A DNA stretch of 53,504 nt from a virus (taxonomy: Duplodnaviria; Caudoviricetes): IMG/VR virus record IMGVR_UViG_3300042460_002234, positions 1-53,504 of that record, one strand, 5' to 3'. The notes beneath the pieces are model-generated. The model saw only the letters and a list, made by a program, of their open reading frames with translations. It searched no databases and was not told the origin of the DNA. Below are positions 1 to 53,504 of the stretch, piece by piece. A program made the translations under genes and the position numbers. Each line of letters starts with the position of its first letter. Within the stretch, counting starts at the first letter, position 1.

Positions 1-261
1 GGCAGCGAGGCGGCTGGCGTAGCCCGAGGCAGCGAGGCGGCTGTCGTAGCCCGAGGCAGCGAGGCTGCTGGCGTAGCCCGAGGCAGCGAGGCGGCTGTCG
101 TTGCCCGAGGCAGCGAGGCGGCTGTCGTTGCCCGAGGCAGCGAGGCGGCTGGCGTTGCCCGAGGCAGCGAGGCGGCTGGCGTAGCCCGAGGCAGCGAGGC
201 GGCTGTCGTAGCCCGAGGCAGCGAGGCTGCTGGCGTAGCCCGAGGCAGCGAGGCGGCTGTC
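1..261. repeat. 27-bp coding tandem repeat, 9 full units plus a partial unit
   Basis: Unit GGCAGCGAGGC(G/T)GCTG(G/T)CGT(A/T)GCCCGA at 1, 28, 55, 82, 109, 136, 163, 190, 217, partial at 244. Confidence 0.97.
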
Positions 262-675
262 ATCCTCATCGCTGACCGTTTCAGCAGTGGACGGGCCCTT
301 CGCGGCGGCGAGCAGCAGCTTGATCTGGTGGTCGGACATCTTCGTCATGGCGTCAGCCATGCTGCCCGCGAAGATCACGTTGCCGCGAGGGAACTTGACC
401 TTGCCATCCAGCTCGACGCACTCGGCGCGGGCCACTTCCACGAGCAGCCACTTCGCGTCGATGGCTGAGCTGGTCAGGCTCCAGTCGCCGAAGCCATCCA
501 TCAAACCGTGCAGCCCGTTGCCGCAGGCGGCGCGCGGGCTCCAGTCGGGGCACTCCACGAGGCCGGATTCGGGCCACTTGAAGTTGCTGTGCGCCGTCAT
601 GTCGGCGGCGCAGGTGCGGATCACGAGGGCCTTCTCGGCGTCCTCGATCTGGTCCCAGGGTTTGAGGTTGTTCAC
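1..675 (-). CDS. Phage protein (DUF7666-like N-terminal domain) with C-terminal 9-aa repeats; runs off the window, absent from ORF track
   Basis: Manual translation from GTG at 675 (GGAGA upstream): MNNLKPWDQIEDAEKALVIRTCAADMTAHSNFKWPESGLVECPDWSPRAACGNGLHG...KWLLVEV...DGKVKFPRG, then (SG[YN][AD]S[RS]LAA)n, open to position 1. Confidence 0.85.
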   Translation of the reverse strand, partial: MNNLKPWDQIEDAEKALVIRTCAADMTAHSNFKWPESGLVECPDWSPRAACGNGLHGLMDGFGDWSLTSSAIDAKWLLVEVARAECVELDGKVKFPRGNVIFAGSMADAMTKMSDHQIKLLLAAAKGPSTAETVSDEDDSRLAASGYASSLAASGYDSRLAASGYASRLAASGNASRLAASGNDSRLAASGNDSRLAASGYASSLAASGYDSRLAASGYASRLAA

Positions 676-696
676 GACGATCTCCCAGCGTTTGTT

Positions 697-737
697 CGGG
701 CCGATTGCCCGCCGAAGCCACCCTTGAGGGGTGGCTT
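697..737 (-). promoter_or_regulatory. Intergenic double hairpin, copy 1
   Basis: Minus strand AAGCCACCC-CTCAA-GGGTGGCTT-CGG-CGGGC-AATCG-GCCCG just ahead of the RBS of the 1..675 gene. Confidence 0.55.
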
Positions 738-745
738 GAGCTGGC

Positions 746-1093
746 TTAGGCCGAGGGGAGACCGATGACGCCCTGCATGGCGCCGCTGGCGGTGAGGGCG
801 CGCAGGATGCCGCCCTTGCGCTCGCGCTTGGCCTGGGCGGCGGCGATGATCTCGCGCTGGTAGACGGTCGCGCCCTGCTCGACCGCAGCATGCGTCCGCT
901 TGGCCAGACGGGCGAAACGAGCGAGCTTGTTGCGGAACCATTCCTTCGCCGAGATCAGGAACCCGTCCTGCTTTCTGGCAGCATCGGCGGCCTTCTGCAC
1001 CGCGCGCATGGTCGCAATGCGGCGCTGGTAGGCGATCTTCTTCGCCTTGCGAATCTCGCGGCGCTTACGCTCTTTGTTGACGTTGTGGTTCAT
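746..1093 (-). CDS. Hypothetical basic (K/R/A-rich) protein
   Basis: ORF with GAGAG upstream of ATG, in operon orientation. Confidence 0.75.
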   Translation of the reverse strand: MNHNVNKERKRREIRKAKKIAYQRRIATMRAVQKAADAARKQDGFLISAKEWFRNKLARFARLAKRTHAAVEQGATVYQREIIAAAQAKRERKGGILRALTASGAMQGVIGLPSA

Positions 1094-1109
1094 GGTGTCT
1101 CTCGGTTGA

Positions 1110-1148
1110 GGGCGGGATGCCCGGATGAGCCCTCCGGTGGGAGGGCTC
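1110..1148 (-). promoter_or_regulatory. Intergenic double hairpin, copy 2
   Basis: Minus strand GAGCCCTCC-CACC-GGAGGGCTC-ATC-CGGGC-ATCCC-GCCC ahead of the RBS of 746..1093. Confidence 0.55.
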
Positions 1149-1159
1149 GCCCTGGAATC

Positions 1160-1426
1160 TCAGCAGTGGAATGCGATGTCGAACTCGCAGGACAGCACCC
1201 ACTCCGATTGCGGGGCCTCCTTGTCCTCGACGTAGTGCAGGTGGTCCTTGGGTCCGCCCGGCAGCGGCGCCCACTTCTTCGGCGGCACGCGCTCCGAGGA
1301 CAGCAGGCGGGTTCCCCGAACGTTGCAGCGGTGCCCGTTCTCATGGAAGAAGCGGCCAACGGCGTCCGATTCGGCCTCGCGGACGGTCTTGCCGACGCCC
1401 TTCCATGTCTCGTTGTAGTGGCCCAT
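1160..1426 (-). CDS. Hypothetical protein (MGHYNETWKG...)
   Basis: Start moved to ATG 1426, which follows GGAGG and the stop of the upstream gene. Confidence 0.75.
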   Translation of the reverse strand: MGHYNETWKGVGKTVREAESDAVGRFFHENGHRCNVRGTRLLSSERVPPKKWAPLPGGPKDHLHYVEDKEAPQSEWVLSCEFDIAFHC

Positions 1427-1428
1427 GG

Positions 1429-1632
1429 CTACTGGCCCTCCTGCGCGATGCGGAAGGCTTCGGCGCTGGCGTCGCGAGAATCTGCCGCCGCCTGCTTTGC
1501 AGCGACCAAGCAACGCTGCCCGACAGACAGTCCGGCCATGTCGAAGAGGCGCGAAGCTTCCCGGCGCTTGGTTTCCGTGTAGCGGGCCAATTCCACAATC
1601 CGCGCCTTCTGCTGTTCGGTCAGGTCAGCCAT
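1429..1632 (-). CDS. Hypothetical helical protein
   Basis: ORF overlapping the upstream stop, GGAGG RBS. Confidence 0.75.
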   Translation of the reverse strand: MADLTEQQKARIVELARYTETKRREASRLFDMAGLSVGQRCLVAAKQAAADSRDASAEAFRIAQEGQ

Positions 1633-2140
1633 TGCTGCCCTCCTCGACCTCGTAGGAGAGAGCGCCGCACTCCGGGCACTCGCCGGCCGGCTCGATGCAG
1701 CGCGGATCGCCGACAGGGAAGTCCAAGCGCTCGTCCAGGTCCTTCGCCTCGTTCAGCTCGGATTTGGGGCACTCGTGGCCGCAGTTGTCGCAGCGGCATG
1801 CCGGGTCGTCCCCGTCGCCTTCCTCGTGCTCCCCGTCTTCCGGCTCGGCGTACAGCGCCTCGATCTCCGCGCAGCGGGCTTCGCCGAGCTGATCGCGCGC
1901 AGCGTTGTGCGCCGCGTTGATGTCCTCCCACTCGACCGATCCGCTGTCGCCAGCCTTGGCGTAGGCGTGGACGAGCAGCGCGGCGGGGTCGTCTTCGACG
2001 TGATCGCTGCCCTCGTGGATTTCCGGCTCCGGGTCGTGGCTGTTGTCGAAGTCGCGCAGCTCAACGCGGACCCCGGGCGGGATGTCGCCAACCAGCTCGG
2101 CGACACCACCGCGAATCTCGATGCGGATGGTCTTAGCCAT
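1625..2140 (-). CDS. Acidic hypothetical protein with C-terminal Zn-ribbon
   Basis: CRCDNCG...GECPECG motifs; overlapping start/stop coupling with both neighbours. Confidence 0.8.
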   Translation of the reverse strand: MAKTIRIEIRGGVAELVGDIPPGVRVELRDFDNSHDPEPEIHEGSDHVEDDPAALLVHAYAKAGDSGSVEWEDINAAHNAARDQLGEARCAEIEALYAEPEDGEHEEGDGDDPACRCDNCGHECPKSELNEAKDLDERLDFPVGDPRCIEPAGECPECGALSYEVEEGSNG

Positions 2141-2720
2141 AGACCACCTCCCCGAACACCGCGCACTGGAGCCAGCAGTCGGCGACTTCGGCGTCAGCGC
2201 AGCCCTTGTCGCGCATCAGGTTGCCGAACTGGATGGGCGCCTTCGTGGCCAGGGCGATCAGGCCGCGGATGCCGGCCTCGCGGTCGAGCTTCACCGGCTC
2301 CGACTCGCCGGGCATGTCCCCGTCCTTCACCAACATGCTCACGCCGGCCTGGAAGGCGACGGTGTACCAGGGGAAGCCCTCGATCTCGCCGTAGTCCTTG
2401 GCCTTCGGCTTCTCGCCGATGCAGGTGATGCTCTCGCACCAGTGGTTCGCGCCGCCCTCGATGGCGGTGACGAGCAGGTCGTCCAGCAGGCCCTCCAGCG
2501 TGGCCGGGCCCTCGATCTCGTCGCAGACCAGATCGGCCAGCGGGAGGGTGACGGTGGGCTCGGCGTCCTTGTGGGCTTCGACGGCCGCCATGCAGTCAGC
2601 GATGGCCGGGTGCAGCGGCTCCAGATACCCCTCCAGATCGGGGTGAATCTCCTGGGCCGCCTTGATGACGGCCTTGATGGCGTCCAGCAGGCTTGGCGCT
2701 GTGGTTTGGGTGTTCCCCAT
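2133..2720 (-). CDS. Conserved phage hypothetical protein (AIEGGANHW...DAEVADCWLQCAVFGEVVYG)
   Basis: First gene of leftward operon, GAGGA RBS; C-terminal motif I recognise as widespread in phages, function unknown. Confidence 0.8.
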   Translation of the reverse strand: MGNTQTTAPSLLDAIKAVIKAAQEIHPDLEGYLEPLHPAIADCMAAVEAHKDAEPTVTLPLADLVCDEIEGPATLEGLLDDLLVTAIEGGANHWCESITCIGEKPKAKDYGEIEGFPWYTVAFQAGVSMLVKDGDMPGESEPVKLDREAGIRGLIALATKAPIQFGNLMRDKGCADAEVADCWLQCAVFGEVVYG

Positions 2721-2725
2721 TGGTA

Positions 2726-2804
2726 TATCCTCGTGGTAGGTGCTGCGGGATCAGCACGTACCGAATATACCTCAGAGGTATACCTAAATGGTAGCTTCTT
2801 GGTA
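2726..2804. promoter_or_regulatory. Operator cluster (TACC-N5-GGTA) in divergent intergenic region
   Basis: Perfect sites TACCTCAGAGGTA 2768-2780 and TACCTAAATGGTA 2781-2793; one-mismatch sites 2726-2738 and 2792-2804; AT-rich region between divergent operons. Confidence 0.8.
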
Positions 2805-2843
2805 TTTCAGCCGACGAACGGTAGCTACCACCGGGGAAGAGCA

Positions 2844-3098
2844 GTGGCCGGAAAGTTCATCACCAAGACCCAGCAGTCGCACGTCGCAGGGCTCATCACG
2901 GGCCTCGTGGCGGCCCTGGATGCCAAGGGCATGCCCTGGACCCGCCAGCACAAGGAAGACCTCAAGCTGGCCTTCCAGGCCCTCGGGGTCGATTGCCCCT
3001 TCAGCTTCTCGGACGTGCAGCCCGGCCAGCCCCCGGCCCGCCTGACGCCCCTGAAGCGCCTCTACCAGTCCGCAAAGGACAAGCTGGGGATGCCGTGA
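2844..3098 (+). CDS. Hypothetical protein (MAGKFITKTQQ...)
   Basis: GTG 2844 after GGGGAAG; 3' part of track ORF 2043..3098; first gene of coupled rightward operon. Confidence 0.75.
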   Translation: MAGKFITKTQQSHVAGLITGLVAALDAKGMPWTRQHKEDLKLAFQALGVDCPFSFSDVQPGQPPARLTPLKRLYQSAKDKLGMP

Positions 3099-3280
3099 GC
3101 ATCCGCGGCCGCGTGACGTTCGAGCGCGCCAACCTCAACGGCCGCGACTACATCGTGGCGTGGCTGGACGGCCCAGCCCCTCAGCCCGCCGCCCACGTCC
3201 GATGCGCCCTGTTCAGCGCCAAGAGCATCGGCCCACTCATCGGCAGCCTGATCGGCCGCCGCCCCGGAGAAGCACCATGA
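3095..3280 (+). CDS. Hypothetical protein
   Basis: GTGA overlap with upstream stop and ATGA overlap downstream. Confidence 0.65.
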   Translation: MSIRGRVTFERANLNGRDYIVAWLDGPAPQPAAHVRCALFSAKSIGPLIGSLIGRRPGEAP

Positions 3281-3591
3281 GCGGCACCACCAGCGACCCG
3301 ACCGATCCCCGCCTGACGCGCGGCGTGGACGAGACGCCCGTCCCCCAGGCCGAGACCTACCTCGTCCTGAGCGAGGAGGAGCGCGCCAAGGGCTTCGTCC
3401 GCCCCGTGCGCGACCGCTACAAGCACTTGACCTGCGGGACCATCACGACCATGGGCAAGGCGCTGGCCGAGACCTATGCCCGCGACCCGAAGTTCTACGG
3501 CGCCACGTACTGCGTGGCCTGCGCCATGCACCGCCCCGTGGGCCCGGACGGCGAATTCGAGTGGCTGGACGGCTCGAAGGTGGGCTCGTAA
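3277..3591 (+). CDS. Conserved phage hypothetical protein, probable Zn-binding
   Basis: YLVLSEEERAKGFVRPVR..HLTCG...YCVAC; ATGA coupling. Confidence 0.85.
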   Translation: MSGTTSDPTDPRLTRGVDETPVPQAETYLVLSEEERAKGFVRPVRDRYKHLTCGTITTMGKALAETYARDPKFYGATYCVACAMHRPVGPDGEFEWLDGSKVGS

Positions 3592-3896
3592 TGACCCCCG
3601 ACCAGTTCTGCTACTGGCTCCAGGGCCTCCTCGAGCTGCAACCGGACCTCAAGACGCTGAACGCTGCCCAGGTCCAGACGATCCGCGAGCACCTGGGCTA
3701 CGTGTTCGAGAGCGGGCACCTGACGCCGGCCGCCCCCCGGCGCCTGCCCATGCCGGCGATCCCCGAGCTGGGGCAGCCGGACGATGAAGTGGCCGAGATC
3801 CTTGAGCGTGAGCGCCGCCGCGAGAAGGCTTGGCCCTGGCCGCCCTGGCCGCCCTTCCGGCCGCGCCGTGCCGACCCCGACACCATGGTGTGCTGA
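3591..3896 (+). CDS. Hypothetical protein (MTPDQFCYWLQGLLEL motif)
   Basis: TAATG coupling; N-terminal motif common in phage small proteins. Confidence 0.8.
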   Translation: MTPDQFCYWLQGLLELQPDLKTLNAAQVQTIREHLGYVFESGHLTPAAPRRLPMPAIPELGQPDDEVAEILERERRREKAWPWPPWPPFRPRRADPDTMVC

Positions 3897-4279
3897 TGGC
3901 CGACCGCAAGATCATCGGCTACCAGCCCATCTACGCCCCCCTGCCCGGTCAGGTGGTGACGCACGCTTTCCTCATGTGCTCGCGCTGCGGCTGCTCAATC
4001 GCTTCCAGCAATGGGCCGGGGTACGAAGCCCTGTGCCTGAAGTGCGTGGGTGGTGGCATGCAGGGCCGGTTCACCGCCGAGCGCGAGCGCCGCGGCAAGC
4101 AGGTTGCACTCCGCATCTGCCTGGAGGTGGTCGGGCGCCCCGTCATCACGGGATACGTAGCCCTGCCGAGCGCGGCCGAGCGCTTCCCCTTACGCCTGCC
4201 CGGACAGGACAGCCCGGAGGGCTTCCTCTCCGCCTGCATCGCTCAGGCGGCCCGGCACTGGCGAGACCCCCAGCCATGA
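3896..4279 (+). CDS. Hypothetical protein with CxxC...CxxC
   Basis: TGATG coupling; CSRC and CLKC. Confidence 0.7.
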   Translation: MADRKIIGYQPIYAPLPGQVVTHAFLMCSRCGCSIASSNGPGYEALCLKCVGGGMQGRFTAERERRGKQVALRICLEVVGRPVITGYVALPSAAERFPLRLPGQDSPEGFLSACIAQAARHWRDPQP

Positions 4280-4446
4280 GCCGCACCATCCGCCGCCACC
4301 GGAAGACCGGCAAGCCCGAGCGGGACACCTACCACCGCCGGACCCACATGGACCCGTCCTGCCGGCACCACGGCTCCTGCCCGTACTGTGAGAACGGCCG
4401 GCTCCATGCCGCCAAGCGCCGGGCGCCCATCGAGGAGGCCCCGTGA
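4276..4446 (+). CDS. Small basic Zn-binding phage protein (DPSCRHHGSCPYCENGR)
   Basis: ATGA and GTGA coupling on both sides. Confidence 0.8.
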   Translation: MSRTIRRHRKTGKPERDTYHRRTHMDPSCRHHGSCPYCENGRLHAAKRRAPIEEAP

Positions 4447-4667
4447 GCGTCGCCCTGTACGACAACCCGGCCACCATGTGCCGAGAGGCGTGGCGCAACG
4501 GGCGACTCGACGGCCACCTCTCCGCAAGCCTGCTGCTGAACCGCAGCTTCCGCGGGGATCGCAGCATGCCGTTCTGGCTGAATGGCGCCCATCCCTGGAA
4601 GCCCGGTCATGTGGACGGCGATTCGCTCGCCGTGCCCCCCCTCAATCCGACCCTGGGGCACCCATGA
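4443..4667 (+). CDS. Hypothetical protein
   Basis: GTG after GAGGAGG; ATGA overlap with terS. Confidence 0.7.
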   Translation: MSVALYDNPATMCREAWRNGRLDGHLSASLLLNRSFRGDRSMPFWLNGAHPWKPGHVDGDSLAVPPLNPTLGHP

Positions 4668-5284
4668 CCACCAAGCCCTCCCCCGATTGGGAGCTGGCCG
4701 AGCGCCTGTACCGGGCGGGCCAGCTCTCCAACGTCCAGATCGCCGCTCAGATCGGGATCACCGAGGGAGCCCTGCGCAAGAGGGCCAAGCGCGACGGGTG
4801 GGCCAAAGACCTGACCGAGAAGGTGCAGAAGGCGGTTAAGACGAGGCTGGTACGAGACGAGGTACGAACTGCCGACGCGGGAGCCGCCGCTCGTACCGAG
4901 CGCGAGATCATCGAGCAGGCCGCCGAGAACGCCGTGGCCGTGGTCCGCTCCCACCGCAAAGACCTGACGGCCGGGCAGAACACCCTGGCCCTGCTGTTCG
5001 CCCAGCTCCAAGACGCCGCGGCCAACCGCGATGGTGAGCTGGACGAGATGGCCAAGCAGGTAGCGGCCGAGGAGGGCATGTTCGCCGCCTCAGCCCTGGC
5101 CCGCTTCCGCAAGCTGCTGAGCCTGCCCACCCATGCCGGCGTCATCCGTGACCTGTCCACGGCCATGAAGAACTTCCAGGCCCTCGAGCGCATCGCCTGG
5201 GGCCTGAACGAGAAGGACGACGCCCCGCCGGACTACGAGAAGCAGCTCAAGGAGCTGGCCATGGGCAAGGAGCCGCAGGAGTGA
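4664..5284 (+). CDS. terS: Terminase small subunit
   Basis: N-terminal HTH PDWELAERLYRAGQLS...ITEGALRKRAKRDGW, helical oligomerisation region, upstream of terL. Confidence 0.88.
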   Translation: MTTKPSPDWELAERLYRAGQLSNVQIAAQIGITEGALRKRAKRDGWAKDLTEKVQKAVKTRLVRDEVRTADAGAAARTEREIIEQAAENAVAVVRSHRKDLTAGQNTLALLFAQLQDAAANRDGELDEMAKQVAAEEGMFAASALARFRKLLSLPTHAGVIRDLSTAMKNFQALERIAWGLNEKDDAPPDYEKQLKELAMGKEPQE

Positions 5285-5772
5285 GCCCTGTGGTGGCCAT
5301 GCGCCCCCTGCCGCAGCGCGCCGCGAGAGCTTGGGTCAAGCAGACCCACCGGCACCTCGATGACTACCCGGCTGGCGACCTGTTCCGCGTTGCGCTCGAT
5401 GTGAACGGGCACATGAGCGCCGTTGGGGTTGCAGGGCGCCCCTGCCGCATGCTCCAAGACGGGTACACGGCCGAGATCACCCGCATCGCATGCGCCTCGC
5501 CTGTAGAGGTTAATGCCTGCTCGCGGCTGTATGGCGCCCTACGCCGGGCCGGCATAGCCCTTGGCTACCGCCGTTTCGTGACCTACACGCTGGAGGATGA
5601 GCCGGGCACGAGCCTTCGCGCGGCCGGCTTCCACGACGATGGCCTGACCGATGGCGGCGAGTGGGACCGCAAGAGCCGCCGCCGCAAAGCGGCCAAGCAG
5701 GCAGGGCGTAAGCGCCGCTGGATCTGGCCGGGGCGCGAGAGCGGCCTGTGGGATGGAGTGGCCCATGAGTGA
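5281..5772 (+). CDS. XF1762-family (Mom-related GNAT-fold) protein
   Basis: HRHL...VAGRPCR...AEITR...NACSRLYGA...GYRRFVTYTLEDEPGTSLRAAGF pattern. Confidence 0.85.
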   Translation: MSPVVAMRPLPQRAARAWVKQTHRHLDDYPAGDLFRVALDVNGHMSAVGVAGRPCRMLQDGYTAEITRIACASPVEVNACSRLYGALRRAGIALGYRRFVTYTLEDEPGTSLRAAGFHDDGLTDGGEWDRKSRRRKAAKQAGRKRRWIWPGRESGLWDGVAHE

Positions 5773-7294
5773 GTCCGGCCAGATCCTCTACCGGCTGCGC
5801 ACGGACTTCGAGTTCTACGCCCCCCGGTGCCTGAACATCCTCACGAAAGACGGCCAGCTCGTGCCGTTCCGGCTGAATCGGGCCCAGCGGTACATCCACA
5901 AGAAGCTCGAGGAGCAGCGGGAGCGCACCGGGAAGGTCCGCGCCATCGTGCTAAAGGGCCGCCAGCAAGGTGCTAGCACGTATATAGCAGGGCGCTTTTA
6001 CTGGCGTAGCAGCGGGGAATTCGGCAAGCGCGTCCAGATCCTCACCCACGAGCAGCCGGCCACGGACAACCTGTTCCGCATGGTCAAGCGCTACCACGAC
6101 AACTGCCCGACCGTCGTGAAGCCCTCCACCAGCAACAGCTCGGCGAAGGAGCTGGTGTTCGACAAGCTGGACACCCGCTACGCCATCTCGACCGCCGGCT
6201 CCCAGGCCACGGGCCGGTCCGCCACCGCGCAGTTCTTCCACGGCTCCGAGGTCGCCTTCTGGCCCCACGCCGAGGACCATATGGCCGGCATCGGCCAGAT
6301 CGTGCCGGACAAGGACGGGACCGAGATCGTGCTGGAGAGCACGGCCAACGGCATCGGCAACCTCTTCCACGCCATGTGCATGAAGGCCATGCGCGGCCGG
6401 GGCGACTACCAGCTCATCTTCGTGCCATGGTTTTGGGAGGAGGGCTACCGCCGCCCGGTCCCGGCCGACTTCACCCTGGAAGACGACGAGCTGGAGTACC
6501 AGAGCCAGTTCGGCCTGGACGACGAGCAGATGTGCTGGCGCCGGTTCAAGATCAACGACGACTTCGCGGGCGACGTGTCCCTGTTCAATCAGGAATACCC
6601 GGCCACCGTGGAGATGGCGTTCCAGGCCGCGGCCGCCAACAGCCTGATCTCCCCCTCCCTGGTCAGCGCCGCCCGGGCCCGCGAGAAGCCCCAGGGCATC
6701 GGCCCGCTCATCATGACCCTGGACCCGGCCGAGTACGGGGACGACGACAGCGTGTTCGGGCGCCGCCGCGGCCGGCTGGTGTACCCGATGGAGGCTTTCC
6801 ACGGCCGCGGGCCGATGGAGCTGGCCGGCATGGCCGCCGAGCGCCTGGACAAGTACAACCCCGACGCCTTCTGCATCGACGTGACCGGCGGCTACGGCCG
6901 CGGCATCGCCGAACGCCTGCGCGAGCTGAAGTTCAAGCGGATCTACGAGATCAACTTCGGCGAGAAGGCCCTCGACCCCGAGGTCTACAGCAACCGCAGG
7001 GCCGAGATGTGGGGGCTCATGCGCGACTGGTTCCGCGAGCAGGAGCCCTACTTACCCGATGACGACGTGCTGGCCGCGGAAGTGGCCTCCGTCACCTACC
7101 ACCACGACAGCAGCCGGCGCCTCGTGCTGACCAGCAAGGAGAAGATGCGCGCCGACGGCATCCCCTCCCCTGACCGGGGCGACGCCCTGGCCCTGTCCTT
7201 CGCCGTCCGCATCTCGCCGAAGGATCAGCAAGACCTGCCGAACTGGCGCAACCGCCTCAAGGCGAAGCGCCGCGGCTCCCCGATGACGGCCTGA
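5765..7294 (+). CDS. terL: Terminase large subunit
   Basis: Walker A region LKGRQQGASTY, Walker B FFHGSE, ESTANG coupling motif, nuclease LDPA..GDD and SPDRGDALAL. Confidence 0.97.
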   Translation: MSESGQILYRLRTDFEFYAPRCLNILTKDGQLVPFRLNRAQRYIHKKLEEQRERTGKVRAIVLKGRQQGASTYIAGRFYWRSSGEFGKRVQILTHEQPATDNLFRMVKRYHDNCPTVVKPSTSNSSAKELVFDKLDTRYAISTAGSQATGRSATAQFFHGSEVAFWPHAEDHMAGIGQIVPDKDGTEIVLESTANGIGNLFHAMCMKAMRGRGDYQLIFVPWFWEEGYRRPVPADFTLEDDELEYQSQFGLDDEQMCWRRFKINDDFAGDVSLFNQEYPATVEMAFQAAAANSLISPSLVSAARAREKPQGIGPLIMTLDPAEYGDDDSVFGRRRGRLVYPMEAFHGRGPMELAGMAAERLDKYNPDAFCIDVTGGYGRGIAERLRELKFKRIYEINFGEKALDPEVYSNRRAEMWGLMRDWFREQEPYLPDDDVLAAEVASVTYHHDSSRRLVLTSKEKMRADGIPSPDRGDALALSFAVRISPKDQQDLPNWRNRLKAKRRGSPMTA

Positions 7295-7366
7295 CGTGCT
7301 GTGTATACCCCGCCTGCCCAGGCAGTACCGTTCATCGGCATGTCCCATCCCACCGGCTGACCGCAC

Positions 7367-9505
7367 ATGGCTGACGTAGCAGAACAAGAGCTGGACGCCG
7401 AGGCCCGTGAGCTGGTGGCCGAGAAGGTCATCGCCGACGAGAACTGGCAGCGCTACGAGTACATCCGCGACCGCGGGCACATCAAATACTGCCAGGAGGT
7501 CCGCCGCCTGGAGGACTACGTGCTCGGCGGCGGCCGGCAGTGGAGCGACGACGACAAGCAGGTGCTCAAGGAACAGGGCCGCATGGCCCTCGAGTTCAAC
7601 GAGATCCTGCCCGCCATCAAGGCGGCGGCCGGCTACCAGATCGCCAACCGCATGGACATCGCCTTCCGCCCCCGCGGCGGCATGGCGACCCAGGACATTG
7701 CCAACGTGCTCTCCAAGGTGGCGATGCAGATCGCCGACAACGTGGAGTTGCACTGGAAGGAGACCGACACCTTCCTCGACGGCATGATCCAGCGGCGCGG
7801 GTTCTACGACATCCGCGTGGACTTCGACGACACGATGCGCGGCGAGATCCGCATCGACAACCTCGACCCCATGGACGTGCTGCCGGACCCGGACGCCAAG
7901 AGCTACGACCCGGACCATTGGGGCGACGTGATCGTCACGCGCTGGCTGACCCTGGACGAGATCGAGCAGCGCTACGGCCCCGAGGCCCGGGCCAAGGCCG
8001 AGAACGGGACCAGCAGCATCGGCGCCGGCCCGACCGGGGATGCCGACTTCGGCGACAGCGAGGAGCAGGGCGAGGGCCGCAACAAGTTCGGCGACGAGAC
8101 CAGCGGGCACTTCGGGGTGTGGGACGCGCAGCGGCGCGACAAGCATCTGACCCGCCTGCGCATCATCGACCGCCAGAAGTTCGTCTACCAGCTCGTGCAG
8201 GTGGTGGTGAGCCCCGACACCGGGGACGTGCGCGTGGTGGAGGGCATGGACCCCGAGCGGCTGACGCAGGTGCTCGCCCGCGGCGGCATCCTGACCCGGC
8301 GCATGGCCCGGCGCGTGAAGTGGACGGTGACGACCTTCGACGCCGTGCTCCACGACGACTGGAGCCCCTACCCCTTCTTCACGGTCGTGCCCTTCTTCCC
8401 GTTCTTCCGCCGCGGCCGCTCCATTGGCATGGTGGACAACGCCATGGGCCCGCAGGACGCGCTGAACAAGGCCGTCTCGCAGTACATCCACATCATCAAC
8501 TCGAACGCGAACGCCGGCTGGATCGTGGAGGAGGACTCCCTCACGAACATGACCACCGACGACCTCGAGGAAGTGGGCGCCAAGACGGGCGTGGTCGTCG
8601 AGTACAAGAAGGGCTCGCAGAAGCCCGAGAAGATCCAGCCCGCGCAGATCCCCACCGGCCTGGACCGCGTGATCGACCGGCTCACGGTCGTGCTCAAGGA
8701 GAACACCGTCCCCGATGCCGCCCGCGGCCTCGAGGGGCAGGAGAAGTCCGGCGTGGCGATCCAGTCGCGCCAGCACGCCGCCCAGCAGCAGCTCACCGTC
8801 GAGCTGGACAACCTGGGCCGCACGCGCAAGCTGCTGGCCCGCCGCATCGTCTGGTGCATCCAGAACTACTACGACGACGAGCGCATCTTCCGCATCACCA
8901 AGCAAGACCCGGCCTCCGGCGAGCCCATTGACGAGACCCTGACCGTCAACGTGGAAGACCCGGTGACGGGCGAGATCCTGAACGACCTCACCCTGGGCGA
9001 GTATGACGTGGTGATCTCCGAGCAGCCGGTACAGGTGACGTTCGAGAACGGCCAGTTCGAGCAGGCCCTCAACATGCGCAAGGAAGGCGTGGCGATCCCG
9101 GATGACGTGCTCATCCGCAACAGCGCGCTCGCCGAGAAGAACGAGCTGATCCGCCGCATGGCGCAGCAGCAGGACAAGCCGGACCCGCTGACCGAGGCCG
9201 AGATCGCGCTGAAGCAGGCGCAGACCGAGAAGACGCAGACCGAGAAGGTGGCCAAGTCGGTGGAGGCGCAGTTCAGCGCCATCCAGACCGCGCAGACCAT
9301 CGCCATGACGCCCGCAACGGCGCCGCTGGCCGATCAGCTCCTCAAGTCGGCCGGCTTCGTGGACGCCGACGCCGCGCCCATCGTGCCGAACGCTCCGCTC
9401 GGCATCGACACGCTGCCCATGCCGGAGAACACCAACCCGCTCACGCCCCTCAACCCGGCCAATCCGGCCGTCGGCATGAACCAGGGCATCGAAGGAGGCC
9501 AGTGA
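7367..9505 (+). CDS. Portal protein, P22 gp1-like
   Basis: 712 aa after terL; GRQW..., FNEILP, QDALNK, SGVAIQSRQ, YDVVI motifs and C-terminal coiled coil. Confidence 0.92.
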   Translation: MADVAEQELDAEARELVAEKVIADENWQRYEYIRDRGHIKYCQEVRRLEDYVLGGGRQWSDDDKQVLKEQGRMALEFNEILPAIKAAAGYQIANRMDIAFRPRGGMATQDIANVLSKVAMQIADNVELHWKETDTFLDGMIQRRGFYDIRVDFDDTMRGEIRIDNLDPMDVLPDPDAKSYDPDHWGDVIVTRWLTLDEIEQRYGPEARAKAENGTSSIGAGPTGDADFGDSEEQGEGRNKFGDETSGHFGVWDAQRRDKHLTRLRIIDRQKFVYQLVQVVVSPDTGDVRVVEGMDPERLTQVLARGGILTRRMARRVKWTVTTFDAVLHDDWSPYPFFTVVPFFPFFRRGRSIGMVDNAMGPQDALNKAVSQYIHIINSNANAGWIVEEDSLTNMTTDDLEEVGAKTGVVVEYKKGSQKPEKIQPAQIPTGLDRVIDRLTVVLKENTVPDAARGLEGQEKSGVAIQSRQHAAQQQLTVELDNLGRTRKLLARRIVWCIQNYYDDERIFRITKQDPASGEPIDETLTVNVEDPVTGEILNDLTLGEYDVVISEQPVQVTFENGQFEQALNMRKEGVAIPDDVLIRNSALAEKNELIRRMAQQQDKPDPLTEAEIALKQAQTEKTQTEKVAKSVEAQFSAIQTAQTIAMTPATAPLADQLLKSAGFVDADAAPIVPNAPLGIDTLPMPENTNPLTPLNPANPAVGMNQGIEGGQ

Positions 9506-9506
9506 C

Positions 9507-9707
9507 ATGGCGAAGAAATCGAGCAAACCCGTCCTCGCCTATTCCGAAAAGGACTGGCAGGTCGAGGAAGACATGCGGACCCTGATCCGCGCCAACGAGA
9601 TCCAGCGCGATCCGAAGCGGCTGGCTGCCGCCAAGGCATGTGCTCGCTCGAAGTTGTCCGAAAAGCAGGCCGAGCTGGCGAAGATGAAGGCGCTGGCTCG
9701 TAAGTAG
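9507..9707 (+). CDS. Small conserved head-region protein
   Basis: AAGGAGG RBS; WQVEEDMRTLIRANEIQRDPKR; between portal and scaffold. Confidence 0.8.
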   Translation: MAKKSSKPVLAYSEKDWQVEEDMRTLIRANEIQRDPKRLAAAKACARSKLSEKQAELAKMKALARK

Positions 9708-9729
9708 TACCACCAACCGGGAGCAGTAC

Positions 9730-10731
9730 ATGGGTAAGAAGACGCGGGAAGAGCTGGAAGAAGAGCTGGACATCGAGGAAGAGGGCGACGAGGACGAAGA
9801 CGGTGCCGAAGACGGTGACGACGAGGGCGGCGAGGACGACGAGGAGGATCGCGGCGACGAGCTGCACCCCGAGGAGACCGAGAAGAACCTCAAGAAAGTC
9901 GCCGGTGACGACGACGAGGACGAGGAAACCGACGAGGATGAGCCCGAGGACGGCGGCAAGAAGTCCAGGGTCGTCCCGCACGCCCGCTTCCACGAGGTCA
10001 ACGAATCGCTGAAGGCCGAGCGCGAGGCCCGCCTGCGCCTGGAAGAAGAGCTGGCCCGCGCCCGTGGCGCCTCCGGCGCCGGCAAGAAGGCCGACGCGGA
10101 CGACGGCAAGGCCAAGTTCGACATCGACGCGAAGGAAGCCGAGTACGCCGACGCGCTGATGGAGGGCGACAAGGACAAGGCCCTGGCCATCCGCAAGGAG
10201 ATCAACTCCGAGCTGCGCCGGCAGGCCAAGGAAGAGGCCGCGGAACAGGCCGTGCAGGAGGTTTCGACCCAGGCCGCGCGCAACGCCTTCCAGGCTGCGG
10301 TCTCCGAGACCATCGCCGAGTTCCCGTTCCTCGACTCGAAGAGCAAGAAGGCCAACGCCGACGCCATCGCCGAGGTCGTGGAGTGGCGCGACTTCTACAT
10401 CACGAAGGGCAACAGCCCCGCCGACGCGCTCCGCAAGGCGGCCGCGAAGGTCGGGCCGCAGTACGCCCCGAAGAAGAAGGCCGCGGACCCCGATGAGGGC
10501 GATGACGAAGGCGACGACGAGGATCTGAACGCCAAGAAGCTCGCCGAGCTGCGCCGGAAGAACGCCCTGCGCCGCAACGCGGACTCCGCGAACCGCCAGC
10601 CGGCAGCGCCGACGGGCGGAACGGGCGAGCGCTCCTCCTCCGCGAAGCTCAACCCCGAGGACATGAGCGAGTCGGAGTGGGAAAAGCTGCCCGAGAAGGT
10701 CAAGAAGCAGCTCCGCGGCGACAACCTGTAG
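9730..10731 (+). CDS. Capsid scaffolding protein
   Basis: Very acidic N-terminus, VPHARFHEVNE motif, coiled coil, C-terminal MSESEWEKLP..LRGD; upstream of capsid gene. Confidence 0.85.
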   Translation: MGKKTREELEEELDIEEEGDEDEDGAEDGDDEGGEDDEEDRGDELHPEETEKNLKKVAGDDDEDEETDEDEPEDGGKKSRVVPHARFHEVNESLKAEREARLRLEEELARARGASGAGKKADADDGKAKFDIDAKEAEYADALMEGDKDKALAIRKEINSELRRQAKEEAAEQAVQEVSTQAARNAFQAAVSETIAEFPFLDSKSKKANADAIAEVVEWRDFYITKGNSPADALRKAAAKVGPQYAPKKKAADPDEGDDEGDDEDLNAKKLAELRRKNALRRNADSANRQPAAPTGGTGERSSSAKLNPEDMSESEWEKLPEKVKKQLRGDNL

Positions 10732-10756
10732 TCGCCGCTGTGGTTTGACAGAAGAA

Positions 10757-11035
10757 ATGCGCTGCATGATCGGCGCATAGGGCGAAAGCCCGGAAAGTTG
10801 GTGCGGCGGTCGGGCTCTTCCCCGGCCGCCCACTCCCACGGCCTCCCAATCCGGCCGCTGCACCAACCCCCTGCCGGGGGTGCCGCAAGGCAGAACAGGC
10901 TGGCTCGCCGACTACGGTGTATCCGCCGCGCCCAGGGCGTTAAGCAGGGCCCGAATCCCCCGGTCAGCGGGGCGGCCCCTTGGCGCCATCAAGCCATGTC
11001 TCCGCGAAAGGGCGGCGTACAGCCCGGAAAGAACC
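10757..11035 (+). ncRNA. Candidate structured RNA / capsid leader
   Basis: Consecutive stems incl. GGGC-GAAA-GCCC, 17-bp stem 10797-10813/10851-10867, TGCC-GCAA-GGCA; G-U pairs and GNRA loops favour + strand. Confidence 0.6.
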
Positions 11036-11057
11036 AATTTCATACCGGAGATTTGCA

Positions 11058-12158
11058 ATGGCACAGACCAATTTTGCTGCGCTGACCGACAAGCAGAAGC
11101 TCGTCTGGTCGCGCGACGTGTGGCAGGCCGCCCGCGACCAGATGTTCATCAAGCGTTTCCTGGGTACGGGCGAGAACGCCATGATCCAGCGCATCACCGA
11201 GCTGACCAAGACCGAGAAGGGCGAGCAGGTCATCATGCACCTCGTCGCCGATCTGGTGGAGGACGGCATCATCGGCGACAACGAGCGCGAAGGGCGCGAA
11301 GAGGCGATGCAGTCGTACAACCAGACGATCAACATCGACCTCATCAGCCACTCCGTCCGCAACAAGGGCAAGATGGCCGAGCAGAAGACGGTCATCAAGT
11401 TCCGCGAGACCGGCAAGGATCGACTGGCCTACTGGCTGGCGAACCGCATCGACCAGCTCGCGTTCCTGACCCTCTCGGGCATCAGCTACGGCTACTACAA
11501 CGACGGCCGTGTCCGCACCAACTCGCCGTTCCCGAACCTCGCGTTCGCGGCCGACGTGGCGGCGCCGACCTCCAAGCGCGGCCTGATGTGGCAGAACGGC
11601 GCCCTGGCTCCGTCCAGCACCGGCTCCATCGCGGCCACCGACACGCTGACCTACAAGGCCATCGTGGACGTGAACGCCTACGCCAAGGAGCACTACATCC
11701 GCCCGCTGATGTCCGGCGGCAAGGAGTACAGCGTGTGCCTGCTGCGCCCCGGCTCGCTGGCCCAGCTCAAGAAGGACGCTGACTTCCAGCGCGCCGTCGT
11801 GGGTGTGGCCACCAAGCAGGGCACCGACAGCCCGTGGTTCACCGGCGGCGTCGTGACCATCGACGGCCTCGTGTTCCACGAGCACCGGTTGGTGTACACC
11901 AACCGCGGCGCGGGCGCCGGCAATATGTGGGGCTCCGGCGGCAACGTCGCTGGCACCCGCACGCTGATCTGCGGCGCGCAGTCGCTCGGCATGGCCGACC
12001 TGGGCGCTCCCGAGTGGAACGAGAAGGAGTTCCAGTACGGCAGCCAGCAGGGCATCAACGTGGACAAGATGTTCGGCCTGCTGAAGCCGCGCTTCTACTC
12101 CATCTACGACCGCTCGGTCGAAGACTTCGGCGTCATCACCCTGGATCACGCCGCCTAA
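11058..12158 (+). CDS. Major capsid protein, N4-gp56/DUF4043-like
   Basis: Start ATG 11058 after GGAG; MAQTNFAAL...ITELTKTEKG...GDNEREGREEAM...DFGVI; strong codon bias. Confidence 0.93.
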   Translation: MAQTNFAALTDKQKLVWSRDVWQAARDQMFIKRFLGTGENAMIQRITELTKTEKGEQVIMHLVADLVEDGIIGDNEREGREEAMQSYNQTINIDLISHSVRNKGKMAEQKTVIKFRETGKDRLAYWLANRIDQLAFLTLSGISYGYYNDGRVRTNSPFPNLAFAADVAAPTSKRGLMWQNGALAPSSTGSIAATDTLTYKAIVDVNAYAKEHYIRPLMSGGKEYSVCLLRPGSLAQLKKDADFQRAVVGVATKQGTDSPWFTGGVVTIDGLVFHEHRLVYTNRGAGAGNMWGSGGNVAGTRTLICGAQSLGMADLGAPEWNEKEFQYGSQQGINVDKMFGLLKPRFYSIYDRSVEDFGVITLDHAA

Positions 12159-12168
12159 GCAGTCCTCC

Positions 12169-12210
12169 GGGGCGCCGGTTCTGATCGGGCCGGCGCCCTT
12201 CCCTCTCCCC
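12169..12210 (+). terminator. Hairpin after capsid gene (weak terminator or mRNA stabiliser)
   Basis: GGGGCGCCGGTTC-TGATC-GGGCCGGCGCCCT followed by a pyrimidine tract without a clean U-run. Confidence 0.5.
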
Positions 12211-12233
12211 CTGATGATGAAAGGAGAAGCAAC

Positions 12234-12671
12234 ATGACGATCGCCTACAAGTCCGGCCGCCAGGAAGTCATCTCGGCCGAAATCGAAATCGGCTACGCCG
12301 ACCTGCTCGGTCTGTCCGGCACGCAGCAGGACGCCATCCAAGTCCCGGCCGGTGCTCGCCTCGTGAGCGGCGATGTGACCGTGCTGGAAGCCTTCAACTC
12401 GGCCACCTCCGACGTGCTGCGCATCGGCGACGCCGGCAGCGCCACCCGCTACGCCGGCTCGGACATCAACCTCGCCGCCACCGGCCGCACCGCTCTGACC
12501 CTCACGGGCTACGAGCACACGGTCGAGGAGTTCATCAAGGCCCGCTGGACGGGCACCGGCACCGCGCCGACCGCTGGCAAGTTCCGCCTGAGCTTCCAGT
12601 ACGTCGTCAAGGGCCGCGTGGCCTTCAGCCAGGGCCTCGACTACCGCGGCGCTGGCATCCGCGGCGCCTAA
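12234..12671 (+). CDS. Capsid decoration/cement-like protein
   Basis: AAAGGAG RBS; VPAGARLV...AFNSATSDVLRIGD...TGTAPTAGKFRL; directly after capsid gene. Confidence 0.75.
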   Translation: MTIAYKSGRQEVISAEIEIGYADLLGLSGTQQDAIQVPAGARLVSGDVTVLEAFNSATSDVLRIGDAGSATRYAGSDINLAATGRTALTLTGYEHTVEEFIKARWTGTGTAPTAGKFRLSFQYVVKGRVAFSQGLDYRGAGIRGA

Positions 12672-12673
12672 CC

Positions 12674-12701
12674 GGAGGGGGCGAAAGCCCCCTCTCTCTT
12701 T
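12674..12701 (+). terminator. Intrinsic terminator-like hairpin
   Basis: GGAGGGGGC-GAAA-GCCCCCTCT then CTCTTT. Confidence 0.65.
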
Positions 12702-12721
12702 CCACCTACCGGGAGTAGGAC

Positions 12722-13102
12722 ATGAAGTTCAAGTCTCCGGGCCACGAGCCCCTGATGATCGGCCTCACCAGCGGCCACACGATGGTCGTCGAGCCCGACG
12801 GCACCGACGTACCGCCCAAGTTCCGCAAGAAGGCAATCGCCGAGGGTTGCATCCCCGTCGGCATGGGCACCGAGGAAGTGGAGCTGCTGCCCGACGAAAC
12901 CAAGCGCGCCGAGCTGATCCGCGCCGGCATCGACAAGATGCTCAACGGCACCGACGAGGGTGCTTTCGGCAAGGACGGCAAGCCCAACCTCAAGAAGCTC
13001 TGCGAGGCCATCGGCTTCGAGATCTCCAAGAGCGAGCGCGACGAAGCCTGGGCCGCTTTCGAGGACAGCCTGAGCAACGAGTCCGAGGCTCCGCAGGAGT
13101 AA
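12722..13102 (+). CDS. Hypothetical head-region protein
   Basis: GGGAGTAGGA RBS; FGKDGKPNLKKL..ISKSERDEAW motif. Confidence 0.8.
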   Translation: MKFKSPGHEPLMIGLTSGHTMVVEPDGTDVPPKFRKKAIAEGCIPVGMGTEEVELLPDETKRAELIRAGIDKMLNGTDEGAFGKDGKPNLKKLCEAIGFEISKSERDEAWAAFEDSLSNESEAPQE

Positions 13103-13105
13103 GGC

Positions 13106-13750
13106 TTGAAGCTCTCCGACCTCATCGCAGAGACGCGGCGCCGCCTGGACGATCAGGCGGCGCCGTACCTGTGGTCGGACGAAGAGCTGACCGCGTACCT
13201 CAACGCGGCCGAGAGGGAAGCATGCGAGCGCGCCAAGCTGATCGAGGACGACAGCTCGGCGATGACGCTGCTCAACCTCGTTGCCGGCACCGCGAAGTAC
13301 AACCTCAACCCGCTCATCCTGGGCGTCAACCGCGTGTTCATGCGCGGCCGGGCGCTGGATCGCACCACCCGCGAGAAGCTGGACGACACCAGCGGCCGCT
13401 GGGAGGACGACACCGGCGAGCCCCGGGCATTCATGGACGAAGTTCGCTATCTGCGCCTGTACCCGCAGCCGACGGAAGACGACACCGCGCGGCTCACGGT
13501 ATGGAGACTCCCCCTCCTCCCGATGGAGGATGAGGATGACGAGCCGGAGATCGGCGAGCGCTACCACCTGCGCATGCTGGATTGGGCAATCCGACTGGCA
13601 TACCTGAAGCGCGATGCGGATGCGTTCGATCAGGCCAAGGCCGACAAGCACGAGGCCATGTTCATCAACAGCTTCGGCATCCGCCCGGACAGCAATGTCC
13701 AGCGGAAGCAGCGGCTCAAGAAGGTGCCGGTGTGCCGGCCCCACTGGTAA
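13106..13750 (+). CDS. Head-tail adaptor protein
   Basis: TTG start after AGGAG; LIAETRRRLDD..YLWSDEELTAYLNAAEREAC is a typical adaptor N-terminus. Confidence 0.8.
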   Translation: MKLSDLIAETRRRLDDQAAPYLWSDEELTAYLNAAEREACERAKLIEDDSSAMTLLNLVAGTAKYNLNPLILGVNRVFMRGRALDRTTREKLDDTSGRWEDDTGEPRAFMDEVRYLRLYPQPTEDDTARLTVWRLPLLPMEDEDDEPEIGERYHLRMLDWAIRLAYLKRDADAFDQAKADKHEAMFINSFGIRPDSNVQRKQRLKKVPVCRPHW

Positions 13751-13762
13751 CGGAGACGGAAG

Positions 13763-14170
13763 ATGGCAAATACGCTTTACGACAAGGGCCGGCAGCGCTT
13801 CCTCGAGGCGCAAATCAACTGGCTGACCGACACGATCAAGTGCGTTCTGGTGGACACCGGCGCCTACACGCCGAACTTCACCACGCACGAGTTCTTCTCG
13901 GACATCTCGGTCTCGGCGCGCATCACCTCGAGCGTCACGCTGACCTCGAAGGACACCACCGGCGGTGCTGCTGACGCCGCGGACGTGACCTTCACCAGCG
14001 TTTCCGGTGCGAGCATCGAGGCCATCGTGCTCTACAAGGACACCGGCACCGAGAGCACGTCCCCGCTGATCGCCTACATCGACACGGCCACCGGCCTGCC
14101 GATCACCCCGAACGGCGGTGACATCATCGTGACCTGGGACAACGGGCCCAACAAAATCTTTAAGCTCTGA
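13763..14170 (+). CDS. Small beta-rich virion protein, probable fibre subunit
   Basis: [13 protein letters not shown]...DAADVTFT...IVLYKDTG...SPLIAYID...[10 protein letters not shown]; capsid-like strong codon bias. Confidence 0.75.
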
Positions 14171-14634
14171 TGGCCCTCGCCCTCCAGAAGACCTGCCCCT
14201 CGTGCTCCCAGGCGTTCACGACGCGTTGGGACCGGCAGGTTTGCTGCTCGCGTACCTGTGCGCGCAAGCGCGACGCGCAGGTTGGTGGGCCGCGCAACTG
14301 GAAAGGCGGCCGGAATCGCCACGTGTCGGGCTATATCAAGGTCAAGGCCGGCGGCCACCCGGCGGCTGACCGCGACGGCTACGTCATGGAGCATCGCCTC
14401 GTCATGGAGCAGGCGCTCGGGCGCCGCCTGCTGCCTAGCGAGCGCGTCCACCACAAGAACGGCAACCGCGCCGACAACCGCCCCGAGAATCTGGAGCTGT
14501 GGGCCATCCTCGGCCGCAAAGACCCTGCCGGGCAGCGCCTGGAGGACTTGCTGAATGAGGTTCTGAGCCAGCCCGAGATCACGGATCGCGGCGCCGTCGA
14601 AGCCGCGTTCCGCCGCGTGTTCAAGCTGGAGTAA
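14170..14634 (+). CDS. Free-standing HNH homing endonuclease with N-terminal Zn finger
   Basis: CPSC..CCSRTC; MEHRLVME...[18 protein letters not shown]. Confidence 0.92.
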
Positions 14635-14636
14635 CC

Positions 14637-15557
14637 ATGGCCATCACCCTCCTCCGCGAAAGCTCGCCTAGCGCGCCGACCCTCAACGGTACGGCGGGCA
14701 CGCTCATCGCCGTGCTCGACTTCTGCCTCGTCACCACGATGGGCTGGGTGAAGGAGTACAGCGGCACCAACCTCGCGGTATACCGTGCCTCCAGCGGTAT
14801 CGGCGGCAACCGCTTCTACCTGCGCGTGGACGACACGGGCGGCCAGAACGCTCGCATCCGCTGCTACGAGTCGATGTCAGCGGTGAGCACCGGCACCGCG
14901 CCGGTTCCGACCGATGCGCAGGTCAACGGCGGCCTGTACGCCTACAAGAGCGGCACGGCAGACACCACGGCCCGCGCCTGGACGTTCGTCTCGAACGGGA
15001 AGATGTTCTACCTGTTCTGGAACTACAGCCAATCCGTCGGCACGTGGACTAGCGGCGGGCGCTTCATCGCCTTCGGTGATTTCAAGAGCTACAAGTCCGG
15101 CGACGCCTACAACACGTTCATCATGGCCGATGCCGCCGCGAGCGCGACGAGCAACTTGACCTGCTCCGGTGTAATCGGCACGATCACCACGAGCATTACC
15201 GGCCACTATCTGGTCCGCTCCTACACGCAAATCGGCGCCTCTATCGCCGCCAACAAATACAGCGATAGTGTGCGCGGAGTGGCGACCACCAGCGACGCCA
15301 TTGGCTCTGGCGGCATCACGTACCCGTCTCCGATCGAAGGCGGCCTCATCATGGCGCCCATTTGGGTCGGCGAGCAGAGCGCGGCGGGCGCCCGAGGCCA
15401 GCTCCCGGGGATCTGGAACCCCTGTCATGCTCGCCCCTTGGGGCATGGCGATACCTTCTCGGGCGTGGCCGGCCTGTCCGGCCGATCGTTTGAAGCAATT
15501 CACGTCACTGGCAGCTCGCAGGTGCTCATCGAAACCAGCGATACCTGGGACACCTAA
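14637..15557 (+). CDS. Tail fibre / receptor-binding protein candidate
   Basis: APTLNGTAGTLIAVLDFCLV..GW...FYLRVDD N-terminus; G/S/T-rich; tail module position. Confidence 0.7.
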   Translation: MAITLLRESSPSAPTLNGTAGTLIAVLDFCLVTTMGWVKEYSGTNLAVYRASSGIGGNRFYLRVDDTGGQNARIRCYESMSAVSTGTAPVPTDAQVNGGLYAYKSGTADTTARAWTFVSNGKMFYLFWNYSQSVGTWTSGGRFIAFGDFKSYKSGDAYNTFIMADAAASATSNLTCSGVIGTITTSITGHYLVRSYTQIGASIAANKYSDSVRGVATTSDAIGSGGITYPSPIEGGLIMAPIWVGEQSAAGARGQLPGIWNPCHARPLGHGDTFSGVAGLSGRSFEAIHVTGSSQVLIETSDTWDT

Positions 15558-15560
15558 CGC

Positions 15561-15974
15561 ATGGCGGACCTGGGCGCGATCGGGAAGCGGCAGCACATCA
15601 CCTACACGCGCGTTCTCGACGTGTGGGCCGCTACGAACGCGACCACGCGCGGCCGCGACCAGCGGCCGTACAATTTCAGCCGCATCCTCCCGACCTGGGG
15701 CTACACCTCGCAGCAGGCAATTTTCGTGGGTGTCACCGGCACCCTGTCCGGCACCGTGGCTGAGAATGGCGTTGGCGTCGTCGGCGCCATGGTGTGCTGC
15801 TACTACCGCAAGACCGGCTACTTCATCGCGCGCACGTTCACCACGGCTGGCGGTGCCTTCTCCTTCTCCGGCCTCGACACGAGCGATGCCGGGGCTTACT
15901 ACGTCGTCGCGCTCGACCCGGACACCGGCGTCCAGTACAACGCCCTGATCTTCGATCGCCTGACGGCGGTGTAA
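15561..15974 (+). CDS. Small transthyretin/carboxypeptidase-regulatory-like beta-sandwich tail adaptor
   Basis: GTLSGTV..G....V..Y.R.TG....T.T..GGAFSFSGL....YYVVALD....YNALIFDRL. Confidence 0.7.
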   Translation: MADLGAIGKRQHITYTRVLDVWAATNATTRGRDQRPYNFSRILPTWGYTSQQAIFVGVTGTLSGTVAENGVGVVGAMVCCYYRKTGYFIARTFTTAGGAFSFSGLDTSDAGAYYVVALDPDTGVQYNALIFDRLTAV

Positions 15975-15975
15975 C

Positions 15976-18900
15976 GTGGGCTTCGGGCCGCCCGGCGGGT
16001 CCAGCGTCCCGTTCAATTTCACCGGCAGCGCCTATACGCCGCCGGCATCGGGGTCCATCGACCTCGATTTCACCGACGCGACCACGCAATACGTCTCGCC
16101 GCAGGGCTTGGACGGTAGCCTGTTCGGTGGCTCCAGCGTCGTAAATCAGGACCAGGGCGCGCTGCCAAGCGGGATTTCCGCGGGCGGCATCGGCGCTGCA
16201 ACCGTCACGTTCCGCAACCGCACGATCCAGACCGAAGGCTTCGATTCGTATCGGCACGGGCCATATCGAGTTGTTGACCAGTCGCTTCGCTTCCTGACGG
16301 CAAGTGGATTAAGCGCTGGCGCGATGGGTGAACCGCGCTCGGTGTACATCTCGTTCTACCGTCAACCGGCGGGCAACGCGATCTACTTCAACTTCGCGGG
16401 CGACCCCTACACTCCGGCGACCGGCAACGCGATCTACGGCGACTTCGTATCCACGAGCAGCTTCCGAGCGCTGTTTGTATCCGGCATCGCCCCGTCGGGC
16501 ATTGGCACGCCGCGCGCTGATCTTCAGCTCACGACGCTCGGCATCAACTCGGCCGCCTTCGGCACGGCCACGGTCGCCCGTCCGTCGCAGACGATCACCG
16601 TCAATGGCTTTGCCGCTGGTGCTTTCGGCTCGCACACTGTTGCCGTCGCCGCAGCGATCATCGCGCCGACCAGCCTTGCTGCGGGTGCATTCGGCGCGGC
16701 GACGTTTCGCAACGAGTATGAAGTGCTCCTGCCGGGCGGCATTGCGCCGCCGGTGCAGAACTCCGACGCGCAAATCCCGCCGGGCCGGCGGGTGTGGAAG
16801 GCGCCGCATATCCCGGGCACCGCTGATGACGCACGCGCCCAGGCGTTCCTCATCAACACCTTCCGCGACAACGGAGACATCTGGAACCACATCTACGGAC
16901 CGTCGGAGCCGGCGCAGCTACTCAATGCCAACGGCGAGGACATCCACGAGCTGGGCTACGCGGGTGAGTTCGATTTTATCCACGGCCGCTCGCAGAACTT
17001 CATTCCCGCCATCGTCGCTGGGTCGTGGGTGCAGACCTCGACCTCCTTCACCACCTTGCAGGTGCGCAGGAGGAACGGCTACGAGATCATCGAAAACGAG
17101 ACCTTCGATGAAAGCTCGCCTGACGGTGAGTTCTATTTCAAGGACTTCACCGAGTTCGGCGGCCGCCTGTGGGCTATCCGCGGCGGCAGCGTCGGGTTCA
17201 CCTTCGAGCTGGTCTACTGGTCCGATGGTCCGCATGATGTTCTGCCGGCGAGCATCAGCTCGGGCTCCGAGATCGCGCGCACCGCTAGCCATGCATTCGT
17301 CGGGCCCAATGCCTTCGGCGACATCCTTCGCCTCACCGGCAATGAGGAGGAGGGCTTCGGCTATAGCACCGAGACCTATGTCGGCGGCACGCTGCGCGGC
17401 GACGGCGTGTCGCCGAAGGTCTGGTCGCTCGATGGCGAGACCATCCATGTTCTTGACGAGACGACCCTCGAGGAACTGGACACCCTGGAGGTGCCCGACG
17501 CTTCGGGCGAGATCGTTGACTTCGGCGTCATCAACGGCTGTGTGCTCGTGGTGCGAACCGTCACCGAGAGCAGCGGCTTCGGCACGACCGCATGGCTGCA
17601 TGACGGCACGAGCTGGGCTCAGGTGGATCTCGACGCGATGCTGCCGGATGGCCCCATCGCCGAGTTCCCGTACAGCGATCCACCGTTCTACTTCAACGGC
17701 CGCACCAGCACGATCGGCAATGCCCTGCCGTCCGGCGGCGGCTACTACAAGACGATCACCACGCGGTTCGGCTACTTCGGCGTAGGCCGCGACTCCTTCA
17801 TCTACCACCGCTCGCCCAGGAAGACGGGGACCAATTGGTCCGGCTGGTGGGATGAGATGCGGTTCCCGCGCGGCGCGCGTGTTCTCATCGACACCGAGGG
17901 GAATGTCTACCGGCCCAAGCCCGGCTACCGTCCCGAGGACTACATCTTCGGGCACCGGCTGATCGCCGATCGCCCGCCGGTCCGTCCGGCAGGTTTCGCC
18001 GCCACCCTGTTCGGCGGGACGCGCATCGAGCTGTTCAACCGTCCTCTGCCTGTCCCCGGCACGGTGATGACCCGCTTCGGGCAGCATCTCGTCGCCTGGA
18101 GGGTCAGGTACGTTCAGCCCCAGGGCTTCACGCGAGCCGTCTTCGGCTCGCCGTCGATTGCGATCATCCCGCGGCCGACCCTGTATCCGCAAGGCATCAT
18201 GCCGCCGGGTTTCGGCACTCCGCGGATCACGCCGCACACGATCTACGCGCCGAGCTTTAGCAGCTTCGCATTCGGCTTCGGCAACGGCGGCATCGACGTG
18301 CGCAGCGTGCGGTGGCCGCAGACCATCGTGCAGTTCGATGCGTACCTCGGGCCGAAGACCACCAGCAACACGCTGGTGGAGCTGCGCAACAGGACCATCG
18401 CGCCTGTCGGCTTCGGCGTGCCGCGGTTCGGCGCCGCCGAGCTGACCGAGACCAACTACACGCGGTCTCTGAACCCGTCCGGCATGCCTGCGGGGCCGTT
18501 CGGTGCCCATGAGCTGGTGTCTCTGCGGCGCCTCCTCGAGCCCTCGAGCATCGAGGCTGGATCGGTCAGCACCTACGCGACGATCTTCCGTGACGAGTTC
18601 GGCCTGCTCTACCCGTACCCGATCAATCCGTCGGCGGTGCAGGTTGCCAGCCCGATCGTTCGGCTTCAGCGCCGGTACATCCAGCCGTCGGGCTTCACCC
18701 AGGCGCAAATCAGCTCTGCCCTGTCCGTCACGCATCGTGCGCGCCGCCTGTTCGTGCAGGGCTTCGACGCCAGCTTGCACAGCAGCGCCTCGGATGTCTC
18801 GCACGACCTCCGCTATATCAGCGTGCCGACCATGGGGCCGCTGCTCGCCTTCGGCGGCCCGAGCGTCATGCATCGGACGCGCACGGTCATCACCGTGGGC

Positions 18901-21432
18901 AGCATCGCCACCCGCTTCGGTCTTGCCCTGCTGGGCTATGACCGGCCTGTCGTGCCGGCGGGCTTCGTGGCCACCGGGTTCGGCTTGGCGAACGTCCACG
19001 ACAACAGCCAGCGGGTGGATCTGCTGGGCAACGGCATCCACGGCGACTTCGGCATGCCGACCGTGGAGCTGTACAAGCGCTACCTCCAGCAGCTCATCAC
19101 CGTAGACCGCTCCTTCGTCAGCCCGGCGCTGAGGGTCTACAACCTGCGGCAGTACCTCGCGCCATACGCCGACACGCCGACGACCTGGGGGCCGTACTTC
19201 GGCAACTTCAACCTCGTCGAGAACCGCAACCGGACGGTGCGCCCGTCCGGCTGGCTCAGCCAGAAGGTGCCGAACGGCGCGCTCATCGAGAACAAGGCCC
19301 GCGCGCTGCTGGTCAGCGGCGCGGCCCTGGGCCGCTTCGGCTCGGGCTCGGTCACGCACCGCATCCGCTACCTCTATCCTGATGGCATCGAGGCGCCGCC
19401 GATCCTGCGCTGGCTGAACGTGCGCAACAACGCGCGCATCCTTGCCGCGGCCGGCGGCGCCGTTCACAGCCTCTTCGGCACGCCGGGCGTCCTCAACCGC
19501 AACCGCTTCCTGCCGCTGCCGAGCCTTGGCGTCACGTCCACCTTCGGCATGGGCATGGTGGCGTTCCGCATCCGCGAGATCACCTTCTACCAGGGCATCC
19601 CGGCGCCGGCGATGGGCGCGGCGCACATCTACAACCTGAAGCAGTACATCAGCCCGACCGGCTTTGACTGGCCCGACGAGACCGGCGCGCATCATCTCGA
19701 GATCCACCGGACCATCATCGCACCGCGCTTCACCGTGCAGACCCGCTACGGCGAGCCCATGGTCTACAACAAGACCCCGCAGCTCTTCCAGATGGGCCGC
19801 GTCGAGACTATGTGGGGCGGAACGAAGATCCGGCTGCAATACCGCTTCCTGCCCGCGCAGGGCTCGCGCACCGATCTGTACGGGCGCCCGGATGTTTCCT
19901 ATCGCACCAAGCGGACCTACCCCCTTGGCATTCTGAGCCTGCGGATCGGCCTCCAGCGCGTCGCGCTGGTGCAGCCGGATCTACCGTTCCCGCGCTCGAT
20001 CGAGCCCATGGGCTTCTCCATCGACGACGAGTTTCACCACGGCATCGGCAGCCTGACCATCCGCGGCAACTCGCTTTTCCCGCCGGGCATCGAGGTTGAC
20101 GGGTACGGCCGGCCGACGGTCTACCTGATCGGCATCCGGCCACCGTCGATCTCGCCTGACTTCTCGTCTCAGGTTGGCTTCCCGCTGGTGAACCCGTGGT
20201 TCTCGGTACGTCCGCCGGGCATCAACCCGATCATGCCCTCGCGGACGGACAACGGCACGAACTTCGGCGGCGGGCCGAACAAGCATCGGGTGGACCCGCA
20301 CATCATTTGGTGCCGGTTCGATACTCCCACGCAGGCTCAGGAAAATCATCCTGAGTCCCGGCTGTGGACCTACATGGATACCCGGTTCTTGCCCGCCGGC
20401 GATAGCGGCCGGCGCCCGATCTTCGGCGCCACGAAGATCGAGAACAAGAACCGCACGATCCGGCACATTCACGGCAGCAGCAGCTCGACGCCGGGCATCT
20501 TCACCCGGTATGGGCTTGCCACCGTGGCGCTGCGCTGCCAGTACGTCCGCCCGGCCGGCTTCAGGGCGTTCAAGCAGGGTATCCCCGAGCTGTTCGGCGG
20601 CACGCGGCTCTTCCAGTTCTACGGCTTCGACATGAGCCTGTTCGGCCTCCCGACCGTGGACTTCTATGTCGCGCCCGGCACGCCGCGCACCCTGCGACCG
20701 GCCGGTCTCCTATCCTACGTGACCGGCGCTCCGGTCATCCAGCTCAAGAACCGGACGCTGCGCCCCTCCGGGATTGCCCCGATCTCCGTTCCCCGGCCCA
20801 CCCGCATCGGGCCGCCGATCTATCCAGCGCCGGCAGGGATTGCTGCGGCCGTGTTCGGCACGGCCTGGGTGTCGCTGTACATCCGTACCGTATTCGCCGA
20901 GGGGCAGGATCAGGCGTTGGTCGGGTACAGCTTCGGGTCGTTCTTGCAGCGGATGCGCGTACGGCACCGGGACCGCTACACGGTCGGGGGGATCGTCTTT
21001 ACGCAGTTCGGCGCGGCCTCGGTGGTGTCGCGCGTCCAGGGCATCCGGCAGACCGACGAGATCCAGCGCGGCGGGGTCGGCATCCCCGCATGTTCTACGC
21101 GGAACATCATCGCCCTGGGCGGCCTGGGCTTGGATGCTGGTGCATTCGGCGACGTGGACCGCTGGGAGGCCGGCAAGCTCAAGCCGCACGGTGACAACCT
21201 CGCACGCTATGGGTTGCCTCGCACGAAGAGAGGTATCAATACCGTCGGGATCAACGGCGTGTTCGGTGCCCCGCGTGTTGCACGGCCCATCCGTCCCGAT
21301 GGGTTCGCCTCGCTGGTCACTGGCACGCCCGCGGCCCCGCTGGCGAACCCGCACGGCTGCGGCAGCACGGCACGAGCAATCGTGCCGCCGCCGCTTCCTA
21401 CCGCGGGATTCGGCTCACCGACCATTCAGTGA
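15976..21432 (+). CDS. Large repeat-rich virion protein (1818 aa)
   Basis: Dozens of ~23-27-aa repeats resembling hxPxG(F/I)xxxxFGxxxh, plus one non-repetitive acidic insert. Confidence 0.85.
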   Translation: MGFGPPGGSSVPFNFTGSAYTPPASGSIDLDFTDATTQYVSPQGLDGSLFGGSSVVNQDQGALPSGISAGGIGAATVTFRNRTIQTEGFDSYRHGPYRVVDQSLRFLTASGLSAGAMGEPRSVYISFYRQPAGNAIYFNFAGDPYTPATGNAIYGDFVSTSSFRALFVSGIAPSGIGTPRADLQLTTLGINSAAFGTATVARPSQTITVNGFAAGAFGSHTVAVAAAIIAPTSLAAGAFGAATFRNEYEVLLPGGIAPPVQNSDAQIPPGRRVWKAPHIPGTADDARAQAFLINTFRDNGDIWNHIYGPSEPAQLLNANGEDIHELGYAGEFDFIHGRSQNFIPAIVAGSWVQTSTSFTTLQVRRRNGYEIIENETFDESSPDGEFYFKDFTEFGGRLWAIRGGSVGFTFELVYWSDGPHDVLPASISSGSEIARTASHAFVGPNAFGDILRLTGNEEEGFGYSTETYVGGTLRGDGVSPKVWSLDGETIHVLDETTLEELDTLEVPDASGEIVDFGVINGCVLVVRTVTESSGFGTTAWLHDGTSWAQVDLDAMLPDGPIAEFPYSDPPFYFNGRTSTIGNALPSGGGYYKTITTRFGYFGVGRDSFIYHRSPRKTGTNWSGWWDEMRFPRGARVLIDTEGNVYRPKPGYRPEDYIFGHRLIADRPPVRPAGFAATLFGGTRIELFNRPLPVPGTVMTRFGQHLVAWRVRYVQPQGFTRAVFGSPSIAIIPRPTLYPQGIMPPGFGTPRITPHTIYAPSFSSFAFGFGNGGIDVRSVRWPQTIVQFDAYLGPKTTSNTLVELRNRTIAPVGFGVPRFGAAELTETNYTRSLNPSGMPAGPFGAHELVSLRRLLEPSSIEAGSVSTYATIFRDEFGLLYPYPINPSAVQVASPIVRLQRRYIQPSGFTQAQISSALSVTHRARRLFVQGFDASLHSSASDVSHDLRYISVPTMGPLLAFGGPSVMHRTRTVITVGSIATRFGLALLGYDRPVVPAGFVATGFGLANVHDNSQRVDLLGNGIHGDFGMPTVELYKRYLQQLITVDRSFVSPALRVYNLRQYLAPYADTPTTWGPYFGNFNLVENRNRTVRPSGWLSQKVPNGALIENKARALLVSGAALGRFGSGSVTHRIRYLYPDGIEAPPILRWLNVRNNARILAAAGGAVHSLFGTPGVLNRNRFLPLPSLGVTSTFGMGMVAFRIREITFYQGIPAPAMGAAHIYNLKQYISPTGFDWPDETGAHHLEIHRTIIAPRFTVQTRYGEPMVYNKTPQLFQMGRVETMWGGTKIRLQYRFLPAQGSRTDLYGRPDVSYRTKRTYPLGILSLRIGLQRVALVQPDLPFPRSIEPMGFSIDDEFHHGIGSLTIRGNSLFPPGIEVDGYGRPTVYLIGIRPPSISPDFSSQVGFPLVNPWFSVRPPGINPIMPSRTDNGTNFGGGPNKHRVDPHIIWCRFDTPTQAQENHPESRLWTYMDTRFLPAGDSGRRPIFGATKIENKNRTIRHIHGSSSSTPGIFTRYGLATVALRCQYVRPAGFRAFKQGIPELFGGTRLFQFYGFDMSLFGLPTVDFYVAPGTPRTLRPAGLLSYVTGAPVIQLKNRTLRPSGIAPISVPRPTRIGPPIYPAPAGIAAAVFGTAWVSLYIRTVFAEGQDQALVGYSFGSFLQRMRVRHRDRYTVGGIVFTQFGAASVVSRVQGIRQTDEIQRGGVGIPACSTRNIIALGGLGLDAGAFGDVDRWEAGKLKPHGDNLARYGLPRTKRGINTVGINGVFGAPRVARPIRPDGFASLVTGTPAAPLANPHGCGSTARAIVPPPLPTAGFGSPTIQ

Positions 21433-21438
21433 ACGGAA

Positions 21439-22608
21439 ATGACTGACGCAGCGCTGCCGCCCTTCACGGTCGGCATCGACATGATCTCGGACGAAACGGC
21501 GCTGCCGCGCGGCGCCGTGCGCGATGCCGTGAATGTCGAGTTCGACGCTGATGGTCGCGCCCGTAGGCGCCCCGGGGCAGCCCTGATCGAAGACGGAAAC
21601 TTTCACAGCTTGTGGCGTGGCAAAGCTTTTGCTTTTTGCATCCGCGGGACCGAGCTTTGCCGAGTAGACAGCACGGGCGTCACGCCGCTGGCAACCATTC
21701 CGTCTTCGGCGCCGGTCTCGTATGCGGACCTTCTCGATGTCGTAGTGGCATCGAATGTCGGATGGATCGGAAAGGTTGATGCAAGCGGTTCTGTCTCCCC
21801 CCTGGGCGTCGAGGACGGCAGACTCGGCCCTGTTGAGGCTGTTGGCTTCGGTGGTTTGGCTGCTGGTCGCTACGGCGTCGCTGCATCCTTTCGGCGTGGT
21901 GATGTGGAGGGCGGCCTCTCCGACATCCGGTTCCTCGACGTTGGAGCCGGTGGCGGCATCAGCGTCAATCTCTCGCAGCCGCTTGACCCTGGCATTACCG
22001 CCATCCGACTCTACCGCACGACCACGGACGGGGATACGCTCTATCGGGCCGACGATGTTCCGGTCGGCCTCATGTCCTACGCCATCGGGGGCTCGCCCGT
22101 CGGGCGCGTCGCCGATAACCAATGGCTGCGGCAAATGCCGCCCGGCAACATCGTCCGTGCATGGCGTGGCCGATTGCTGGTGGCGCGAGGTCGCTCGGTT
22201 TTCATCTCTGAGCCGCTGCGCTACGGCTTGTACTCGCCTCGCCATGGCTTCGTACAAGAACCCCATCCCATCACCATGCTCGCGCCGGTGGACGGCGGGG
22301 TGTTCGTGGGTACGCGCGCTGGCGTCGTCTTTTACCAAGGAGCCCGCCCGGGCGACTGGACGCGCAGCGTTCTAGGCACGGCGCCGCCGGTTCCCGGTAG
22401 CGACGTTCTCATCCAGACCAATTTACTGAGTCCCAGGCTCCAGCTTGGGACGACGAGCGAGGCCGCCCTGTGGCTCTCGCCGAAGGGATTCGTCCTCGGT
22501 TTGCCCGATGGACAGCTCTTGCAGCCCCAAGTGGACCGCATCGAGCTTTCCGCGCAGCAAGGCCGCACGGCGATGCTCGGCCGACAGGCTGTTTCAGTTG
22601 TTCAATAG
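21439..22608 (+). CDS. Tail protein, possible nozzle/stabilisation-type
   Basis: GIDMISDETALPRGAVRDAVNV...RRRPG N-terminus resembles podovirus nozzle/stabilisation proteins; beta-rich. Confidence 0.6.
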   Translation: MTDAALPPFTVGIDMISDETALPRGAVRDAVNVEFDADGRARRRPGAALIEDGNFHSLWRGKAFAFCIRGTELCRVDSTGVTPLATIPSSAPVSYADLLDVVVASNVGWIGKVDASGSVSPLGVEDGRLGPVEAVGFGGLAAGRYGVAASFRRGDVEGGLSDIRFLDVGAGGGISVNLSQPLDPGITAIRLYRTTTDGDTLYRADDVPVGLMSYAIGGSPVGRVADNQWLRQMPPGNIVRAWRGRLLVARGRSVFISEPLRYGLYSPRHGFVQEPHPITMLAPVDGGVFVGTRAGVVFYQGARPGDWTRSVLGTAPPVPGSDVLIQTNLLSPRLQLGTTSEAALWLSPKGFVLGLPDGQLLQPQVDRIELSAQQGRTAMLGRQAVSVVQ

Positions 22609-22618
22609 GAGATCTGCA

Positions 22619-23212
22619 ATGCGCAACAACATCAACAAGAGCGTCGCGGCGGCGGTTCGCAATGCCCTCGATCGCGGTGACTTCATCCTGGCCGATGACG
22701 GTCTCATCCTGCCGCGCGAGGGCATCCGTGCGCGCGGCACCTACTTCCACTCCGTCAACGGTGAAGACGAGCGGATCGACCACAACCTGATCCCCGACGC
22801 GGGCATCCTGTCGATCCTGAACGTCTACTTCGGTGCGACCGCCAAGATCAACGCCTTCTATCTGGCGCTGTTCTCGGGTGCCGTGAACCCGCCCGCCAAC
22901 CTGACGGCCGCGAACTTCGCCGCGACGATGACGGAGATCACCTCCAACACCGAGGGCTACTCGCAGGTCACGCGCCCGCAGTTCGTCTCGAGCCCGGCGT
23001 CGGCCGGCACCATCGGCAACCTGTCCAACAAGGCGCAGTTCAGCATCGTCTGCACGACCTCGATCACGGTCAACGGTGCTGCGATGCTGTCGGACAACAC
23101 GAAGGGCGGAACGGCCGGCGTGCTGCCGTCGTGCTCGCGCTTCGCCTCGGCGCGCACGCTGTTCAACGGCGACACCTTCGAGCTGGGCTACACCGTCACC
23201 CTCACGGGCTAA
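22619..23212 (+). CDS. Small beta-rich virion protein, second probable fibre subunit
   Basis: ATG 22619 after AGGAG; HNLIPDAG...FYLALFSG...EGYSQVTRP...RFASARTLFNGDTFELGYTV; strong codon bias. Confidence 0.75.
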   Translation: MRNNINKSVAAAVRNALDRGDFILADDGLILPREGIRARGTYFHSVNGEDERIDHNLIPDAGILSILNVYFGATAKINAFYLALFSGAVNPPANLTAANFAATMTEITSNTEGYSQVTRPQFVSSPASAGTIGNLSNKAQFSIVCTTSITVNGAAMLSDNTKGGTAGVLPSCSRFASARTLFNGDTFELGYTVTLTG

Positions 23213-25939
23213 GTGGAACTCCAGCATCACGGCATTGCGCGGATCTCCATCGAAGGCGACATTGAGGCTGGACGTGCCTACATCCCCAAGGCGCAGCAAC
23301 TTCTGGAGGGGCTGCTTAACCGGATGCGGTTGGGCGGCCTCTCCAGCGGCGCGATTGCGCAGCGGTTGGATGACAACGTTTACGCCTACGCCCGTGTCGC
23401 CGGCAGCATCAATGCCGTTCGGATCGTAGCCGGAGATCAGATCGAACGCCCTCGGGAAGAGAGGGTGGCCCTTGGCGCGCCCGATTTCGTCAGCGGCATC
23501 ATCACGGGCTCGACGATCGAAGAGAAGCAAGACCTCTTCACCAAGCGCACGATCAAGTATCTCAAGCGGTTCTACCCCACCCAGCAGACCGCAAAGACCC
23601 ACCGCGATCTGAAGCCGGATCAGCCCCAGGGCATCGAGCGGCTTGCCGTGGAGCCATACGACGGCTTCCCCGAACTCCAGACGCCCACCGGCTCGCCGCT
23701 GGTCTACAGCCAGTACACCCGGCTCCGGCCGACCATGTACTCCGGGAAGATGAAGCGCGTCGTGCAGGCCCTCATGGGCTTCGGCAAGCAGCTCCCGCGC
23801 GAGAGTCAGACCGGCCAGGACGAAAACCAGCCTATCCCCGACGGCGAGGGCGTCATCAACGTCACGCGCAGCCGGTCCATATACGCCAAGGTGTTCAGCG
23901 AGATGATGACGCCGGAGGAGCGGCTGCGGGAAAAGAAGCGCCAGCCCACCCGCTACGAGCGCGATGTGGCGAAGGACGGTCTACAGCTCCGCTACGACTA
24001 CCGCTTCATGCGAACGCACGGCATCTACACCGCCCCGGACGACACGCTCTGGCTGGTGGAGATCGGTATCAACCGCGGCGTGCTGGCCATGCCGCTACCG
24101 CTTCACCCGCTCACCGTGCGGCCGCCGGACCCGGAGGCAGGCGAGCAACCGGAGCCCTGGAAGTTCTACGAGGCCCTGGAAGAGCTGGAGATCGACACGG
24201 GCGACCCGAACAACCCGCTCATCGTGCGCGACGAGGACGGCCTGCGTGTGCTCGATGAATTCGGCGGCTTCCCGACGGGTGAGTCGTTCCCCGTTGACCG
24301 GAAGATACTGGACGCGATGATCCGCGCAGGCGAAGTGCTCGAGCTGCTGAAGGCCGAGGACATGCGCCCGTTCTACGAAAACAGCTACTACTCGAGCGCG
24401 ATGGGCTGGGCCTTTTCCGAGTCCGGGAAGGAGGCCCACAACACCGCCTACTACTTCGGCGACGACGACGTGCAGCGCGGGGTTCACTACGCGGCCAACT
24501 TCGACATCGGCGCGGTGATCGAGCTTGAGCCGGTGCCCGGCGCGGTGGCCGTCGCCGAGCGCGCGAAGGGCGCGGCGTCGGAGCTGGAAAACGGCGCGGA
24601 CCTCGCGCCGATCCTCGAGCGCAAGGCACTGCGCCTCTCCGAGACGCAGGTCAGAGACCTCTTGTACATCGAGAACCAGAAGGAGTTCGCCGAGACCCTG
24701 AACGCGATGAAGGTAGACCCCATCGCGGTTGGTAGTGCCAAGGTGAGCCTCCAGCGCGAAGGGCTGCTCATCAATCCAGGCAAGAGCCCACCGTACCAGA
24801 TCAAATTCCACGAGCCGCTGCTGGGATTCCTGCTTTCGCACGACTTCCTGCCTGGATTTGCGGGGCGCGACGTTCGCAAGCCCTGCGACACGGCCATGCA
24901 CGTGTTTTTCGCGGGCGAAGAGCTGAAGTGGGTTCGGTACTTCTTCGACCCTACGGAGAACGATCCCGGGGAGACGGTGGAGTCCGACTTCGAGGAGTGC
25001 ATGCTGGTCGGCAGTTGGACGCGCACGACCTCGAGCGGGACCCGCGCGATCGCCCGTGGCTTCTACACGGGCGACTACGACGACCGCGAAGAACTCGCAG
25101 GATCAGTCCGCACCGAGAAAGTGAAGTCCGAGGCGATGGGCATCACGAGTGTTTCCGTCGGCGACGACCCCTCGGACATCCGACGCAACTACATCATCCG
25201 CACGTACACGTTCAAGCGGAGGATGGAGATCACCCTGGAGAACGGCAATTTCATCTACACGGGCATTGCGGTGCCTGGATACACGCGCGAGGCGTACTAC
25301 ATGGCGCACATGCGCTACATGGAGAACTTCTTTAGGAATGTGAGCTACGGCTACACCTCGCAAGGCGACCCTCACAGCGCGGAGGGCTGGCGCTGCATTG
25401 TTTCAACCGCCGGCTTCGCCTTCTGGCCGGCCGATATGGAGGAGTGCGGGCCCGGTTGCGAGACGCGCGCCGGTGTTCCCGTGTCGCCCTACAACCCCCG
25501 CGTTGCCCGATTCATCAATTACGACCCCTTCCCGTGCAGTGACTACACCGACCGCGGGCCCTGGGTGTTCAAGTGCGACAACCTCGATGCCCTGGTCTAC
25601 AGCGTCCCCTTGCCGCCGCTGCCACCCACGGAAAACGAGACGGTCCCGCGCAAGGCCACGCTGACGGTCCGGCTGGTCACGGGCGGCGAACCGCTCAATC
25701 GCACGGTGCTGACGCGCAACTATGCCGATGCGAGCTGGGCGCTCCCGCTCTGGTTCGTCCCGAGCCCCGGCGAGTTTAACTTCGAGCAGTTCATCTTCAG
25801 CACCTTCAGTGCCCTTGGCGACAAGCCCAACGCAGTGTTCGACAAGGACATCAACGACACCGACGGCTCTATGCGTTACGGCTCGCCGACGTTCAATGAT
25901 ATGTACGGCACCAACACCTGCTACATCGGAGTGCTCTAA
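23213..25939 (+). CDS. Large virion/tail protein of unknown function (908 aa)
   Basis: Long ORF abutting both neighbours; several Cys in C-terminal third. Confidence 0.8.
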   Translation: MELQHHGIARISIEGDIEAGRAYIPKAQQLLEGLLNRMRLGGLSSGAIAQRLDDNVYAYARVAGSINAVRIVAGDQIERPREERVALGAPDFVSGIITGSTIEEKQDLFTKRTIKYLKRFYPTQQTAKTHRDLKPDQPQGIERLAVEPYDGFPELQTPTGSPLVYSQYTRLRPTMYSGKMKRVVQALMGFGKQLPRESQTGQDENQPIPDGEGVINVTRSRSIYAKVFSEMMTPEERLREKKRQPTRYERDVAKDGLQLRYDYRFMRTHGIYTAPDDTLWLVEIGINRGVLAMPLPLHPLTVRPPDPEAGEQPEPWKFYEALEELEIDTGDPNNPLIVRDEDGLRVLDEFGGFPTGESFPVDRKILDAMIRAGEVLELLKAEDMRPFYENSYYSSAMGWAFSESGKEAHNTAYYFGDDDVQRGVHYAANFDIGAVIELEPVPGAVAVAERAKGAASELENGADLAPILERKALRLSETQVRDLLYIENQKEFAETLNAMKVDPIAVGSAKVSLQREGLLINPGKSPPYQIKFHEPLLGFLLSHDFLPGFAGRDVRKPCDTAMHVFFAGEELKWVRYFFDPTENDPGETVESDFEECMLVGSWTRTTSSGTRAIARGFYTGDYDDREELAGSVRTEKVKSEAMGITSVSVGDDPSDIRRNYIIRTYTFKRRMEITLENGNFIYTGIAVPGYTREAYYMAHMRYMENFFRNVSYGYTSQGDPHSAEGWRCIVSTAGFAFWPADMEECGPGCETRAGVPVSPYNPRVARFINYDPFPCSDYTDRGPWVFKCDNLDALVYSVPLPPLPPTENETVPRKATLTVRLVTGGEPLNRTVLTRNYADASWALPLWFVPSPGEFNFEQFIFSTFSALGDKPNAVFDKDINDTDGSMRYGSPTFNDMYGTNTCYIGVL

Positions 25940-27114
25940 TGGCCGACGAGATCTGCGAAGTCATCAACGAGTACATCGACGCCTCCGATTCCACGAGGCT
26001 CGACATCACGCCGGTATTCAACGAGGCCGCCTCTGTCATCACCGAGGCGGTCACGATCGCCCTCCTCTCCGTGCTGGCCGCCACCGGCGACTTCTCGGAC
26101 GCGGCCCAGGGCAACAGCGCCGCGCTCGTACAGGAGCAAGGGACGCTCAGCGAGAGCGCGTCTCACGTCGGCGTGTTCGAGAGCACGGCGGCCGATACGG
26201 CCGACTTCTCCGATGCGCTGGTAGTCTCGCGCGCCGAGCTGGTGGAAGAAGAGGCGGACTTCTCGGATGCCGCCAGCGCTGCGCCGCCGCCGGCGACCCT
26301 GGCGGAAGAAGGCGCCCTGTCCGACGCCGCGCTGCCCGCCACGAAGATGCTGGTGGTGGTGGCCGAGGCGGCCGACTTCGCGGAGGCGGCTGGACTGATG
26401 CGGAGCGAAGTGCTCGCCGAGGAGGCGGATGCTTCTGATGCGGCCATCGGGACCATGCTCCAGGGTGAGGAAGTATCGGAGGAAGGAGATTTCTCCGATG
26501 CAATCGCACACATCGCGCACGCCGGCGCGGTTCTGGCCGAGGTCGGCGACTTCGCCGACGCCCTGGCCGCCGCCGTCTCGTACACCCTCACCGTCAACGA
26601 AGAGGCCGTCATCGAGGACATGGCCTACAGCGGCGCCGCCGGCGGGGCCTGGACCATGCCGACCGACACCTTCGCCATGAGCCGCTGGGCGGGCCTGCCC
26701 TTCAACTCCATCGCCGAGATCGACGGCAAGCTGTACGCGGCCAGCGGCGACGGCCTGTACCGCCTGGACCGCGCGGTTGCCGATGCCGGTGGCATCGAAG
26801 TGGACGCCAGCATCCGCGGCGGCCTGACCGACTTCGGCGACCCCTCGCTGAAGCACGCCTCCTACTACTACCTGGGCTACCAGAGCGCCGGGACGATGCG
26901 CGTCACTGTGGGTTACATCCCCGCCGGTGTTGAACAATCGGCCTCGTACCAGATGCCGGCGCGGGTGGCGAACGATCCTGTCCCCGGTCGCACGAAGCTC
27001 GGGCGCGGCATGCGGTCGTTGTACTGGCGTGTGACGCTCGAGAACGTGGAAGGCGCGGACTTCACCATCCACGCGCAGAGCATGCTGGTGGATGGATCGA
27101 GCCGGAGAATCTAA
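25939..27114 (+). CDS. Acidic repeat-containing virion protein
   Basis: ~19-20-aa repeats with core E(E/A)(G/A)DFSDA over the first ~230 aa; C-terminal beta domain (YAASGDGLYRL...GLTDFGDPSLK). Confidence 0.8.
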   Translation: MADEICEVINEYIDASDSTRLDITPVFNEAASVITEAVTIALLSVLAATGDFSDAAQGNSAALVQEQGTLSESASHVGVFESTAADTADFSDALVVSRAELVEEEADFSDAASAAPPPATLAEEGALSDAALPATKMLVVVAEAADFAEAAGLMRSEVLAEEADASDAAIGTMLQGEEVSEEGDFSDAIAHIAHAGAVLAEVGDFADALAAAVSYTLTVNEEAVIEDMAYSGAAGGAWTMPTDTFAMSRWAGLPFNSIAEIDGKLYAASGDGLYRLDRAVADAGGIEVDASIRGGLTDFGDPSLKHASYYYLGYQSAGTMRVTVGYIPAGVEQSASYQMPARVANDPVPGRTKLGRGMRSLYWRVTLENVEGADFTIHAQSMLVDGSSRRI

Positions 27115-29046
27115 ATGGCATCGCCGCCTATCATGGTTGGTGGCGGCTTCGCAGCCGCGGAGCGCGCATATAGCATCGTCGAGGAGCAGATCGACGAGAT
27201 GAGCCAGCGCGCGGACCGCTCGCTTCAGACCGCGCAGTCCGTCATCAACAGCCTGACCGACTTCTCGCCGATCACCCCGCCGCCGGACCCGGTGGCGCCG
27301 AACATCGACCCCAACCAGTTCGTCATGCAGCCGCTCGAGGCGGCCGCCCCGGGCATCCCGGCGGATCTGGCGGTGGACATCGGCGAGTTTCCCGAGATCG
27401 CGCTGGGGGACGGCGCCGATCTGGTGACGGACCTCGATAGCATCGACGAAGACCTCGAGGAGATCGGCGACTTCGAGCCCAGCATCACGGCGATCACCAT
27501 CCCGGAGCCGCCGGCGCCGATCAGCACCGGAACGGCACCCGTGGCTCCCGAACTCAACGGCGTGGAGATCCCGCAGGCGCCGACGCTGGAGCTGCCCGCG
27601 CTGGACGAACTGGCGCAGATCACCATCCCCGAGTTCACCTTCCCGACCCTGCCGCTCTTCGAGGCCGAGGCCCCGGTGTTCGATGTGGATCTCCCGCCCC
27701 TCTCCGCGCTCGCGGAGTGGCAGGAGCCCGCCTACAACACGGAAGTGCTCGACGAAGTGCTCACCACCGTGCGCAGGATGCTCGATGGGCAGACGGGACT
27801 CCCGCAGCCGATCGAACAGGCGCTCTACGAGCGCGCCCGGTCGCGCGAAGACCAGACCGCGCGCCAGAACGTGCAGCAGGCGTTCGACACGTGGGCCGGG
27901 CGAGGCTTCGATATGCCGCCGGGCATGCTCACCGAGCAGGTCAACGCCGCCCAGGAGCAGGCCGCGTTGCGCACCAACGCCGCCAGCCGCGACATCGCGG
28001 TTGAAGTGGCGCGCATCGCCATCGAAAACGTGCGGATCGCGGTCGCGCAGGGCATCGCGGCCGAGCAGACCCTCTACAACATCTTCAACAACGGTGCCCA
28101 GCGCTCCTTCGAGATGGCCCGGGCCCGCCTGGACGCCGAAATCGCGCTCTACAACGCGCAGGTGAGCCTGTTTAACGCCCGGCAGACCGCCTATCAGGTG
28201 GAAGCGCAGGTGTTCGAGACCAAGCTGCGCGGCGCCCTGGCCGAGCTGGAGGTCTACAAGGCGCAGATCGACGGCGCGCGGGCCCTCTCCGAGCTGAACG
28301 AGTCGAAGGTTCGTGTCTACGCGGCCAAGATCGAGGGCCTGAAGGCCAATGTCGAGATCTACCGCGTGCAGATGGAGGGCGCGAAGGTCCAGTCCGAGCT
28401 GAACAAGAACCTGATCGACGCCTACCGCGCCGACGTGGAGGCGTACCGCGAGACCATCGCGGCCCGGAAGGTGGAATTCGATGCCTACGAGGCCCAGGTG
28501 CGCGGCGAAGCGGCCAAGGTGGGCATCATCCAGGCCCAGGCCGAGGCGTTCGCGGCCACCGTCCGCGCCGTCGAGGCCAAGAGCAACGTCAAGGTGGCCA
28601 AGGTCCGCGCCCGCGTCGATGCCTTGCAGGCTCGGGTGGGCGAATTCACCGCGCGCACGCAGTACGAGCGCGAGAAGGTCAGCGCGCAGGCCCAGGTGGC
28701 GCAGGCCAAGGTCAGCGCGTTCACCGCCGATGTACAGCGCTTCTCTGCCGAGCTTCAGGCCAACACCTCGCTCAACGAGGCGCAGATCCGCTCTGCCGAC
28801 GTGTACCTGCGCACGCAGCTCTCGCAGTACGAGATCGCCGTGAAGCGATACGACTCCCTGCTACAGACGATCGTCGCCCAGGCGCAGCTCCAGTCCGATG
28901 CAATCAAGGCCGCCGGCCAGATGGCGTCTCAGCTCGCGGCCGGCGCCTTCGCGGCGATGCACGTCCAGGCCAGCGTTCGCGGCGGCGGCGACATCAACTA
29001 CAGCGAAAGCCGCAGCGATAGCGTCAACTACAACACCGAGTTCTAA
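27115..29046 (+). CDS. Virion protein with Pro-rich N-terminus and long coiled coil (ejection/internal protein candidate)
   Basis: WAGRGFDMPPGML motif followed by ~350 aa A/Q/E-rich helix. Confidence 0.75.
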   Translation: MASPPIMVGGGFAAAERAYSIVEEQIDEMSQRADRSLQTAQSVINSLTDFSPITPPPDPVAPNIDPNQFVMQPLEAAAPGIPADLAVDIGEFPEIALGDGADLVTDLDSIDEDLEEIGDFEPSITAITIPEPPAPISTGTAPVAPELNGVEIPQAPTLELPALDELAQITIPEFTFPTLPLFEAEAPVFDVDLPPLSALAEWQEPAYNTEVLDEVLTTVRRMLDGQTGLPQPIEQALYERARSREDQTARQNVQQAFDTWAGRGFDMPPGMLTEQVNAAQEQAALRTNAASRDIAVEVARIAIENVRIAVAQGIAAEQTLYNIFNNGAQRSFEMARARLDAEIALYNAQVSLFNARQTAYQVEAQVFETKLRGALAELEVYKAQIDGARALSELNESKVRVYAAKIEGLKANVEIYRVQMEGAKVQSELNKNLIDAYRADVEAYRETIAARKVEFDAYEAQVRGEAAKVGIIQAQAEAFAATVRAVEAKSNVKVAKVRARVDALQARVGEFTARTQYEREKVSAQAQVAQAKVSAFTADVQRFSAELQANTSLNEAQIRSADVYLRTQLSQYEIAVKRYDSLLQTIVAQAQLQSDAIKAAGQMASQLAAGAFAAMHVQASVRGGGDINYSESRSDSVNYNTEF

Positions 29047-29058
29047 CAGGAGCCACCC

Positions 29059-30471
29059 ATGGCCATCGACAGTGGAATTGACGAGCTGCTGCGGCAGGCG
29101 GACCGCAACGCCCAGGCCCGGCGCGCGGCCGCTGCGGCGCCCAAGCCCGCCCCGGTGGCTCCGGCCGCCCCCTCGCCCGCGACGGCCGTCGCAGCGGCGC
29201 CCAAGCCGGGCGCGCTGGCTCGAGTCGGCGGCTTGGCGCGCGGCGCCGGCACCGCTCTCGCGCCCGCGGCCGCGACCTCGGCCTCGATCGACGCCTTCAG
29301 CCGTCCGACCGAGGACTACTACAACCGCTTCGGCATGGACCCGAAGGGCGCGAACCTGAACGGCTTCAAGGATCTCGCGGTCCGCACCGGTGGTGTCGTC
29401 AGCGATGTGGGCGCCGGCATCCTCGATGTCGGCACCGGCGTCGTGAACGGCATCCGCACCTTCGGTGGCGCCGAGCCGATCCAGACCTTCGGCGAAATCG
29501 TGCGCCGGAACGACAACCCGCAGCCGCGCCCCGCTCCGCAACCCGCCGCGCAGCCGGCACAGGCCGCCCAGGCCGCGCAGCCGCAGCAGCCGGCCGTAGC
29601 GCCGAACGATCCCGCGGCACAGCCGGGCGGCGGCTCGCAGATGTTCCGCAAGGGCAATGAGTTCAGCGACCAGCCCATTGCGGGCGGCGTCGAGTACAAG
29701 GCGCGCGGCAACGTGTCGGTCATGAACACGTCCGAGGGCGCCAACCGCGACCGCGCATACCTCGCGCAGCGGGAGGCCGAGAACAACGAGCAGATGGCGC
29801 GCCGTGACGCCAGCATCGACGCCACCATCAACGCAGCGAAACAGTACCGCAGCCAGCAGCAGATGCAGGACGCGGCCCGGTCGGCTGAGATCAACGCCAC
29901 CAGCCTCGTCCACAAGGATCTGTGGCCGCGCCACCGCGCGGCGCTGCTGGAGCAAGCCAACAACATGAAGGGGGCGGCCGCGGTGGCCGCTGGGGCGCCG
30001 ACGCCCACGGCAACCCGCACCCCGGAGCAGGAGGCGGCGCTAGCGGCCAGCAAGCGCACCGCTGGCGCCCAGGCGCAGCTCGCCGACGAGCAGGCCATCG
30101 CCGCCGGGCTCCAGAACGATCAGGCCCGCCGCTCGCAGCAGGTCATGCAGCAGCTCGACGGGCTCAGCGAGCAGACCCCGGCGCCGCAGCGCCGCGCGCT
30201 CATCGACCGTGCCCTGGTGGGCCAGGGCAAAGACCCGGACGCCGGCCGCTACATGGGCATCGACACCATCCTCGGCTACGACGAGTTCGGCCAGCCGAAG
30301 ACCGGCAAGACGGCGCTCGACACCCGCACCGGCCAGATCATCGGCGGCCAGGGTGGCGCTGGCGCTATGGGGAACCAGCCGCAGAAGCCTCAGTATGAGG
30401 AGGGCAAGGTCTACGAGGATGCCAATGGCAACCGCGTGAGGATCGTGAACGGCCAGAAAGTCCCCCTGTAG
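29059..30471 (+). CDS. Internal virion / DNA ejection protein candidate
   Basis: AGGAG RBS; A/G/Q-rich low-complexity protein upstream of the giant gene. Confidence 0.7.
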   Translation: MAIDSGIDELLRQADRNAQARRAAAAAPKPAPVAPAAPSPATAVAAAPKPGALARVGGLARGAGTALAPAAATSASIDAFSRPTEDYYNRFGMDPKGANLNGFKDLAVRTGGVVSDVGAGILDVGTGVVNGIRTFGGAEPIQTFGEIVRRNDNPQPRPAPQPAAQPAQAAQAAQPQQPAVAPNDPAAQPGGGSQMFRKGNEFSDQPIAGGVEYKARGNVSVMNTSEGANRDRAYLAQREAENNEQMARRDASIDATINAAKQYRSQQQMQDAARSAEINATSLVHKDLWPRHRAALLEQANNMKGAAAVAAGAPTPTATRTPEQEAALAASKRTAGAQAQLADEQAIAAGLQNDQARRSQQVMQQLDGLSEQTPAPQRRALIDRALVGQGKDPDAGRYMGIDTILGYDEFGQPKTGKTALDTRTGQIIGGQGGAGAMGNQPQKPQYEEGKVYEDANGNRVRIVNGQKVPL

Positions 30472-30485
30472 CTTCGAGTAACCGC

Positions 30486-33400
30486 ATGGAATTCGACGAC
30501 AGCACCGCGCGCCCTGTCTCCATCGACCAGTTCGACGATTCCACTGCCCAGCCTGTAGGCACCTTTTCGCGCTCGATCGGGCGCGGCACCGGCAACCTGA
30601 TCTCCTCGGCCGGCGCCGCGCTGAAGGATGTCACCGACATCGGCGGCATCGCCAGCGGCATCGAGGGTTACGGCGAGCGAATGGCCGCGCGCAACCCCGC
30701 CGAAGTGACCGATGTCGCGGGCGTGCTCGAGAAGCCCCTCACCTTCGCCGGGCAGGCGCTCGGCGAGCAGGTTCCGCAGTTCGGCCTGAACATCGCCGGC
30801 GCCGCCGCCGGCGCGAAGCTGGGCTCCCGCTTTGGCGGCCAGGGCGCCATCGTCGGCGGTATCGCCGGCGGCCTGATGCCGACCTTCGTGCAGGAGTACG
30901 GCAGCATCCGCCAGGAGCAGGCGCACACCGGCATCGACGACAAGGGCCGCGCCGTCGCCGCGGCGCTGCCGGCTACCGCCCTGGAACTGCTGGGCCCCGA
31001 AGCCATCGCCATCCGCAACATCGTCAAGGTGGGCGGCAAGCTCACGGCCGAGCAGGCCGCGAAGCTGGGCGGCGAACTCGCCGCCGACGGCAGCCGCCTC
31101 GCGCACATGGGCAAGGAAGCAGTCAAGTCCGTCGGCCAGGAAGCCGTCACCGAAGTGGCGCAGACCGGCCTCGAGCGCATGGGCGCCGGCCAGGATGTCA
31201 CCGGCGCCGAGGCCACCAACGACTACATCATGTCCGGCCTCGCCGGCGGCATCGCGGGCGGCGTGTTCGGCGGCGGCGCGGCAGCATTCACGCCCCGCGA
31301 GAAGTCGCAGACCGTGGACCCGGTGGCGCAGCAGGCCCAGCAGCAACAGCAGGGGATCGCCCAGGCGACCGCCATCGCCACCACCGACCCGAACGCCGGC
31401 CCGCTCACGAAGGCTGTGGGCCTCAACCCGGGCGCGGCCGCGCAGGCCGGCGCCGCCGGCATCCTGGGCGAGCAGGTCGAGAAGGCCGACGGCCCGGTGA
31501 AGTCCCTGGACGGCGAGTTCAAGGCGTTCCAGAAGCAGCAGGCCGCCGACGAGAAGGCCCAGGCCGATGTCATGGCCGCCTTCGAAGACTTCGACGCGGC
31601 CGTGGCCGCCGGCCAGATGCGCCGCCAGTTCGAGGCGCAGCCGAAGGCCCTGCCGGCCCCGACGCCCGAGTCCAATGTCATCGAGGGCGAGTTCGAGGAT
31701 GTCACCCCGCGCGGCCCGATCATCACCCCGCCGCCGGAGAAGCGCGCCGCGCTGCCGGCGCCGGGCGACACGAAGCCGGGCGGCGAGATCGTTGTCGGCC
31801 AGGACGGCGGCGCCCGCAAGCAGACCTACGACGAGGCCGCCCGTGCGGAGCAGCAGCGCGCCGAGGCCGACTCGATCAGCGGCGATGCCACTGGCATCAA
31901 GGCTCCGGTCAAGGAAGTCCGCCGGCCGGACGGCACGGCCTGGACCAACCACCTCGCCGCCGCCGCGGCGCTGCGCAAGCGCTCGGACGCCGCCGAGTTC
32001 GAGGTCAAGCGCATCGACAAGGGCCAATTCGTTCTCGCGCGCAAGGGCGAGCCGGCCAAACAGGAGAACACCGATGGCGAAGTCCGCGCTCCCGAAATGG
32101 CTGCGGCAAGCGATGGGCGACAGGGTGCTGACGCGCCGGGAGGCGTGGCTGATTCACCGCTGGGAGCAAACGCCGGAGAGCGCGGAGCCGCTGCCGCCGA
32201 ATCTGGAGCCGGCGCTGCAACGGCTGTTCCTGTGGGAAGCGCCCAGCCCGAGCCCGCACCTGCACTGACCGGCTACAAGCGCGACAACCCGGGCGGCAAC
32301 TGGATCACGGCGAAGCAGAAGCACGCTGAGCTGCTGTCGCAGACCAGCACCGACCCCTACTTGCAGAAGATGCTCGGCGGCACCACGACCGCGAGCGCTG
32401 ACCCCGTGGCGCTGCCGCTCGAGGAGCTGGCGAAGCTCCCCTCGGCGACCGACAAGGACCAGGGCAAGATCGACCGCCTCACCGAGAAGGTGAAGGCCGA
32501 GGGCTGGAAGCAGGACGATCCCATCCGCATCGCGGTCAACCAGAAGGGCGAGCCGTACATCGTCGAGGGCAACGCCCGCATCGCCGTGGCCCAGGCCACC
32601 GGCCAGAAGACCGTCAACACCGAAGTGAAGTGGCAGAACGGCGGCGAAGATGCGCAGGGCTTCACGCCGGCGCGCGTCGCCGAGCTGTCGAAGGCCACCC
32701 CCCAAGAGCAGAGCAATGCAGAAGCGACCCGCGAAGAACCACCCCTGGCGCAGCGACAAGAGCAAGCCGCCGCGCAAACCGACACCGTAGAGAGCGAAGC
32801 GGCACCCGAGGAAGGGGCGGCGGCAAACCCGGCAGAACAGGCCAGCAAGACGCCTGCCGTGGATGCCGCCCCGACTTCGGCCGACATCCGCCGCGCCGAC
32901 GGCACGCCGTTCCCCAACAAGCTCGCCGCCGGCGCCGCCCGCGCGAAGGCCGGGCAGAAGGAAACGCACACGATCGAGCCCGTCGATGGCGGATTCGTGC
33001 TGCGTCCGAAGACCACCAAGCCGGAGACCAGCAATGAAGTACAGCAAGACCCCGCCGAAGAAGGCGCCGCCCAGCAAGCAGCCGCCGAGCAAGAAGCCGC
33101 CCCTGAAGGCGCCGCCGCGGCAGATCCCCGTGAAGGCGCCGGCGAAGAAGCCGCCGGTGGACCCGCGCGGGCAGAAGATCGGGATGTTCTGACCCCGGAG
33201 GCTGCAAAGAGCGAAAAGAGCGATCAAAGAGCTTCAGAGAGCGGCGCAGAGAGCGAGCAGGCCCAGCAGCCCGCTCGCCGGGCGCAGCCGGGAGAGCCCG
33301 GGTACACGCTGACCGATGCCCGCAACGACCTGATCGAGCTGCGCTCGCAGGTCGAGGGGCAGGGCCGCGTCGTCGATGACCGCCTGCTGGAGCGCATGCG

Positions 33401-36400
33401 GCAGCAGGAGCGGCTGGTGCAGCAGATGGAGACGGCCGACCAGCAGCCGGCCGCCCAGCAGCCCGAGGCCAACCCCCAGGCCACGCCGGCGCCGGAGCGC
33501 ACCGCCCGTGAATACGAGCGCGAGGCGTACACCTTCGCCGTGTCCCTGGACGAGATCCAGCAGGCCGCCGCGGGCGAGCGCGCCGCGTTCGACGCCAAGG
33601 CCGCGGAGACCCTGCGCGCCGCCGGCTACGAGAAGTTCGCCGCGGACGCCGACTTCCTCTCCTCGCTGTACAAGGAGGCGCGCAAGCGCCAGAAGGAAGC
33701 CGAGCGCGAGAAGGGCCGAGACCCGGCCATCTATCAGGCGCAGCTCGCCCAGGCGATCGCCGCCGCCAACCTGCCGGAAGGCGAGCACGAAGCCTTCAAG
33801 CTGGGCTTCGATCACGCCCTCGCCGGCCGCACGAAGAGCACGATCACCGGCGAGAGCAAGCTCGCCGGCTACGAGGCCGCGCGTGCATGGCTGAAGACCC
33901 CGGAGGGCCGCGCGTTCTTCGAGGGGAAGCGCGTCAACAAGCTCGAGAACACCGGCGCCGACCTGCGCCGCTGGTTCGACAAGGCGAAGAAGGACGCGGA
34001 GGCCGCCAACCTGAAGTCGGAGCTGGCCGCAGAGAAGAAGGCGGCTGCGCCGGCGTCCGAGCAGAAGGCCGACGACGACGAGCCCATGCAGAGCACCGAG
34101 GCGCAGGGGCGCGGCGATCCCGCCGCCTACGCCGTTGCCACTGGCATGCAGCCGCAGGCCGTGCTCAAGGAGCTGACCGACGCCCTGGGCGAGCAGGGCG
34201 TGAAGAACCTCATCCGGGCCGGCGTGCTGCGCATCCTGCCGAGCCGCGAATACTTCCCGGCCGAGATCAAGGCGTTCGTCAACAAGATGTCCGGCCGCAC
34301 CCTGGGCCTGTACGACCCGCGCGGGAAGCGCGCCTACATCGTCGCCAACGAGATCAAGCCCGGCGAAGCGGTGAAGACGCTGATGCACGAAGTCGGCGAG
34401 CACTACGGCCTGTCCACGATGATGGGCAAGGACGGCTACGACCGCCTGCTGAACGACGTGCGCGGCCTCAACCGCATGGGCAACAAGGCGGTGGTGGAAG
34501 CCTGGAACCGGGTGGCGAAGAACTACAAGCATCTGGCCCCAGGCAGCGAGAAGTTCGTGCGCGAGGTCATCGCCCACCTGGGCGAGCGCCCGGACGCGCT
34601 GAAGCAGCCGATCATCAAGCGCATCATCCAGGCGGTGCGCCGCTTCCTCTACCAGCACGGCTTCAAGGTGAAGCTGTCGGACGAGGATGTCGTCGGCATG
34701 GTGGTGGCCAGCCTGCGCCGGACCATGAGCCAGCCGGTGCGCCAAAGCCAGCAGAAGACCGCCGGCGAGCCGGCGCAGAAGCTCGACGAGCCGCTGTTCT
34801 CGCTCGCCGACGAGCGCGCCCCGGGCGTCATGTCCGACATCCGTGACCGCATCGCAGAGCTGAACGACACCCGCCGCACCTTCAACGGCTGGTGGCACAA
34901 GACCGTCGGCACGCAGTACCACAAGGCGCAGATCGACAACGACTTCGGCCGTGTGTTCAACCGCGGCCAGGACTACCTGACCGACGTGTCGCGCATCGCC
35001 CTGGGCGCCGCCGACGCGGCGCCGGAGATCCTGCCGCGCTTCGAGAGCCTGAAGGACTTGGCGAAGTCCGGCGCCAGCCCGCGCGAGCTGAAGCCCGTCG
35101 CCGAGGCCATCTTCCGCGGCACCCTCGAGGACCAGAAGGTCTACACCGACGCCGAGCTGCGCGACCGCTTCAAGCTGAACCCGAAGCAGATCCGCCTCTA
35201 CCGGCAGGCCCGCGCGGCCTTCAACCGCAGCCTCGAGGACATGGCCATCGCCGAGATGGTGAAGCTGGCCCGCAACGACGTGGGCGACAAGGTGGCGCGC
35301 GAGGCCGCGGCCGCCGGCTCCATGAACGCTGCCCGCGACATCCTGACCCGCGAGGCGCCCGAGCTGGCGAAGGAGCTTGACCAGAAGATCGGCCGCGTGC
35401 GGCAGCTCATCTCCGAGGGCTACGCGCCGCTGATGCGCTTCGGCCGCTACTCGGTCTACGTGGTCGGCAAGGACGGCGAACAGCTCTTCTTCGGCATGTT
35501 CGAGGACGAGGCTGACGCGCGGAAGGTCGAGAAGGAGATGCGCGAGCAGTACCCGGACGCCAAGGTGCAGCGCGGCGTGGTCTCTGAGGAGAGCTTCAAG
35601 ATGTTCCAGGGCCTGTCCCCGGACACCCTCGAGCTGTTCGCCGACGTGACCGGGATGAGCCAGAACGAGGCGTTCCAGCAGTACCTCAAGGTCGCGGTCA
35701 ACAACCGCTCGGCCCTGAAGCGCCTCATCAAGCGCAAGGGCATCGAGGGCTACAACCCCGACCTCAAGCGCGTGATGGCGCAGTTCATCACCAGCAACGC
35801 GCGCACGGCCGCCGGCAACCTGCACCTGGGCGAGATGGCGAAGGCATGGGCCGACATCCCCAAGGAGAAGGGCGACGTGAAGGACGAGGCCGCCAAGCTG
35901 ATCGGCTACCTCCAGAATCCGCAGGAGGAGGCCGCGGCCCTGCGCTCCTTCCTCTTCTTCAACTTCCTGGGCGGCTCCATCGCCTCGGCGGCGGTCAACA
36001 TGACCCAGCCGCTCACGATGACGCTGCCCTACCTGTCGCAGTGGGGCGCGCGTCGCGCCGCCGGCGAGATGGGCAAGGCGATGAAGGCCGCCACCGGCAC
36101 GATCCAAGACCCCGCGCTCCGCGCGGCGATGGACCGCGCGATGAAGGAGGGCATCGTCGAGCCGCACCAGATCCACGAGCTGCAAGGCGCCGCCATGACC
36201 CAAGGCCGCGACATGGGCCCGGCCGACCCGGCGCGCGAAGCGCTGCGCAAGGCGGTGTTCGTGTGGGGCCGCCTGTTCTCCTGGGCCGAGCAGTTCAACC
36301 GCCGCGTTACCTTCGCCGCCGCCTACCAAATCGGCCGCAAGCTGTCGCCCGACGAGCTGGAGAAGGCCGGCGCCAAGGACGCCTACGAATTCGCGGTGAA

Positions 36401-37439
36401 GGCGGTCAACGAGACGCAGGGCATCTACAACCGCGGCAACCGCCCGGATTGGGCCCGCGGCGCCCTGGGCGCGACGCTGTTCACCTTCAAGCAGTTCAGC
36501 ATCAGCTACCTCGAGTTCCTGAAGCGCCTGCCGCGCCGCGAGCGCGTGATCGCCCTGGGCGTGCTGTTCCTGGCCGCCGGCCTCAACGGTCTGCCGGGCA
36601 TGGACGACCTCGACGACCTGATCGACACCCTGGCGCAGAGCCTCGGCTTCTCGTTCAACACGAAGCAGGAGCGCGACAAGCTGATCCGCGCCGCCATCAC
36701 GCCGATCCTCGGCGCCGGCGCTGCGGACTTCATCCAGAACGGCATCTCGGCCGCCCTGCCGATCGACGTGCAGGGCCGCATGGGCTTGCAGAACCTCATC
36801 CCGGGCACCGGGATCGCGCTGAAGTCCCAGCAGGACAAGGGCCGCGAGATGATCGAGGCCGCCGGCCCGGCCGCCGGCTTCGCCGAGGACATGGTGGGGC
36901 TACTCGGCCGCGGCGCCCAGGCTGGCCGCGCGCTGCTCAGCGGCGATGCTGCCGGCGCCGGCTCGGCCCTGTGGTCCGCCGGCAAGGAGTCCGCGCCGGT
37001 GGCCGTCCAGAACGCCCTCAAGGGCATGGAGATGGCGCAGCTCGGCTTCTACCGCGACGAGAAGGGCCGCCGGGTGCTCGACACCGATGGTGCTGACGCG
37101 CTCTTCAAGTCGATCGGCTTCCAGCCGGCCAGCGTGGCGAAAGAATCCCGCGCCGTGCAGCTCCAGCGGCAGAACATCGCGCTCAACAAGGCCACGGAGG
37201 CCGAGATCGCGGACGAATGGGCCCAGGGCGTGTTCGAGAAAGACCCCGCCAAGTCGCAGCGGGCGCGCGAGCGCCTGCTGGACTGGAACAAGACGAACCC
37301 CGAGTCTCCCATCCGCATCATGCCGCAGCAGATCCAGCGGCGAGTGAAGGAGATGCAGATGACCAGGGCCCAGCGCTTCATCAAGACGGCGCCGAAGGAG
37401 CTGCGCGGGCAGGTTCAGCGCGAGCTGGCGTTGGAGTAG
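30486..37439 (+). CDS. Giant polyvalent virion protein (PLxRFG-domain type) with ParB/Srx-like and HExxxH metallopeptidase-like domains
   Basis: 2317 aa; Gly-zipper N-terminus; KIDRLTEKVKAEGW..DPIRI....YIVEGNARIAVA; LMHEVGEHYGL (34386-34403 core); YAPLMRFG (35427-35444 core); AEQFNRRVTF...NRGNRP C-terminal region. Confidence 0.9.
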   Translation: MEFDDSTARPVSIDQFDDSTAQPVGTFSRSIGRGTGNLISSAGAALKDVTDIGGIASGIEGYGERMAARNPAEVTDVAGVLEKPLTFAGQALGEQVPQFGLNIAGAAAGAKLGSRFGGQGAIVGGIAGGLMPTFVQEYGSIRQEQAHTGIDDKGRAVAAALPATALELLGPEAIAIRNIVKVGGKLTAEQAAKLGGELAADGSRLAHMGKEAVKSVGQEAVTEVAQTGLERMGAGQDVTGAEATNDYIMSGLAGGIAGGVFGGGAAAFTPREKSQTVDPVAQQAQQQQQGIAQATAIATTDPNAGPLTKAVGLNPGAAAQAGAAGILGEQVEKADGPVKSLDGEFKAFQKQQAADEKAQADVMAAFEDFDAAVAAGQMRRQFEAQPKALPAPTPESNVIEGEFEDVTPRGPIITPPPEKRAALPAPGDTKPGGEIVVGQDGGARKQTYDEAARAEQQRAEADSISGDATGIKAPVKEVRRPDGTAWTNHLAAAAALRKRSDAAEFEVKRIDKGQFVLARKGEPAKQENTDGEVRAPEMAAASDGRQGADAPGGVADSPLGANAGERGAAAAESGAGAATAVPVGSAQPEPAPALTGYKRDNPGGNWITAKQKHAELLSQTSTDPYLQKMLGGTTTASADPVALPLEELAKLPSATDKDQGKIDRLTEKVKAEGWKQDDPIRIAVNQKGEPYIVEGNARIAVAQATGQKTVNTEVKWQNGGEDAQGFTPARVAELSKATPQEQSNAEATREEPPLAQRQEQAAAQTDTVESEAAPEEGAAANPAEQASKTPAVDAAPTSADIRRADGTPFPNKLAAGAARAKAGQKETHTIEPVDGGFVLRPKTTKPETSNEVQQDPAEEGAAQQAAAEQEAAPEGAAAADPREGAGEEAAGGPARAEDRDVLTPEAAKSEKSDQRASESGAESEQAQQPARRAQPGEPGYTLTDARNDLIELRSQVEGQGRVVDDRLLERMRQQERLVQQMETADQQPAAQQPEANPQATPAPERTAREYEREAYTFAVSLDEIQQAAAGERAAFDAKAAETLRAAGYEKFAADADFLSSLYKEARKRQKEAEREKGRDPAIYQAQLAQAIAAANLPEGEHEAFKLGFDHALAGRTKSTITGESKLAGYEAARAWLKTPEGRAFFEGKRVNKLENTGADLRRWFDKAKKDAEAANLKSELAAEKKAAAPASEQKADDDEPMQSTEAQGRGDPAAYAVATGMQPQAVLKELTDALGEQGVKNLIRAGVLRILPSREYFPAEIKAFVNKMSGRTLGLYDPRGKRAYIVANEIKPGEAVKTLMHEVGEHYGLSTMMGKDGYDRLLNDVRGLNRMGNKAVVEAWNRVAKNYKHLAPGSEKFVREVIAHLGERPDALKQPIIKRIIQAVRRFLYQHGFKVKLSDEDVVGMVVASLRRTMSQPVRQSQQKTAGEPAQKLDEPLFSLADERAPGVMSDIRDRIAELNDTRRTFNGWWHKTVGTQYHKAQIDNDFGRVFNRGQDYLTDVSRIALGAADAAPEILPRFESLKDLAKSGASPRELKPVAEAIFRGTLEDQKVYTDAELRDRFKLNPKQIRLYRQARAAFNRSLEDMAIAEMVKLARNDVGDKVAREAAAAGSMNAARDILTREAPELAKELDQKIGRVRQLISEGYAPLMRFGRYSVYVVGKDGEQLFFGMFEDEADARKVEKEMREQYPDAKVQRGVVSEESFKMFQGLSPDTLELFADVTGMSQNEAFQQYLKVAVNNRSALKRLIKRKGIEGYNPDLKRVMAQFITSNARTAAGNLHLGEMAKAWADIPKEKGDVKDEAAKLIGYLQNPQEEAAALRSFLFFNFLGGSIASAAVNMTQPLTMTLPYLSQWGARRAAGEMGKAMKAATGTIQDPALRAAMDRAMKEGIVEPHQIHELQGAAMTQGRDMGPADPAREALRKAVFVWGRLFSWAEQFNRRVTFAAAYQIGRKLSPDELEKAGAKDAYEFAVKAVNETQGIYNRGNRPDWARGALGATLFTFKQFSISYLEFLKRLPRRERVIALGVLFLAAGLNGLPGMDDLDDLIDTLAQSLGFSFNTKQERDKLIRAAITPILGAGAADFIQNGISAALPIDVQGRMGLQNLIPGTGIALKSQQDKGREMIEAAGPAAGFAEDMVGLLGRGAQAGRALLSGDAAGAGSALWSAGKESAPVAVQNALKGMEMAQLGFYRDEKGRRVLDTDGADALFKSIGFQPASVAKESRAVQLQRQNIALNKATEAEIADEWAQGVFEKDPAKSQRARERLLDWNKTNPESPIRIMPQQIQRRVKEMQMTRAQRFIKTAPKELRGQVQRELALE
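32074..32268 (+). CDS. Nested +1-frame gene A, 64 aa (MAKSALPKWLRQAMGDRVLTRREAWLIHRW...LQRLFLWEAPSPSPHLH)
   Basis: AGGAG RBS 7 nt before ATG; 57/64 codons end in G/C while about half of host-frame codons over the span end in A/T (hand count). Confidence 0.75.
   Translation: MAKSALPKWLRQAMGDRVLTRREAWLIHRWEQTPESAEPLPPNLEPALQRLFLWEAPSPSPHLH
32716..32790 (+). CDS. Nested +1-frame gene B, 24 aa (MQKRPAKNHPWRSDKSKPPRKPTP)
   Basis: Same frame as A and C; host-frame codon bias drops here; weak RBS (AAGAG/GAG); xPAxNHPWR resembles a motif in small phage proteins. Confidence 0.5.
   Translation: MQKRPAKNHPWRSDKSKPPRKPTP
33034..33192 (+). CDS. Nested +1-frame gene C, 52 aa Lys/Pro-rich basic peptide (MKYSKTPPKKAPP...QKIGMF)
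   Basis: GGAG 7 nt before ATG; all 52 codons end in G/C, versus 25/52 A/T-ending host-frame codons (hand count). Confidence 0.7.
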   Translation: MKYSKTPPKKAPPSKQPPSKKPPLKAPPRQIPVKAPAKKPPVDPRGQKIGMF

Positions 37440-37440
37440 C

Positions 37441-37734
37441 CTAGTCGCACTGAAGCGTGCCGCCGTAGTTCCAGCACCAGCTATTCGTAGAGGGGTTGTA
37501 TACCCTCTGCGCATTGCCGGACGGCCCCGCGCTGCGTTGCGGCAGCACCTTCTGGCCGTATTCGTCGCAGGTGTATCTGGCGCGCCCTGAGCGCATCTCA
37601 TCGGCGCGCTGCTCGTGCATGCAGAGACTCACGGCCCGCTGGCGGTTTTCCTCGGCGACTCGCGCTTCGTATCCGGTCTGCGCGGCGGCGGCAGCCGAGG
37701 CCGCCAGAAGGGCGGCAGCAAGGGGGAACTTCAT
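37441..37734 (-). CDS. Small exported protein (signal peptide, 4 Cys)
   Basis: MKFPLAAALLAASAAAAAQ signal peptide; AGGAG RBS. Confidence 0.8.
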   Translation of the reverse strand: MKFPLAAALLAASAAAAAQTGYEARVAEENRQRAVSLCMHEQRADEMRSGRARYTCDEYGQKVLPQRSAGPSGNAQRVYNPSTNSWCWNYGGTLQCD

Positions 37735-37744
37735 GGCAGGCTCC

Positions 37745-37761
37745 TATACCCGTTCGGTATA
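37745..37761. promoter_or_regulatory. Single operator TATACC-CGTTC-GGTATA
   Basis: Perfect TACC-N5-GGTA with extended symmetry, next to the RBS of 37441..37734. Confidence 0.7.
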
Positions 37762-37804
37762 AAGATGCCAGCCGCCCCCCCGCTAGCGCAACCTGACGGC
37801 CCTG

Positions 37805-38119
37805 TCAGGTCGTGGCGGTTTGCAGCCTGGAGAATGACTCGAACACCGCATGGAGCCGCCGGCTCTGATCCGGCAGTTGCAGGTCGGACCAGCACGTTGC
37901 GCCGATGTGCTTGAACAGCGCTTCCACGGTGCTAGCAGGCGTCGCCGGGCCCGGCGCGCCGGTGAGGTCGCAGACGAAGGACTGGAAGCGGGCATTTCTC
38001 GCGGCCGCATGCAGCAAATCCACAGGGGACAATGCCATCGGCGCGGGCTGGGCTTCCATGGGGCGGTGCGCGTCGATGCCCTCGACGCCGACGCGCTGTG
38101 CTGGGGGCTTCTCGCTCAT
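37805..38119 (-). CDS. Hypothetical protein
   Basis: ATGA coupling to upstream gene. Confidence 0.65.
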   Translation of the reverse strand: MSEKPPAQRVGVEGIDAHRPMEAQPAPMALSPVDLLHAAARNARFQSFVCDLTGAPGPATPASTVEALFKHIGATCWSDLQLPDQSRRLHAVFESFSRLQTATT

Positions 38120-38721
38120 GCGCTCAGCTCCCGGATCATCGCCTGGAACTGGCGCAGCTTCGCCATCGCCGCGGTGTCCGTCTGCTGCTTCTCCTCAATC
38201 GCCAGGACGATGTTATCGGCCTCGTCGGCCAGCATGGCGATCTGAGCGGACAGCTTGCGCATGCCGCCGGCCAGGGCCATCAGGCGCTCGAGCGGATCGA
38301 CCGGGAGCACGTCCAGCACCGGCGGGACGGCGGCGACTTCACGGGTTGGCGCTTCCTCCGGCGGCTGCGCGCCCTGCGCAGGCGTCGTCCGCGGCTTCGC
38401 GCTCACGCGGATGTAGTGGCCCGGGGGCGCCTCACGGACGAGCCCCTTGTGCTTCAAAGTGGTCATGCAGCCCTCGACCACTGCCTTGTCTGGATTCTGT
38501 CCATTGCGGGACATCTCGCCCATGATCTGGTGCAGCTTCCACGGCTCCTGCAACGGGCAGGCATTCAGCACCTTCGTGGCCATGGCGTTGAGGGACCGCT
38601 CTGCTTCTTCTAGTTTTGCGCTGTTCATGACATCTCCTGGGTTTGTGATTCCGGCCATCTTCAACCCCGCCAACACGCCGCGGCCGAATATGCGCCGGAT
38701 GGTCTTCTGCTCTTCGCTCAT
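38116..38721 (-). CDS. Hypothetical protein, possible winged helix plus coiled coil (alternative start 38628)
   Basis: ATG 38721 overlaps upstream stop; ATG 38628 has AGGAG RBS; VVEGCMTTLKHKGLVRE..PGHYIRV. Confidence 0.75.
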   Translation of the reverse strand: MSEEQKTIRRIFGRGVLAGLKMAGITNPGDVMNSAKLEEAERSLNAMATKVLNACPLQEPWKLHQIMGEMSRNGQNPDKAVVEGCMTTLKHKGLVREAPPGHYIRVSAKPRTTPAQGAQPPEEAPTREVAAVPPVLDVLPVDPLERLMALAGGMRKLSAQIAMLADEADNIVLAIEEKQQTDTAAMAKLRQFQAMIRELSA

Positions 38722-39074
38722 GGCAGAACTCGGTGGTAGTAATTGGTCCAGTCGCGGACGGTGATCCACGGCACCTTCATGCCGTGCGTCTTCTCCAGCG
38801 CCGCCGCGATCTCCTTGTAGAAGTAGCCGTTGGCGCGCATGGCGCGGGCGTCTAGCACCATCTGGAACGGGTATTTGCAGAAGCGCTTCGTGCCGCGGCT
38901 GCGGTAGCGCGTCGTGGCGATCTTCAGCGTGAGGGTGAGCTGCAAGACGGCGGCGACCCCCCGGTGCGGTGAGCGCTTGATGCTGCCGCGCCGCAGGGCG
39001 CGCATCAGCGCACGCTCCAGGCCCTGGTCGATCGACAGCAGCGGGGGGAGGGGTAAAGGGAGTTGGTTGTTCAT
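38718..39074 (-). CDS. Putative HTH DNA-binding regulator
   Basis: ARAMRANGYFYKEIAAALE...VPWITVRDW; follows ninG, where late regulators often sit. Confidence 0.6.
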   Translation of the reverse strand: MNNQLPLPLPPLLSIDQGLERALMRALRRGSIKRSPHRGVAAVLQLTLTLKIATTRYRSRGTKRFCKYPFQMVLDARAMRANGYFYKEIAAALEKTHGMKVPWITVRDWTNYYHRVLP

Positions 39075-39076
39075 CG

Positions 39077-39655
39077 CTAACCTCGCTCGATCTCCCGTGC
39101 CAGCGCCTTGTAGCGCTGCTCGATACCCTTCAGATCCTCGATGCTGTACTTCCTGGGTGCCTGATCCGCTTCCAGGGCCTCAACGCGGGCGAGCCCAATG
39201 CGCGCGATCAGGCCGAGGCGGTAGTCCACCGCCCGGCCGGCGCCGAACTGGTTGCAGACCTTCCGCTGGGCGTGGCAGTTGTCCTCCACGAATCGCAGGT
39301 GCGGCGCGCTGCCGACGGAGCGGTAGTGGCCGGCGTCGTAGCCGCCGCCGGTGAGCCCCCCGAGGCTGAGCGGCTGCCCGCAGCAGATACAGGGCTTTCG
39401 CTGATCGCGGAGCCGGATGTAGCGGTTGAAGGCCACCTGGGCCTTCTTCATCCAGTCCCGGCGCGTCATCAGGCGCACGCGGGCCTCGCGGATCGTCTTG
39501 CGCTGCGTCGCCCTGGCCACCCGCTCGGCCCGGCTTGCCTGCCGCTTCGTGTAGTCCAGCGCGCAGCGGGGGCCGCACACGACCTGAAGGCTGCTGCGCG
39601 GGGCATAACTCGCCCTGCACACCCTGCACTTCTTCGGTCGCGGCGCGCGGTTCAT
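39077..39655 (-). CDS. ninG: NinG/Rap recombination endonuclease
   Basis: KKCRVC..LQVVCGPRCA; AQVAFNRYIRLRD..PCICCG; YDAGHYRSVGSAPHLRF.EDNCHAQ. Confidence 0.95.
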   Translation of the reverse strand: MNRAPRPKKCRVCRASYAPRSSLQVVCGPRCALDYTKRQASRAERVARATQRKTIREARVRLMTRRDWMKKAQVAFNRYIRLRDQRKPCICCGQPLSLGGLTGGGYDAGHYRSVGSAPHLRFVEDNCHAQRKVCNQFGAGRAVDYRLGLIARIGLARVEALEADQAPRKYSIEDLKGIEQRYKALAREIERG

Positions 39656-39873
39656 ACGGGCATTTCCCCCTGCGGCGTCGGGCGCTTCGTCATGAAGTCG
39701 CTGCGCACGCGGCGCTCGCCCTCCGGCCGGTCGCGCACCACCGAGATCGAGCGCAGGTACAGTCCCGTGGCGCGGGCCAACTCGGGGCCGTTGTCGCAGT
39801 GGTAGCGGCACAGCTCGTGCAACTCGTCCAGGGCGCGCTCCAGCAGCTCGCGCTCGTCGTTCGTGATGTTCAT
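39652..39873 (-). CDS. Hypothetical protein
   Basis: ATGA coupling at both ends. Confidence 0.65.
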   Translation of the reverse strand: MNITNDERELLERALDELHELCRYHCDNGPELARATGLYLRSISVVRDRPEGERRVRSDFMTKRPTPQGEMPV

Positions 39874-40778
39874 TCGCAGAGTCCGTATTCGCTGCGGCAA
39901 CCGGTCGCCATGTCCAGGCCGAGTTGGAACTGCCTTCCGCCGCGGCTGGTGCGGCTCCACTCGACCACTTCATCAACTTGATTGGGCACTCCATCGACGA
40001 TGGGCGCAAAGAACGTCGCCGCGCTGCGCTTGCTGGCCCGCGCAACGATCCCCTCCCACTCCCGAATGCGTTCGATCTCGCTCGGGAAGCGGTCGGCGAT
40101 GTTCTTCAGCTCCCCCTTCCGGCAGTTGATGCAGGGCATGCAGCCGACGCGGCCCATGCCCTCTCGGTAGAGCGGGTTCGGATCGAGTCCGTGCTTCCGG
40201 TGGAAGGCGAACACATCGGCCGCCGTCCAGCGCAGGATCGGGCGCCACAACATCGCACCGGTGTCATCGCGGTTCCACCAAGGCGCCTTCGCGCGGTCCG
40301 GTGACTCGTCCGCGCGCACGCCAAGCCACTGGATGACACGGTTCTTTGTCGGTTCCAGCGGCAGGATGATCTGCTCTAGCACCGGGATGACTTTCAATTC
40401 CTGCGTGCAGAATCGAGCCATCGTGCTGGGGAACCGTCCCTTCCAGATGCAGAGGTCGAGGAATGGGTTGCCGGTCGGCACCATCGCCGCGGCCGCGCGC
40501 TGCACGTCGGCCTCGGGGACGCCCTTGAGCGGCCACTCCCGCAGGATGTACTCGCGACGCTGAGCGATCTCGGTGGAGAAGTCGGCCCTGATCCACTCGA
40601 CTTCGGGGCCGCCGGTGCGCTCGTGGAGACGCCGCACGAACTCGTAGGTGGCTTCGTGTTCGTTGCCGGTATCAGCGAACACGGCGCGGAAGGGCACGCC
40701 TCTCTCCAGCGCGAGTAAGTAGACGGCCGTGGAGTCCTTGCCGCCGGAGACGTTGATGATGTGGATGGTCTGCTTCAA
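39870..40778 (-). CDS. PAPS-reductase/DndC-like PP-loop family protein
   Basis: TTG start after GGAGG; SGGKDS PP-loop, FADTGNEH, RFCTQELK, GVRADES, NPLY..GMGRVGCMPCI, C-terminal CRSEYGLCE. Confidence 0.93.
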   Translation of the reverse strand: MKQTIHIINVSGGKDSTAVYLLALERGVPFRAVFADTGNEHEATYEFVRRLHERTGGPEVEWIRADFSTEIAQRREYILREWPLKGVPEADVQRAAAAMVPTGNPFLDLCIWKGRFPSTMARFCTQELKVIPVLEQIILPLEPTKNRVIQWLGVRADESPDRAKAPWWNRDDTGAMLWRPILRWTAADVFAFHRKHGLDPNPLYREGMGRVGCMPCINCRKGELKNIADRFPSEIERIREWEGIVARASKRSAATFFAPIVDGVPNQVDEVVEWSRTSRGGRQFQLGLDMATGCRSEYGLCE

Positions 40779-41266
40779 ACTGGTGCCTCCATCAATTCCG
40801 CCATCTCCTCGATCTGGTAGCAGTCGAGTTCCGGCCAATACTTCTGGCTGATCCAGTTGCAGAACCGCAGGTACAGCTCGCGGAACGCGCCGTCCTCCAT
40901 CTCCTCGTAGGCGAGGCTGCGCGCGACGCGGGCCTCGGCCTCGATGCCGTTGGCGAGCACGACCAGCGTCACGTCGCACTCGATGTTTCCCTCGCGCTGG
41001 AGCTTCTTCAGGGCCTCGTGGGCATTCATGCCGTCGAACGCCTCGATGTTGTCCACGCAGAGCTGGCCCAGGCGATGCGCGCGGCGGTGCAGGCTCGGGT
41101 TTCGGGCCTTCCACAGCTCGGCAGTCAGTTCGTCGCTGACGCGGTAGCCGCGGGCGCGCATCTTCTCGATTGCGTAGTGGTCGGCCGGCACCAGGGCGCC
41201 CTTCATCACGCGCAGCAGGATCGTCTCACGCGTGTTTCCCTTCGGGCGGCGACGCTCGCGCTTCAC
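40775..41266 (-). CDS. DUF1367/NinB-like protein
   Basis: GALVPAD...ARNPSLHRRAH...ARSLAYEEMEDGAFRELY; nin-region position. Confidence 0.7.
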   Translation of the reverse strand: MKRERRRPKGNTRETILLRVMKGALVPADHYAIEKMRARGYRVSDELTAELWKARNPSLHRRAHRLGQLCVDNIEAFDGMNAHEALKKLQREGNIECDVTLVVLANGIEAEARVARSLAYEEMEDGAFRELYLRFCNWISQKYWPELDCYQIEEMAELMEAPV

Positions 41267-41667
41267 GTGCTCGCCCCGGCCTGCGCGGCCTTCCTGCGCT
41301 TGTGCCATGCGCGGTTTGCAGCGTTGACCTTCTCGCGGTTCTTGGGGTCGGCCATGTACTCCCCGCGCGTGACCTTGATCGCCTCCTTGCATGCGTCGCG
41401 GTATCGGGCATCGCACGCGCGCTTCGCTGCGATCTGCTCGGGCGTCATGTTCTCCTTGCGGTTCCTGATCTTCTGGTCGGGATTCGCCACGTAGTAGCCC
41501 CGCTGCCGCTCGTTGACATACAGGCGGGCCTTGCAAGCCTTCGCCTTCAGGTCGCACTGCGCTACGGTGCAGGTCGCGCACAGCTCCCAAATCTTTCCCT
41601 GGTTCACCCGGAACTTCCGGGCGATGCCGGGAACCATCTCCGTCAGCTCGGCGAGCGTGCGAGTCAT
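41263..41667 (-). CDS. Hypothetical basic protein with Cys cluster
   Basis: ATGA and GTGA coupling; CATCTVAQC. Confidence 0.65.
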   Translation of the reverse strand: MTRTLAELTEMVPGIARKFRVNQGKIWELCATCTVAQCDLKAKACKARLYVNERQRGYYVANPDQKIRNRKENMTPEQIAAKRACDARYRDACKEAIKVTRGEYMADPKNREKVNAANRAWHKRRKAAQAGAST

Positions 41668-41906
41668 ACGGTTCCCCAGGTTTCGCGCGTCAGCACCTTC
41701 TCGACGGTGCGACGGTGCAGGCCGTACTGGCGCGCCAGCGCCGGGGCCCCGGCCTCCTTGCTGAATGGCCGGTACTTGCCGCGGATCTCGCGCACCAGCT
41801 CGGGCGTGAGCTTCGCCTGCGGCAGTCGGTTGCCCCGCGCGACGAACTCGAAGCGCCGCAGGTGCCACTCCTTGCGGTCGATGCCGTGCTTGCTGCCGCG
41901 GTTCAC
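41664..41906 (-). CDS. Stand-alone HTH of the type found at HNH endonuclease C-termini
   Basis: RGNRLPQAKLTPELVREIR...ALARQYGLHRRTVEKVLTRETW. Confidence 0.75.
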   Translation of the reverse strand: MNRGSKHGIDRKEWHLRRFEFVARGNRLPQAKLTPELVREIRGKYRPFSKEAGAPALARQYGLHRRTVEKVLTRETWGTV

Positions 41907-42016
41907 AGCAGCCACCAGATCAGCGGCGCCCACCAAGCCAGCGGCAGGCCGAAGTAGACCGCGATGCGGATCGCCACCCAAACCGGGTGCGTGTCCGGCA
42001 AATCGTAGATGCTCAC
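41903..42016 (-). CDS. Small membrane protein, 37 aa
   Basis: GTG after GGAGGA; VWVAIRIAVYFGLPLAWWAPLIWWLL; coupled at both ends. Confidence 0.65.
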   Translation of the reverse strand: MSIYDLPDTHPVWVAIRIAVYFGLPLAWWAPLIWWLL

Positions 42017-42282
42017 TCCTCCCCCCTCGCCGCTTTCGCGGCCTCGAACATGCGCAACAGCACGGCTTCCATCCGCTTGCGCGCCAGCGGGCTCCTCTCG
42101 CCGAGCGCCCGAAGGTTTTCGCGGCGGCGCCCCAGCGGCAGCCACGCGATATGCTTGGCGTCCTGCTCCCGATCCCAGCACTCCTGCTTCCACTCCTCCG
42201 AGCACGAGCACACGATGCGGCCGTCGATGAGCGTGACCTCGACGGCCTTTGGTGCAGCGGCGCAGGCGTGCGGCTCGATCAC
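42013..42282 (-). CDS. Hypothetical phage protein
   Basis: GTGA coupling; TLIDGRIVCSCSEEWKQEC motif. Confidence 0.7.
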   Translation of the reverse strand: MIEPHACAAAPKAVEVTLIDGRIVCSCSEEWKQECWDREQDAKHIAWLPLGRRRENLRALGERSPLARKRMEAVLLRMFEAAKAARGEE

Positions 42283-42884
42283 GCATGGCTCTCCGCGCAC
42301 TCCGCGCAGCAGGGCTTGACCTTGACGTGCCAGCCGCGGCTGGACTCGCTCCACTCCAGGCCGTCGGCCTCGAAGACATCGAACCACTGCGCACCGGGCG
42401 GCGGCTCCGGGCAGCCCAGGTTCTCGGCGTAGGTGATGACATCCATGGCGATGAAGCCCTCGCCGCGGACGTTCATGCGGAAGGCGCGCAGATAGTTGCG
42501 CGCGAGCTTCTTCCACTCGGTATCACTGATCCGCGCGGTCAGGTCGAGCACCTTCGACGCCCAGCTCGTGACGTACATGCAGTGGACCGTCGGGCTCTGC
42601 GCCTTCACCAAGCCGAGCTTCTCGACGATGCCTGCCCTCGCCGCGCGCTTCGCCACCGCGCCCCAGGCGCGCTTGTCCGGCGGTGCCGGGATCTGCGGAT
42701 TGGCCGCGCGCACCGCCTCAGTGGTGAGGTCGAGATGCGTCCGGGCGTACAGGCAGAAGGCGTCGTAGGCCATCTCGGCCCACTCCTTGCCGGCGTTGTC
42801 GATCGCCTTCTGCATGCCGGCGTCCTTGGCGCGCTTGGCGGCAGTGGGATTGAGCTGCGTCAGGTCAAGCTGCGCTTGGTTCAT
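42279..42884 (-). CDS. Conserved phage protein (AKDAGM...AWGAVAKRAARAGIV)
   Basis: ORF in replication operon, recognisable phage motif, possible winged helix. Confidence 0.75.
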   Translation of the reverse strand: MNQAQLDLTQLNPTAAKRAKDAGMQKAIDNAGKEWAEMAYDAFCLYARTHLDLTTEAVRAANPQIPAPPDKRAWGAVAKRAARAGIVEKLGLVKAQSPTVHCMYVTSWASKVLDLTARISDTEWKKLARNYLRAFRMNVRGEGFIAMDVITYAENLGCPEPPPGAQWFDVFEADGLEWSESSRGWHVKVKPCCAECAESHA

Positions 42885-43515
42885 GGTTCACCGCCTTCTG
42901 GATCAGGGCTGCGATGGGTTTACTGACGAGGGAGATGCCTTCCTTGCCGCCAGCGAGTACGGCCTGGGCCTTCGTGGTATCACCGATCACCACAGGCTCA
43001 GGGATGTGCTCGAGGTAGCCGCCGTTGCGGTTGTTGGCCTCGGTCTCGCCGACGAGGCGCGGCAGGTAGTCGGGGAGCTGCGGCCGCACGGCGTAGGCGC
43101 GGTAGCGCTGCTCGAACTCCTTCGCTCGAAACGGCATGTCGTCGGTTCGCACGTTGCAGAGCTGGCCGAAGCCGCCCATGTCCGTGAGCACCAGATGGAT
43201 GATCGGGTCGTCGAAGACGAGGGACTGGTAGGGGCCGATGCAGCGGACGGCGAAGTGGACCTTCGACCAGGCGACCTGGGCGCGGTCGCCGGTGGCGCCC
43301 TCGATCAGCTTCACGATGTCGCCAACCTTCGGGAAGAACTGCCCGGTGTCGGGATTGCGGATGTGGGCCTGGAAGGCGACCTCGACGGCCTGGATGTCGA
43401 AGACCTCGAGCCCGCGCCAGTAGATCTCGATGATCGGGTCGCTGAGCGTCCTCCCGTAATACTCCGAGCACGCCGTCATGGCGGCGGCGAAGCGTGGCGC
43501 GTCATGCTTCTGCAC
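42865..43515 (-). CDS. DUF6475-like replication-associated protein (helicase-loader position)
   Basis: GTG 43515 after GAGGAGG; GQFFPKVGDI, AQVAWSKV, YQSLVFDDPIIH..MGG; follows initiator. Confidence 0.8.
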   Translation of the reverse strand: MQKHDAPRFAAAMTACSEYYGRTLSDPIIEIYWRGLEVFDIQAVEVAFQAHIRNPDTGQFFPKVGDIVKLIEGATGDRAQVAWSKVHFAVRCIGPYQSLVFDDPIIHLVLTDMGGFGQLCNVRTDDMPFRAKEFEQRYRAYAVRPQLPDYLPRLVGETEANNRNGGYLEHIPEPVVIGDTTKAQAVLAGGKEGISLVSKPIAALIQKAVNHEPSAA

Positions 43516-44308
43516 GGGACGCCTCCTCGGTTGCACGCTTCGCCAGCCAGGACTGCGCGGCCGTGGCGGTCTGCCGGCCGGCGGCGGTGAGGGCGATGGC
43601 CTGCGCCGGCGCGCCGGACAGCTTGATGAACTTGTCTACGTGGGCGCCGTCCCGGCAGATCAGCTCGAGATCGTCGTAGACCGTGTGCCGGTCGTTCTCA
43701 CCCATGTGGTGCGGCGACTTCTTGCAGCCGTCGATGGCCAGCTTGAGCTGATCGACGCTGTAGCCGTCTTTCAGCCGGGCGACGACGACGCGGTAGCGCT
43801 TGGGGTCGAGCTTGGCCTGGGGGTGGTTGTGGACCTGCTGCCAGTGCGCGAACACCTCGCGCACGGACGGCATGTACTTTTCCTGGGCGGTGGCCGCCGC
43901 GGCCGGCGCAGCCGGCGAGCCCGCGGCAGCGGGCGGGACAGTGCTGTGTTCTGCCTCTGCCTCTGCCTCTGCCTCTGCCTCTGGTCTAGCATCTGCTAGC
44001 AAGCGCTTGCGTTCGCTATCATTCGCCTCGACAACTTCAAGAAAACCACGGTCGATCAGGGACTTGAAGTTTGGAGCCTGATTCAGATAGGCGATGCGCT
44101 GGAAGTAGTCGGGATCGCCGTCAAACGAGCCGTCGTTCCGTTCATCCTGGCTTGCGATCAGCATGCAAGCGATTGCTAGCACGCGGTCCGCGTCGCTAGC
44201 AGTCACCCAGGTCTTGCTGTGCAGGGTCTTGAAGTGCAGCTTGATCCAGGGCGGGTTCCGGTCCTTGTAGTGCTGGTGCTCGGCCCACTTGCAGATACGG
44301 AGCCTCAT
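43502..44308 (-). CDS. Phage replication initiator (O-like)
   Basis: WAEHQHYKDRNPPWIKLH N-terminus, EAEAEAEAE linker, C-terminal VFAHWQQV...LKLAIDGC..SP. Confidence 0.85.
   Translation of the reverse strand: MRLRICKWAEHQHYKDRNPPWIKLHFKTLHSKTWVTASDADRVLAIACMLIASQDERNDGSFDGDPDYFQRIAYLNQAPNFKSLIDRGFLEVVEANDSERKRLLADARPEAEAEAEAEAEHSTVPPAAAGSPAAPAAAATAQEKYMPSVREVFAHWQQVHNHPQAKLDPKRYRVVVARLKDGYSVDQLKLAIDGCKKSPHHMGENDRHTVYDDLELICRDGAHVDKFIKLSGAPAQAIALTAAGRQTATAAQSWLAKRATEEASRAEA
43951..44201. repeat. Candidate replication origin inside the initiator gene
   Basis: (CTGCCT)x5 at 43951-43980; (T/C)GCTAGCA at 43994, 44174, 44194 and CTAGCA at 43986; GCAAGCG(C/A)TTGC at 43999 and 44165. Confidence 0.6.
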
Positions 44309-44577
44309 GACCGATTCCCCCGGGCGCAGTTGCAGCTCCGGCACGTCCAGCGCAGGTTCGACTCGCCGCTGGTTCCGCCTCGGCTGGTCGGGATGATGTG
44401 GTCCACGGACCCAGCCACAGGGCCGTCGTCGAATGGCGTGTCGTAGTGCGATCTGGAGAACCGCGTCTCCCTGCCGCACAGGGCGCACTTCCGCCCGTCC
44501 CTCTCGTAAATCTTGAGGCGCAGGGCATTGCTCACGTACGCACGTTTCCGCTTGACGCTTTGATCTGCTTCGCTCAC
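44305..44577 (-). CDS. HNH endonuclease (McrA-type)
   Basis: IYERDGRKCALCG...VDHIIPTSRGGT..ESNLRWTCRSCN. Confidence 0.92.
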   Translation of the reverse strand: MSEADQSVKRKRAYVSNALRLKIYERDGRKCALCGRETRFSRSHYDTPFDDGPVAGSVDHIIPTSRGGTSGESNLRWTCRSCNCARGNRS

Positions 44578-44587
44578 GACCGCGGCC

Positions 44588-44869
44588 CTAGCTGGCAGCA
44601 GCTTCGGCGGCGGGAGCAGCGGCGCGGCGCTTGGGCGCCGGCTTTTTGTAGAACCACATCACCAGATCCGCCTCGGTGAGCTTGTCGCTCGCCCCGGTCA
44701 GCCGGCAGGCCCGGGTCAGGCGACGGATCAGCGGCTTCAGCGGCGTCTTGCGCCGGTGGATCAGGTGGTTTTCGATGTAGCCGATGCTGGTTTTTGCCAG
44801 CTTGGCGAAACGGGTGCGCTGCTCGGGAGCGAGACCGCGCCAGTGTCCGTAGAGGCAGAAGTCGGGCAT
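44588..44869 (-). CDS. Cro-like HTH regulator
   Basis: QRTRFAKLAKTSIGYIENHLIHRRKTP; divergent from cI, first gene of replication operon. Confidence 0.8.
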   Translation of the reverse strand: MPDFCLYGHWRGLAPEQRTRFAKLAKTSIGYIENHLIHRRKTPLKPLIRRLTRACRLTGASDKLTEADLVMWFYKKPAPKRRAAAPAAEAAAS

Positions 44870-44872
44870 GAA

Positions 44873-44989
44873 TATCTCTCAGGTATGTTCCGCCCAATAA
44901 TCTTATACCTCTATGGTAGCTTTTAACAAGTGAGACTTTTTCCTCACCGCGAGGGTTTATTACCTGATAGGATGTATACCTTGTGGGTG
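44873..44989. promoter_or_regulatory. OR-like region: operators and leftward promoter
   Basis: TACCTCTATGGTA 44906-44918 (perfect), 44873-44885 and 44977-44989 (1 mismatch), 44961-44973 (2 mismatches); minus-strand TTGTTA-N18-TAAGAT brackets the perfect site. Confidence 0.8.
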
Positions 44990-45009
44990 AAAAGTGGTCC
45001 AATGGTGTC

Positions 45010-45735
45010 ATGCACGACATCCAGCAAATCAGGCGTTTAAACACCGCGCGCATCGTTCAGGATGTGTTCCAGGGGGTGAAGTCGCGCCTCGCTGAAAAGC
45101 TGAACGTGCAGCCGAGCTACATCACCCGCATCACGGAAGCGAATGCTTCCGGCGCACGCGCCATTGGCGACGACCTCGCCCGGCGCATTGAAGAAGCTTC
45201 TGGCAAGCCGAGGAATTGGCTAGACCAGAGTCACGGTGCGATTGTCACGGAGACGATCGGGGATGCGGCAAAGATCGGGGATGCGCTCGTCGGGAACGTG
45301 ACGCACGCATTACCCACGCGCGGGAGAGTCCCGGTGGTTAGCTGGGTAAATGCGGGTTCGTGGGCGGCGATTGACGATCACTTTCTGCCAGAGGAGGAAT
45401 ACGAGTGGCTGGATACGACGGAGAAGCTGACGGAGCGCGAGGCGATCGCGCTCATGGTGGATGGCGACTCCATGTACAAGCCCGACGACCCCAAGAGTTT
45501 CCCGCCGGGCTGCTTCATCGTCGTCAAACGCGCTGACCTGCGCGAGCCGCGCAGCGGCGACTTCGTGGTTGTGCGCCTGGAGGATGAGCAGCGCTCGACC
45601 TTTAAGCAGCTCATGTACGACGGGGACCGGATGTACCTGAAGGCCCTCAACCCCGCCTACCCCACCATCAAGGTCGAGTCGCGCGCCACCATCGTCGGCG
45701 TCGTCGTCGAGAAGATCCTCCGCACCCACTACTGA
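45010..45735 (+). CDS. cI: CI-like repressor, HTH plus S24 autopeptidase
   Basis: N-terminal HTH; VPVVSWVNAG cleavage site, GDSM catalytic Ser, TFKQL catalytic Lys, LKALNPAY; exact start uncertain (44983 or 45010). Confidence 0.93.
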   Translation: MHDIQQIRRLNTARIVQDVFQGVKSRLAEKLNVQPSYITRITEANASGARAIGDDLARRIEEASGKPRNWLDQSHGAIVTETIGDAAKIGDALVGNVTHALPTRGRVPVVSWVNAGSWAAIDDHFLPEEEYEWLDTTEKLTEREAIALMVDGDSMYKPDDPKSFPPGCFIVVKRADLREPRSGDFVVVRLEDEQRSTFKQLMYDGDRMYLKALNPAYPTIKVESRATIVGVVVEKILRTHY

Positions 45736-45747
45736 GCGGCCCCCTCT

Positions 45748-45791
45748 GAAGGCCCTGCTGGTATCTGCCAGCGGGGCTTTCGTCGTTCTTT
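45748..45791 (+). terminator. Terminator after cI
   Basis: GAAGGCCCTGCTGG-TATCTG-CCAGCGGGGCTTTC followed by T-rich sequence. Confidence 0.7.
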
Positions 45792-45812
45792 GACCATGAT
45801 GTCACGGATATA

Positions 45813-45876
45813 TACCTCCTTGGTATTGACAGACTGATACCACAGAGGTAATGTGGCGACACCTACCAAGGAGGTA
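45813..45876 (+). promoter_or_regulatory. OL/PL-like region: sigma70 promoter with three perfect operators
   Basis: TTGACA 45826-45831, 17-nt spacer, TAATGT 45849-45854; TACC-N5-GGTA at 45813-45825, 45838-45850, 45864-45876. Confidence 0.9.
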
Positions 45877-45883
45877 TGTCGCC

Positions 45884-46030
45884 ATGACCCTGTTCCACCT
45901 GCTGATCGCCCTGCTGGGCGGCGGCGAGCCGGAGGTCACGATCCGGCCGCGCGTGTACTGCTCCCGTGACCTGCCCGCCAACTGGACCGTGCGGCACAAC
46001 ACCATCATCCGCGATGGGGTAGTGCTGTGA
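45884..46030 (+). CDS. 48-aa first gene of the PL-like operon (not in ORF track)
   Basis: AAGGAGG 9 nt upstream; MTLFHLLIALLGGGEPEVTIRPRVYCSRDLPANWTVRHNTIIRDGVVL; GTGA overlap with next gene. Confidence 0.7.
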   Translation: MTLFHLLIALLGGGEPEVTIRPRVYCSRDLPANWTVRHNTIIRDGVVL

Positions 46031-46809
46031 CCGCCCTCGTTCATGCCGAGCCCGCCGCCGCTCCCCTCGCTGTTGCCGCCTTCCACCCCGGCGACCTGCT
46101 GCGCATGGTCGTCCAGAACAACGCCCCGCTCGAGACCATCGAGAAGTTCCTCGACCTGCAAGATCGCTGGGAGAAGAACGAGGCTCGCAAGCAGTTCAAC
46201 GCTGCGATGTCGGCGTTCCGCGCCAACCACATCAAGGTCGTGCGTTCCGCCGAGGTCCAGAGCGGGCCGATGAAGGGTATGCAGTACGCGCGACTGTCCG
46301 ACTTCGTGGAAGCCACGGCCGAGGCGCTGGCGCAAGCCGGCCTGTCGGTTTCCTGGCGCACCGTGAAGCAGGAGAAGGAGTGGATCGAGGTCGCGTGCAT
46401 CGTGCGGCACGCCGCCGGGCACGAGGAGGAGACCGTGCTGGGCGGCCCGATCGACAACAGCGGCGCGAAGAACGCGATCCAGGCGCGTGCGTCCACCGTC
46501 ACCTACCTGAAGAAGTACACGATGAAGATGGCCTTGGGCCTCGCCGAGCAGGACGACGATGACGACGGCAACGGCGGCCCCGAGAACGCCGGCCAGCAGC
46601 GTCAGCAGACGCAGCAGCAGAAGCCCGCGGAGCAGGAGTTCTACCCGGACGACAAGTTCAGCGCGAACTTCGACTCGTGGGTGGGCCTGATCGAGTCGGG
46701 CAAGAAGACCGCCGAGAAAGTCATCGCCACCGTCGAAGCCAAGGGCCTTCCGCTCACCGAAGAGCAGAAGAAGAAGATCACCGGCATCAAGCAGGGAGAG
46801 CCGCAGTGA
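46027..46809 (+). CDS. ERF-family single-strand annealing protein
   Basis: EARKQFNAAM, YARLSD, CIVRHAAGHEEE, KNAIQARASTVTYLKKYT...DDDG. Confidence 0.88.
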   Translation: MTALVHAEPAAAPLAVAAFHPGDLLRMVVQNNAPLETIEKFLDLQDRWEKNEARKQFNAAMSAFRANHIKVVRSAEVQSGPMKGMQYARLSDFVEATAEALAQAGLSVSWRTVKQEKEWIEVACIVRHAAGHEEETVLGGPIDNSGAKNAIQARASTVTYLKKYTMKMALGLAEQDDDDDGNGGPENAGQQRQQTQQQKPAEQEFYPDDKFSANFDSWVGLIESGKKTAEKVIATVEAKGLPLTEEQKKKITGIKQGEPQ

Positions 46810-48533
46810 AAATCCTCGATCTAACCCAGGGCAGTGCCGAGTGGCATGCCGCCCGCGCCACGCACTTCTGCGCCAGCGACGCGCCCGCGATGATGGGCGC
46901 CTCGAAGTACAAGAGCCGCAACGACCTGATCCGCGAGAAGGCCACCGGCCTGACCGAGACCATCACGCCGGAGAAGCAGGCCCTCTTCGACAAGGGCCAC
47001 GCTGCCGAGCGCGCGATCCGTCCGCACGTTGAGGGGCTGATCGGCGAAGACCTGTACCCCGTCACTGCCGAAGATGGCCGCCTGCTGGCGTCGCTGGACG
47101 GCATGACGATGGACGAGGAGACGCTGTTCGAGCACAAGCTCTGGAACAAGGAGCTGGTCGCTCAGATCGACAACGATTCGCTGGAGCCGCACTACTACTG
47201 GCAGCTCGAGCACCAGCTCCTCGTCACCGGCGCAAAGCGCGTGTACTTCGCGTGCTCCGATGGCACGCCGGGCAACTTCGCCAGCATGACCTACAAGCCG
47301 GTCCCTGGTCGCGCCGAGAAGCTGCTGGCTGGCTGGAAGCAGTTCGAGGCCGATGTGGCCAACTACACGCCGGCCGGCGCCGAGCCCGTGACCGAGAAGA
47401 CCGCCATCATGGCGCTGCCCGCCCTGTCGGTGCAGATCGTCGGCAAGGTCACGAGCAGCAACCTCGCCCTGTACCGCGAGTCCGCGCTCAAATTCATCCG
47501 CGACATCAAGACCGACCTCCAGACGGATCAGGACTTCGCCGACGCCGAGCAGACGGTGAAGTTCTGCGACAAGGCCGAGAAGGAGCTGAAGCTCGTCAAG
47601 GATCAGGCGATCTCGCAGACCGCCAGCATCGACGAGTTGTTCCGCACCATCGACCAGCTCTCCGAAGAGATGCGCCAGAAGCGCCTGACGCTCGACAAGC
47701 TGGTGAAGAAGCGCAAGGACGAGATCCGCGTCGAGATCATGCAGGGCGGCCGGACGGCTTGGACGAGCCACATCAACACCGCGAACGCGCTGCTGAAGGG
47801 CCGCGTGACCATCACCGTGCCGATGCCCGACTTCGCCGAGGCGATGAAGGGCAAGAAAACGCTGACTAGCTTGCGCTCGGCGGTGGATGACGCCCTGGCG
47901 GCTGCGAAGATCGACGCGAACCAGCAGCTCGCCGACTTCCAGACCAACCTCAACGTCATCGACGAGCTGGCCAAGGATCACCAGTTCCTCGTGCGCGATG
48001 TGCGCGACCTCGTGACGATCAACCCGGCCCACCTGCCCGGCATCATCAAGGGGCGCATCGCCGAGCACGAGGAGAAGGAGAAGGCCCGCATCGAGGCCGA
48101 GCGCGAGCGCATCCGCAAGGAGGAAGAGGCCAAGGCCCAGCGTGAGGCCGAGCGCAAGCTCGAGGAGGAGCGCAAGCGCGTCCGCGACGAGGAGCAGCGC
48201 AAGGCCCGTGACGAGCAGGCCGATCAGGAGCGCGCGACGCGCGATCTGGAACGGGCGCTGGAACAGCGCCGCATCACCCTCGAATCCGCCGCGCAGTCGG
48301 GCGAGAAGGTGGCGGTGGACGGAAAAACGGGCGAGGTCATCGAGCTGCCCAGGGGCGTGAAGCCGGAGCAGGTTGTTGTGGTTTCTCGGACGCCGACCCG
48401 CCCCACCGATGACCAGATCATCGAAGCCATCTCGCTGCACTTTCGCGTCCACGAGATGAAGGTCATCGAGTGGCTGCTGGACATGGACCTCGCCGCCGCT
48501 TCCGAGCGCGCGGCGGCCGAATTCGCCAACTGA
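46806..48533 (+). CDS. YqaJ/lambda-exonuclease family protein with long coiled-coil C-terminus
   Basis: [10 protein letters not shown]...[30 protein letters not shown]. Confidence 0.9.
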
Positions 48534-48541
48534 GATCAGAA

Positions 48542-48991
48542 ATGGAACTGCAACAGAAACTCCCCATCCCCGACGCCCGCCACATCGCCCTCCGGCTTGC
48601 CGGCCTGTTCTACGTCGCGCTCTCCCACTGCGTGACGATGAAGCAGGACGGCGATCGCCTGGAGGCGGATGCCGACATGGTGAAGTTCGCCGGGTTCGTG
48701 GGGGAATCCGCCGCCTCCGCGCTGCACACCCTGATCGCCGCGCTGAAGTCGGGGCGGAGCTTCGAGGAGCACGGGTTCGACGAGGAGCGGATCGCCGACG
48801 AGATCCGCTCCCACTTCCTCGATCGCCTGCGCACCGGCCACACCAAGGACTGCAAGGACTGCCAGGGCCAGATCGGCCACATCGCGCAGATGTTGTGCAT
48901 CTCTCACCAGATGGCCAGCGATGTCATGGAGCAGGCCGAAGGCGAGCAGGCCGCCGCGCCGTCGGCTCCGGCCGAATCCACTGTTCACTGA
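48542..48991 (+). CDS. Hypothetical protein
   Basis: ORF between exonuclease and ssb; CKDC motif. Confidence 0.7.
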
Positions 48992-49002
48992 AGGAGGGCG
49001 CC

Positions 49003-49449
49003 ATGGCCCGCGGAGTCAACAAAGTCATCCTGATCGGCAACCTCGGCAAAGAGCCCGAGACCCGCTACTTCCCCAGCGGCGACGCCATCACCACCACCAG
49101 CCTCGCCACGTCGGAGAGCTGGAAGGACAAGCAGACCGGCGAGCAGAAGGAGGCAACCGAGTGGCACAACCTCGTGTTCCCCGGGAAGCTCGCCGAGATC
49201 GCCGGCAAGTATCTGCACAAGGGCTCGAAGATATACGTCGAGGGTTCGATCAAGACGAGGAAGTGGGAGGACAAGGAAGGCAGGGACCGCTACACGACCG
49301 AGATCCGCGTCCGCGACCTCCAGATGCTCGACGGCAAGCCGAGCGACAGCGACGAGCGCGAGTCGCGTGCCGAGCGCGGCGCCCGCCACGAGCGCGCCGC
49401 TTCTCGCGCAGACCCCGAACCGTTTGAGGACGACGACATCCCGTTTTAA
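49003..49449 (+). CDS. ssb: Single-stranded DNA-binding protein
   Basis: [15 protein letters not shown]...TEWH...KGSKIYVEG...DDDIPF. Confidence 0.98.
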
Positions 49450-49546
49450 TTCGGCCCGAGCCCGCGCGGGACTCCTTGGGGCGACGGCCGGCGTCTACAC
49501 GGGCAACCGGCCACCTACACCACCAGCATCAACCGGAGAAGTACAT

Positions 49547-49879
49547 ATGTTCTTGAAGACCATCCAGGGCATCCGCCAGGGCAGCCTGATCGACGATCTG
49601 GACCGCCAGTTGTACGAGCTGGGCCTCTTGGTGAAGCACACCGGCAAGGCCGGCGAGCTGACCCTGAAGCTCAAGATCCGCCCGATCGACAACATGGGCT
49701 CGGCGATCCACATCGAGGACGTGATCGCGGTGAAGGAGCCCGAGCTGGCCAAGGAGAAGTCCGTCTTCTTCGTGACCGAGGCGGGCGAGTTCGTGAAGAA
49801 CGACCCGCGCCAGCGCAACCTCGAGCTGAAGTCCGTCGGCGAAGAGCAGCGCCCGGCCGAGCTGAAGAACGTCGGCTAA
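49547..49879 (+). CDS. Conserved partner gene upstream of DUF2303 (YfdP-like position)
   Basis: GGAG RBS; TGKAGELTLKLKI...FFVTEAG...DPRQRNL. Confidence 0.8.
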   Translation: MFLKTIQGIRQGSLIDDLDRQLYELGLLVKHTGKAGELTLKLKIRPIDNMGSAIHIEDVIAVKEPELAKEKSVFFVTEAGEFVKNDPRQRNLELKSVGEEQRPAELKNVG

Positions 49880-49904
49880 TCCACCCACCCACCGAGAATC
49901 AGCA

Positions 49905-50711
49905 ATGGAACAGAACGAAAGCAACGCGGTCGTCGTCGAACGCCTCACCGTCGCCGCTCTCCAGGCCCGCGCCGACGGCCCGGATGCGAAGCCGTATGTC
50001 GTGCTCCCGCCCTGCTACAAGATCGAGGACATCGAAGACACCCTGAAGGCGCCGATGCGCGCGAAGGGCACCGTCACCCTGCGCACACAGGAGTCGTTCA
50101 TCGACATGGTGAATGCCCACAAGGACGCCGGCACCAAGCTCTACGGCATGGACGGCGACAAGCCGAGCTTCACCGCCGTGTTCAACGACAACGACCGCGA
50201 GGTTGGTCCCGGCTGGCAGGACCACAAGGCGTTCTACGGCCTGCCGCTCTCCAAGGAGTGGCAGGTCTGGACCGGCGCCGACGCTAAAGCGATGAACCAG
50301 ACCGCCTTCGCCAAGTTCATCGAGGACAACCTGCCCGATGTCGTGGAGCCGGCGGCCGCCGAGATGCTGGTCATCTCGCGCACGCTGGAGGCCAAGAAGA
50401 ACGTCGAGTTCAAGAGCGGCCAGCGCCTCAGCAACGGCGAGCAGGAGTTCACCTACAACGAGACCATCGAAAGCACGGCCGGCAAGGGCGCGCTGAAGGT
50501 GCCCGAGGAGTTCGCCATCGGCATCCCGGTCTTCAACGGCGGCACCGCCTACAAGGTGACGGCGCGCCTGCGCTACCGCATCGACGGCGGAAAGCTGGTG
50601 CTCTGGTACGAGCTGCTGCGCGCTCACAAGGTCATGGAGGACGCCTTCAAGACCGTGCGCGAGGAGATCGAGAAGGGCGTCGGCATGAAGGCGTTCATCG
50701 GCTCGAACTAA
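49905..50711 (+). CDS. DUF2303/YfdQ family protein
   Basis: ESFIDMVN, AVFND, GWQDHKA, SKEWQVW, MNQTAFAKFIEDN, IPVFNGG, ARLRYRI. Confidence 0.9.
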   Translation: MEQNESNAVVVERLTVAALQARADGPDAKPYVVLPPCYKIEDIEDTLKAPMRAKGTVTLRTQESFIDMVNAHKDAGTKLYGMDGDKPSFTAVFNDNDREVGPGWQDHKAFYGLPLSKEWQVWTGADAKAMNQTAFAKFIEDNLPDVVEPAAAEMLVISRTLEAKKNVEFKSGQRLSNGEQEFTYNETIESTAGKGALKVPEEFAIGIPVFNGGTAYKVTARLRYRIDGGKLVLWYELLRAHKVMEDAFKTVREEIEKGVGMKAFIGSN

Positions 50712-50726
50712 GCCAGGAGAAACGAC

Positions 50727-50963
50727 ATGGCAACGAAGCACGATGACCGCTGCTTGCAGAAGGTGTCCGACGACGAGCCCATCTTCGTCCTGCGTGCGCA
50801 GGACAGGCTGGCGCCCGCCCTGGTGCGCGAGTGGGTGCGGCAGATGTCCATGCACGCGGCGCTGAACAACCTCAATGCGGACGAGATCCAGGCCCGCGCG
50901 AAGGAAGCGCTGGAGCTGGCCGACCGCATGGAGCAGTGGCCCACCCGCAAGTACCCGGACTGA
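50727..50963 (+). CDS. Conserved small phage protein (DEPIFVLRAQD motif)
   Basis: AGGAG RBS; motif I recognise as widespread, function unknown. Confidence 0.8.
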   Translation: MATKHDDRCLQKVSDDEPIFVLRAQDRLAPALVREWVRQMSMHAALNNLNADEIQARAKEALELADRMEQWPTRKYPD

Positions 50964-50974
50964 CCGGGCGAAAG

Positions 50975-50999
50975 GAGGCCGAGGTTCGCTCGGCCTCCT
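50975..50999 (+). promoter_or_regulatory. Strong intergenic hairpin
   Basis: GGAGGCCGAG-GTTCG-CTCGGCCTCC, no U-run. Confidence 0.5.
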
Positions 51000-51017
51000 C
51001 TCTCGAGGAGATCAACC

Positions 51018-51470
51018 GTGAAGACCGCAGTAGAAGATGTCGAGCAGTTCATGAAAGCCGCCGGGCAGGAGACACCGGCGGGCCCGACGATGACGGAGAC
51101 GGCGAAGCTGTACTTCGGCGATCCCAACGAGATGCAATTCCTGGCCACCCTTTCCATCGACGCCAAATCCTGCGGCCTCGTCGGAGAGGAGTTCGCCGAA
51201 CTGATTGAGGCGTGGACCAAGAAGGATGACGTTGGCGTGCTGGGCGCGTCCCTCGGCCTCATCTGGCAGATCACCGCCGGCCTGCGCTCCTTGGGCTTCC
51301 CCATCGAACAGGGCTGGGCCGAGCTGGTCCAGTCCATGAACGATAAGGCCGAGCCCAACTTCCGCCGCGTTCTCAACGAGCACGGCCTGAAGGCGTTCCT
51401 CAACATGGGCGGCTGCATCCGCGCCGAGCCGCGCGAGCCGCACTACGACACCGACCCCTGCACGGAGTAG
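51018..51470 (+). CDS. MazG/PRA-PH-like all-alpha NTP pyrophosphohydrolase, apparently degenerate
   Basis: DVEQFMKAAGQ...LVGEEFAELIEA...LGFPIEQGWAELVQS; second acidic motif replaced by Gly. Confidence 0.65.
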   Translation: MKTAVEDVEQFMKAAGQETPAGPTMTETAKLYFGDPNEMQFLATLSIDAKSCGLVGEEFAELIEAWTKKDDVGVLGASLGLIWQITAGLRSLGFPIEQGWAELVQSMNDKAEPNFRRVLNEHGLKAFLNMGGCIRAEPREPHYDTDPCTE

Positions 51471-51476
51471 CGCGCC

Positions 51477-51800
51477 ATGAAGATCAAGGCCGGCGACCGC
51501 GTGCGGATCTCCATGGATTCGACTCACCCGGACTACCGCGGTGCCGAGGGGGTGGCGAAGGAGCTGCACGGGGGGCGCTGGCTCGTGCATGTCGATAGCG
51601 GCGATTTGGTCCTCGTCGCCGTCAACTGCCTGGAATGGCTCCCGCCGCTACCGCCACCTGAGCCGCCACTGTTCATTCTGTGGCTGCGCGCCGCGGCCCG
51701 CCGCCTCATCAGCTTGTTCACCCCGCGCCCGAGCTGGGCACGGATTCAACGCATCACCGGGTGGCATCCGCCCGTCAACAACCCCAAGGAGAAAGCATGA
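51477..51800 (+). CDS. Hypothetical protein with KOW/SH3-like N-terminus
   Basis: IKAGDRVRI....YRGAEGV. Confidence 0.65.
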   Translation: MKIKAGDRVRISMDSTHPDYRGAEGVAKELHGGRWLVHVDSGDLVLVAVNCLEWLPPLPPPEPPLFILWLRAAARRLISLFTPRPSWARIQRITGWHPPVNNPKEKA

Positions 51801-52024
51801 CCACCATCAGCCGCAGCCCCGTGAAGTCCAGCAACATCAAGTCCGTCGGCCACGACGGCGCCAGCCTGCTCGATGTCGAGTTCTCGAGCGGCACCGTCTA
51901 CCGCTACTCGGACGTGCCGGCGAAGCTCTACTCCGAGATGATCTCGGCACCGTCGGTCGGCAGCTTCTTCGCCGCCAACGTCCGCGGCAAGTTCGAGTCG
52001 AAGAAGCTGGACGGTGGCGCGTGA
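51797..52024 (+). CDS. KTSC domain protein
   Basis: PVKSSNIKSVGHD...LDVEFSSGTVYRYSDVP...APSVGSFFAANVRGKF. Confidence 0.95.
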   Translation: MTTISRSPVKSSNIKSVGHDGASLLDVEFSSGTVYRYSDVPAKLYSEMISAPSVGSFFAANVRGKFESKKLDGGA

Positions 52025-52551
52025 TCCTCAAGATCCTGCAACGCATCGGTGCGCGCCGCCCGTACTTCAACATCTACGGCGCCGACGGCTCCCTCTACAT
52101 GGGACGCTCGTGGCTCTTCGGCGGCAGCAATACGGGCCGCGACTCCGACGACAACCGGCCTGAACCGCGTACCTGGGCGCGCGGCCGGTTCGACGCCTGG
52201 ATCGGAAAGTACATCGCCGGGCGCCTGCACTACATCGCCCGAGAGGATCGGGCGCGCGACCTGCACACGCACCCGGCATCCTTTATCAGCATCGTCATCG
52301 CCGGCTGGTACGTCGAGCGCCGGCCGAAGACCCAGCGGCAGCCCGCTTCGCTGGACGACCGACACTGCTTCGATACCGCACGTCGCCCCGGCAGCATTGC
52401 CTTCCGGCGTGCCGCTGATCGCCACACGATCGTCGAAGTGAGCCCCGGCGGCGCCTGGACGGTCGTCATCTGGTTCCGCAAGCAAGGCGGCTGGGGCTTC
52501 TGGACGAAGAACGGCTTCGTGCATTGGCGCAACTACGAGGAGGCCCCATGA
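52021..52551 (+). CDS. Cupin-fold metalloprotein of phages
   Basis: RLHYIAREDRARDLHTHP..FISIVIAGWYVE...RHTI....AWTVVI. Confidence 0.8.
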   Translation: MILKILQRIGARRPYFNIYGADGSLYMGRSWLFGGSNTGRDSDDNRPEPRTWARGRFDAWIGKYIAGRLHYIAREDRARDLHTHPASFISIVIAGWYVERRPKTQRQPASLDDRHCFDTARRPGSIAFRRAADRHTIVEVSPGGAWTVVIWFRKQGGWGFWTKNGFVHWRNYEEAP

Positions 52552-52751
52552 ACGCCTGGGACACGCTGCGCGACGTACTGGCACAGGCGCGCGACATCGA
52601 CAACGCCATCAGCTCGCACGCTGAGCGCATGGCCGAGATGCTGAACCGGCCGGGCAATCTGCGCCGCGTCAGCGCCTATGAGCTGAAGAAGATGAAGCGT
52701 CAGCTCCGCGACTTCGACATGACGACCGGGAAGTGGAAGGCACATGGCTGA
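52548..52751 (+). CDS. Hypothetical protein
   Basis: GAGGAGG RBS, ATGA coupling. Confidence 0.75.
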   Translation: MNAWDTLRDVLAQARDIDNAISSHAERMAEMLNRPGNLRRVSAYELKKMKRQLRDFDMTTGKWKAHG

Positions 52752-52962
52752 GCACACCTGCCACTGGCCCGGATGCGGCAAGGAAGTTCCGCCGTCGATG
52801 TGGGGCTGTTCGCTCCACTGGTATCGGCTGCCCAAGGATCTGCGCGACCGTATCTGGCGCGCGTACCGCCCCGGCCAGGAAGTGACGAAGACCCCCTCCC
52901 CGGCCTACATCAAGGTCGCGCGTGAGGCCCAGGACTGGATCAAGCAACAGGAGGCAGCATGA
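52744..52962 (+). CDS. Small Zn-binding phage protein
   Basis: HTCHWPGC...WGCSLHWYRLP. Confidence 0.8.
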   Translation: MAEHTCHWPGCGKEVPPSMWGCSLHWYRLPKDLRDRIWRAYRPGQEVTKTPSPAYIKVAREAQDWIKQQEAA

Positions 52963-53174
52963 CGACCGACGCCGATGCTCTGGAGTTCGTGCGGAAGCTG
53001 AACGCCGAGCGTGACCTGGAGCGCATCCGCCGCGTGTACCCCGAGCCGGACATGCTCCGGCTGCGCCGCTGGCATGACCGCCGGCGCGGCTGGTTCATTG
53101 TGGACGATGAGACCTACGTTGCGCTCTACTCGGACGTGGACGCAGTGCAACCCGGGAGGCCGGTGCCGGCATGA
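52959..53174 (+). CDS. Hypothetical protein
   Basis: AGGAGG RBS, ATGA coupling. Confidence 0.7.
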   Translation: MTTDADALEFVRKLNAERDLERIRRVYPEPDMLRLRRWHDRRRGWFIVDDETYVALYSDVDAVQPGRPVPA

Positions 53175-53281
53175 AAAAGATCATCTTCGCCCTGCTGGCC
53201 TTCCTGTTCCTGATCCCCTTGATCTACTTCCTGTGGCGCCGGCGCACCGAGGACGAGCGCCGGAAGGACGACGATGAATAG
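53171..53281 (+). CDS. 36-aa single-pass membrane peptide (not in ORF track)
   Basis: MKKIIFALLAFLFLIPLIYFLWRRRTEDERRKDDDE; ATGA overlap upstream, overlaps next start. Confidence 0.7.
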   Translation: MKKIIFALLAFLFLIPLIYFLWRRRTEDERRKDDDE

Positions 53282-53504
53282 CACGTACTTCGGCCTGCTC
53301 GCCGAGTTCGGTGAGGCCAACATCCCGCTCGAGAAAGTCGCCCCCAAGTATTTCGGCCTGAGCCCGGAAGAGGCGAAGCGTCGCGCGTGCTCGAAGTCCC
53401 TCCCCTGCCGCGCCTTCCGCCTGTCTGGCCAGAAATCGCCCTGGCTGGTGGCCGCCGAAGATCTCGCCAAGCTCATCGACGAGAGCCGCAAGGCCGCCGC
53501 CTAG
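53274..53504 (+). CDS. PrtN (pyocin activator)-family protein, probable excisionase-like role
   Basis: MNSTYFGLLAEFG..IPLEKV..KYFGL...LPCRAFRL.GQKSPWLV..EDLAKLID. Confidence 0.88.
   Translation: MNSTYFGLLAEFGEANIPLEKVAPKYFGLSPEEAKRRACSKSLPCRAFRLSGQKSPWLVAAEDLAKLIDESRKAAA

What the first reader, a model, noticed from the sequence alone, without database searches (positions are those of the whole stretch)
32062..32268. Nested gene A: 64-aa Trp/Leu-rich protein that looks folded
Seen: CAGGAGAACACCG-ATG, then MAKSALPKWLRQAMGDRVLTRREAWLIHRWEQTPESAEPLPPNLEPALQRLFLWEAPSPSPHLH. It has amphipathic helical patterning and four Trp, unlike the R/S/P-rich shadow ORFs elsewhere in this genome. About 31 of 65 host-frame codons end in A/T here, with rare GGA/GCT/GCA codons. 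Inference: this is the best-supported overprinted gene, and the protein under selection in this span is the nested one.
Basis: partly seen in the sequence, partly recalled or inferred. Interest (0 to 1): 0.8.

Follow-up and report, generated by a model that had tools for sequence, protein, structure and literature searches.

The report
Conserved small gene hidden inside giant phage gene
A 64-residue protein is encoded in a second reading frame inside a giant phage virion-protein gene, and the same hidden gene sits in the same frame of equally giant genes in every related phage sequence examined, so it is a real, unnamed overlapping gene rather than a chance open frame.

Summary
Window 32074..32268 (+) encodes a 64-aa protein in the +1 frame of a 2317-aa DarB-like giant ORF (30486..37439). 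An AGGAG lies 7 nt upstream of its ATG.

- **ORF length is not evidence.** This frame is open from 31501 in a 67-72% GC genome.
- **Homology is.** phmmer against 1.84 billion proteins found 21 hits, all 59-79 aa, best E 6e-15. They conserve the predicted motifs PKWL, LT..EA and RLFL.
- **Arrangement is conserved.** In 14 of 14 distinct DNA loci the homologue lies in the +1 frame of a giant ORF. These include Thalassomonas phage BA3 and Vibrio phages VvAW1 and vB_ValP_FGH. Where Pfam was run on the complete host ORF (4 loci), it carries polyvalent-protein domains.
- **The nested frame is the conserved one.** It scores highest in 45 of 45 locus pairs, and its dN/dS is below the host frame's in 85 of 91 pairs.
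- **The host frame is kept open too.** Chance openness is ≤0.001 in the three low-GC phages.
- **Fold.** AlphaFold2 gives a three-helix fold, pLDDT 85-88, with no known relative.

No Pfam, PHROG or NCBIfam family covers it. Function and translation are untested.

The parts
32062..32066 (+). Shine-Dalgarno-like AGGAG, 7 nt upstream of the nested start codon
   Evidence: Sequence read. A match of 5 nt or more to the SD consensus at -18..-5 occurs in 10 of 14 homologous loci, a 4-nt match in 2 and only a weak one in 2. In those 10 loci, the share of positions in the host ORF with an equal or better match is 0-7%.
32074..32268 (+). Nested gene: 64 codons plus TGA, in the +1 frame of the giant ORF. 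Predicted three-helix protein (helices at residues 8-15, 21-32 and 42-55).
   Evidence: Searches give the sequence. One search found 21 homologues of 59-79 aa. One search found 30 by profile. Searches show selection on this frame. One search gives the AlphaFold2 model, pLDDT 84.9.
32073..32270 (+). Dual-coding stretch read in the host frame: host codons 530-595, a Gly/Ala/Pro/Glu/Asp-rich low-complexity linker (DGEVRAPEMAAASDGRQGADAPGG...PEPAPALT)
   Evidence: Host GC by codon position here is 0.89/0.71/0.52 against 0.70/0.46/0.93 in the rest of the gene. Host-frame dN/dS is about 1 or more. The frame stays open in 14 of 14 loci although chance openness is 0.69 here and ≤0.001 in the three low-GC phages.
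30486..37439 (+). Host gene: 2317-aa giant ORF in the virion structural module, with a C-terminal region like DarB-type polyvalent proteins
   Evidence: Searches give the ORF. PHROG hits are phrog_11358 at E 1.4e-208 and phrog_10089 'DarB-like antirestriction' at E 5.4e-36. Neighbouring genes hit head-closure, tail-assembly and virion structural PHROGs.

Best explanation
The 64-codon ORF is a real protein-coding gene overprinted in the +1 frame on a disordered linker of a giant DarB-like polyvalent virion-protein gene.

**Shown here**
- It belongs to a family of small proteins of about 58-79 aa.
- The family is found in the +1 frame of a giant ORF in every locus examined, from 43% GC Vibrio and Thalassomonas podophages to 68% GC proviruses.
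- Purifying selection acts on the nested frame.
- The host frame across the overlap is kept open, poor in hydrophobic residues and, in the three low-GC phages, strongly acidic, but its sequence is free to change.
- The family is predicted to fold as a compact three-helix protein.

**Inferred**
- The protein is made by independent initiation at its own AGGAG-N7-ATG on the late mRNA of the giant gene. This ties its expression and inheritance to the giant gene.

**Guess at function (about 40%)**
- It is a dedicated accessory of the giant ejected protein, such as an assembly or packaging helper or a co-delivered partner. Nesting would guarantee that it travels with the gene through the heavy domain shuffling these genes undergo.
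- Otherwise it is a late-expressed small effector or regulator that merely uses the unconstrained linker as free coding space.
For: **Homology**
- phmmer of the 64 aa against 1.84 billion representatives gave 21 hits at E ≤1e-3 and 2 at ≤1e-10. All are 59-79 aa and aligned almost end to end.
- A profile search found 30 proteins of 41-75 aa.

**Arrangement**
- 14 of 14 distinct loci have the homologue at offset +1 inside a giant ORF. They are W, L005, L007-L011 and L018-L024.
- The nested start lies at host codon 456-677 in the 10 loci with a defined host start. The other four (L021-L024) sit 492-870 codons after the host frame opens.
- Four full-length hosts are 3339-3896 aa. They carry ART-PolyVal, LPD1/3/5/37/38, InPase, SLT, helicase, methyltransferase and RadC domains.

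**Frame under selection**
- With each frame aligned on its own, the nested frame scores above both the host and the third frame in 45 of 45 pairs of 10 loci.
- Per-site BLOSUM62 is 2.28 for the nested frame, 1.05 for the host frame and 1.51 for the third.
- Conserved Leu, Pro, Ala and Glu codons vary at the nested third position.
- Counts in the style of OLGenie give nested dN/dS 0.29-0.71 and host 0.63-1.36 in the six closest pairs.
- Over 91 pairs, nested dN/dS is below 1 in 69, host below 1 in 9, and nested below host in 85.

**Initiation**
- ATG in 13 loci and GTG in 1. An SD match of 5 nt or more occurs in 10 of 14.
- A nested-frame stop lies only 4-14 codons upstream of the start in L010, L024, L022 and L021.

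**Host frame is real too**
- Synonymous reshuffling of the nested codons keeps the host frame open with P 0.69 (W), 0.11-0.29 (other high-GC loci) and ≤0.001 (L018-L020).
- Nested GC3 is 0.80-0.84 there against an expected 0.34-0.49.

**Fold**
- Two AlphaFold2 models from different subfamilies give the same three helices, pLDDT 84.9 and 88.4.
Against: - **No expression data.** No RNA run holds the locus, and the papers I opened on these phages report no ribosome profiling or proteomics of the giant gene or an ORF inside it.
- **One broken copy.** L010, a record rated complete, has TAG in place of the conserved Trp codon. The gene there is truncated to 56 aa or broken, so it may be dispensable.
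- **Selection signal is modest.** Nested dN/dS is only moderately below 1 in distant pairs. It is 1.03 for W-L005 by the NG86 method and 1.01 for L008-L010 in the OLGenie-style counts.
- **Limited independence.** The 14 loci fall into roughly 8 lineages.
- **Weak SD in two loci.** L008 and L022 have only a G-run.
- **Function has no direct support.** The small protein is better conserved than any flanking host segment or upstream neighbour. That fits a chaperone co-evolving with its client poorly.
- **No structural or family match** points to an activity.
Confidence: 0.85

Rival explanations
1. The nested frame is read not from its own start but after a programmed +1 ribosomal frameshift. This would give a truncated N-terminal fragment of the giant protein with this 60-aa segment as an alternative C-terminus.
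For: In W the +1 frame is open for 191 codons upstream of the ATG, and for 89 in L005. An internal SD-like element can stimulate frameshifting, as in prfB and dnaX (recalled knowledge).
Against: A nested-frame stop lies 4, 5, 7 and 14 codons upstream of the start in L010, L024, L022 and L021. Aligning the 25 nt upstream of the starts by eye showed no shared slippery motif. A start codon is conserved at the N-terminus in 14 of 14 loci, with SD spacing typical of initiation. There is no conservation in the nested frame upstream of the start.
Confidence: 0.06
2. What is conserved is the host-frame linker, or a nucleotide-level element such as an RNA structure or DNA site. The +1-frame similarity would then be a by-product.
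For: Base composition by codon position is alike in all loci whatever the genome GC content. The host frame is demonstrably kept open.
Against: The host-frame translation is the least conserved of the three frames, with mean local score 54 against 116 for the nested frame, in 45 of 45 pairs. Host dN/dS is about 1 or more. Variation concentrates at nested third positions of conserved residues, which a nucleotide element would not allow. There is no Rfam match.
Confidence: 0.04
3. It is a chance shadow ORF of a GC-rich genome. The small database 'proteins' would be gene-caller artefacts on short contigs.
For: Long alternative-frame ORFs are everywhere in this window. Two other linkers show the same GC3 dip without any gene.
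Against: Artefacts would not share 37-61% identity over their full length with conserved Trp, Leu and Pro positions. Nor would they recur in the same frame in phages of 43-51% GC. Nor would they fold confidently in two subfamilies.
Confidence: 0.02
4. The giant ORF is not one gene here. An upstream gene, the small gene and a downstream gene would be separate, and the host frame merely happens to lack a stop across the small gene.
For: In W the chance that the host frame stays open is high, 0.69. The host flanks on either side of the nested gene are unrelated between lineages.
Against: There is no host-frame stop in 14 of 14 loci. The chance of that is ≤0.001 in each of L018-L020 and 0.11-0.29 in the other ten loci apart from W. 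No free-standing copy turned up in 7 viral scans, 1 metagenome scan and 5 phage tblastn searches.
Confidence: 0.03

Closest known systems
Lambda Rz1 embedded in Rz (two-component spanin genes)
   Same: A small phage gene lies wholly inside a larger same-strand gene in the +1 frame, with its own start. The architecture is conserved across many phages. Sources: search listing and abstracts of PMC5295617 and PMC6139136, plus recalled knowledge.
   Different: Rz1 is an outer-membrane lipoprotein in the lysis cassette and binds the product of its host gene. Here the protein has no signal peptide and no Cys. The host is a giant polyvalent virion protein in the structural module, and no interaction between the two products is known.
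phiX174-type overprinted genes (B in A, E in D)
   Same: Same-strand internal overlaps, both frames functional, one product disordered or compositionally constrained. Source: passages of the review PMC8227390 read, plus recalled knowledge.
   Different: Those lie in tiny genomes under size pressure. This one lies in 35-60 kb tailed phages with no evident need for compression, inside a gene of 2300-3900 codons.
BA3_0004 (YP_001552273.1), hypothetical protein of Thalassomonas phage BA3
   Same: It is a member of the same family. It is annotated in GenBank as a 110-aa ORF nested in BA3_0002, and its last 64 residues align with the window's protein. It is probably the BFVD entry A8HNW3: 110 aa, 37% identity, TM 0.69. 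That identity rests on matching length and recall and was not verified.
   Different: It is annotated from an upstream ATG and carries no name. No paper I could search treats it as a conserved gene.
Polyvalent proteins of phages and conjugative elements (Iyer et al. 2017, PMC5512222)
   Same: The host genes are of this class, with ART-PolyVal, LPD domains, InPase and RadC and a DarB-like PHROG.
   Different: A term search of that paper for overlapping, nested, embedded and reading frame found no mention of a gene inside these genes.
Rpn 'genes within genes' (RpnS inside RpnL; PMC10327210, abstract start only)
   Same: A small protein is translated from inside a larger gene and acts on the system that the larger gene encodes.
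   Different: RpnS is in-frame, being the C-terminal domain of the large protein. Here the small protein is out of frame and unrelated in sequence to its host.

Membership tests
Embedded same-strand overprinted phage gene (architecture of Rz1-in-Rz) | Lies wholly inside a longer ORF on the same strand, in a different frame | tested here: met
   Offset +1 in 14 of 14 distinct loci.
Embedded same-strand overprinted phage gene (architecture of Rz1-in-Rz) | Has its own start codon and ribosome-binding site | tested here: met
   ATG in 13 loci and GTG in 1. An SD match of 5 nt or more in 10 of 14, 4 nt in 2 and weak in 2. This is sequence-level evidence only.
Embedded same-strand overprinted phage gene (architecture of Rz1-in-Rz) | Purifying selection on the embedded frame | tested here: met
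   The nested frame scores best in 45 of 45 pairs. Nested dN/dS is below the host's in 85 of 91 pairs and is 0.29-0.71 in the six closest pairs.
Embedded same-strand overprinted phage gene (architecture of Rz1-in-Rz) | Outer frame also maintained | tested here: met
   The host frame is open in 14 of 14 loci. Chance openness is ≤0.001 in L018-L020.
Embedded same-strand overprinted phage gene (architecture of Rz1-in-Rz) | Translation of the embedded ORF demonstrated | not testable with these tools
   No RNA run is listed. No ribosome profiling or proteomics is available here.
o-spanin (Rz1) | Lipoprotein signal peptide with lipobox Cys; host gene is an i-spanin in the lysis cassette | tested here: not met
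   The 64-aa protein has no Cys and no hydrophobic N-terminal segment. The host is a DarB-like giant ORF beside virion genes.
Polyvalent protein (host gene class) | Giant polypeptide combining several effector and LPD domains | tested here: met
   This holds for the hosts of L005, L007, L008 and L010: ART-PolyVal, LPD1/3/5/37/38, InPase, SLT, helicase, MTase and RadC.
Polyvalent protein (host gene class) | The window's own host ORF carries such domains | tested here: inconclusive
   PHROG DarB-like at E 5.4e-36 and phrog_11358 at E 1.4e-208 over aa 1458-2314. No Pfam domain reaches E ≤1 except a chance HEAT hit. Its only relative, P0003, carries LPD38.
Any curated family for the small protein (Pfam-A, PHROGs, NCBIfam) | Scores above a family's threshold | tested here: not met
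   Pfam: 0 families for the window's protein. Across 22 members there were 8 different families, each hit by a single member at E 0.01-0.09. PHROGs: none at E ≤0.01 for the window's protein; for 8 other members or versions, only single hits at E 0.028-0.089. NCBIfam: 0 of 22.
In-frame intragenic antitoxin (RpnS type) | Internal start in the same frame, so the product equals the C-terminal part of the large protein | tested here: not met
   The nested frame is +1, and the sequence is unrelated to the host-frame translation.

The most novel reading that the evidence does not exclude
This small three-helix protein is an ancient, obligatory partner of phage polyvalent (DarB-like) ejected proteins. 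It would be needed to load them into the capsid or to act with them in the newly infected cell, and it is kept inside the giant gene so that the two cannot be separated by the constant domain shuffling.

A bolder variant: the small gene is the older one, and the giant ORF arose by read-through fusion of an ejection-protein gene and an effector gene across it. The disordered host-frame linker would then be the de novo frame.
Probability: 0.3. Interest if true: 0.8.

Novelty: new member of a known kind. Interest (0 to 1): 0.68.

Why it matters
- **A missed gene.** Annotation pipelines drop ORFs nested in longer genes. This family appears in protein databases only where a contig is too short to show the giant gene, and once as an unnamed ORF in phage BA3.
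- **A clean example of dual coding.** It is a comparatively well-supported case in tailed phages: a folded protein written over a disordered linker, with measurable selection on both frames. It spans phages from 43% to 68% GC.
- **A new player for polyvalent proteins.** These giant proteins are thought to be delivered with the DNA to counter host defences. A conserved small protein tied to their genes is untested, and cultured phages are available to test it.
- **A search strategy.** Linkers of giant phage genes may be a good place to look for further hidden genes.

Tried and rejected
**Close relatives of the window's host gene**
- DNA search in phages: none.
- Viral contigs with host aa 472-805: 0 confirmed.
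- Genome contigs: one weak hit, L001.
- Protein search of host aa 470-800: only P0003, at 36% identity.
- C-terminal relatives L003 and L004, at 46% identity, were not examined further.
- W's C-terminal domain was not found in 5 other carrier records.

**Sequence searches for the small protein**
- tblastn of the window's own 64 aa against phages: no match. Other family members found the three cultured phages.
- Profile search for longer, fused forms: none. The tool itself calls this weak evidence.

**Structure and feature searches**
- Foldseek against PDB: best E 5.7.
- VIA-align wide: best Z 4.2, at the level of generic helical matches.
- PDB sequence profile: best E 0.1.
- ESM Atlas: best score 0.75, a lead only.

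**Other checks**
- Promoter and terminator scan of 31500-32500: 0 sites.
- Rfam: one chance hit at E 0.67.
- Sequencing runs: no RNA holder listed.
- Laying contigs of three runs: only the probable source run covers 32008-32343. The other two have no cover there, so no near-identical variants were available to count.
- Homodimer prediction of the 64-aa protein: no answer, score 0.01 against a mark of 0.42. This is not evidence either way.

**Arguments considered and dropped**
- *Codon usage decides which frame is ancestral.* In high-GC loci the nested frame looks gene-like. In low-GC phages the host frame does. The composition of the overlap is fixed by the double constraint, so the criterion is uninformative here.
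- *The GC3 dip alone proves overprinting.* Two other linkers dip without any nested gene.
Full report
**What is at the coordinates.** The window is a 53.5-kb IMG/VR provirus record of about 67% GC. At 32062-32066 lies AGGAG, followed by 7 nt, then ATG at 32074 and TGA at 32266-32268. It sits in the +1 frame of a 2317-codon ORF, 30486..37439.

The C-terminal 860 residues of that giant ORF match phrog_11358 (E 1.4e-208) and the 'DarB-like antirestriction' phrog_10089 (E 5.4e-36). Its upstream neighbours hit head-closure, tail-assembly and virion structural PHROGs.

- 31 of 66 host codons end in A/T. Host GC3 is 0.53 against 0.914 for the gene, 2nd lowest of 2253 sliding windows.
- GGA+GCT+GCA make up 18 of 66 host codons here against 34 of 2251 elsewhere.
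- At 15-codon resolution the dip starts at about 32046-32061 and ends at about 32256-32271, which are the limits of the nested gene.

**What a single sequence cannot show.** The open frame is not evidence. The +1 frame is open from 31501, and upstream of 32074 it reads as R/S/P-rich shadow. Such shadows fill the window.

The GC3 dip is not unique either. Two other A/E/Q/G linkers of the same gene dip to 0.5-0.6, and their alternative frames are K/P/R-rich with stops. The case therefore has to rest on comparison with other sequences.

**Homologues.**
- phmmer of the 64 aa against 1.84 billion representative proteins gave 21 hits at E ≤1e-3, best 6.2e-15. All are 59-79 aa and aligned nearly end to end at 37-61% identity.
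- A profile of these found 30 proteins of 41-75 aa in the 5.8-billion set, with no Pfam domain. The only name was 'hypothetical protein' (cluster look-up).
- No hit was a longer protein. A separate search restricted to longer proteins found none, which is weak evidence.
- Almost all sit on contigs under 3 kb. That is what one expects if gene callers report the small ORF only when the giant gene is cut off.
The last residue is His in 37.

**The arrangement is conserved.** DNA loci came from three sources: viral contigs, one metagenome contig and tblastn of family members against cultured phages.

In 14 of 14 distinct loci the homologue lies at offset +1 inside a giant same-strand ORF. In the ten loci with a defined host start it begins at host codon 456-677. 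In L021-L024 it lies 492-870 codons after the host frame opens. A fifteenth record, L006, repeats L005.

Three carriers are cultured podophages of 43-51% GC:
- Thalassomonas phage BA3, where the nested ORF is annotated as BA3_0004, a hypothetical protein inside BA3_0002.
- Vibrio phage VvAW1, where it lies inside gp01, annotated 'DarB-like antirestriction' or 'DNA methylase'.
- Vibrio phage vB_ValP_FGH.

In BA3 and VvAW1 an annotated 'DNA ejection' gene and a gene of about 290 codons precede the giant gene. FGH has the same gene layout, with both neighbours annotated only as hypothetical.

Four complete host ORFs are 3339-3896 codons. They carry ART-PolyVal, LPD1/3/5/37/38, InPase, SLT, helicase, methyltransferase and RadC domains. 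These are polyvalent proteins in the sense of Iyer et al. 2017.

The hosts are mosaics. Between lineages BLASTP finds no similarity around the nested gene; W against L005 has no hit at all. Yet the nested proteins all align. Upstream neighbours are conserved only within lineages.

**Which frame is selected.**
- With each frame translated and aligned on its own, the nested frame scores above the host frame and the third frame in 45 of 45 pairs of ten loci. Mean scores are 116, 54 and 72.
- On the codon alignment, per-site BLOSUM62 is 2.28 (nested), 1.05 (host) and 1.51 (third). That alignment was built on the nested frame, so one search is the fairer test.
- Conserved Leu, Pro, Ala and Glu codons differ at the nested third position, for example CTC/CTG/TTG, CCG/CCC/CCT and GCG/GCA/GCT.
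- By the NG86 method, nested dN/dS is 0.19-0.70 and host 1.0-1.7 for the L007/L009/L010 trio. Nested is below host in 20 of 21 pairs of seven loci.
- Counts in the style of OLGenie separate sites by their effect in both frames. They give nested 0.29-0.71 and host 0.63-1.36 in the six closest pairs.
- Over all 91 pairs of 14 loci, nested dN/dS is below 1 in 69, host below 1 in 9, and nested below host in 85.
- Distant pairs drift towards 1, as expected from saturation and from the constraint the other frame puts on 'synonymous' sites. The pairs are not independent; the loci fall into about eight lineages.

**The host frame is constrained too.** I redrew the nested codons synonymously from each host gene's own codon usage. 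The host frame stayed open with probability 0.69 in W, 0.11-0.29 in the other high-GC loci and ≤0.001 in the three low-GC phages. It is in fact open in 14 of 14.

In the low-GC phages the nested GC3 is 0.80-0.84 against an expected 0.34-0.49. The host-frame peptide has fewer hydrophobic residues and more acidic ones than the simulations produce. The overlap is therefore truly dual-coding: a specific sequence in the nested frame, and an open, hydrophilic linker in the host frame.

This also explains why base composition by codon position is nearly the same in all loci whatever the genome GC content. It also shows why codon usage cannot tell which frame is older.

**How the small protein is probably made.** A start codon (ATG in 13 loci, GTG in 1) stands 0-8 residues before the conserved LP.W motif. 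An SD match of 5 nt or more lies at -18..-5 in 10 of 14 loci, where the share of host-ORF positions matching as well is 0-7%. The match is 4 nt in 2 loci and weak in 2.

Nested-frame stops lie 4-14 codons upstream of the start in four loci, and nothing is conserved upstream in that frame. Independent initiation on the giant gene's mRNA is therefore far more likely than frameshifting. This step is inferred. No promoter-like site was found nearby and no RNA data exist.

**What the protein looks like.** AlphaFold2 with the family alignment gives three helices (residues 8-15, 21-32, 42-55), pLDDT 84.9 and pTM 0.66. A second subfamily gives the same topology at pLDDT 88.4.

No match of any weight turned up:
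- PDB by Foldseek: best E 5.7.
- 48,161 PDB representatives by VIA-align: best Z 4.2.
- PDB by sequence profile.
- Pfam, PHROGs and NCBIfam.
- The ESM Atlas.

The only structural hit is a BFVD entry of 110 aa at 37% identity and TM 0.69. By its length it is probably BA3_0004 itself.

**Function.** Nothing here shows it.
- *For a role tied to the giant protein:* the invariable nesting in its N-terminal third, late co-expression, and the guaranteed co-inheritance through domain shuffling.
- *Against a simple co-evolving chaperone:* the small protein is better conserved than anything around it. Part of that may come from the double constraint.
- One complete phage, L010, has a stop at the conserved Trp, so the gene may be dispensable in some settings.

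I put about 40% on an accessory of the ejected polyvalent protein (assembly, packaging or co-delivery). About 30% goes on an independent small effector or regulator using the linker as free coding space. The rest is open.

**Is it known?** A term search of the polyvalent-protein paper (PMC5512222) found no mention of genes inside these genes. The VvAW1 genome paper (PMC3558961) has no occurrence of 'overlap' and lists gene 1 only as a DNA methylase. The one paper that names vB_ValP_FGH says nothing about overlapping genes or the giant gene by term search.

None of my seven completed literature searches surfaced a description. For those I saw only listings and abstract starts, except the passages cited above.

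The kind is known: same-strand embedded phage genes such as Rz1 in Rz and the phiX174 overlaps. The review PMC8227390 notes that internal overlaps are mostly +1 and that +1 de novo proteins tend to be hydrophobic and poor in acidic residues (passages read). That fits this case.

The family, its host class and its breadth are, as far as I can tell, undescribed. I rate it a new member of a known kind, unusually well supported by comparison and still lacking any expression or functional data.

Noticed in passing
window 32691-32830 and 33010-33240: Two further low-complexity A/E/Q/G/P linkers of the giant ORF have host GC3 of only 0.5-0.6 against 0.91 for the gene. Their +1 and +2 frames are K/P/R-rich shadows with stops, so no nested gene explains the dip there.
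   Followed up: partly
window ~31911-32060 and ~32880-33023: A small domain of about 45 aa (..RRPDGT..N.LAA..A....G.FVL..K) occurs twice in the giant protein, at aa 476-525 and 799-846, with local score 72. Each copy is followed by a low-GC3 linker, and the nested gene follows the first copy.
   Followed up: partly
window 34386-34403 and 35427-35450: The giant protein has an HEVGEH motif at aa 1301, which looks zincin-like (a recalled resemblance). It also has PLMRFGRY at aa 1648. Pfam reports no domain for either.
   Followed up: no
L010 5016-5018: In this phage record, rated complete with terminal repeats, the conserved Trp codon of the nested gene is TAG, followed at once by ATG. The gene is either truncated to 56 aa or broken, although L009-L010 still show nested dN/dS of 0.19.
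   Followed up: partly
L018 (NC_009990 record 5036-5380): The BA3 record annotates a second ORF, BA3_0003, nested in the same giant gene. It was not examined for conservation.
   Followed up: no
L017 (host of L010) and L018, L020: first ~50 codons of the giant ORFs: The N-termini of these giant proteins look alike by eye (..F..KNP.Y.D.PD..L..ALH.K.YS.IP...F..QIGF), although BLASTP reported no match between these hosts.
   Followed up: no
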